Shown: positions 1-64,000 of the stretch, one piece after another
Layout: each line of letters opens with the position of its first letter
Position numbering within the stretch: position 1 is the first letter of the stretch
Source of the DNA: Ascidiella aspersa
Taxonomy: Eukaryota
DNA: 64,000 nt
Assembly: GCA_963924565.1 (NCBI GenBank)
Contig: OZ004613.1
Location: 30,318,001-30,382,000 of the forward strand
Direction: 5' to 3'
Program-made: the position numbers and the translations under genes
The notes under the pieces: generated by a model
The model's input: the letters and a program-made list of their open reading frames with translations, nothing else
Told to the model about the DNA's origin: nothing
The model's database searches: none

Positions 1-713
1 ACCGTATGAAAAAAAATTTTGCAAATATTAACATTGAAACAAATTTGACAAAACTGTCGAATACCTTTGCTAATAAACTTACCCATTTAGTCCCAATTGC
101 TTTAATTTGTTGCTCACGAAAAACTTGAAAATATCATCGACATTGTCCATGCTTTTAATATGATGGACATTCAATCAATCAATCTTTCAATCAATGGACA
201 GAAACAATTTCCCTGCGGAAAAAAATTATCTTATTTATCCTTTTGTCACGCTCCACTTGTTGCCGTTTCACGTCACTGAATAATAAGGATCTAAGTTTTT
301 TAGATACTCGATTTGATTGTCCGATAATATCGGATCGTAGCCAAGTCTATACCCGATACAATCTTATAGTATCTGACCAGTTAGCTACTAGGATGGCATC
401 CGTGCTTATATAATACCTGATTTATGTGTTTAGTTTCACTTACAGGGTTTCTTCCTTAAAAGGAAATTTGTCAGAAATAAGAGAAAAAAGTTACTCAACT
501 TGACAACCTGAAAACATTAAATTTGTACGTTTTGTTTTCATCAATTTGGTTATTTTGTCGTAGTGATAAGACTAATGAACAGGGACAAATCGAGAATATT
601 TGTGTTTGGGGGGGTTTTTCGGCCTTGTTGTCCCTGAGTTACGTCATACGTGACGTCATGACACAAATACCCGAAAAAACTTAAAAAGTAATTTTTTACC
701 AATTCTACACAAA

Positions 714-774
714 GTAGCTCAGTTGGTAGAGCAACGGTCCCGGTATGGCCGAGGTCGTGAGTTCGAATCTCACC
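714..774 (+). pseudogene. tRNA-like sequence (tRNA pseudogene or tRNA-derived SINE head), copy 1
   Basis: A-box GTAGCTCAGTTGGTAGAGC, anticodon-arm-like stem CGGTC/GGCCG around loop CCGGTAT (no U33), B-box GTTCGAATC. No paired acceptor stem. Confidence 0.65.
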
Positions 775-847
775 ACAGACCACTTTATATGAACAGGATC
801 CAGCAGGCAATGGTGCTATGGTTATTTCTCGACTTGCTCCCCTTTGA

Positions 848-917
848 GCCTATGTAGCTCAGTTGGTGGAGCGACGGTCACGGCATGACCAGTATTGTTG
901 GTTCGAACCTCACCGCA
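848..917 (+). pseudogene. tRNA-like sequence, copy 2 (140 bp after copy 1)
   Basis: GTAGCTCAGTTGGTGGAGC...GGTTCGAACCTCACC, similar to 714-774, with loop ACGGCAT and a mismatched stem. Confidence 0.6.
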
Positions 918-1000
918 TGATAGTTATAGTGTGCGCCAGCATTTACAAACTTATGTTCGAAAGTACCAAATTCTAAGCGATTTACACGAGGTGTAGTTAT

Positions 1001-1312
1001 CAGTATTGTAAACAAATCATTTTGAAATGACTTATGTTCTAGTCCAGTTATTTGTAAAATATAGAAAGATCAAGTTAGATCTCAGTCAAGTAATTTTTAT
1101 AAAAAATATAATATTAAAATTGGTAAACTTGACCAATTATGAAAAATAACTCCAATAAGAAATACCGGTAACAAAAACTTAACATATAGCAAGCTAATTA
1201 TTTTACATGTAAAAATGGTAAGTTAAGCTATAAGTGAAGTTAAGCTATTCACCAAAACGACTTAGTTATACTTAAGTCACCCGAAAACAGCGACATAGTC
1301 GTTACAACACTG
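1001..1312. mobile_element. MITE-like element with CAGTRTTGTAA terminal inverted repeats and GACTT/AAGTC-rich interior
   Basis: Starts CAGTATTGTAAAC, ends GTTACAACACTG. Related GACTT/AAGTC-rich sequence near 11560, 61015-61300 and 63130-63268. Confidence 0.5.
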
Positions 1313-2168
1313 GTAAGAACAATTATTTAATTTTAGAACTACGAAAAGTTAATATAATTTGTTTTTATTTTAACCGCTTGTTGGTGCAAAAGAGCTCAAA
1401 ACAACAAAAATTGTGGCTGGAAACCTTATTTTTCGACCAACCAACCTTAAAAACGTCTCTAACAAAGAAAAACGCTGCACAAAGCCTTGTTAGGGGTGAT
1501 TACTTTGTACGGTACATTTTGATACAAACATTCCAGTGCATCAAGCGGCACAGGTAATCTCGACAAAATGACGCAATTTGCAATCAAAATTAATCATCGG
1601 GAAAGTTCTCCCAAACAGAAGTGTGCGTCTGAACTGGTAAACAAGCACTTGATTTAAGGTTTAAGAGGTTGATGAAATATATTCAGAGTTGTATGGCGTT
1701 ATTTGCAAAGCTCGTCGTAACAATTGTAATGGGGATGCAAAGTAAACATCACCCCAATAAATTTTAATCACTTTTTGATTACTTCGGGGTTGGCAAGTAC
1801 CTAAACTGTGACGTGTGATATTGACTTTGTTGTGTCATCGGTAAAAAGCAAATTGCAGTAAATATATTCCGTTTGAACTTTGAACTGCGTACCCGGTGTA
1901 AGGTTTTATGGACACAGGCCTACTTTGTATGAATTACAGTTTGTGTGAATTATGAACTTTTTTAATTGCGCACAATTGTTTTTGTGTTGAATAAAGAAAG
2001 TACACTTATAGAACTTCTAAATTTGATGTTTAGCTACATAACAACTAGGCAGCCTTTTCTAACCCCAATCGCAATTTACGATTTAAAACATTACAACTTT
2101 TTGTTTGTCAGATTTTCGAATAAAATTGCATGGTATTTTTCGTAATTTGATATGCCAATTAGATAGAT

Positions 2169-2441
2169 CAGGGATGGTCAAACCTTTCCTAGTCGCGGTT
2201 CAAAACCAACCTCAGAAAGGTCGGGCTGTAACAATTTTTAACTGATTATCAATGTGTTCGAAAACTTCCATTGTTGATAGTTTCAATCCATGGTAGACAT
2301 TACGCCTTTAGGCTAAAGATTTTTTGCACTAATTGAAAATAGCCAAATATTACGAGGATTACTCCCCACCCATTTCGTAAAGGTGGTGACCATTCATTAG
2401 CGGGACGGATCGACTTGCGGGTCGTAGGTTTCCCACCACTG
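2169..2441. mobile_element. degenerate hAT-type MITE
   Basis: Ends CAGGGATGGTCAAACC ... GGTTTCCCACCACTG resemble the TSD-bearing copies at 15308 and 44743. No intact TSD. Confidence 0.5.
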
Positions 2442-4366
2442 TTGTACAAAATGTCCATGTTGGCACCACGTCAAATTGCCAAGTAAGTGCGCTTTAATTT
2501 GTCCAGTAAGGTAAACAAACTACTTACAATCCACGAAGCGGGTCTTTCCAATTGTAAAGCTTGAACGAAAAGGAAACTAATGATGTTAATATTCAAGCAT
2601 TCGAAATGTATATATTTACGAGTTATATGTAGCAGCGTACACGTGTTGCTCTCATACTCTACAAATTACGTCATAGCAGGTTGAAATTCTGTTAAACTCC
2701 ATGCCTACTAAACACCTAGCACACACCACAAGAAGTTACGCAATCAAACACCTTTCGTTTTGTGTTTTGTATGCGTCAATGTATTTATACATGTGTATTC
2801 GATAACATGCGCGCAATGTAAAATAACCTACAGCCTAAATATAGCAATGCCTAATGTTGGTTATGGGCCGTACACCACAATGTACAAATTGTTGTTTGAT
2901 GGTTACCTTGGAACAAATAAAGTAACATGATAAAACAAATATCGTGTTCCAAGAGCTGGAATTGGATGCAAGTAGTCTATTTTGATAATGCATATTAGGA
3001 CAATAGTTTCAAGTGCCACATAGGTTTTATGTGTTGCTTTCTGACGTTTTTTTAATAAGCTTATATCTCTATAGAAACTAAATATTTAAAACGGTATGTT
3101 TTCTTAATTGTGTCCAAACTATAAATAGATTGGCTTCTCTATACCGCTATGTACAAAAAAATATTTACATTTTAAACGAAGTTTTATCGGTTCCTTTACA
3201 ACCTGGCGGTAATTTCTGTGGGGATTCCCCCTACGGTACCCCTAAGTAAAAAGCTGAACATTTAACGACCAAGTATAACTTACCACAACAAAACGTGTGG
3301 CGCAACTTTAACAATGTTTATAGGGGATTGCACCACGCGCGAAATACTATCCTGTTTCCAATAAGAAGCAAAAAAAATATTGTGTGGTGCCTGTTTGTAC
3401 TATATTTGCACAATTCTTTTTTGTATTGTTGGGTTTGTAATTATATTTGCGCAACTTTTAAAGTATTGTAACACCGTACGTATTGTTGGGTTTATCACAT
3501 CGCTAACAGTTTTGTAAAAGCAAAGGGGAAAGTAAGGCGGAACGGTCCAGAAAGGCGTTTCGGTAAGTATGTTTGGCAGGTACGCTAGTAAACAAAACTG
3601 ACCAGGCCGTGTCCATTTTTCACCGGGCAATCTTCTTGAATGTAGTTAAACTAGGATTCCAGTTGCTTTTTGTGTCCTCATCTCTAAAAATTTACGCAAA
3701 AATTTTGGGGAATGAGTTGATCAATCAGTTCATAGCAAACTAACAATAAACTAAAATGGTTAGATGTCTCAAAATTTGCCAAACATGCATCATTAGTAAC
3801 ACAACAAAAGCCTTGGTGCAGGTGTCCAATTTATCCACATTACTGTGTTGCCAGTCTCCCCAAAACAGTCTTGAAATACGTTGATTCAAACTTTTAAATT
3901 TCGCATGAATACGGAGAACTGTTGATTATTAATGAATTCCCGAAAAGTTATTGGCCGAGGCACATCCAACCAACCCGCAGTACTTCCATATAATTCACCC
4001 TTGGCAAACAATATTTCCAATTAAATACGCGGTTATTTATTATTCTGACTTTGATGTGGTTAAATACTATTTAAGCAGTTTCATTTTTTAGTAGTTACAC
4101 CCTTAACTCAGTAACTTAACCTTGCGACCCCATTTTTCTGTGAGATGTAAAAAACAAATGACGTAATTAAACATACGTGACATTTCGCGAACCAAACAAT
4201 CTTTGAAGCTCGATTTGCTTCGTTTAAAAGTATGACGCAAGAGGTTAACCATTGACTTTTACAGTTTTGCGTTTTAAACCGGTCAGTTGTTGCCGACAAA
4301 CTCAACAGACGAACGGAATGATTATGTCGTTTTCAGAATCTTTGAAAATGTACTCAAAGCAAAAAA

Positions 4367-4616
4367 TTAGGCACACTATGCACCGGTCTGTAATGTAGCT
4401 TGATATGAATTTCAAAGCCGAAAAGGTCGATTAAATCGACATCATCTTTATAAGGACGTTTTAATACGCACTTCTATCACTCATCAGTTAATGTGAATGT
4501 AATACCGTTACGAATGCAAATATACTTAGGTACACTATGCAAGTGTCGTATCTGTAATGTATCTTGATAATAATAATGAATGTCATCTTGATAAAATGTT
4601 TCGATACGCGCTTGTG
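4367..4616 (-). mobile_element. ~160-nt tandem repeat unit with degenerate hammerhead motif (retrozyme/Penelope-like family A)
   Basis: TTAGG(C/T)ACACTATGCA recurs at 4367 and 4526. Minus strand of 4451-4493 reads CATTAA-CTGATGA...AAAACGTC. Homologous to 50097-50384 and 49090-49170. Confidence 0.65.
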
Positions 4617-6222
4617 TTTAACTGTCGATTGATACTTGATCATTTTGACTTTGACATTCAAACAGGAAATTATTATCACAAAATTAGTGTTAGTTTTTCT
4701 GTGAAAGTATCCTGTTAAATCTAAAACAAGTTAAATTTGTACAAAAAAAATAGGTTCCATGTTCTTGTTGTAGGAAAGATTTCAAGGTACGTGCTCATAT
4801 TCGTTCTGCTATCGTGGTATGCTGTCACATTACGTGGAACTTGATTATGCCTTTCATACGCATACGTGTTCTTATACAAGTAGGTTAGGATTTCACAAAT
4901 CTTTTATAAACACCCGTCCTTTGCTGTTTGAACGTTTACAGTTACACCTACCCTAGTTTTCCTCGTATTACAATTTCGTAATCTCTGAACCAGCGGCCTT
5001 CAGTTATTGAACTGAGTGTGGAAATAAGGTTATAAAAACTACTCAAACTTAATATTTGTTTCGAATACGCAAAAATTCGGGTTTAAGAAATCAAACCTAA
5101 AGTTTATAGAAACACGCTCAGTATGTTCTATCTATATCGCCGTCTCGACTGTTTGATAGTTGGGTCTATGCTTCTTTTAGATTAGGTGTATAGAGCCAAC
5201 TTATGTTCGATTGCGATCGACCGAAATCTTTTTTTAGAGACTCTCGATCGACTGGTTTAGTAAAAAGTCACAAGAACATAAATATTTTAAGCGTTAATTG
5301 CATTGCAAGCCAGCGATGAAGGTTAATTTGTTACGTCAAAGAACGCTTTATTAGGCTTGTCCACACAACAATTGGTCTTTTTAATGTTCGGCTTGTGTGC
5401 GACAGCTACTGGAATGACGTAACACTGCATATAAAAATAACACAGTAGTTCCAAATGAAAACATGCAACCTACTGTTTACGCCCTACGTATCGTAAAAAG
5501 GCATTCAAGTGTGATTATGACACTTTTTCCAGTCTTTGCCACGCATCCTTTTGTTATCTCACAGGCGCACCTACCTGAAACGCTCCAGTGCATCCTTTAT
5601 GACGCAATGTTTCGTGGACAAGGGCGATTATGCGCAATGAAGCCAAAACTTGCCAGCCATACAGGTGCATTAGACGCCATAGACAAACAGTAACACAACA
5701 AAAGGTTGACTGCAGGTGCTAATTTGTTTCAGATATTGTTTTATTGTTGTGTGTTTGGCGATAAAAGCGCTATATTGTTGTGGGTTTCGGGGTATAGCGA
5801 TATCTGTGGCGAGAAAAAAGCGTGACGCATTTCTCTTTTTTCTCCTGTCCGGCTCGTGCGTCATTAAGGAGTCAACGCAAGCAAGCCCTTCACTTGTAAA
5901 TTGTGCGCCTGGCAAACTGTTGGTTGCGCTAGAGGAAGCTAAAAGTGTACTTCAAACTGTTTATGTCAGTATCTAATGACTGGTAAAACAGTCGCATTGG
6001 TCTTTGTTTCGTAACACTGTCTTCAGTATGACGCAATAGTTTCCTATTGTTCGTCATAGATGTTGTCGTTTTAATGGTTAAGCCTTGCCTTGCTTTAAAC
6101 TAGTTTTCTCTGTTTAAAAGGGGTATTCTGCTTAGTTTATAATTACGCCGATGTCTTGTTGACTAAATCAACCTACTTTAATTATTTGTGTGTAAGTCCT
6201 GTTTGTACCACAACCTGTCAAA

Positions 6223-9200
6223 ATGCCGTCCAACGCCCTTCTCAACAAATCCGCCAAGACCGACTACATGAGTTTGGAGACTTATGGAAAAGTCCAGGCT
6301 ATGTACATTTGGATTGACGGTTCCGGAGAAAATCTGAGATGTAAAACAAAAACCCTGGACTCTGAACCCCAATCACCGGATGGTATGTAACTTAACTAGG
6401 TCATAATGACATTTGTGTACACACATCGTTTTTGTGCCTCAGCTGTAAGTTTTAAATTGCTGGCCTGTAAATGTTTGTTGTTTGATAAACTTTGTCAATA
6501 TACTGTATTGGTTGTTCAGAATTCGTTTTGTTAAAATTATTATTTTTTTTTTGTATGAACCACAGCACGATAAACTTATTGTGTATATGAATTTAATGTT
6601 GAAATTTAAAAAAATGTTATTTTATTCAGATTTGCCTTTGTGGAATTTCGATGGCTCCAGCACTGGCCAGTCGGAAGGCTCCAACAGCGATTGTTACATC
6701 CGCGCTGTTTCGATGTTCCGCGATCCATTCCGTGGAAATCCTCACAAACTTGTAATGTGTGAAGTTTTGAACTACAAGCAAGAACCTGTTGGTAAATTAA
6801 AAAGTTCATTATTTGCAATGCTTAATCGTGCGTTTTTTGTTAAACAATAAAAGAAAAATTAAAATTAAAAAAATGCTATAAAATATGCACTAAATTGGTA
6901 AGTTTTTTAGTTATAACTTCCTTGCAGTTTTAATTTTGACAACTCGTTTCGTTACTGTAAAAACGTGGTTGGATTCTAGACCAATGGCATTTTTTAGCTA
7001 TAATGTATGGTAAACTTATCATTGTTTATGTTTTTTAGCCACAAACAACCGAAGAAGATGTAAGGAAATCATGGAACAAGTGAAAGAAGACCGCCCCTGG
7101 TTCGGAATGGAGCAGGAGTACACTTTGCTCGACGTTGACGGTCACCCCTTCGGTTGGCCCAAGGGAGGTTTTCCAGGACCCCAAGGTAAGCTCAAACATA
7201 TTTGGCAGACATAAAGCAGTGTGGTCTTTTGAGTCTTTAACAGTCTATTGATTTGCAAATTGAACAATCTTTGAAAAAAACATATTTGTCCAAAAGTCCT
7301 TTAATTTATTTAAATTGGTTTATGTCCATCTAAGTTATGTGTTAAAAAAGTGTTGTTGTAAAACAATTTTTTTAACTCTTTATTATTGTGTTAAACATGC
7401 TATTTACACTGTTTTGTTTTTTAATTATATTAAAAATAAATAGAAAAAACAGTTTTAGGTGTTTGAAAACATGTAAATTTTCTTGCAAATGTCTTTGAAT
7501 ATGTTCTTTTTGTTGACCTCTACAACAAATTTTTTGCGTTTATGTCTACTTTTCAAGACAAAAATGTTGTTTTTGTATTTTGGTTCATTTGATTTAAATC
7601 TATAAATACCCTCTGTCATTCTTTATCGATAGCAGTGCTTGAAAATAAGTGGCACTGTTGTATAAAAGAATAACAATAATTTTGCAATGTCCTGAAACTT
7701 TATGTTGCCTTCTTTTTGCTTCTAGACTGAATTAATCAATCACAAAACTGACATTTATTGTATTAGGTATTTTTTTGTATTTCAATATCTCAATTGTAAT
7801 CGTTGTGTTCCGTTCCAGGCCCATATTACTGTGCCGTTGGAACCGGCAATGTTTATGGACGTGACGTGGTCGAAGCTCACTACAAAGCTTGTATGTTCGC
7901 TGGCGTCAAGATTGCCGGCACAAACGCAGAAGTCATGCCTGCTCAGGTAAAACAAATATTTTAAGTTTTATAACATAAAAAAATTGCAAATCTAATCTAT
8001 ATTTTTGCCACTTTGTTTTTTTGGTACTCATTTTTTCAAGAAGTTTGTGTTTAAACAAATAAATTTACTTTTTTAAAATAAAATTTCCTTAATTTTCTTT
8101 AGGATTTTCTTCATTGTAACAACATTTTATTTTTTGTTTTTATTTATTAAAACTGTATTTATAAAACAAATTGGTATTATAAGTTGAAGAAATGTTTTTT
8201 CTGTTACAGTGGGAATACCAGGTTGGACCTTGCGAGGGAATCGAAATGGGCGACCACCTTTGGATTTCAAGGTTCTTGCTCCATCGAGTGTGTGAAGATT
8301 TCGGCATTGTTGCATCGTTTGACCCAAAACCGATGAAGGGTGACTGGAATGGAGCTGGTTGCCATACCAACTACAGCACGGAAAGCATGAGGGTCGCAGG
8401 AGGAATTGAGTAAGTTACAAGTTTTTACCGAGTTTTAATTTTTTCTGATTTTAACTTACTTATTTTTTTATGCAGATTTAGTGTTAATTTCCACATTTGT
8501 AAACCTATAGCTTTTACATGTTAATATTCCCCCTTTTAATGATGTAAAACTCTGGTTTTTAGCCTTGTTGATATAAATCACGAAAAATATGTAGCGTTTT
8601 GTTTTCGATTTTTATTTCCAAGTTAGTTTTGCTATTTCTTTGCTTTAGTTACAAAAGTAGGCTAAACGTAGAGAAACAGTTAGAAAAGTCCCTTAAAACA
8701 CCTTGAAAAAAATAAACACAATGGGGAAAAAACATGTTTTCAAGCCTATTTTTTTGTCATTCAGGGCGATTCACAAAGCGGTTGAGAAGTTGAGCAAACG
8801 TCACTTCTGGCACATCAAGGCTTATGACCCCCAGGGAGGAAAGGACAACCTCAGAAGACTTACCGGACTTCATGAAACCGCTTCCATCTACGATTTCTCG
8901 TCCGGAATCGCCAACAGAAAGGCCTCCATCAGGATACCAAGACACGTAAGTGTGAAAGTTTTGTAGAGTCAAGTTTTACAGGTTTTGCACAGTGCTGTGA
9001 ATTTTCGGCTGTAAATAAAGGTGGCTTAGCAGGTATGTTTTACAAAACTCAAAAAGTGAAAAAGATATGAAAAAATATCTAAATCCCCACAGAATTAAGT
9101 GTACAGTGTTACCTACCTCTGTTCTGCTTCTGTTTTGGTACCTTGCCTAACAATACTTTTTGTCACACCAAACAGCCATTACGCTGCGAAATCCAACACA

Positions 9201-11059
9201 AAATCCAATTTATAATAGCTTTTTTATTTCTTCAAAAGCAAAACTTCTAAACTTGTATCATATTATTAAGAAGTTTGTCGATCAAATGCTACAGAAAACA
9301 CAAAACACAAGTATGTAGAGGACAACATTTTTTTTGTTGTGTTTCGTAAACTCCGATTTTAGATAAAGCAAAACAAGAAACCAATCTATAAAAGATACAT
9401 CAAAATAAACTGCAGTGTGAAATCCAGCCCCAAAAAGCAAAATACTCGACAAAAGGAGCTAAATAAACATTTGGTGATGGAGCGTGAGATTAATGTCCGA
9501 CATCCTGGTTCATATCCTTCTCTATAAGTGCTCTCACCATTGTCGTAAACAACTCAACCCACCTGTATTCTACCTGCTACAATGTGTATTGTAGGCATTT
9601 AAAGGCATATGTAAAATATTGTTTAGTTAATTAACAATAATTTATTTCAAATAATTATATAGATTGTTATTTAACAAGATTTTTAGAATGTAGCTTCTGA
9701 ATCTTTTAAGCAAAACAAGAAATAAAAATAGCCCTGCGTTGAGAATGTAAAGCAAGGTCTTAAAAAAGAAACTTACTTATAAAATTGTCCAATTGTTGTT
9801 CTCTAAAACAGTTACATGAGATTTAGCAAGCCCGCCCCATTGACAAATGTTTGCACAGGCATTGACGTACATTTCGTGCTCCTGCGATACATTCTTATGA
9901 TAATAATTTAAGGGCGCCGTATAACATTTCTACCTCTAAATTGTTGCCTTAAATTGAATTATAAATTTAAATATATTATAACTTTAATGCCTTTTGCTAT
10001 TAATAAATGATATACACTGTCCTAAAACTAAATTCAAGCTTTGTTACCTAGTTTTTGGTGGTTAGGTTTTATAATTATCTAACCAAAGCACAAGAGTACT
10101 TTGCTGTCTGAGTTGATGACAGTTGGATGTTAATCACCCCACACATTACGCACACAATTAACAAAATGACAGACATGTCAGCGTCATTATAAAATCATTA
10201 ATTCTCCAGCAGCTTAAGTACTTTGTTTATTGGCATTGTACAACTATAAAGGGTAAAAAAAGTTTTAAAAATCTTAACGTTTTAACAGCTAATTAAACTA
10301 AATTTTATATTTATTTATTCTTTCATTAAAACTGGGGTTGTTGACCCCTGGGGGGGGGGGGGGGGGGGGGGGGGTACTGGAACCAGTTTTAGGGGGTCCA
10401 TGAAGGCCTAATTGAACTAGAAGTGTATATTCAAGCAATCTATTTTTCAAAGAAAAGAGTAGACTATAGTTTAAAATAAAACGTGTTTGCACTGAATATT
10501 CTTAGACTTTATTTCATTTCACTTTTTTTGGACCGGAAACAGCAAATTTCTGAAGTCTGTTTGTATTATGACGTCATCACTAAAAATTTCTTGCCTTCGC
10601 TGGTCCGTGCGAAGCAAAAAAGTTTTTTAAGGGTCAGCGGTAACAAAAGTTTAAGAACCCCTGCATTAAAAGCTTTTAGAAATAAGCACAACTTTTATTA
10701 CTTTTATTAGGAAGTTTAGACAAATGGTAACATAAAATGTAAATATTCCATAACATTTTAATGATTTTTACGCTAACAACAAAAAAAGGGCTGTGTAAAA
10801 ATTTGGGGTTTTGTTCAAAATACTGGAAGTAAACATTTCTATAAGCTATTATAATGTAAAGCTATTAAACAATTTTTTACAATTGTACAAAAACTTTATT
10901 TCAATTTTTTGTTATTTGAATTTGTAGGTTGGTGAACAGAAGTGTGGTTACTTGGAGGACAGAAGACCTTCATCGAACTGCGATCCTTACGTTGTATCAG
11001 AGGCCCTAGTCCGTACCACGGTTCTTAACGAGGAAGGGGACGTTGAATTCGAGTTTTAA
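6223..11059 (+). CDS. GLUL: glutamine synthetase (type II), 7 coding exons, 369 aa
   Basis: Exons 6223-6382, 6630-6791, 7039-7185, 7819-7946, 8210-8409, 8765-8945, 10928-11059; all GT-AG and in frame (1110 nt). Motifs [95 protein letters not shown] at 11480. Confidence 0.97.
10350..10374 (+). repeat. G25 homopolymer inside a MITE-like remnant in GLUL intron 6
   Basis: 25 consecutive G; a MITE-like end AAGTTTAAGAACCCCTG follows at ~10648-10664. Confidence 0.85.
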
Positions 11060-13649
11060 ACTGGAGGTGCTGAATTCCTGGCCACACCCAAAGCAGCATT
11101 ACAAACCCACACTTGACATTTTGTAGCTCGTATCTGTGCTTTTAAACTACTGTTTTACTTACTCTTAGTCTGTGTTAAGTTTTCGCCTAGATGCTGCTTT
11201 CTGTTTTTTTGGAAGTATGTTCCGCACATTTCAGCGCGCATCTTAACCATTGGGGACAGCATTAGTTTTAACTTAAGTTGCCAGTTTTAACTGCTTTTAG
11301 TTTGTATGCTGAACCGGCTCATATTTAGCAAACGTAACAACGAATAACTCGCATTTTACCGTCGCTGGATTCACTGAAACCCGACATCCGACGATTGTTT
11401 TTACCTTACGCCACAACAAAGCCTTTCGATTGATTGTTTGGTCGAAATGGGCGACTTTCAATGTGTGCTACCAAATAGAAATAAAATCTTGGTTTCTGTG
11501 AAACATACACCTGAATGAGTTTTGATAAATTACTTGTTATTAGAGCGACATAGGAAGCAGTGTTGGTGTAAAAAGTCCCAGTAAAGTCATTTAGTCCAAG
11601 TCATTACCATAACAACTCCATTCTACTTGGTCGTTGTCATTAAAAATAAATGTTGAACTAATAAAACTAGTAAGTTCATTGCGTTCTAAGCAGTATTCTA
11701 GCATACCAAAAGTGAAACCACAAACTAGTAAAGTTTTACGACTTAAAATAAGTGCATATTATGTAATGCTTTCAATTAAACACTTTTAAATCAGTGTCAG
11801 TGAAGTCTTTAAAACAGTGACTTATGTTATTACATTACAAACCATGTAAAAGTTTTACTTTTATTAATACGGTTGAGTTATAAAATTTGATTTAAACTTA
11901 CATAAAGGGCCTTCAAAGGTTTTTAAATGTAAAAAAAATGTTTTAATTTGCTCACTACAGTAATGTAAAAACAAAGAAATTAAAAAAAAATTTACGGTAA
12001 ATTAATTGCTCTTAACAATAATTATTTTGGTGAAGGCAATCGAAATAATACACATGTCGGGCTTCAGTTCAACTACCATTGCGTTAAAATTTAGGATTTA
12101 TAGCAGACTTGCAGCAAAGCTGAAATGTAAACAAAGCGAAAGTGTTAGAACCGAAATTGGCTCGAATCCGACCCAGTTTTTATCCTGCACGCGCTCATCA
12201 CGCGGCGGGAGCGTGCACGCATACGTGGATGGAAAAAAACACTAACATACACGTGGTTGCTTGAAAGAACAGATACAACCCGATAAATGGCCATTTACAG
12301 GCCCTAGGCTTTCCTGTTCAACTCCTTAAATGATTAAATGGCACCTTCCATGTTTAAACTGCTGAGTGCTTAGTCTGCTGTTGGATTTCGTGGGCCCTAG
12401 GCTATTCCAACTATAGCGGATATCAAGCATTGCTTTTACCTAGTATCCGTGATCAACCGTGACATAATTATGTTCGAAACAGTTGTTTTGGTGAAAATAC
12501 TGAACTTACGGCTTATTACATTGACTCTTTGGGCATCGTTTCGCTTTTGCTGAATTACCACTGACTCAGCCACAATTTTTTATAATGATCTAATACAAGC
12601 TAGGTTGTAAAATAGTTTTATAGCCTGGTATTTGTCCCATTTTTTAAGTAAAGTTTCCTCTGACTTTTTTGCATAACTTTTTTTCTTTATGAAAAATTAC
12701 ACTTTAGACTATTTATGTAGTCAAGAAAAATAAGTTAAATTTAGTATTTTCTTGATGCAAGGCGTATACCTAAACAAAGAGCTTAAATTCGAAGTTCTTA
12801 TGCAATATTTTAATTCGCAAGTCTTTTGCATTAAGTGCACCCAGGCTTTTAGCTTGATAAATTCCCAATGCTGCTGTTTCTTAAATATGCGACCGACGCT
12901 AACCTTGTTTTGTTTTAGTAATCAAAAATTTGTGCAAATTATAATTACTTCTCAATGAAACAGGGTGGATGTTGAACCCTAAATGGTGATTTGCCCTGTA
13001 AACTTACGTAATACATGTTGTCATAAACTGCGTCAGCTTATTTACAGCTTGTGTGGCTTAACAATTGCTAACGAGACTTTTACAGTCGCTTGTAAAAAGC
13101 AATTTCCTATTTTGGCGTCCGAAGTCGACTTTATAAACTATTTAAACAAGGGCTGTCCTATGCTGTAAAACATGTAATTGCTGTGTTAGTCAATTGTTTT
13201 ATCGGTCGTTGTTTTTTAGTCCATTAGTTTTATGGCTACGTCAACAGCACTTTAAAAATATTTTAAAGCAGGCGCGACGTTTAGTGTTATTTCAAGGAAA
13301 GTCACGTAGAGTTGACTTTTACAAAAACTTTGCCCCTAGGGTTGAATCCCCAGCGACCCTGTAAGTTCATGCAAGCATGACAAAGTTGAACAATTGTTAC
13401 GCAACAGTTGAACCTCTTGAACTGTACCAAGTAGATCAAAAGGTGCTTTTTAATATTTGCCCGCAAGCAGTTTAACTGCGTGCATTCGCACTTTTTATTA
13501 AGCATACTAGACAATTGTTATCAAAGATTATGTGCTTGGATTGCAGTTATTATCCGCCTTGTTTGTGCTATTTTATTCAGGGAGTAAAACAAAACCGGTT
13601 TAGGTCAACTCTAAGTCGTCAACTGGTGATAATGGCATATATGGATTTC

Positions 13650-13945
13650 TGATACTTGACATTTTATTATAACCGATATTATGCAATCGCAATACCAAAT
13701 GACGTCATTACTTCACTTGAACAAGCAAAATAGATTAAATTAAAACGTTCAAGATAACTCTGTTCCGGTTATTGCTGACCAACTATTTTTTGGTAAATTT
13801 ACCTTTTGAGGTGACATTTGGCAATCACTTCATTTCATCGAAGTTCACTAAAATTCCTTTATAAATTTGGTATCGTATCGGCACCGATACTACCCTAGTA
13901 TCGGACGATAACCGATTCTACCACTTGGCATATCAGACATCCCTA
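13650..13945 (-). mobile_element. dispersed repeat (TAGGGATGTC... family)
   Basis: Reverse complement matches 32271-32535 (TAGGGATGTC...ATGCCAAGTGGTA...GATACTAGGGT...GGTGCCGA...ATACCAAATTTA). Confidence 0.7.
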
Positions 13946-14048
13946 ATGGCACCTTTTGCAGCTTGTTTATACTTTGCATGTTTGTTGTGTCCATGGGGAA
14001 GCGTACGATGCTTTTGTAATTGCTTGTGTGCTACTTATAAGTTGTATA

Positions 14049-14408
14049 ATTATATGGCATTGTCAATAAATTGGTTTCTTATAAGCCCGCTTTAACATTT
14101 AGTTTTTAAGTTGGCCCGCCATTGAAAACTTTTGGACGATACATATCTTAACCGTTGTTTACGTGTGGTTGAATCATAACTGAGCCGAATATGTTAAGGC
14201 TAAGGCCACGGAAGTATTATCCCTACTCATAACTTGTAAATTATATGGCATTGTCAAAAATCTTGTTTCTTTTCAGACCAATGTAGCCCTCGCTTACTTA
14301 TAGTTTTTAATTTAGCCCGTCGTTGTAAACCGTTGAATACGACACAGATCTAAATAGTCCTTCACAAGTGGTCGAATCAGAACCAAGCCGAATATGTCAA
14401 GGTCACGA
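14049..14408. repeat. diverged ~190-bp tandem duplication
   Basis: AATTATATGGCATTGTCAA...AGCCGAATATGT occurs at ~14049 and ~14239. Confidence 0.75.
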
Positions 14409-15307
14409 CTCAAGAAAATATTATATAGCGTTTCGCTCGTTACACATTTTGGTTTACCAGCAAAGATTGGTCACTTGGTAGATCTTTTATACATTTTAGC
14501 ATTACCTATGCTTTTAGCATAAAAATCAACTACAAGTCTTTCTAACCGAAGTACTAGTTCAAATTCTTTTTTTTTGTCTGAGAGACTAAAAAAGCCGTTG
14601 GACAAGGTACCTTATTAGATAAAATCCGATTTAGGTTAAAATTAGAAATACAGTAGATAGGGCTACGTCACTTGTATTAAGCTTGCAATCAAACTTGAAA
14701 TCCAATTTCAGTTAGATCGATGGCGATATATTACAGGGAAATTGATGAGAGAAATTTAACCCGATGTTTTGATTTGAATTATAACCCATAGGGACGTAAC
14801 AATGGACTGCTTTGTTGACGATGATCAATATTCGTCATACGGTTATATCGGTTTGAGTAATTTCTGTACGTACAGTGGGGAAGTCTTTTCACAATAAACT
14901 CTATATTCTAATGAATGCAAAACGGCGGTGTTTAGATATTTCCTAGTCAAAAATTTTTTTAAGTTTGTTTTGTAAATGTTGAAGATATTTGAACGATCAT
15001 TATTTTAAGATACAAAATATGTAAGTATACTAGTAAGAACAAGGCAGGTGTAAAAGTAGAATAATTTTCTTACCAAAACGCAAATTTTTTTTCGAATGAC
15101 GTCATTACGGGACGTCTAAAGCAAATGACCTTGGAAAAGCTATAAAGTTATCTTTCGATAAATAATATGCAGATGAAAATCGTTAAATACAATAAAGGAG
15201 ATGCTTGCCTTGCTTGGTCAAAAAAGTGTTTTTTTGACATTTGAACATTTTTTCACCTGTAAAACTTTTTTTTTATCAGAACGCCATTCCAGACCGTTCC
15301 ATTGCTT

Positions 15308-15884
15308 CAGGGGTGGGCAACGTGCGGCCCTTCACCTTCTTCCAGCTATTTTTCCCTCACTAAGGCTACGAGCGTGCACTATGTTGGGCTTTTGCTCTAT
15401 CAGTTTCCTGTTTGAAGTGCGATGTAACCCATAGGCATAACCGCTGCACTAATGCAGTTGAACTAGAATGGGGAGCATCTATTACAAAACAATCTTCGTT
15501 CATAAAGTTTTACTTGTGTCACGTTGTTGTGATAAAGAATTGTTTTGCAACAATTACACTCGTCTAGTACGGTCAAGGTGTAACAGACTTTTGCCACGTA
15601 TATTGACTGAGAAGTTATGTAACAGCTGGTTTTGAATTAAGGCTGTTAATTAAATTGTACTGAGCCGATCCGTACGAGAAAGGCGTCATTGGAATTGTAG
15701 GAAAAGTTATTTGCGAATCCACAAGTAGACAGCACTGACAAAACTGCCCTAGTTGCAGCCTAGTAGCTCATTTGATATTCTAGTAAAAGCTGAAAATATG
15801 AATTAGTGTTTATTTAATGTGCGCCCTCCTGTGAGCATTACATTTCCTAACTGGCCCTTGTGTTGAAAAGGTTGCCCAACCCTG
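15308..15884. mobile_element. hAT-type MITE
   Basis: TIRs CAGGGGTGGGCAAC / GTTGCCCAACCCTG. Flanks CATTGCTT / CATTACTT match 7/8, as for an 8-bp TSD. Confidence 0.85.
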
Positions 15885-18800
15885 CATTACTTTCATCACT
15901 GCAACAAGGTCAAAGCGGTGTCGGTTGTAGGCTACTAACGAAAAAAAAAGTCTGACACTTTACTGCTTCAAGCGGGAGATTAAAATTGTTTTTAACATCA
16001 CTAAAAGCAGTAAAGAGCTAAAATATATGAATTGCATGTCATCCGAATACAGTCTGAACATTACAAGGCAAGCTTTTCACCTAAGCTTTAAGTTGGTTAA
16101 ACAACGCTTGACTGAACAAAACGACCCCTGTACTCAAGTTTACTATATTATAGTATAATTTTAAAGAAATCCTTGCACCCTTTGTTTGTCATTGCTTAGT
16201 ATCATTGCTTTAACGGTTTAACCCATTATCAAAATGTTTGGTGCATAGGAACAATACGTTATAATTCTTGTACCACAAATTGCGTCTTAAAATTACCTGA
16301 GGATTGTTTTTTCTTTAAAGTATGAAAGGAAAGGCACCGGAAAACCGAAAAAAGAGCTTAGTTTTAAGGCAGGCCTAAATAAGACATTTCAATCGCAACC
16401 GACTGACGCATCATATAAATTAACATTCCTGAACGATACATGTAGGTTTTTCAGTTTATAGTTAATTGTAACCAGTAAATTTAAAGATTAAATTAAGTCA
16501 AAAATTATACGTATAAAACAATGTAAGTGGCCAACAACAAAATTTTATGTTAAGTAGAAATTATACGCTGCTGTCCCAGTTGCCGGAAATTTCTCCAAGA
16601 ACCGGTAGAGGAAGAACTTGCAAGTTGCACGTGGTCAGTAATTAAAAGTAACATTTGAAGGGTGGAAAGAATAAACTATGAGTAAAAAACAAGGTTAGGC
16701 GAGGTATAGTAACATTTTCGGTTAAAAAAATGCTTTAGGAATAAATTAGAATCAAAACATTGTAAAAACTAAAATACAACGATAAATTGAACCATGCAAT
16801 CCCTTGGCACATTATACTGCTTGAGCAGCGATTTCCCTTCAAGGAATTGTAAAGTGTTCTCCGGAACGTTTTTGATTTGGAAAAATAACTTATTCGTATT
16901 ACAAGTAGGCACGTTAGCAGATGTGTGAGATTTGAATGTTTACTATCCTTAAATAACTGATAATGATAAAAAAACATTTACCTACAACCTTCGAGTATGC
17001 ATAGTGGATGATTCTTATAGTTGTATATGGTTTTGTAAAAAATGTGCTACAGTTAAAGAATCACTATTTCATAATTTAATTTTTTTCGAAATTGTTTTGT
17101 AGGAAGGAGGATTTCTATACATGACAAATCCGGCGGTAACAAAAAGTTACGAAACACACTCAAAACTTAAGCCAATACGTATTAGTCTAAAGTGGATTTG
17201 TCAAAAAGCGTACATTCTACTTACAAGTAACAACAACTAAACCATCTTTAACCTATAGCAATCACATTGCGTAATTCCCCAAACCAGCAGCCGAAACAGA
17301 AACATCCGTTCCGTAGCTCAACTAGATCGGGGAATTCCCGTACTTGTGATCCGGCTCAAGGTCACGTGCATTGTGACGTAACAGCAGACGCCCACGCATC
17401 GCGAGCAGTCAACAAAGTCAAGCGCAAAGACCAATCCAAGGTTTCGGCTGGATCCTGTTTATGGTAGCTTATAGGAAGTTCGTCAACAACTAGTTGCCAA
17501 AGGCCTGTTGTTGCAGTGGTTTAAGGGAAGTGAAACGTTTGTTTACGGAAAGGGTCACCATACTACGACCCACGGGTCAGATCCGGCCCACAGAGTTAAT
17601 TTATTTTAGCCCGCGCTCTAATTTCTTTTTGAAGATAAAGCATGTTTTAAGCCTTGTCGGGTGCACTACACTTTAATGAAATAATAAAATTAACGACAAC
17701 TTATTAAGGCTTACTACAGTTTTTATTGCATAGTTATTATTTTTTATTCGCTTCACGATAATCAAGGTAATTAAGTTCAACAAAAAAATTTATATCACGC
17801 CCGCAAACGTAAAGCGGCTCTGATAGAAATTCTTACGAACTAAAAATATCGGTTTCGTCATGGCGTTTTCTTGGATTTTAAGACAAACACTTCGCTTTTT
17901 TGACATTAATGAGAAAAACACTTATTTCATGGTCTTGCTTGAATATAAAACAAAATTAGTGTTTATACCACAGGATAAAGGTTTTACACTTTTGACTCGA
18001 TTTAAAAAGCTATTGTTTCGGTTCAATGGAAACGAAGCCGTTGTTATGAAAACTGCGAGTTTGTGGCCTTCAGAACACTTTAGTCGTTCATTCAGTGCTG
18101 TAGGAAAAAACACCTATTTTTACAGTTGAATATAAAAATAAATTGTTGTTTTCAACGGTTCTGATCCTTTTTTGGGGAAAAATGGATCCACATATAATTG
18201 TGGTTTCGCTAATGGCGTTGCCATTGCTTTTAGGACAGAAAATTTCCCTTTTTGCAGTCGTGTTAAAAATTCCCGTATGACAGGCTCGGCTGGTTATGAA
18301 AACAACTTGGGTCTAATGCTGTTTAAACCGGATGATGCTTCTGTATAAGTTTTTATAGTGAAAAATAACTGTGATTTCGTGAATTATTTTCAAGGAAAGA
18401 AAGTTGCCTTTTTCTTTATTTTTTAATCAATTTCCGTATTTCCTCTTTTGTCCATAATATTATTAATAACTGACACAATTTTTTTGTGATGCAAGATAAT
18501 GTCTTTTTAGGCAAAAATGTATAGAAGCCAAGTATATGCCTCCAGTTTCGTAAATGGTGTCACAAAAAAAATATTTTTTTCCGAAATTATTTTTGGCCGT
18601 TCTAACATTTATTAAACCCTGGCGTAAAAACTGTTTACACAAATAAAGCAAGTTTTTTTAAGGCTTTTGTTCAAAGACGATCAAAATCATTTGTGAAATG
18701 TTTTACCAAATCAGCATTTGAATAAAAAATAATTTAATAAAAAAGAAATAAATTTTACTCCAAGAAACGATTTTGGTTCTTCAATAAAGGAATCAATATC

Positions 18801-19749
18801 TTTTAAAAAAGGATTTCAAAAAACACTTCAGAAACATTTTTTGTAACGAAACAGCGCCACTGCAAAAACGAAATTGTGACGTATCAATGACAAACAATAG
18901 GAAAATCCAATCGCTGGGGAATTACCAGTTTCGATAACTTTAGGTGCTTAAATTAAATGTATTGAATATGTTACGGCATATTGCAGTTAAGCAGGCCGAC
19001 TTTAAAGAGACTTAGAGTATGTTTTACTTTAAACGCTTTGAATTTAGTTTGGCTAAACAAGAACGCGAGTTTTGCTCAACTAAGTTAAATTTTGTGACGA
19101 AAAGTCGTGTAAGCTGTAAAGTTTATTTCGCAGGATTCTTCACAGTTAACTGTTTTTTGGCAGAAAAAGTCCAACAATCGCAGAGCGTATTTCGGGTTTC
19201 TTAACTTTGTACGTACATTAAAGCACGTACACAGTGGATACGCATAAATAAGGCATTTACAACAAGCACATATTTTAGGAATGAATCAAGCGAAGACTTC
19301 TATTGTCGACGTAGTTTCACGAAATAGGAAATATGGACACTCTTCTATATTAATATTAAATTCCACATTGTTGAAATGTTCCGATATGATACATGCTTAT
19401 TGACGCCACAATAAATCCCATGCAAAGTGTAGAAATATCATGTTACGGTTGATATAGGAATCCCACGATGTACAACAATGGTTATAACGTTGTATCGTTC
19501 TGATTGCGAATAACAAGTTTTGTCCACTCAGCAAAAAATCACTTTCTCCCGCAAACGCACTGGAGAAGCTATGTGACCTTTGTAACAGCTGATCAGTAAA
19601 TTACATCACTTGAACAACAGGTGCGCAAAGCACAGGCCGGGTGGGTCTCTTTATAGACCAATAATATGGGCTATAACGGTTATTTTAGGCCATCTTTGTC
19701 ACAATGTGTCAATTTTACAAAAAGATAATCTATACGGACTTAGTGCTGT

Positions 19750-20040
19750 GAGTATTTTATTTTTATTTATGGTGGGTCGCAAATTAAAGCTAAACGAAGA
19801 CGTACTACTTTAATTTTTACTTCTATACAAAACTATTTTTCCACTATTTTTAAAGCAATTTTTTATAAGACAGCGCAAATAAAGATTGAAAATACGAATC
19901 TGACATCTTTACCGTCGGCCGCAAGTATTTTATTTTTGTTTATAGTGGGCCGCAAATTGAAGGTTATCGAAGGCTTACCACCGAATTTTACTTTCATGCA
20001 AAAACTTTTTTCCCACTAATTTTCAAAGCAAATTTTTTAA
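19750..20040. repeat. diverged ~174-bp-period tandem duplication
   Basis: AGTATTTTATTTTT...GTGGG(T/C)CGCAAATT...AAAGCAA(A)TTTTTT occurs twice. Confidence 0.75.
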
Positions 20041-21699
20041 GAAAATTAAGGGTAAAAAAAACAGTCTTCGCAGTAGGTCGCAATTGCTGGCCAATCGAGG
20101 CATGTCCAGTTCCCATGGATAGACAATGCACCGGGGCCGGGTGGGCTTAGGCTCATTCAGGGGCTTTATAAGGCCGCATTTCCGCACAATTCGAGTGAAT
20201 CCATTCGTGAACACCCGCCCCCGCATAACCAAGCAGCATGTTGTACAGCTGCGGCTTACAAGGCTTTTTTGACTTTCATCTCTGAAGCGTCCCCAGCCTT
20301 TATCAAAGCTTTTGCCGGTTTCGATGTGCTCGAGATGAAATCCGGCTGAAATTCACTCGAAAACCTCTGCGGCAGAATAAAATCCTGTGCCTGTGCGAAT
20401 GTTTGGCCTCGGTTGTGGTAACAGGTCCTGTAATAAAATCGCGTGTTTTTTATCACCTGCTGGTTGTTACAGCAATACTATTTGTAGCAGGGTAATCTAC
20501 GTTGCTTTATGGTGCAAGAAACGTACTTTGAAAACACTATTTTTTAACCAATCGGTCCTAAAAAGCACTATTTGCCCGATGTTTATTGTTTTTAGGCAGT
20601 AAACCACCACTTTATTGAATTTCAATTGTTTACCACTTCTTCTAATATCAGCCAAAAGCGGTTTACGGTCAACTTAACGATTTTAACAAACAACACACAC
20701 GGTGCCAACTTGTTTATCGCCATAAACTGATACGTGATGTAGTTTTGCATCATTCAAACTAGTCGGGGCATTGTGACGAGTGAATACGTCACAACTGGAG
20801 GGCGTGTGTATTGTTTTTATTGAAATCGACGCGTCACAATATCAGCAGGCTGTGAGCTCATGTGAAAAGAATGCTGGTGAAATCAACACTTTACTCTTTC
20901 TGATTAGATTACTTAAAAATCGCCTACGTTTCGTTCGATTTTAGCCGATTTAACAAAGATAAAAGTGAGAAGATGAGTTAAAGACAAAATATACAAAATT
21001 TTGTTTTTTCACGTATTCAGATTTCTGCGATCGCCCATTAAAACGAAAACCTAGCACAAAAAGTTAAAATTGGTCATGTTTACCAGAGGACTGAGCCTAG
21101 TTCTCAGGTGAATCACAAATTGTCAACAAACTGCTGGTTCCTGTAAAAGGTGATTGGCGTCCTTTTGCTTTTCACCCAAGCGAAACCCTGAATGACACCA
21201 TTGTTTCTGGCAAACAACTCAAAAACAAGACTATAAAGGATAATATTTGTTTGGTGAACACTGCGCAATAAACCGTTTAATAATGTGGCCCACTGTACAA
21301 ACATTATAGCATGTTTATTGAAATTTATTTAATTGGGGACAAAATGTTGGCTTACTGATAAAGATAAAGGTGTTCATATGCCGTTAAAATTCATTTGCGA
21401 CAATATTCTTTGTAAAAGTGCGGATAGTGCGCAATACAAACATTGCGTAATCTACCGGCGCCGCGCAGAAAGGGAGTTTAGCGAAGTTTGCTTGGAGCAG
21501 AAATAGCTTCGACTTATTTGGTGCTTTGCGGTCACAAACTAGCTGAAACTCGCATCGAGCGAGTGAATTTGTCAAGACCCTTACTTCAAGAGCTGCGCTG
21601 GGTCGGCGTTCCAAAGGACCCTCGACTGGAAAAAAGCGTTGGATAATGGTTCTCACAGCATTCCAGGGCAGCTTACTTGGGGAGAATCGATATTTCTTC

Positions 21700-21800
21700 C
21701 GGCTTTTTCTGTTACGTCAATAGCAATGCGACCAATCCGGAATGCAGGGGTCTGCTGGTCAGCGCATGCGAGAGAAGTTACTTTGCGCAAAATTGTTTGT
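21700..21800. promoter_or_regulatory. probable (possibly bidirectional) promoter of IPPK
   Basis: ETS-like CTTCCGG, CRE-like TTACGTCA, CCAAT and NRF1-like GCGCATGCG clustered ~350 bp upstream of the IPPK ATG. Confidence 0.45.
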
Positions 21801-22110
21801 AAAATTCAATCAATGTTTCATTAAATGTAGTTTGTACGTTATTTGTCACTATTTAATTACAGAAATGTGAAAAATTTGGTTTAGTTTGTTGTATTTCGGC
21901 CCGAATTTTAACTTTTTTCTAATGCAGCATTTTTTCCCCTTAACGCTATGATTTGGGATAAGTGGTGTTCGCATTCGCGAAAAGTTGCGAAGATTTCCGA
22001 GCGCTCACTCAGGGTAAAGCAGGGTCGTGTGTGTCTGAGCTTGTTTTCGTAGGAACGCCAAACTAAGTTGGACATGCTGAGGTCCGAAAATTCGGCAGGA
22101 TTACAATGTA

Positions 22111-23809
22111 ATGGAGACGTTTGACTGTACACAATGGAAGTACCGCGCAGAAGGGAACAAGCACATTGTAGTGAGCAACGAAAAAGGCCAGGTTTTGCGC
22201 CTTCAGAAAAGCCAGGCCACCTCGCAATACAATGGCGAACAACCGGCGCCGAAACCCGGCAAAGATAATGTTCGCGAAGTTTTGCGCTTTCAGGAATTCG
22301 TTGCCTTGCCGTTAATGAAATACTCCGATGCTTGCCACATTTCGAAAGAAGTTCAGGTTTCGTCGGAATTCGCCAACGCCCTGAATTCCAACATTCAACA
22401 CCAGCGTCCAGAAAGCAGAAGGCATAAGGACCTCAAGGAAACCAGGAATGGTTTGTTAATGTTTGATCATTGTTTTATTCCGATAAATGTTGCGAACAAC
22501 CAGTTACAGCTGCCACTGGAACTTGCCTTACAAAAGGATACCATCAGCATCGAGATTAAGCCAAAACGTGGATTTATATTACACGCAGATTCGAATGGAC
22601 TTCCTCAAAACGTTTGCCAGTTTTGTTTAACTCAACTGTACCGTGTTAAATGCGAGAAAAGATTCTCAGAATGTTCACACTACTGCCCTGTAGACCTATT
22701 TTCAGGTGACAAAGTCAGAATAAAGAAAGCCATATCTGCACTGTTATCTACACCTCAAAACAATTTCCGTCTATTTAAGAATGGACACTTGTCGTATTCA
22801 CAAGAGACGATAAAGCCCAACAAAAGCAGTTCAACGACAAATGGTATCAACACTCCAGTGTCACTTCTAACAACGCTACTTGAATCGTTTATATGTAGCT
22901 CGTTATCTTTAGATTTGTCGTTTCCGGAGCTGTGTTCAACATTCATTGATTTGATATGTGAAGCTCTTTTGTTACCGGTCCTAGAAAAACACCACGAAGG
23001 CGCCATCACAACACCTCAGTATTGTTGTGGACATTCCATCAAAGGGAGGCCTTCGAAGCTTTTAAATGGCCACTCAAAACCTCTGGAAATTCTTGAAGAA
23101 ACATCTCTTCCTAGTAACTGTATTCTAGGATTAATCCTTGCCGCTCAGAAATTAAATGTGTTATCAATCAGTGATGTAATGAAGTTGTACGATTCCGAAC
23201 GAAGTCGGGACAACGTGACGATGTCTGAAGTGGAATCCAACCTGGACGGCCCATATACTGCACCAGTTTGGAAAGATGCAATCAAGCCAAGTGGATCTCC
23301 CAATCATACTAAAGGAAAGGCAAAGTCTTCAAAAACGTATGTTTGTTTTTGTTCTACATATCATAAATTCTAGTTGAAATCATTTTCTAATAAATTTTGT
23401 ATCATAGGAGTTTTCTATAATTTTGTATCGTAGAAGTTTTTGCTAATTTTGTATCATAGAATTTAACAAAAAATATAGAAATATATTTGAACTGTTTTAA
23501 AAAATTTTTTAAAATTTTTTTAGAGACGTTGCTACAAAAGTTAGGCGCTTTCTTGTTTCAAAATCTTTTTGCGACTGTTCAATCATGATTTCTTTGAGAA
23601 AAATCCACCCCACCAAATCAGACGTCTCCCACCTAGTCAAGACAAAAAAGCCGACGGCTTTGTGTAACGTGATTCGCGACAGACTCGGAAACTTTTACCT
23701 TGTTTCCATCGCCGTTGTCGACATGGACCCAAAATCATCTTCAAGAATCCCATTTTATTTTGAACAAAATAAAAAACTGGCTGATTGGTGGAAATTGACA
23801 TTTACCTAA
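22111..23809 (+). CDS. IPPK: inositol-pentakisphosphate 2-kinase (IPK1), 2 exons, 503 aa
   Basis: Exons 22111-23336 and 23524-23809 join in frame (1512 nt). Motifs WKYRAEGNKHIV, ISIEIKPKRGF, CQFC, YCPVDLFSG, PQNNFRLFKNG, FCDCSIMISL, VVDMDPK. Confidence 0.93.
23391..23460 (+). repeat. ~28-bp tandem repeat x3 in the IPPK intron
   Basis: AATTTTGTATC(A/G)TAG occurs three times. Confidence 0.7.
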
Positions 23810-24494
23810 ATATTTTTTTTTTGAGCTTTTGAATTTTTTTTGCAATATCTACCTGTTATAATTAGACTTTAAATGCCGCATTAAAATGTAAAACACTTGC
23901 AATGGTCACAATGTTAACTTGCTGCAATATTAAATTGTAATTATACCTTTTTTTTGGTTGTGATTCTTTCATGTGCAATTTGAAGAGGTTTTCAAAGGCT
24001 GCTAAGTTATTCCCACGCCATGAATAGTGTTCAATTACTAGGAAACACTTAGTTAACAACAATTTGTCAATTGGGCAGATATCAGTTTACAATTTGTTGC
24101 TTGATGTTGTTTACTTTCTTCTTCACTATGCACTAATGGGTGGGGATTCTTCGAAAACTTTTCTATTGTGGTTATTTTAACCTAAAAACTTTATTTTTTT
24201 TGCAATGTGCTATTTTCTGTCCACTGCTTTACCATCGCTTTTCTTGCCTAATTAAATCATTCTGTTTTGTTGCCAGAGATTTTATTTGTGGTAATAGGAA
24301 TATTATATTTCGGCAGCTTTGTCTTGTAGAATTTCCTATTTTTTGGTTGTTTTAGGAAATTTTTTTGCTTTTTTTTATATGCAGAGTCAGTATTTGATGT
24401 ACCTGTTTCTTATTCCAGCATTCTAAAACCTTAAACACGGATAATTCTCTGATTAAATAATAATGTTGCTGACTTGAAGCTGTAATTCTGAAGC

Positions 24495-37035
<12,541 letters not shown>

Positions 37036-37904
37036 CGCACAACGATTCATGCGCTTTTTGTTTTATTAATTTTTTGGGTTCAGTGGAAAGGCAATAACAA
37101 AACAGTTGCAAATTTAAACAATTTACGTTTTTTTTTTTCAATTTTTTTAACAGAGTAACTTTTTTTAGACTTGTAAGTTCATTGTCAGGCTCATTAAAGT
37201 AATATGTATTAGAATGCTGTTTGAAAGTCGTACATTTCTGTAACAAAAGCATCTGCACCAAAACGCCTTTTTAAAGGCCAACGTAATCTTACCTACTTCT
37301 GTATGGTCTTTCATTTTCGTCCTGCACTTTATTTTTTTGGAATTTAAATTTTGTTTGAATTTAAATCGCACCCGCACTTTTTGCTTTTGTCTTTCCGCTG
37401 AAACGAACACTTAGTTTATATTTTCCAATTCCTCGTTAAGCCAAACGCCTGCATTTTAACTTAATGCACGTTTTCTTTTTTACTTCGTTTCTTTTCAGTC
37501 GCGATTTCGTTCGAAAACGCACAAAGATACCATTGTTACGCAACGCCGTGACGCTGTTGCTTTTATGACGTCATTATTTGCTGTATGCTCCCTTCAATAA
37601 GGGGCCTTATGTTCGTTGTGGCATAGTTCTGCTTGGGCGCAGCAAAGAAACTGGGTGCATTTTTGCAAACCTTTTTGTTGAAAAAAAGTACTTTAATAAC
37701 AGTTTTCGGTAGAAATTAAGACAAACATTAATTCAGTAAAAAAATTGTTTTTCGTATTTTTTTACCAGATTAACGTTTCGTTGTATGCTTCGACCCCAAT
37801 AGGTGTAAAGCGTGATTGAAATGCAACTGAAAATGCAACTTGTCGTCGATTTGTTGTCTAGCTGACCAACAGCGCCAACTAGTGTTGTGCAAAGTGCCTC
37901 ATAT

Positions 37905-37955
37905 TCGTGGTTGCGATTGGCGCTAGGTGGCACCCGTGAGTCGTCACTTGCGGTA
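37905..37955 (+). promoter_or_regulatory. candidate MORC2 promoter / CTCF-like site
   Basis: ATTGG (reverse CCAAT) next to CTCF-like GGCGCTAGGTGGCAC in a GC-richer patch between FEM1B and MORC2. Donor-like GTGAGT at 37936 and acceptor TTTAG at 38591 suggest a 5'UTR intron. Confidence 0.35.
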
Positions 37956-38684
37956 AATGACAAAAGAAGTTTGAAATAAATAAAAAGTTTCAATAAATGA
38001 AAATGGTCGCAGACTAAACAGTATGGGAAGCCCTGTACTTTAACCTGATATTATGTAGGGACTATTTAAAAGTTACAACAGCTAAATGGAAAAACGAAAA
38101 TACAAATGATGCGCACAAATCACTAATTTATGCCGTTTAGCTTGGTCTTCGGCCAAGTTAGACTTTAACACAAAATAAAATCTTACGACCCCTGTGCATC
38201 GGATTAATACAAAATTAAATTAACTAAAGTCTTCCGCAAGATTTTAAACAAATAGAAAAAGTGCAAACACGTATTTAGGTCAAAACCGGTCAAAACGGTA
38301 AAGTGAATACGTTTAACTTTGTTAATTTATCATAGAATTATTTAACAAAAGTGCTTATTGAAATTAATTTAAAACAAAACAAGTTGATGAAATTTAATAA
38401 GAAACATTAGCTTGTGGTAATTTGTGGAAGACAGCATTGCGGCAAAACTTGCAGCAAATTTATTTTTAAAGTAATTTTGTAAACTTGTTTCTGAAGTTGG
38501 TTGATTTTAGGTTTGAGTTTTAATTCTTTAATTTTTGTGAAGGTTCAGAATGATTAACATAAAAACAAATTAAATAGAAAGTTATAATTTAGGGTTTTCT
38601 CTGACAAGACAATTACTAACCAGAAAGAAACAGCTTCAAAGTTGAAATCTAAAAGTCTCATTTGTTTGAGCAAGTTAGTCAGCA

Positions 38685-41600
38685 ATGGGCGAAGTTTATC
38701 CAGAGCTTACCAGAGCAGGCTTAACTCAAAACTATCTGCACACAAACTCGTAAGTACTAGCTTAAAGCTATTTTCAAATTTAATAGTAATAAAAACTCAT
38801 TTTATTTAAAATTCATGAGCCAGTTAACAAATCAGCTGACTAGAAGAAACGGTATTTTACATGTCCATTATAACCAATGGTTTACCAATTCCTAACATGA
38901 GAAGTTAATGCATGTTTTAGTATTCCTCCTACAACATTTTAGAAGGCCTGTTATAGTCAGTTTGGAAAGTATGATAGATTGACAAGATTTCATGGGCCAT
39001 TGTGAAGAGTATGGCAAGCGAATTTTTTAAACCTTCTAAAAGTGCACCCTGCATCATGTATGTAATAACAGTGCATCAGAAAATCCGGAAAATTTGAAAG
39101 TGCATCCGAGGGGCACTTTTTTACTTTTTTTTTTACCTTTGTTGCACCCGGTCACCCGGATTTTTTAGACTGTGCACCCGCGAGATCTCGTCGGGTAACA
39201 CTAATTTACGGAATGATGAATGGTCGGAATGCTCAAAAGTATTATTATTAAATATAATAACACTTGACCCACCTTCACCCAAACGCTAACCCCCACCCTA
39301 ACTCAAATATTGTGCGTTGGTTTAATAATTGTTTTAACGGGGTAACACTTAAATTAGTAAGCGTTCCGACCATTCCGACCATTCATCATTCCGTAAATTA
39401 GTATTACCCGATCTCGTCGAGATCTGCCATACTTTCCAGACTGGCTCGTAGGTGCATGACAAAACCAGATATATATGGGTTAATAGTGAGCCCTGCTTAA
39501 TTAGGGTAACATGGGAGAATCATGTTAATGTTTTTGAAGTTCAGGTTTAATCTGCTTAAAAACTTGCCATACTTTCCAAAGTGGCTGACTCTGACTGGTT
39601 AATGCCAGCAATTTTTGTTTTTGTATTTTTTATAATCACTAAATCATGTTATTTTATAAGTACAAAATTTAAACGAATTAAGAGCGGACTGCCTTTTAAG
39701 AAGTTACAAAAATTGCGCTTAAGGAATCTAAAAAAAGCGCTCTTACGCCAATGTTAAAGAGAGTTTAAAATATGGAAAAACATGCATTTTTAATTTTTTG
39801 TTACATTATGGTCTGCGAAAAAAAACACATGTGATTACACTTAGCTGCAGCTTTTTTGTGTCTTAAATAAAATGCACACAAATATTCTGAACAAAAGTTA
39901 ATTCTTTAACTAAATGAAAGATAAATATAATTGAAAAACGTATATACTAATAAGTCGGTTATAAACTGGAGGATTAGCAGTTTAATGCTTTTTATAAATT
40001 TCTGGTAAAATCACACACGGTTATGTCAATTTGAGTATTTGAGTAATGTCGTTTGGCAGTATTTTTTTTTGCGTTTGTGTTTTATTTGCTGTGTACGCCA
40101 TCCACATATGATATATTTGAGGCACGGTAGTTAACTGGTTTTATAAGTAAAATACGATTGAAAATAAGCTGAATGTGATTGATGTCTGACATAATGTACT
40201 TATTTTGCTAAAGCAGGCCACAAGTATATTTAAAACCGACCAATGACCATTGCTTCTAAACTTCATAACTCAAAAAACAAAAATCAATTAAATATAGGTT
40301 TAAAAGCACAGTAATCTGATTTATCTCTTAGGCCTAGAAATATCAAGCCAAAACAGCAAGTAACAAAATTAACTTAAATATTTGCGGATTTCGCCCACTC
40401 ATATTACTCAGCGTGACACGCCAAAATTAAATTCAATATTCACAAAAAAATTAAACAATAGAAAATACCTAGATTTGTTTGATTCCATATTTTCGCGTTT
40501 TGTTCACCAAAATAAATGGTTATCAAACAACTGGGAAAACATATACATTTAAGTTGTTTTTAATTACTTTAATTAAGAGTTGATTAAGAAACCATTCAAG
40601 CAGAGTGTTATGCAAGCAATACAATGCTGATGAAAATTGCATACAACCTTACATTACACTTAAACTGTTGACTCTCTATCAAAATGATATTACCATGTGT
40701 ACCTCTGAGCGGAACTAACCGAAAAATGAAACTTTGTATAAATTCAGAACTTACTCTTGGGTCTCAGTGAAGCCTACCCCTTAAAAGGCCCTTTATTTTA
40801 GAGTTTATTTAAAAACCTTAATTTGAACTCAATTTCATTCCTCAGAACCACTCATGAGTTTTTGTTCGGAGCATTAGCTGAGTTGCTTGATAATGCTCGA
40901 GACGCAGCCGCCACAAAGATTGACGTCTCATCCGTTGAGTGCCCCAATGTACGTGGAGGCTTCGTTCTGAGTTTTCTCGATGATGGCGAAGGTAATTTCT
41001 TATTTGCCTAATTTTTTATAAAAAGACTTTTTAAATTAGCAGTTAAATTTACAAAACAGCCTTTACTTGCTCAAGTTTGGGAAACCCTAGATTTTTGGTG
41101 CATTTTATCGCTAGCTAAGTCTTTTTTTAATAATTTCCCAATATTTTTATTTACCAGTAAGATTTGCATAAAAACACAAACTCGGTATTAATACTTTGGA
41201 ATACAATTATATACACTTTCTGATTTTCACATCACAAGACTGTTTATGACAAAACTCGTGCTTCCTAAATTTATTACTTGGCTGTTTGCAACTAATTTAA
41301 TGTTTAATAATTGTTTAGGAATGGACCATGCGGACGTTGCAAATATTGTTCAATTTGGAAAATCATTTAAGCGCAATGCCAGTGATCACATGATTGGACA
41401 GTATGGAAATGGACTAAAATCGTAAGGATTGCTTGCCAATAATTGCTTGTTTATTGCAATTAGGAAATACTGTACCAAGAGTTTCCCTTTTAATAAAAAA
41501 AAGCCAGTTTTGTTTCATAATTTTTTATTTAAAAATATGTTTTTTTAATTTTCCTCACATTTCAATACTTTTTGTTATACCAAATATATATCTATTGAAA

Positions 41601-44600
41601 AATCAGTCGTTATGATAATGATTAAACAGGTTTTACTTAAGTGAGTTAATTGTCTCAAAAAAACATTCCTTCTGGGCAATTAAAGCAGTCAATTTTTACT
41701 ATTATTATCACTTATTTGCTGTATAATAAATCAAGGGAACATTGTGGTAGAGAGCTACATGCATTATAAACCTTAAGCTTACTAAGAGGCATACAATAGC
41801 AAAATTACCAGGATGTCAAGCTTTATCCCCACTATGTTGGCATTCAAAATGACAGTGTCTTGTTACAATGGTCACCACAATGTCAATTGTTTGTTCACAG
41901 AGGCTTAATGCACAGACAAGAGCATGCCATGAGAACTATATAAATTATAACTAGGGCGATTATTTCTTGTCAAAAAAAGTCAAAATTTTGTCAAAATATA
42001 CATGCTAGGTAAAAATTTGTTAAAATTATTTCAAGTCAAAATTGATTAAAAATGCACATAAATCGTTTACAAAATTAGAAAAATATTACATCAATATTTT
42101 TCCCACGCTGTGTTAACATTAAATGTCACAATGGTCACAACAATGTCAATTGTTTATTCACAGAGGCTCGATGCGAATAGGAAACGACTTCATCCTTTTT
42201 ACGAAGAAGGGCCACGAACTTTGCTGCTTGATGTTGTCTCGAACGTTCCACGACCAGGAAAGTATCGACAGTATTATTGTCCCGATGCCGATCTGGGACA
42301 CTGATACACGACGACCAGTCTATCAAGCTGGAGGAAAAGAAAGGGTATGTACTTGTGGGGCATTTTCTACAAAGTTTTGCACTCATATGTGGGATTTTAA
42401 AAATTGTGGGATTATTTTTGTAAGCTTTTGAATATTTTATTAAAAAAAAGTTTCTTTAAACAAAGACATTCTAGTTATGTGCTAGTACATAGTTTTTATA
42501 AAACATTAAATGCAGATATTTGTGACATAGTCAGAAATAGTGGTATTATTTTAGGAAACTATATAATGATCAAAAAAAGTTACTTATAAATACGCTTGAA
42601 AAGAAAATACATTAAAAAAAACTTACTGTAAATACACTATTTCTTGTAATTTTAAATATGTATTATAATATATTTGATACTATACATTGCCTTGACTATT
42701 CTTTCCATGATGCATAATAAAGGTTTAAAAAAATGTTAATTTTTTTTCACCTTTAGTTTGACACTGAGATGAAGCTTATTTTAAAATACTCGCCATTTAA
42801 ATCAGAGTGGGACATAATGCGACAATTTGACAAGATAAAGGACAGAACAGGTATGACAGTTTAAATAAATGTTCAATATTTAACTGTTGAAAATAAATCC
42901 TATTTTAATTGAAAAAGCAAAATGTCTATTTAAATTTTTATTATTTGAAAAAAACATTTTTTAAATGTTTCTATATCAAAGCCCATACAGAAGTAGGTAT
43001 CATTTTGGACGTTTCGAATAACTCTTTATTCATTTTCAACATCATTTTCAACATGATGTTGAAAATGAATAAAGAGTTATTCGAAACGTCCAAAATGATA
43101 CCTACTTCTGTATGGGCTTTGATATTCTTATTACGTCTTACTACAACCTCCAACCATTATGCTTAAATGTTTCTATTGTGAAAAAACAGCTTACGTTTTA
43201 GGACTGGTTTTTATGTAAACTTTTTCTTCAAATATGATGTGATTGTTTTGTTCCTTGTCATTTTTCAAGGGGCTGTCACTCTATCAATTCTAGCAACATT
43301 ACCTTGTAAAAAGAAAACAATGGAATTTAACTTTTTATTTCCAGGCACCTTAATCATCATCTACAACCTTAAGCTTCTTGACTCGGGTGAACCGGAACTT
43401 GACATCAAAACCGACCCCACGGACATTATGATGTCAGAAATGGACCCGGATGACGACAGGTTTGTCTTAACTTGTGCTTTTAACCACTCTTGAGCAAGAT
43501 TACATTTCAGTCCCTTTTTGCCAAAGATCTATGCAATCACTCAATGAATGTTTTTTCCAAATAAATTTATTTATGTTTGCTCTATGTAAATTAGTTTTTG
43601 TTGTTTTAACAAAAAAAAAAAGAGTTTTGTTTTAATTTGTGCTCAGAAATCATTTTGAAATAAATGTTTTACAAAGGAACCTATTGTAAAAGTTTCTCTT
43701 CAAGCTTAAATTAAAAAAAGTATGATGCTCAAGTCTATTTCAGTATTTTAGGTAATATTTAAGATCTGGGTAAAAAGTGGCTTCACATCATTCTGACCCC
43801 ATTACTTAATATTGTTTCAAATGTAAATCAGTGTGTTGAAAATTGTAGACATTTGCATATCATTAGAATATCTTGTATTAGAATTATATTTGATTAATTT
43901 GGGCAATATTTGTAGAATTTATATACAATGCTTTGCACAAAATGCGCAATATTAACTTAACTTTTGTGTTTATTGCAGCAATTGGCCTGAGCGTGTTTCG
44001 TTCAAAGCTTACGCGTCGATTTTGTACTTGGACCCTCGTATGAAGGTTTATGTTCAGGGGAGAAAAATTAGAACCAAGAGACTTTCTTGCACACTTCATA
44101 AAACAAGGTTAGTTCACTCATGTTTTATTACAGGGGGTGAAATTCGATGTAGGGTTTAATTCCAACTTTTGTGTATTTCAAGTTTATCAAATTAGTTAAC
44201 TAATCACACGTATGCCTTATTTTAGAGAACCAAATGGTAAATAACTGCTTTTGAGCAATTTTGAAAATTAAGCGAAGTTATTTACATTCAGTTCAAAATT
44301 AACAGAAAATGTTCATATTTAATTCTTTGCCTATATTTTCTTTGCAATGTGGTTTCTGATTTGTTCAGCCCACACTTACTATACTATACAAATTAGTATT
44401 TAAACAGAGATCTAGGGTTTATATAGATTTCTATATAGATTAGTATAGTTTTTGAATGTTTGCATTGTTTTGTATATCTTGTCATGTATATTTACCATGT
44501 TTATTTTATTGTTCGTTGCAGAATGTACAAATTCTCATCTTCGAGGTTTAAGAAACGCTCTGAAGAAGAAGTAGCAAAAGCTGACCAAGAATACAGGATA

Positions 44601-47600
44601 GGTGGGTTGTTAAAACAATTATACTGACAATTATTGCCTAAAGATTGGTTCCTAAGTTTTATTTAGATAAGGGCACCAAACTTTTCAGTCTGCGACCCCT
44701 TTTACTTTTATTAAATTTTTCGAGAAGTTTAATAGTTTAAAACAGGGATGCCCAACCTTTTAGCAGAGTGGGCCGTATTGCCACTTTAAAAATTTCAATG
44801 GGCCGCCAAACCTCTCAAATTAAAGGGGTGACGTCATAAGTTATGTCATATCGTGACATCATAAAACAACTTAACTTATAAACATGCAACTTAACTATCA
44901 TAATGCTCTTGGAGAGTGAACTTTTATGCGCGAATATGCAAGTAATCTCGACCTTATTTATTAGTTTTATTATGGCGAAGGGCGAAAATTTGAGTTTTTT
45001 CATTTTTGGGCTGATACATTTCCTTAAAACGGTCCTGATAAAAACACACATTTAGAAAAACACCCATCTTGCTTAGCAATGATGGGTGCACAAAGTTTTT
45101 GATGGATGTTGAAATGCAACATTAGACTCGATTATAGTCTCAAAAAAATATAAGATTATGCTTTTATCAAATACTGCGCGTTTTACACGTTTTGATGATA
45201 GTCGAAACAATTGTTTTTAATAAAGGCTACTGAAAGTGACAATAAGTGGTGGGCCGCACGTAAGTATCAGGCGGGCCGCAGGCATCCCTGGTTTAAAACA
45301 TAACATTTCTTGTTTTCTGCTTTTGGTGTTTGTTATGTGTTTTCTATATATTTTGTTTTGTATTCAATTGTATAGATTTAACACTTTGTATAAAAAATTA
45401 ATACAGACCCACTCGCAACCCCCAGTTTGGGTTGGGAAGCCCATAAATATTCATAATAAATGTCATACTTTCTATTGTTTGCCAACGAGACATATTATCG
45501 TAGTACATGCAGTTAAACTTACTCTGCTGCATTTTAAGTAAGGTATTAATATGGCATTATAAAAATAAGTTAGTGTGGTTTCTCAAAAAAATAATAAAAC
45601 TTTAATGTTGTTAAAAACTTTAAAATTCTGATTTTTTATATTTATATTAATCTTGTAAAATAACTTACACTTAAGATATCCAACAGGTTGTTGAAAATGC
45701 ATAAAGAATGATTCAAAGCTTGATATTCAAATTTGATAATTTATATTAACATGAAAAACATCAATATTCCGATTTACCCAGTTTAAATACTGTTGTAAAG
45801 CAACATTAAAATCTTGACCAATCAACATTTATATTAATATATAGACTGCTGCTACCAGGCATAAAATTAATCAAAAACAGCTTCTCTGGTAATTGTAATT
45901 GTTAAAACGTTTCGGCAACCTATTCAAGTCGCCTTCCTTTCTATGAAAGTTTCATTTTTGCCCCTCTTTTTTTTCATTCATTGTACTACGAGCGTTTAAT
46001 GTCATTCACTCTTAAGAAGGCGACTTGAATGGGTTACGGAAATGTTGGTTAACAATTACAATTACCAGAACAACTGTTTTTGATTAGTTACATAAACGCT
46101 ATAAAAAGCATCAATGTTCTAATTTATCCAGGTTAAATAGTGATTCAGCTTTAGATTAACAAATCAACTTTATATTGGAGCATTCTAATTGGAGGTTGTA
46201 ATTATACATAGGTAGCATTTTGTGAACATTTCAAATAAATTGTTATATGGCTGGAGGTTGTAGTAAGATTTAGTAAGTTTATCAAAGCTCATACAAAATA
46301 GGTGGCATTTTGAAAATAAATAAAGATTTATTTAAAATGTTCAAAATGCTACTTACTTCTGTATGGCCTTTCATATCCTTCGTTTATATTGATGTTGGTG
46401 AAAGCTCTGAAACTTGCGATTTACTTCATTCAGCGGAGAACAAAGCTCGTGAAACTGAGAGCGTGAGTCGCGACCTCGAGCGAAAGTTGAGCATGAAAGC
46501 GAAACCACGAAAGGAAGAACTTGTTCAGCTTCGTGTCGCTCAAGATAAAGCTGTCGGGATGAGAAAAATGTGCGAAGCAAAGATTGACGCAGCTAACTTT
46601 AAGAGGAAGTAAGTGGAAATTTGATATGCAATTGTTTTCACGAATAATAAATTAACTAAATTTTAACTTTCGGTATGTCTGAGGTTGTATTAAGTAATAT
46701 AATCCAAGAACATGATTAATCACCACATTGTAAATTGCTGTTAAATGTAATAACCCTACTTACCAGCAGTTTGTTTTTTTGATTAAGCAAAGTTATCCAT
46801 GGTTGCCTGCCCTTACGAAAGTACTTAATTGTTTTTGCATTTTTAGGATTAACTTTATGCTATGAATAATGGAAGCCTAGGCCTATTCATGTCAAGCCAG
46901 TGTATATTTGCTTGTGCGTTCTCCAAAAGTAAGCAAGCTAACTGTCTTTTTTAACGTTTACAAAAGAGCGCTTAAAGACAAGAAGTCGTTGGACTTTGTG
47001 TTTGGGTTCAACGTTGAGAATCGCAAGTACTACGGGATGTTCATCTACAATTGCAGTCGTCTGATCCGAATGTACGAGCGTGTGGGACCTCAACTCCATG
47101 GTGGAATGTAAGTGCATAAAAAAACTTATGATATAAATTCATGGCCATAAGTCTACTAGAAGAAGCGGTTTACAAACACCTTTTAACAAATTGCTTGTGC
47201 ATATATGATGTATCCAATAAAACAGAGGTGAAAGAATATAGCTTCAAAACAGCTAAATCTTATGTAATTAAAGGCATTATTAAGAAATTGTTTCCATTGA
47301 AACTGATGACAGCTGTTTATATAGTAAAATAAAATAAAATAAAAAAATTTAAAGGCAATATTGTTACAGCAGTAATTTTAATTTTACTTCACCACCAGGA
47401 ACTGCCGAGGCATTGTTGGTGTGGTGAACGTCCCTTACCTTGTGCTTGAACCAACGCACAACAAGCAACACTTTGCAGACAACAAGGAATACAGGCATCT
47501 CCTCAAAGCTATGGGTGAGGAACTGCCCACTAAATAGTAAAATACAAGCATACTAGATAAATTAAACGCCTTGTAATAAATTTAAAACCTGAAAAGTATA

Positions 47601-50600
47601 TTGCTGCAAATACGTAGTTTCGAGTAAATTCTTAGGTGTTCTAAAAAAAAGTTTTACAAAAACTTATCGAAAAGAGTTAAGTTAATTGTTGATAGAAAAA
47701 GTTAAATGGCAGCAGTAATATTAAGTAAGAGTAACGCTTAGACTTTTGCTTTTTGTTGCAAAGTACTGTTTTTTGTTTTTCTGGTCATTCTATATTCTCA
47801 AATGTTAAAAAAATTAAAATATCTATTTATGAACATAACCTTTTTACATTTTATACGACTATTTATTCATAATTTAAAGTCACTCTTTTTGTACATTTTT
47901 CCAGGCGACCACTTGCAGTGTTTCTGGCGTGACTCGAAAGTAGCCGCTCACCCCAAGGGTGTTATTGGGTTCTGGGAGGGGTTTGGGTACTTAAGCGATG
48001 CTTGGGGCGACCCCCCTTCCGAGGAATACAAGTACGTAAGGCAACGAGCAATGAAGGTTCCCAAGGTCGTTCAATGTGGTGAGTGGCAGGGCTGGTAAAA
48101 TAAAAATAAAATAAATTAAAAATTATAACTTTTTACATGGCTTATTTTGAAAATAATTGTAAATTGATTAAAGATAATTTTAGTTCAAATTTATTTTTAT
48201 TTTTACTTTTTGCAATTTCACTAATTCTAATTCTGGTCCAATTTGAAAGAGCTGAAAAAAATGTTATTGTTCAATTAAAACAAAAACAAAAACAGCAGTC
48301 TCTGATTTTCGAACCTAATTTCCATTCTAAACAAGTTTTCAAGCTCAGTAAAAACGTGTTTTTTTTAATGGCTGATTTAAAACAACAACATATTGCTCAA
48401 AAATTTTAACCAACAAAGGGGGTTTTCGGACACCCCTAAGATGAAAGTATAAACCTTATATTTTCAGTAAAAATGCATGCAAAAGTATGTTTTATACTAT
48501 TTTTGGGGATTAAATTGCATTTGGGTGAGGTTTAAACACCTTGAATTGCATTTCATTTTTAAAGCGAAAAATTGTCGACATTCGTAACAGTTTTTCTTGC
48601 CTATATCAAAAATATTTTTCTCTTTTTGATTTAGCTTTATTTCTATACAAAAATTGAAATAAACACAACATTAATTGGTTTCTTGGGTTATTTGCATAAA
48701 AAATCCATTACTCACTGTGTTTTTTCAGATGCTTGCCTCAAATGGAGGACGATCCCGTTCCAGTCGGACATGGTTGGCAAGGAGATCCCCGGGAACTGGA
48801 TCTGCTCGATGAACCCGGATCGATCGCGAGCGCGATGTTTGTGTCCGGAGGCATTCCCGCAGATCCAGAGCGGAGAGTTCCAGAAAGAAGTGAAAAGCTC
48901 TGAGCAAAAGAAGAACGAGCTCGAAGATAAAATGGAGAAAATGCAGAAGGAACTCGAGAAAGTATCGGTGAGAAAAAAAATGGGAATTTTAAAGATAAAA
49001 TTTAAAAATATATATATATATATACAACATATTATGTTGTATTGTATCATCTTCAGTTAATGTTTTTAAGTTAGTAGCGTTATAAGAATCATTAACTGAA
49101 GACGATACAAGCTCGTATCGAAACGTCTTAATTGTTGATTTACGCGACCTTTTTGACTTTACAATTCTTTCTTCTTATTGTTGTAATGTACAGACCAGGC
49201 AGTTACAAACATGTTACAGCAAATACATTTAGCTCATGAACTATATTTTGCCATTCTTTTGTAAAGAGTTTTAAGTAGTGACGAGCTGCCGAAAATATAT
49301 AATAACACATTGAAAGCAAAGTTATTTGTTTAGTATCCCTAAAACAACTTTTGCCCGATGAAACATGTGAAAGTTGGAATGCATTACATAAGCACAACTC
49401 TCAAACTCTATAAGAGGGTTTATTTCTATGAAATCCGAAACCATTGGCAGCAGGTTTCTGCTTGTCGATCACTCTTCCGCTGACGCGTATTATTAACAGT
49501 AAAACTCAAAGTTTAAAAACCGAATAAAACCAGGATCAGACATTTTTTAATCATCTGACAGCCTGTATTGTTTTTTTAAACGTTTTGCCTAATCTTTAAA
49601 CGTTTTGCCTAATCTTTAAACGTTTTGCCTAATCTTTACTGCTCTCACATGTTTTTTTTTACTTTTTTAGTATTTTATTATTACGTTGTCACGTATATGT
49701 ATTTTACTTTACTTTTTTTCAGAGAGTTTGAACTGTGACGAGCAGCCGTGATGCGAACCGCAATTTATAATAACACAATAAGAGCAAAGTTAGCATTTAT
49801 TTAATACCTCTAAAAACAACCTTTACCCAACAAAACATGTAAAAGTCGAACTTTTAATTTATTGTTTCAGAGAGTTCAAACAGTGTCGAGCAGTCGTGAT
49901 GCGATCCGCAAGCTCTCCACTCCCACCTCCTCCTCAGGAGCAAGGAGGAGGCGCGTCTTCTCCGGCTCCTCCAGCAACGAGGACTTCTCGGACCCAGAGA
50001 TGCCAACGTCTTCATCTTCCAAACCACAGCAAGTCACTCAGGACTCCCGGATGAGCTCGACCAGCGTCGGATTCAAGGTTATATATTTTCTTTTAATTAG
50101 GTACATTGTGTACGGATCTGTAATGTATAGATTGAAAATAAATGTCAAAAGCCAAGAAGGCCGAGAAAATCGACCTCATCTTGATAGAGACTTTTTAAAC
50201 GCACTTCTTTTATCATCAGTTAATGGGAATATTATACGGTAATGGATATCAATATACTTAGGTACACTATGCAAAGATTTGGAATTCAGCGTAATAATGA
50301 ATTTTAAAGCCAAAAAGGTTGAGTAAATCGACGTCATTTTGAATAAGGCGTTTCGATACGAACTTGTATCATCATCAGCTAATGTTTTTTATTAATTAAA
50401 TTTTGATTTGTTTCATCGCGTTTTGCTAATGAGGCGTGTTTGCTTGATAGCTCATTTAAAAAAGCGATACTCGCATTTTCCCGAGCCGTAAGTTCGAATA
50501 TCACCAAAGAAGAAATGTATATGTCTTGCTGTCGTATTTGTCGTGTCAAGCCTTTCTTGTTTTTAATTTGCAGAAACGCTTTAAATATCATTATTGTTAT

Positions 50601-53600
50601 TTTTTGATTTGTATATGTTTGTATGTTTAACTGCAATTAACCCAAAGACACGCTATGTTCAGGGAAAGGAGGCATATTAAAAAATCCTTAGCTGTCCAGT
50701 TTTATGTTTTTTTAGACTCCTTCATGTATTTTACATCCTGTATTCGTGCCTATTTCCATGTTTGAATCATTTTTTTGTTTTACCAGCGGAGGGCGGTAGA
50801 CGGCACGCAACGGGTTGTCGCCAAAAAAACTGCGTCATTTTCACCGATCAACAACAACTCACATTCCCACAAGAAAAAGATCAAGGTTGGTCTGTTACAA
50901 GTGTTCGTCTGTCTTGACGTTTTGTGGTGAATTAGCTACCACTGCTTCCAAGTTAAAATGTACACTGTCATAACAAAATGCAGAACTCCATAAAATATTG
51001 TGCCTTGCCAATCGGACAGATTATCTGGAAGAAAAATAAAATTTACAAACTAAAGTTCTAAAGCTTTATTGGGGTAAAATAAATTGCTCTATTGGCATCT
51101 GACACATAAATGCGATCTAAACGGACTGTAAACTTATCTTCAAGCAACCACCAATGGGGAGAAGAATCTTGTTGCACACAAGTGCACAGAGTTATATAAT
51201 TTAACAACAAGTAACTTATTATTATTAACATGAAGCATCCTTAATTCGAATGAATACATATAGTTAATGATGAGCTAAAAGAAATATAAGTAGGAACATA
51301 CAACAAAGGCTAACACCTGATAACACAACTACAGCACCAACTAAATAACATTAGGACAGCACTAACACAAATGGCAAGCATGCTGGCACAATGCCACATG
51401 TACAAAATCACTCATGCATATAAAATTAGTCATGCATAAGAATCAGTCAAGCATGAAATAAAAGTAAATGACACATAAAATACAATTAAGGGAAATTACA
51501 GTTAACACGGACTATCTGTTTTAGCCTTGCCCTGCTTGCATGAAAATCCTTAATTAATTTTTAGGGTTAGTCAATTGAAGGCTCCTGGTGTATATGCAAA
51601 CTAACGACATCATTCGGCCAATATTTTACGTGTAGTCGGTTTTGCTTAAAATATAATTTTTTTATTAAGACGACTTCGGTTGACCTTTCCAGTGACGAAG
51701 ATGACCTTGAAAGTCCTTCAAAAAGTAAGTTTAGCATTTTAAATCGAACAAGCAATGATTGATTTTATTACGACCCATTTTAAATTATCATGTTTAAATA
51801 AATTCCCCCCTTTTCTATTATGTGCAGCTGTTCTTAACTCAGGACTTACAAACAGCCGTTTATTATTTTCCACGTGTAGTTCAGTATTTGTTAATATAAA
51901 TTGCGGTCTTTCTCCATACGCAGTTGAGTCTTTCTCCATACGCAGTCGTGTATTTTTCCGTATACAGCCTAGTTTTTTTTCTCGTGCAGTCCAGTATTTT
52001 TCTACATACATTCTAGTCTAGGAATTCCTTATATAGTCGTGTCTTTTCGCGCAGGTGTCAAAAGTGAGATTGGATCAGCTGTCGAAGTTGGTCTCGGTGA
52101 TAAATGGAGGCCGGGTACCATCGTTTCCACCAAGGTCGTTAAAGGTCAACCGACAAAGTACAAGGTCAAGTTCGACCAGCACCCTCAGGTTTCTAATTGT
52201 TTCAAACTAAGTTAAAAAAAAACACAAATATGGTTCCTTATTTTAAATTGGGTTAATAAAGGACGTTAAAAGTTATTTTACAAATTAAATAAGTAACTAT
52301 TGTGCAACCCCTAATTTGTTAAAAAAGTTTAAAATAACCCCCCAGTTTAACTTAACCTTAGATTAAGCTTAACTTTAGGTTTATTTAAATTTAACCGGTA
52401 CTTATTGAATTGTCCTAAGATTTTGAAGCATTAAACCTGTTTTCTCGTTACAGAATATCGATCGATAATCTTTAATTTTAAATTGTCACAGCTCACAGGA
52501 CTTATATTAAATGTGCCCTCCATAACCTTGTATATGTGTTAAATATCGACCTTGTATATTTGTTAAATACCGTGTATATTTGTTGAATATTTGTAGGACC
52601 GCTTCGACAAGTGGGTTGACGAGGGTTCGAGTGAGATCCGATTCATTCCAAACCCTGACCTCGTTTCTAACGGAACGCCGAGTAAACCAAAGAGGGCGAT
52701 GTCGGCTGGTGAGTAGTTCGAACAAGTAGATGTGGACTCGAAACGAGTACCACACATTGCTTTATTTGATTTTAGCAAAATTTCGACTGAGAATTAAGTG
52801 ACTGAATTAAAAAAAATGTTTTTTAAATCTTTATGTAAATTGACGACTCTTTATTTTACTTTTTACGACTCTTTTATTTTATCCGTTTATTTTTTCAACT
52901 AGAAAAATAAATTATTGCAACGCTTTGTTATACATATACATCAGATGGGCTGCGCTTATACATCAGATGGGCTGCGCACCTAAATACAATTCTTCTTTAC
53001 TTTTTTACACAATTTGGGAATATGTAAAAATATTTTTTGAAAAATTCCTGTTTTGTTTTAATTTTTTATGGAATTTTTTGTATTTTAATCTGTTGTAAAA
53101 TACAACGCTTTTGTATTTTCAGACCAACCTTTGAGCAAAGAAAGCCAAAAGCAATTAGAACTCCACGAAAACGCACTTGGAAAACTAAGGTACAACTGGA
53201 ATATATAACTGCGCCAAAACATTTGGGCATTTGCTGTCGCACCTTTCAAACCACGTGATTTAATGTCTGACATTGTTTGCTTTTGTTGAAGGCCAAGACA
53301 TTAAAATGCTGTCTCCTGTAGTCCTAATACTTATGTATTTGTTTGTTTATTTGAAAGTGCGGAAAAGGTAGCGTTTTACAAAGAATTGCTAACCTTTATT
53401 TCAGCCAAATCATCGAAACCTCTGTTAATCTGGTTCAAAGTCTTGTGTATATTTTTACACACCCTTTATATAAAATATGTCCTTATCTTCTGTATGTGTT
53501 TCTGAGCCATGTTAGAAATAGTTGCAAATTTATTGTGTTACCATGCATTGCTGGGGTTTGTGATACAGATTCAAACAAGGTATAAAAAAATTCTTTCTAC

Positions 53601-55272
53601 TTCTGTATGGGCTTTGATATACTTAACTACAACCTCAAACCATTATGCTCCAAAGACTAAATACTCCTCTTAACAACATACCTGTTTTTTGCCAGACCTT
53701 TTTTTTGCTTGTTTTATTTCAGGACGTGTTTACGATACTTTCTTCCCCCGCAATGGAAAATGCCTAAAGAAGAAATCAACAACTTGACTTTACAAGAACT
53801 CGTCGACTTCCCGATGGTAATATTGTGCTTTTTTTTAGGAAATGTGTATCTTACTTCATACTTTAGTAAATTATCGCTTTTTATTTATTTTTTTGGAGGC
53901 TGCCAGTATTTTTTTTTTCTAAAATCATGTGATGTTTTTTCAATGAAAATTTTGTCTGTTTGTTTGCCGAATATACATATGTGTATATTCTAATCGGGGT
54001 ATGTCTCTTAAAATTAGACCTTTCTCAATGAAAACGGCACTACCAAAGAGCACATCAAAGTTGTGGACAAACCTAAACCATTCGGCTACCTAGAACTAAA
54101 ACGCCTATTGATTCAAATTGCCTTTCAAAAGTCTAGGTTACCATATCGTCTAGAAATGTATCTTGTTTCTTTCGGACTTTCAATCTATATTCTGGCTTAC
54201 AATTGTTGTCTTTCTGTAGCAACGTTTTGCGTATAAATTATTTTCGGCAGTCATTTTAGTCAAAGCAAAACAGCAACGCTGGTATCTAAAAACACGTAAA
54301 TTTAGTTGTTACCGAGAAAAGATCGCACAACTCTATTATCCAGGATTTTTTTATTAATAAATAAAATGGAGATAAAAGCACAACAATACGAATTACAATA
54401 GGAAAGCTTTTAGGCAGCTAACGACCATTTAATTTTGTGTATCGCCATACTTCCTCTTTAAAAAGCCGAATATTGCTAGGAAGATAGCATCGCGAAAAAG
54501 CGCAACATAGTCGGCACACTTTCGGCATATTTAACATTATTAAATGACGTACTTTGCACATAAAAGGACACAATTCACAAATGTTTTACACGGTTCATTA
54601 TCCAGGACGATTTCTTCGACCACTACGAGAAGGGATTGCGCCGCCTAGTGAGCAACTTCCGCACGCAAGCTGACCAGCAGAGGGCAGCAGCGGACAGTGC
54701 GAGGTCTGAGCTTGTTGACACACAACAACTGCTCTTTGAAGTTTTATCAAAGTTCGACAAAGTAAGTACAAAAACAAATTTCACAACATCTTCATATAAA
54801 AGCATATATATATGTGTCTAACTTGTGTTTGACAAATAAAAAGATAAAACGCCAGATCACATTTGAGATGCACGGGTAATGCCGAAAAGTTTATCAATTT
54901 TATCGAACTTTAGGTTTTTAGTTTATTAAAATGCTACAAACCCGTGTATTGTGTTCTAAGTGTTGACAAATTAATTTATTATATCAGGGAAATATATTTT
55001 ACATTTGACTTGACAAGTTTGACACTTGCTTTATACAATATCTAAAGTTTTTGTTCCAATAATTTTTCATAGTTTTATCCTTGTCACTTTTCTGCGTTAT
55101 TAATTTATAAAAAAAATATTTTTATTTTCCATCTACTTTAACGCTTTCTTAAGCTTGAATATGTTTTTGCATCTTTCAAACTCCTTGTATTGTTACGTCA
55201 CAGGACACCCCTGCCATGTCACACGAAGAGGTCGTTCTCTACACGCGCCGCTACATGGAAAACACTACGTGA
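38685..55272 (+). CDS. MORC2: MORC family CW-type zinc finger ATPase (MORC2-like), 22 coding exons, 916 aa
   Basis: Exons 38685-38749, 40846-40991, 41319-41421, 42164-42344, 42757-42850, 43345-43459, 43979-44107, 44522-44601, 46434-46608, 46967-47107, 47399-47514, 47905-48078, 48729-48967, 49871-50077, 50787-50885, 51670-51724, 52055-52188, 52597-52708, 53123-53189, 53723-53816, 54606-54761, 55204-55272 (2751 nt, in frame). GHKL motifs [47 protein letters not shown]; S5 fold [10 protein letters not shown]; CW finger QCDACLKWR...WICSMNPD; chromo-like KVKFD...DKWV; CLRYFLPP. The low-complexity exons 15-16 are less certain. Confidence 0.94.
38955..39446. mobile_element. outer MITE hosting a nested insertion
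   Basis: TIR-like AGTCAGTTTGGAAAGTATG / CATACTTTCCAGACTGGCT; a further terminal fragment at ~39563-39600. Confidence 0.65.
39193..39409. mobile_element. Mutator-like MITE with 39-bp TIRs and perfect 9-bp TSD
   Basis: GGGTAACACTAATTTACGGAATGATGAATGGTCGGAATG / CATTCCGACCATTCATCATTCCGTAAATTAGTATTACCC. TSD GATCTCGTC at 39184-39192 and 39410-39418. Confidence 0.9.
42973..43125. repeat. perfect ~73-bp-arm palindrome (young copy of MITE family C) in MORC2 intron 5
   Basis: ATATCAAAGCCCATACAGAAGTAGGTATCATTTTGGACGTTTCGAATAACTCTTTATTCATTTTCAACATCAT and its exact reverse complement, separated by ~7 nt. Confidence 0.9.
44743..45290. mobile_element. hAT-type MITE with perfect 8-bp TSD
   Basis: Ends CAGGGATGCC / GGCATCCCTG; GTTTAAAA on both flanks. 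Appears nested in an older element (44670-45430). Confidence 0.9.
45857..46090. mobile_element. inverted pair of degenerate family-B hammerhead-containing repeats
   Basis: 45857-45938 matches 33770-33845; 46005-46090 is its reverse complement. Core truncated or mutated (CTTAAGA, GGAAATG). Confidence 0.7.
49091..49132 (+). ncRNA. minimal type-I hammerhead ribozyme, family A, apparently intact, sense strand of MORC2 intron 13
   Basis: ATTAA-CTGAAGA-C-GATAC-AAGCTC-GTATC-GAAAC-GTC-TTAAT: CUGANGA and GAAA boxes, 5-bp stem II, 5-bp stem I, palindromic ACGT helix III, GUC cleavage triplet. Confidence 0.8.
49430..49700 (+). repeat. dispersed repeat, copy 2, containing a 20-bp x3 tandem (49575-49637)
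   Basis: Matches 25570-25760; internal (TTTAAACGTTTTGCCTAATC)3. Confidence 0.85.
50097..50384 (-). mobile_element. dimer of the ~160-nt hammerhead-containing unit (family A)
   Basis: TTAGGTACA at 50097 and 50258; TCATCAG (CTGATGA on minus) at 50213 and 50372. The copy at 50343-50384 reads CTGATGA-T-GATAC-AAGTTC-GTATC-GAAAC-GCC on the minus strand. Confidence 0.75.
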
Positions 55273-57334
55273 TGCACCCAAGCTTCATCAATAGGCAATA
55301 TGACGTCACAATCATAACGCAATGTAAAGGGAAAGACCCGAATCGAAAAGCAAAGTTCGCTTGCAATTAGAATCGTTCAACTTCGAGCAAAATTAGACAA
55401 AAAATGCTGAAGCTTTTCCATCTGTAAGAAAACCAACAGTTACCTTCCGAAGCTTTGTGTATTATCAAGCTGTAAGACTCGCTACTGGCTGGAAACTTTG
55501 AATAAATACGTTGAGGGCAGTTTGAACGACACCAAACAACTTTGCTCGCCGAAAAATTAGTCGAATGACCACTGTAAAGTGGGACTTTTGACCACTATGA
55601 AACACCAGGGTAATACTGTTCAGATAATTTAGATATTGTCACTGTTCTATAAATTAAATTTGAAAAATCTCTTAAATATACATTTTACAAAATACCCGAT
55701 GTTAGCATTTTTCACCACTGCACAAAAACAACTAGCAAAATTCAATCAAAAAAATTTAGCATCACAATAAGAAATCACTTAAGCTTTATAAGTTTTTGTA
55801 ATCAAGCTCAGTTTTTTGCCTTTCTTGAACTTCAGTAAGGTCGTATATTTGGGTTATTACTTCATAGTTGTCATTGTCTTATTAGACTTTACCAGGTACA
55901 CATATAAGTAACAAAAAATATAATACAAAGAAAGACTATAATATGGTTCTTGCGCTTCTAATTAAATTAAAAAATGCTTTACAAGTTTCTGTATTTCCAA
56001 GGACAATCTCGTATAAACGATTAGCAACTCTTTAAATATTATGTTTGTTGTATCATCATGTTCTTTTCTGTTGCAACTATGACGTCATCCATTACGTCAC
56101 TGGTGTGACGTTTCTTACGCCAACTCAGTTATTTTTGACTTAGACGTAATTTTACCGGGATCGCTCTCTTGCGCCACGTACTGGCTGATGCCGGCGTGTT
56201 TTTTATTCTGTGAATAAAACTCAATTCGTTGGGCACATTTCTGCTATCTTTGGAAGTTATTTTCAATTAACTTATTCGTGAACCTCCGGGCAGGGTTCGA
56301 AATGTCGTTATTCACGTAACGCCGACTTTTAGGGTCCATAATTTCGAACACTGCTCACCTCGTTGATAAATTTAGTCAGTTGTTGTAGACTGTAGAGTGA
56401 TTTATATATATGTTCATAGATAAAATGGATTTAAAACAAGCAAAGAGCCGCATGTTTGACTAATTTCCTTGTCGATAGATCACTTCTTATAAAGGGTGCC
56501 TACTTATTCCAGTCTAAAAATCATAAGAAAGTCTAAAAGAAGGAACCTTGAAAAAGTTATTTTTTCGATGTTAATTTTTGGTCCAAATGCAGTAAGGAGA
56601 TGGCCTTGTGAAATAGAACATTTATTAAACCAGTACGACATAACTGCAAAAAAAATACCGGAACGCCGTTCTGGCCTTTTTTACCACTGAGTACTAGTAG
56701 CCTACATTAAAATTAAAAAGAAAACTAAGAGAATGTATTTAGATGGAGGAAAAGTTACCTGTTTTTCTAAACAAACGGCGCAAACTTTCCTGTACGCTGA
56801 ATTTGCAGACGAACAAATATATACAAGTTTTATTTACACAGAAATGCTTTTCTTAATAGCTCTTCACTGACATACATTTACATGTTTTTTATGTCTCTGA
56901 CGTACAACAAAATATGCTTTTAGATAAACATAATGCTCTTAGCGAACCATTGGATATCCGTGGATCGTATGACAACGGCTTGTTCTGTAACAAGGCAAAA
57001 CACAGTGTTGGGTAAAATACATTTATAGGAATGGTAATCGGTGCGTGTTACACTACTTTTTAAAAAATGTGTATTGAATCTGCTCGGTGTTGGAAATCTT
57101 ATGCATTAACGTTTTAATTGTGGTGTCATTTTTTTAATTTATCGGTTAGCGTAGTTTGAAAACTTACAAAAATATGTTCATAAACAGTATTATTCAGGTT
57201 GGCATTAAAAATGAGGACAATGAAAAGTGTTCAATTTGCGTATACAAGAACAATTTTATATTAGGTACTTAAAAAACTTTGTACAGATCAACTTTATATA
57301 AGAAGGTCACAAAAGTTTTATTTTCTCCACGAAT

Positions 57335-60300
57335 TTAAGCAGCAGCCTCTTGAAGCACAGGATGGCCAGGACTCGGGTTTATTCCATTAATTTCGGCTTT
57401 CATCGGACTTCCTTCAATTTCTTGTTTCATCTTAAAAAAAGTTGATTACCTCCTAAACCATTGCTTTTCATGAAATAAGCTATTGTTGCCAGGCATAATA
57501 TATAACAGAGTGTTGCTCTTCCAGCAGAATATATAATATAATAGTCGATCTATTATATATTCTGCTGGAAGAGCAACACTCTATACATTGCTTTTCATAT
57601 TTAGCACGTGCCTTATACTTTACGAAAGCGCTTTTCTTGTTGCTTGGAATTAAGCCACGATTGTCTATTGAAAATTAGCGACGCAAGCTGTATTTGCTTA
57701 AGATGAAGCTCTTCTGAGTTTTAAAAATCTACATAAATGCCAATACCTACCCATTACAATGCCGATGCAGTTTGTTTGATTTGATGTCAGGAATTTAGGT
57801 AGTATACGTAGGCCAAAGTTTTTGTTAAAATACACACACTGATATTACTAACGACGGTCTTAGTAAAGGCACCTACAAAGCCCTGAAATATTTTTATGAC
57901 TAATCGTAATGAGTTGACATATTTCGCTTAAAGGCCTGAGTTGTTTAATTTTACCTCCACATCTTCAACTCTTTCCTCGGCTTCTTCAAGAAGAATCTGC
58001 TTTTTATCTGGGGTAGGCATCCGAGCCACCGGGGTACCAAGGTTACCCACCAATAGGGACTTTCCCAAAGGGGTGCTCTGCACGCTTGCCCCAGGTATTC
58101 TTCCAGCAACTGCAGTTGGCGTACCTGAAAAAAAAAATTCAATTCATTTCAATTCATTTCAATTCATTTCAATTCATTTCAATTCATTTCAATTCATTTC
58201 AATTCATTTCAATTCATTTCAATTCATTTCAATTCATTTCAATTCATTTCAATTCATTTCAATTCATTTCAATTCATTTCAATTCATTTCAATTCATTTC
58301 AATTCATTTCAATTCATTTCAATTCATTTCAATTCATTTCAATTCATTTCAATTCATTTCAATTCATTTCAATTCATTTCAATTCATTTCAATTCATTTC
58401 AATTGGCCCAAAACCGGTTCATATAGTTCCGTTTGGGTTTTGTTAAAAACTTACTAATTTCAATTCGATCAGATTAGTAACTTTCTAAGAAACTATTGTT
58501 TATGCTTAAGCGTAACTACCACTTCCTGTTCTGCAATAGAATGCAGTTCGTTCTTATTGTTTTTATGCACGCTAACGCCTTCAGCAGAGTGGCGCAGCGG
58601 AAGCGTGCTGGGCCCATAACCCAGAGGTCGATGGATCGAAACCATCCTCTGCTACATACGCTGTAATCGTATAGTGGTTAGTACTTCACGTTGTGGCCGT
58701 GACAACCCAGGTTCGAATCCTGGTTACAGCAGTTCTTTTTTATATTTTTCTGAATTAAAGAAATTTCAATTAAACCCGCGAGTTTATGGTCCCTAAAAAG
58801 GGCGGAGAAAAAATATTCCATGAAAACTTATGAATTTGCCGCAAAACGCTTTACTAATGAGTAGATCATTCTCATTCTTTTAGCTAATGTAAAAAGGGGT
58901 GATTTAAATTCTCTTTGAAATTAATGTCCAGTTATACAGATCAACTACTTGAGCATAAAAATGTATTGGAAAAGTTCAATTAACTTCAATCCAAGTCATT
59001 CATACAGCTTTTCAATCAGCTACAAAGTCTTAACAACTCACCAGACGAGTTTCCATTCCACGCTTGCTTCACTTGATGCTGCCCGTTGTTGGTTCCTGGT
59101 CTCATGCTTGTGTTTCGCGTCCACAAATCATTGCTCATCTTATCTGGCTGGACGTAACTGAGCAGAGATAAACCTTGTTTAAAGTCGACTCATTCTATAA
59201 CACTCCAGAAACTGTCGATTTTAAACCAATTAGAAAATAATATGAATACGGGCCACTGCAGATCACTTGATAAGACAGCCATTTATGCACTGTATTAAAA
59301 TAGTTTGGCTAACTTGGTAATCCTTTAATTATTTACTGAATTTATTCACTGCTTTTGTGATAGGTTTTATTTTATAGACTAGTTTGTTTTTTTGACAGCC
59401 ACCCATACCAATTAAAAGATAAAAAAATATAAAACGTATATTTACAATCCAGGAAAAAAAGGTTATTTTTTGGTTAAGTTAATCAGTTGGGGTAAATGCC
59501 ATGTAATGACTAAAATAATTTAATTTTTTAAGTATTTTTTAATAAGAGAAATGTCGTAAAACGACTATATAGCATTAGGAAATAAACTTTTTATTTTAAA
59601 CGGAAATCACCAGTAAAAAAATCACTGTTAAATTATATGCATTTTAAAAAATGTGGGTTCTAAGATATTTTCCACTGAGCTGTAAGTCTTTATATAAAAT
59701 GGCTTTTAAATAATATTCGTTAAATTGTATAGTAGGCCTGCTTGCTTTATAAAATAAAACATATGTAACAAAATTAAAACCGAAAAACTTAAATCAATTA
59801 TTTTAAAAATTAACTTAGCAGTCAGAGGAATGGCGTGAAATATTTAAATATTCGTTAAATTTTAAAATTTCTACCAGCCGCCTACAAAACACTACTCCCA
59901 AAGAGTCAAACGTAAATAATTCAAAAAAATCAAGTTTTAGTGTAAAGTTTTTACTAACACAATGCCTACTTACACCCAAAAAGAGTCGAACACTAAAACT
60001 AAAAAAAGCTACATTTTTGGTGTAAAGTCAACTTACCCGCTTCACCAGCAAGAAAAACACTTTTAAATGCTAAAACATATATTTAAATTGTTGGTTCTTA
60101 GACGTTTCGACTTACCCGCTTCCGGTTTGCACAAGGCACTCATCGAAGTAGTTGTCAGTGAAGCGTAACATCTGCTGGAGGGCGCTAAGTGCGAGAATGT
60201 CGACCCAGGGATCGAGTTCGATCTCGTGCGTGTAGTTTTTCACCGGGAGCACGTGACTAACAGGAATGCCGATCTTCGTGCTTGCCTGTGTAACGTAACA

Positions 60301-60920
60301 AGGAACGATTGTTGTCGCGGTAAAAGTGTACAATCGATGTATGAAGGATGTCCGCAACTTGGTATTTATCGCAGTTCAATAAATTCTATGCTCAGTTCTG
60401 TTTTCTGTTTAATTATTTTGTTTAAAACAACAAAAGCGCACCGACACCTGAAATTGATGTTATCAATCGAAATTTCCGACATTTTTTAGCCAATTAGATT
60501 TAATTGACCAAGTTTATATAAAATACCCATACCCGGTATTTTTGACAAAAAAATATCGCTATACGACAAAATGACGTCATTACCGTATGAGCTTGATATT
60601 CTTATTACGTCTTACTACAACCTTTAACTATTGTGCTACAACATTTTTGAGTTTACTTATGTGAAATAAGCCAAAAAACATGTTTGAGTTTACTAAATTA
60701 AATAGGCAAAGAAATACAGTTTGGGTTGCTGAGCCACGTGCCCCTCGGATCCGCCCCGGTATTTAAGGGATTTTTCATGTTATAAACTTGAAGCTTTAAG
60801 CGTCACTCACAAGTGCGATGAGATGTTGGATCTGGTTGCTTCGGTAAACCAACGATACGTCATTTGCTGATTGGCTGCATGCTTTGTCTATCTTTGTGAC
60901 GAGAACAATCAGAGGGATTC
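57335..60920 (-). CDS. IFI44/IFI44L-like protein, last five exons (5' part not found in the window)
   Basis: Minus exons 60920-60811 (GIPLIVLVTKIDKAC...VYRS), 60285-60116 (KIGIPVSHVLPVKNYTHEIELDPWVDILALSALQQMLRFTDNYF, the typical IFI44-family C-terminus), 59157-59042, 58124-57955 and 57430-57335 (TAA). Phases are compatible; minus-strand AATAAA at 57317-57322. Confidence 0.85.
57507..57582. repeat. perfect 32-bp-stem hairpin
   Basis: AGAGTGTTGCTCTTCCAGCAGAATATATAATA, 12-nt loop, TATTATATATTCTGCTGGAAGAGCAACACTCT. Confidence 0.9.
58141..58400 (+). repeat. perfect minisatellite (AATTCATTTC)26
   Basis: 26 identical 10-mers abutting the minus-strand acceptor at 58125. Confidence 0.97.
58583..58654 (+). 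tRNA. tRNA-iMet: initiator tRNA-Met (CAT)
   Basis: AGCAGAGTGGCGCAGCGGAAGCGTGCTGGGCCCATAACCCAGAGGTCGATGGATCGAAACCATCCTCTGCTA: A1:U72 pair, three G-C pairs in the anticodon stem, ATCG T-loop; matches the vertebrate iMet sequence as I recall it. Confidence 0.98.
58660..58731 (+). tRNA. tRNA-His: tRNA-His (GTG)
   Basis: GCTGTAA/TTACAGC acceptor stem, D-arm GTATAGTGGTTAGTAC, anticodon loop TTGTGGC, T-arm CCAGGTTCGAATCCTGG. Confidence 0.96.
58736..58741 (+). terminator. Pol III terminator (T6)
   Basis: T-run 4 nt after tRNA-His; no T-run between the two tRNAs. Confidence 0.8.
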
Positions 60921-61757
60921 CTGCGTCATATTAACAAAAGGTCAACTAAGGTCACAAAATCAAATAAAACACTACATTGTATCACCACCTCTTTTATTAA
61001 CTAGATGAAAAACTTACATGACTTATGTGCACTTACGTCACTTTTTAAATGACTTGACATGACTAAGGTATTTTATTAAATGACCTAACTTGGACTTAAG
61101 TCAGTTGTTTCATTTAATACAATTTTTGTTAAAATTGGTTAAATTTTTACCCCAATTAGTGGTTAAAAAATGTTGCTCGCTTAATGTTACATTTAGTATA
61201 TTGCAGCAATCGGGCGATTTTACCAATTTTAATAATTTAACTTTCATTTTTTTTAAATATCTTGACTTAAACCTAAGTTATTTTGCAAATAACTTAATTG
61301 CAGGGCTGCGGAGTCGGAGTCAGGACTCGAGACGCTGACGTGCGCATGCGCAGTAGTACCACATTGACTGTTTTTTTAGTCACCGGAATATTTGTTAAGG
61401 TCTGCATTTAACACACCAAAGGCCGAGTGTGGCTTGAATTCGCCAACTGAATGACTTTATTGTATATTGTGACAATATATGAGTGATATTTAAAACCAGC
61501 AGTTCAGAAAGCCGCCGTCTAGTTCCGCGTCATGCACACCTGTCGCCCACAGAGCACCTCTGAACCGAAAACAAACAAATAGAGCCAAACATTGAAGTGT
61601 ACAAACTGTTCGCTGGTGAATGTAAATCACTCCTAGTTCCTCATTCCATCCACTGAGCGATGTTTAGTTGTCAAATGTTATTGTGCTCGCACACACTGTT
61701 GCAGACAGGTCTTTGTTCAATTTATCGGTAGCATTTATTTTTGAAGATATCAGCGAC

Positions 61758-62861
61758 ATGGCGTCAAAAATTTTGCTGACTATTCTAATCCTAATGTCGA
61801 TTTTTGTGGCCACCGGAGCGAGTGAAGGTATAAGATGCCATAAAGGCTATCGTTTCAAAGCAAATTTTCTTCCTTCCTTAAAACATTGGAAAGAAACTCA
61901 ATGTGATGTTGGCATGCAATGTGTTCGCTTGAAAGGCGAGGTAAAAGTTTCTTCAAAGTTAGGCAAGAAAACGGTGGATGTTGAGGTTGCTGGTTGTCTT
62001 GAGGTTTCCGAATGCGAACTAAGCTGTGTCGAACTTTCTAGAAAGCTCATCGACGAGTATCAAGATAAATTGGACAAAAATAAAATCAAAGTGCTTCGCA
62101 TAGAGTAAGTTTAAAATACAAATTTCCCTATAACACGGCCTAAGGTGGTTCGTTGAAAGTAAATGCTCAAAACAACGCTTTTGTAAGGGGTTAGTACAGC
62201 GATTCTTAACCCTTTTGTCCCACGGACTAATTTTGTTTTTTATAAGAGTCTCAAATAATAGGAATGACATGATGGTTGGTTCGAAACTATTTTAGTAATA
62301 TTAAACAACTAATTTATGGACAACGTTGCAATTTCGTTTTAGCTTTAAATGAATCAATCCTTGCTTTGTAACATGCACTTTCCTAGTTTCAACGGATGGC
62401 AATTGAACAAAAATTCGCAAATATGAAAACAATGCATAAACTCCAAAGTTAATGTTTTCACCGACCGACCTAGAGTTAGAACCTTTTAAAGGACTGAAAT
62501 GAGTTCGCGGACTCGGGGTTGAGAATCTATGGTTTGGTACTTTAGTGTTACAGTAGAAAAAAATTAGATATATAAACTATTTTTTAAGCCATGTTCTAAA
62601 CCTTTGGCACATTCGCAATGTTTGTAACTTTAAAAAATGGTGCACCACGGCTTAATGTAGGCTTCAAGTCCCAGTAACCTCTATCGTTAATTTGTGTGAT
62701 TTTCTAGTAAGAAGAAATGTCAAGCTGGATGCTGCAACAAACCACTTTGCAACTCCGTAATTCCGAGGCAGTCCAACAACAGCTTCAAGCATAACACATC
62801 TGCATTTCAATATGGAGTGTTGTTTGTGGCATACACAATGTTTATACATAATTTTATGTGA
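61758..62861 (+). CDS. Ly6/uPAR (three-finger) domain protein, probably GPI-anchored, 2 coding exons, 166 aa
   Basis: Exons 61758-62104 and 62708-62861 join in frame. Signal peptide MASKILLTILILMSIFVATGASEG, then IRC; 10 Cys ending in CCNKPLCN; hydrophobic C-terminal tail YGVLFVAYTMFIHNFM. Confidence 0.85.
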
Positions 62862-63723
62862 TTCACGAGATTTTAATGCAAATACAGATATGTTATATAT
62901 CATGTAGCCTATATATAAATTGAATTTTACGCCAATTTTAAAGACAATTGTATTTAGGGTTTTAACCAAAAATGTGTTTTTTTCGTCTCAAAGAACTTTT
63001 CATTAGCAACTTAGAAGTTGCCACAACAATTCATTGGTTTTTGATTTGTTTTTTCTATTTCTTGAAACGTTTGATTGTAAATAAATTGCAAAAAGGAAAA
63101 ATATTTCGTTTAAACCCACGTCATTTGTTCAAAATTTAAGTCATATCTTTAAAATACTTAAGTTAGGTCAAGTACATTTGTTTAAACGAATTATGTCAAG
63201 TTAAGTAATTTTTACCCAAAAGACGTAAGTCAAGTCAAGTCAAGTCAGGCCATTTGTGTAAAATACTGAAGACAAAAAAATAAATGCTCAACCCTGGCGT
63301 AGAGTTTAGTTACGTAAGAGGAAGTAGACTTTTTGCTTAAAATTCGGTAAAGTTTGAGATACAGAAACTCAAAACAGGAACTTGCCACGTCGGCAGAAAC
63401 CCACCGTTGCGTGACGATTCTGCCCTTGACTCTTTTCACCAACGAACTCGACTGACCGGAATTTATCCAGGAAAGCGAACCCACAGAACAAATTAAAAGA
63501 ATTCGAAATATACCTTTTTTAAATCGCAAGTTTTGTCGAAATTTTGTGCGATAAAAATATGCATCAAACTGTCGTTTCAAGGAAAATAATTAAATTGATG
63601 CTGAAGTTAAACAAAAACATATTTTTATAGAAGAACTGCTAATTCTGACTAATTTTAAGGCGGCACGCGACACCAAAATACCCGTTGGGATAATGCGTCG
63701 GTTAAGGAGTCGGCCAGACTATT

Positions 63724-63983
63724 TTATGAACATTGAAATAAGCCTGTACTGTGTTTCGTGTAGCAGAGCTTCTTATACTGTGCGTCGTTGCAATTTTCCA
63801 AGGGTGTCGCTGAGTCACTGCCAGAAAGTCCACTTTTTGCAAAATCTTTTACGTTAAAGTCGGAATTTGTGTCTTTGCTGGGATTGCCAACTTTGATGAC
63901 GTCATCAGTGACATCATCGGCCACATCGTATATATTTTCGTCTTCGGGGGTATTTTTATCACCACTAGAGGCAGTATAGTCCA
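63724..63983 (-). CDS. probable terminal coding exon of an unidentified gene extending past the window
   Basis: Acceptor TTTTATGACTTCGCAG, then an 86-codon acidic, hydrophilic open frame (DENIYDVADD...YKKL) ending in TAA. Confidence 0.5.
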
Positions 63984-64000
63984 CTGCGAAGTCATAAAAA

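What the first reader, a model, noticed from the sequence alone, without database searches (positions are those of the whole stretch)
49091..49132. Apparently intact minimal hammerhead ribozyme on the sense strand of a MORC2 intron
Seen: the complete CUGAAGA/GAAAC core, stems I and II of 5 bp each, palindromic ACGU helix III and a GUC triplet, 124 nt downstream of the exon-13 (CW finger) donor. Known: minimal type-I hammerheads with GAAACGUH typify Penelope-like elements and metazoan retrozymes, and usually cleave as dimers. Inference: cleavage could cut the pre-mRNA of a transposon-silencing gene (MORC2 works with HUSH in vertebrates) right after the ATPase-CW module. An inverted partial copy at 49042-49062 could pair with the core and mask it, acting as a switch.
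Basis: partly seen in the sequence, partly recalled or inferred. Interest (0 to 1): 0.8.

Follow-up and report, generated by a model that had tools for sequence, protein, structure and literature searches.

The report
Dead Penelope retroelement copy with hammerhead motif
The hammerhead-ribozyme motif in this MORC-gene intron is real, but it is the tail end of an old, truncated copy of a very abundant Penelope-like jumping element, a kind described in 2014, and nothing indicates that it cuts the host gene's RNA.

Summary
At 49091-49132 (+) there is a complete minimal type-I hammerhead: 5-bp helix I, CUGAAGA, one unpaired C, 5-bp helix II with G10.1-C11.1, GAAA, palindromic ACGU and C17. It lies 124 nt into the intron after the zf-CW exon of a MORC-family gene.

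It is not a feature of this locus. It belongs to a dispersed repeat with at least 542 intact-core copies in the genome, on both strands equally. That repeat is the 3'-terminal part of a Penelope-like element (PLE) encoding a reverse transcriptase and a GIY-YIG-like endonuclease. Copies are 5'-truncated, usually inserted as two head-to-head arms, and one arm carries the PLE "tail". Three to four PLE families in this genome carry the motif at the same place, with full covariation of helices I and II and a C3-G8 to U3-A8 swap. These are therefore genuine PLE min-HHRs (Cervera & De la Peña 2014).

The window copy is old (82% identity, 8-nt deletion). It is predicted to be locked in a -30 kcal/mol hairpin, against -3.7 for the ribozyme fold. 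No second sense copy of its family lies within 1.7 kb to form the required dimer. A cDNA-like contig shows the intron spliced out normally. The pre-mRNA switch idea is unsupported.

Earlier notes of this scan had already reported such elements elsewhere in this genome.

The parts
49091..49132 (+). Minimal (helix-III-less) type-I hammerhead motif. Helix I is 49091-49095/49128-49132, the core CUGAAGA is 49096-49102, and the unpaired C is 49103. Helix II is 49104-49108/49115-49119 with loop 49109-49114. GAAA is 49120-49123, the palindromic A-CG-U is 49123-49126, and C17 is 49127. The predicted cut lies between 49127 and 49128.
   Evidence: Sequence read. Features match the published min-HHR consensus (PMC4209133). 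Covariation across PLE families.
49090..49166 (+). Right arm: an old 5'-truncated copy of the 3'-terminal region of a family-A Penelope-like element. It is 82% identical to the young copy L037. An 8-nt deletion just after the hammerhead removes the ATG of the element's ORF. Weak similarity may continue to about 49207.
   Evidence: blastn against L037:1330-1592; genome search.
49042..49065 (-). Inverted scrap of the same element (helix I 5' strand, core and half of helix II, 21/22 identical over 49042-49063 to L037). It is the remnant of the head-to-head second arm, and the rest of that arm is missing. It pairs with 49087-49110.
   Evidence: MFE hairpin of -30.4 kcal/mol with pair probabilities of 0.81-1.0 for 20 of the 24 arm pairs.
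49066..49086 (.). Filler between the two arms. It is shared, at 88% identity across query 53-143 (window 49042-49132), which includes this filler, with one other copy (G000:C9:25240273-25240423) and not with other copies.
   Evidence: Alignment A1.
48728..48966 (+). zf-CW exon of the host MORC-family gene. The donor GT is at 48968-48969, with a 1-nt alignment ambiguity.
   Evidence: Pfam zf-CW E 2.3e-10; spliced contig X3 record 17.
48967..49869 (+). Host intron that holds the element. It is removed normally in a cDNA-like contig.
   Evidence: X3 record 17 joins 48728-48966 directly to 49870-50075.
50261..50385 (-). Second family-A copy in the next intron, antisense to the gene, carrying the PLE tail. 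Its hammerhead is broken (U16.1 to C; core CUGAUGA).
   Evidence: 82% identity to L037.
50100..50228 (-). Third family-A copy, in direct tandem with the second and carrying the tail. Its hammerhead is decayed (77% identity; G10.1 and the GAAA box are lost).

Best explanation
The motif is the hammerhead of a dead, 5'-truncated copy of a Penelope-like retrotransposon (PLE) that landed in a MORC-gene intron. In the active element, the min-HHR sits about 100 nt after the stop codon of the RT/GIY-YIG-type endonuclease ORF and 5-14 nt before the ATG of the next ORF unit, i.e. in the pseudo-LTR. I infer the rest from published PLE biochemistry. Reverse transcription starts internally, 50-85 nt into the ORF, at two alternative sites, which gives copies with or without a 26-30-nt 'tail'. 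Both target strands are primed, which gives two head-to-head arms with variable 5' truncation. The window copy is such an insertion, later eroded: 18% divergence, an 8-nt deletion, and most of the inverted arm lost. It keeps an intact core by descent, as at least 542 other copies do. In the MORC pre-mRNA it is expected to sit in a stable hairpin with the inverted scrap and to be removed with the intron. I expect no appreciable self-cleavage.
For: Shown here:
- Repeat family: 1453 first-look candidates. There are 542 exact core-pattern hits, 280 on + and 262 on -, with 0 for the control. Read depth is about 60,000 over 49060-49243, against about 50 on unique sequence.
- Young copies exist: 27 copies are 100% identical over 61-63 nt.
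- The element encodes PLE-type proteins. L037 carries a 202-aa ORF ending 102 nt before the hammerhead. The upstream ORF in L047/L049 matches RVT_1 (E 1.1e-7, above the cut-off). The nearest Atlas clusters of the C-terminal domain carry GIY-YIG and HTH_animal (score 0.97).
- Other PLE families of this genome (43-54% amino-acid identity) carry a min-HHR at the same place. Across them, 88.6% of cells pair, against 19-44% in slid controls. Nine of 11 pairs change on both sides, including C3-G8 to U3-A8, and 0 of 500 shuffles reach this.
- The ORF ATG lies 5-14 nt after the cut site in all families, with a conserved N-terminus. It is open for at least 230 aa in a tandem copy.
- Of 29 sampled loci, 23 are head-to-head composites, and 22 of those 23 have exactly one tailed arm.
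- The window copy is 82% identical to L037 and carries a deletion.
- The ribozyme fold scores -3.7 kcal/mol against -30.4 for the hairpin, and the helix I pair probability is about 0.
- The intron is spliced out in a cDNA-like contig.

From papers:
- The min-HHR features, and no detectable cleavage by single motifs (PMC4209133).
- The tail, extension of both strands, a protein-assisted hammerhead, and no RNA-seq ends at the hammerhead site (PMC11167929).
Against: - Pfam's own GIY-YIG model did not hit the endonuclease part at E<=0.1. That domain call rests on the Atlas lead and on the visible VYKLxCxCGxxYIGQT...EH motif.
- I found no full-length intact family-A element, so the link is to 5'-truncated or broken copies.
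- No RNA library with raw reads was available. RNA ends at 49127/49128 were therefore not examined, and low-level cleavage cannot be excluded.
- Only three to four independent PLE lineages enter the covariation count. The B and C motifs were picked by a pattern that required at least 4 bp in helix II. That biases helix II, but not helix I or the 3-8 pair.
- The youngest family-A copies carry a C-A mismatch in helix I, so helix I may not be strongly selected.
- The window copy shares its inter-arm filler with one other copy. Simple independent insertion does not explain this.
Confidence: 0.88

Rival explanations
1. One reading: a working self-cleaving ribozyme that cuts the MORC pre-mRNA after the ATPase-CW module, gated by pairing with the inverted partial copy.
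For: The core is intact and on the sense strand. The inverted arm does pair with helix I and the core. PLE hammerheads can cleave when assisted by PLE protein (PMC11167929), and young PLE copies exist in this genome.
Against: The motif is one of at least 542 equivalent copies on both strands. Single min-HHRs are inactive in vitro and dimers are weak. The window has no second sense copy of this family, and the nearby copies are antisense and mutated. The ribozyme fold is 27 kcal/mol less stable than the hairpin. The head-to-head arm is a generic insertion signature. The intron is spliced normally.
Confidence: 0.04
2. A palindromic MITE or foldback DNA transposon whose terminal inverted repeat resembles a hammerhead only by chance. 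This was my own first reading.
For: Many copies look like roughly 230-nt palindromes flanked by target-site duplications. The Rfam hammerhead models do not match.
Against: The arms are 5'-truncated at variable inner positions and have unequal outer ends: 22 of 23 composites have one tailed arm. Longer copies run into an RT/endonuclease ORF. Unrelated PLE families carry the motif with compensatory changes.
Confidence: 0.01
3. A non-LTR retrozyme: a small non-autonomous tandem repeat that is cut by its hammerheads and circularised into circRNA.
For: Two units lie in direct tandem at 50100-50385. A 2026 preprint derives animal retrozymes from PLE pLTRs.
Against: Copies are bounded by variable 5' truncation points and by the PLE tail, not by hammerhead cut sites. 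They are mostly head-to-head, not tandem. They are collinear with the 3' end of a coding PLE. Helix III lacks the loop of canonical retrozyme hammerheads.
Confidence: 0.03
4. The 49042-49111 hairpin is a small-RNA precursor (miRNA-like or hairpin siRNA) formed by the two arms.
For: A stable hairpin of about 30 bp (-30.4 kcal/mol, z -3.7). Weak matches to plant miRNA hairpin models (E 0.11-1.3).
Against: These Rfam scores are 50-120 bits below the gathering thresholds and reflect hairpin shape only. The hairpin is a by-product of a generic insertion architecture. No small-RNA data were available.
Confidence: 0.03

Closest known systems
Minimal hammerheads (min-HHRs) of metazoan Penelope-like elements (Cervera & De la Peña 2014, PMC4209133)
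   Same: The CUGANGA/GAAA/UH core, a short helix I (4-5 bp), an unpaired nucleotide between A9 and 10.1, the G10.1-C11.1 pair, and a palindromic 15.2-16.2 with no loop 3. The motif lies in the pLTR of an RT+endonuclease element. Genomes hold thousands of mostly solitary copies, pairs 100-700 bp apart on opposite strands, and U3-A8 core variants in some families.
   Different: Helix II is 5 bp here, against the 7-8 bp typical of Schistosoma families. The host is an ascidian; Ciona, tunicate, ascidian and urochordate are not mentioned in that paper's main text (its supplements were not searched).
Poseidon PLE of Anolis carolinensis, PAc (Frangieh et al. 2024, PMC11167929)
   Same: The hammerhead lies at the pLTR-ORF junction with the ORF start next to it. 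Genomic copies end inside the start of the ORF at two alternative sites, giving the optional 30-40-bp 'tail'. Both target strands are extended, which fits head-to-head arms.
   Different: In PAc the ORF starts at helix II and the cut site is 26 nt after the ATG. Here the ATG is 5-14 nt after the cut site, and the tail is about 26-30 nt. No biochemistry exists for the ascidian element.
Non-LTR retrozymes of animals (Cervera & de la Peña 2020, PMC7229834; Li et al. 2026 preprint)
   Same: Type-I hammerheads that work as dimers, linked to PLE pLTRs.
   Different: Retrozymes are tandem monomers delimited by hammerhead sites and expressed as circRNAs. These copies are truncated fragments of a coding PLE, mostly inverted pairs.
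Conserved intronic hammerheads of amniotes (De la Peña & Garcia-Robles 2010, cited in PMC4209133)
   Same: A hammerhead on the sense strand of a host intron.
   Different: By my recollection of the field, those are canonical, stable, single-copy motifs conserved at orthologous positions. This one is a helix-III-less motif in a decaying repeat copy with no evidence of locus-level conservation.

Membership tests
PLE min-HHR (Cervera & De la Peña 2014) | Conserved catalytic boxes CUGANGA ... GAAA ... U-H with a cleavable H17 | tested here: met
   CUGAAGA at 49096-49102, GAAA at 49120-49123, U16.1 at 49126 and C17 at 49127.
PLE min-HHR (Cervera & De la Peña 2014) | [quoted passage not shown] | tested here: met
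   C at 49103. It is U in young copies and in families B and C.
PLE min-HHR (Cervera & De la Peña 2014) | G10.1-C11.1 base pair closing helix II | tested here: met
   G49104-C49119. The pair is GC in 6 and GU in 2 of 8 aligned sequences.
PLE min-HHR (Cervera & De la Peña 2014) | Palindromic 15.2-16.2 with no helix III hairpin, so that helix III forms only in a dimer | tested here: met
   A-CG-U at 49123-49126. GAAACGU is invariant in all families.
PLE min-HHR (Cervera & De la Peña 2014) | Consensus families with covariation and compensatory changes | tested here: met
   9 of 11 pairs change on both sides; 88.6% of cells pair, against 19-44% in slid controls; C3-G8 swaps to U3-A8. Only 3-4 lineages enter the count.
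PLE min-HHR (Cervera & De la Peña 2014) | Resides in the flanking repeat (pLTR) of an element encoding RT plus a GIY-YIG endonuclease | tested here: met
   Met for the family. RVT_1 matches at E 1.1e-7. The endonuclease-like ORF ends 102 nt upstream, and Atlas points to GIY-YIG clusters at 0.97, but Pfam's GIY-YIG model itself gave no hit. The window copy holds only the terminal ~77 nt aligned (49090-49166), possibly ~120.
PLE min-HHR (Cervera & De la Peña 2014) | Self-cleavage, as a dimer or with protein assistance | not testable with these tools
   Only contigs were available, with no raw RNA reads. Thermodynamics disfavour the active fold in this copy.
Penelope-like element insertion signature | Optional 30-40-bp 'tail' at the 3' end, variable 5' truncation, and inverted or tandem partial copies | tested here: met
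   3' ends fall at ref 362-371 or 385-393. 22 of 23 head-to-head composites have exactly one tailed arm, and 5' ends range from ref 9 to 308. In the window copy itself the presence of a tail is unclear because of decay.
Rfam Hammerhead_1 (RF00163) and related Rfam hammerhead models | Score at or above the gathering threshold of the covariance model | tested here: not met
   No hammerhead hit even at E<=10 on the window copy, on the genome or on young PLE copies. These helix-III-less motifs are not recovered by the Rfam hammerhead models.
Non-LTR retrozyme | Head-to-tail tandem monomers delimited by hammerhead cut sites, with canonical helix III and loop-loop contacts | tested here: not met
   Copies are bounded by truncation points and the tail, and are mostly head-to-head. 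There is no helix III loop.
MITE / foldback DNA transposon | Fixed terminal inverted repeats with no coding retroelement parent | tested here: not met
   Inner ends vary, outer ends are unequal, and the sequence is continuous with an RT/endonuclease ORF.

The most novel reading that the evidence does not exclude
Sense-oriented PLE hammerhead fragments in host introns might be cut in trans-assisted fashion when the PLE protein is expressed, since the PAc hammerhead is protein-assisted. A burst of PLE activity would then truncate pre-mRNAs that carry such fragments, among them this MORC-family gene. Vertebrate relatives of that gene silence transposons, so this would be a transposon-activity-dependent brake on a silencing factor. 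The hairpin with the inverted scrap would set the threshold.
Probability: 0.02. Interest if true: 0.7.

Novelty: new member of a known kind. Interest (0 to 1): 0.12.

Why it matters
It matters little for host-gene biology. This is one of hundreds of decaying retroelement fragments, and the attractive idea of a ribozyme switch in a transposon-silencing gene has no support.

It is useful as annotation. It shows that this ascidian genome holds several PLE families, some apparently young, each with a min-HHR at the pLTR-ORF junction. The families give a clean natural covariation series, including the U3-A8 core variant. They also show the 'tail' and two-arm insertion signatures that fit the 2024 in-vitro model of PLE integration.

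The case also warns against two errors. Rfam hammerhead models miss this whole class. And head-to-head PLE inserts can easily be mistaken for MITEs or engineered-looking 'masking' hairpins.

Tried and rejected
- **Rfam hammerhead models.** I ran them at gathering and at E<=10 on the window, the genome and young copies. There was no hit. I treat this as a limit of the models, not as evidence against the motif.
- **MITE/foldback reading.** This was my first reading. I rejected it.
- **Pfam on the endonuclease part.** No GIY-YIG hit, so I relied on the Atlas lead and the visible motif.
- **RNA evidence.** No run on record as RNA holds the stretch. The three runs are contigs, which cannot show RNA ends. 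They gave only the spliced exon structure and the repeat depth.
- **Spliced leader.** I looked by eye for a spliced leader at the 5' ends of family-A copies that begin at the acceptor-like site (about a dozen copies). I saw none, but I did not test this systematically.
- **Target-site duplication of the window copy.** I could not define it, because the left arm is mostly lost next to a (TA)n tract.
- I dropped that step and compared against the natural copy L037 by reference instead.
- **Costly searches.** I did not run the large protein searches, because the family scans left nothing open that mattered.
- **Literature on tunicates.** A search for hammerheads or PLEs in ascidians returned nothing specific.
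Full report
**Observation**

The sequence at 49091-49132 (+) reads AUUAA CUGAAGA C GAUAC aagcuc GUAUC GAAA CG U C UUAAU. This is a complete type-I hammerhead core. It has a 5-bp all-A/U helix I and a 5-bp helix II closed by G10.1-C11.1. One unpaired C lies between A9 and G10.1. There is no helix III hairpin; instead there is the palindrome A-CG-U and then C17. The predicted cut lies between 49127 and 49128.

The inverted partial copy is real: arms 49042-49065 and 49087-49110 are 24 nt long and 92% complementary.

The host context also holds. The ORF piece 48683-48967 matches zf-CW (E 2.3e-10), and 46908-47111 matches the Morc6 S5 domain. A cDNA-like contig places exons at 46432-46608, 46967-47107, 47399-47513, 47904-48077, 48728-48966, 49870-50075 and 50785-50882 (X3 record 17). 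The motif therefore lies 124 nt into a roughly 900-nt intron. I did not check the exon number or specific orthology to vertebrate MORC2.

**Rfam**

No hammerhead model matches. This holds at gathering thresholds on the window, at E<=10 on 401 nt around the motif, and for RF00163 on the genome. The same is true for young copies of the element and for a different family. The negative result therefore shows that Rfam's models do not recover helix-III-less hammerheads. It says nothing about whether this copy is degenerate.

**It is a repeat**

The stretch 49042-49166 has more than 1,400 first-look candidates in the 308-Mb genome. The family-specific core pattern occurs 542 times, 280 on + and 262 on -, with 0 for the reversed control. 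Contig depth over 49060-49243 is about 60,000, against about 50 on unique sequence.

Many copies look like palindromes of about 230 nt, so I first read them as MITE-like. Notes from earlier agents of this scan pointed instead to Penelope-type elements in this ascidian genome. I took that as a lead and tested it.

**It is the end of a Penelope-like element**

I sampled copies through their non-hammerhead 3' part. Twenty-seven are 100% identical over 61-63 nt, so the family is young. Longer copies run upstream into coding sequence.

- In L037 a 202-aa ORF (VYKLSCSCGASYIGQTRRNL...EH...PLYLFNT) ends 102 nt before the hammerhead.
- In L047/L049 the ORF just upstream matches RVT_1 (E 1.1e-7, 32.3 bits against a cut-off of 29.6).
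- The nearest ESM-Atlas clusters of the C-terminal domain carry GIY-YIG and HTH_animal (score 0.97, 200 of 256 shared features). Pfam's GIY-YIG model itself did not hit.
- The genome holds at least 151 matches to this domain, some inside open frames of 816-880 aa and some in 2.67-kb tandems.

**Cross-family test of the ribozyme**

I looked just downstream of the endonuclease ORF in other PLE families of the genome, which are 43-54% identical to family A at the protein level. The same 32-nt motif appears there:

| Family | Motif |
|---|---|
| A | CUGAAGA[U]GAUAC...GUAUC GAAACGUC |
| B | CUGAUGA[U]GGCAA...UUGCC GAAACGUU |
| B' | GGCA...UGCU |
| C | UUGAAAA[U]GAAUAA...UUAUUC GAAACGUC |

I aligned 8 sequences without gaps and counted pairs.

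- 88.6% of cells pair, against 19-44% when partners are slid by 1-3 columns.
- 9 of 11 pairs change on both sides.
- 0 of 500 shuffles reach the observed covariation score.
- The tertiary pair C3-G8 is replaced by U3-A8 in family C. This is the variant Cervera & De la Peña described in Schistosoma Cercyon.

Two caveats apply. Only three to four lineages are independent. And my pattern required at least 4 bp in helix II, though it required nothing of helix I or of the 3-8 pair.

All four features that the 2014 paper lists as arguing against chance are present here: consensus families with covariation, a nucleotide between 9 and 10.1, G10.1-C11.1, and a palindromic 15.2-16.2.

**Insertion anatomy**

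In every family an ATG follows the cut site by 5-14 nt and opens an ORF with a conserved hydrophobic N-terminus. In a tandem family-C unit this ORF is open for at least 230 aa. Family-A copies end 50-85 nt into that ORF.

Of 29 sampled loci, 23 are two-arm, head-to-head composites. In 22 of those 23, one arm ends at ref 362-371 and the other at 385-393. So exactly one arm carries an extra 26-30 nt. The 5' ends vary from ref 9 to 308.

This fits the published PLE picture. Reverse transcription starts internally at two adjacent sites just inside the ORF, giving an optional 30-40-bp 'tail' that is described as unique to PLEs. The enzyme also cleaves and extends both target strands (PMC11167929). 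That both-strand priming produces the head-to-head arms is my inference.

Many 5' ends cluster at ref 267-276, directly after a CTTCTCAG acceptor-like site that abuts helix I. The window copy starts there too.

**The window copies**

- Copy 1 (+, 49090-49166) is 82% identical to L037. It has lost 8 nt just after the hammerhead, including the element's ATG.
- Its partner arm survives only as 49042-49063/65, next to a (TA)n tract.
- The filler between the arms is shared with one other copy, on contig 9. I cannot explain this by independent insertion.
- Two more family-A copies lie in the next intron on the minus strand: 50261-50385 (U16.1 to C) and 50100-50228 (decayed).
- Other min-HHRs in the window are at 33817-33850 (-) and a family-C head-to-head pair at 43009-43039 (-) and 43059-43089 (+).

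**Does it cut MORC pre-mRNA?**

Nothing supports this.

- Published single min-HHRs show no detectable cleavage and dimers only low activity. The Anolis PLE hammerhead cut only with PLE protein present, and no RNA-seq ends were found at its site.
- This copy has only a 4-bp intermolecular helix III to offer. No second sense-strand copy of its family lies in the 1.7 kb compared around it (48900-50599).
- In the 116-nt context the ribozyme-competent fold scores -3.7 kcal/mol against -30.4 for the hairpin. The helix I pair probability is about 0 and the helix II probability is 0.0003. Even the isolated 52-mer prefers a non-ribozyme fold (-8.0).
- The 'mask' is the generic second arm of a PLE insert, not a locus-specific device.
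- The intron is removed normally in a cDNA-like contig.

What I could not do is look at RNA ends. No RNA run with raw reads holds the stretch, so low-level cleavage is not excluded.

**Verdict**

The identification as a PLE-type minimal hammerhead is correct and now tied to a coding PLE family. The regulatory interpretation is unsupported.

This is a new instance of a kind known since 2014, and earlier agents of this scan had already reported such elements elsewhere in this genome.

Noticed in passing
window 43009-43039 (-) and 43059-43089 (+): A head-to-head pair of family-C min-HHRs with the U3-A8 core (UUGAAAA[U]GAAUAA..UUAUUC GAAACGU), 20 nt apart. The motif is identical to the one found downstream of intact 816-843-aa PLE ORFs elsewhere in the genome.
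   Followed up: partly
window 33817-33850 (-): Another min-HHR-like motif, CUGAAGA-A-GGCGAUUGAAUAGGUUGCC-GAAACGU, probably from a further PLE family. I did not examine it.
   Followed up: no
window 49066-49086 and G000:C9:25240273-25240423 (L002/L006): The filler between the two inverted arms (AAGTTAGTAGCGTTATAAG...) is shared by the window copy and one copy on contig 9. The flanks outside the element do not align. A whole two-arm composite seems to have been copied as a unit, which simple independent insertion does not explain.
   Followed up: partly
L037:1459-1475 and many family-A copies (ref positions 267-276): The 5' ends of many truncated copies, including the window copy, pile up directly after a CTTCTCAG acceptor-like site that abuts hammerhead helix I. 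This recalls the intron end at helix I in Drosophila virilis Penelope (PMC4209133) and earlier scan notes on spliced-leader-capped copies. I saw no leader in about a dozen copies examined by eye.
   Followed up: partly
L013-L037, youngest family-A copies: The youngest copies (100% identical 3' parts) mostly read ACAUCAA instead of ACAUUAA before the core. This puts a C-A mismatch in the middle of helix I, so the most recently active lineage has a weaker helix I than the old window copy.
   Followed up: no
G000:C9:23488030-23493863: Three PLE endonuclease matches lie 2,671 nt apart on one strand, each in an 816-aa open frame. This looks like an apparently intact tandem array of a family-C-like PLE.
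   Followed up: partly
L013 (G000:C9:23427543-23430605): One composite insert is flanked by an unusually long direct duplication of at least 36 nt (TTATCACAATCCAACAAAATTG.CTGTTAGAACGCT). Other copies have duplications of about 9-13 nt.
   Followed up: no
window 49428-49611 and 50348-50531, 51084-51451: Further very high-copy repeats in the same introns, with contig depth of 1,600 to 40,000 against about 50 on unique sequence. The first also contains a 3 x 20-nt tandem at 49575-49638. None was identified.
   Followed up: no
window 58583-58731: Two tRNA genes lie 5 nt apart on the + strand (Rfam 58.0 and 62.1 bits).
   Followed up: no
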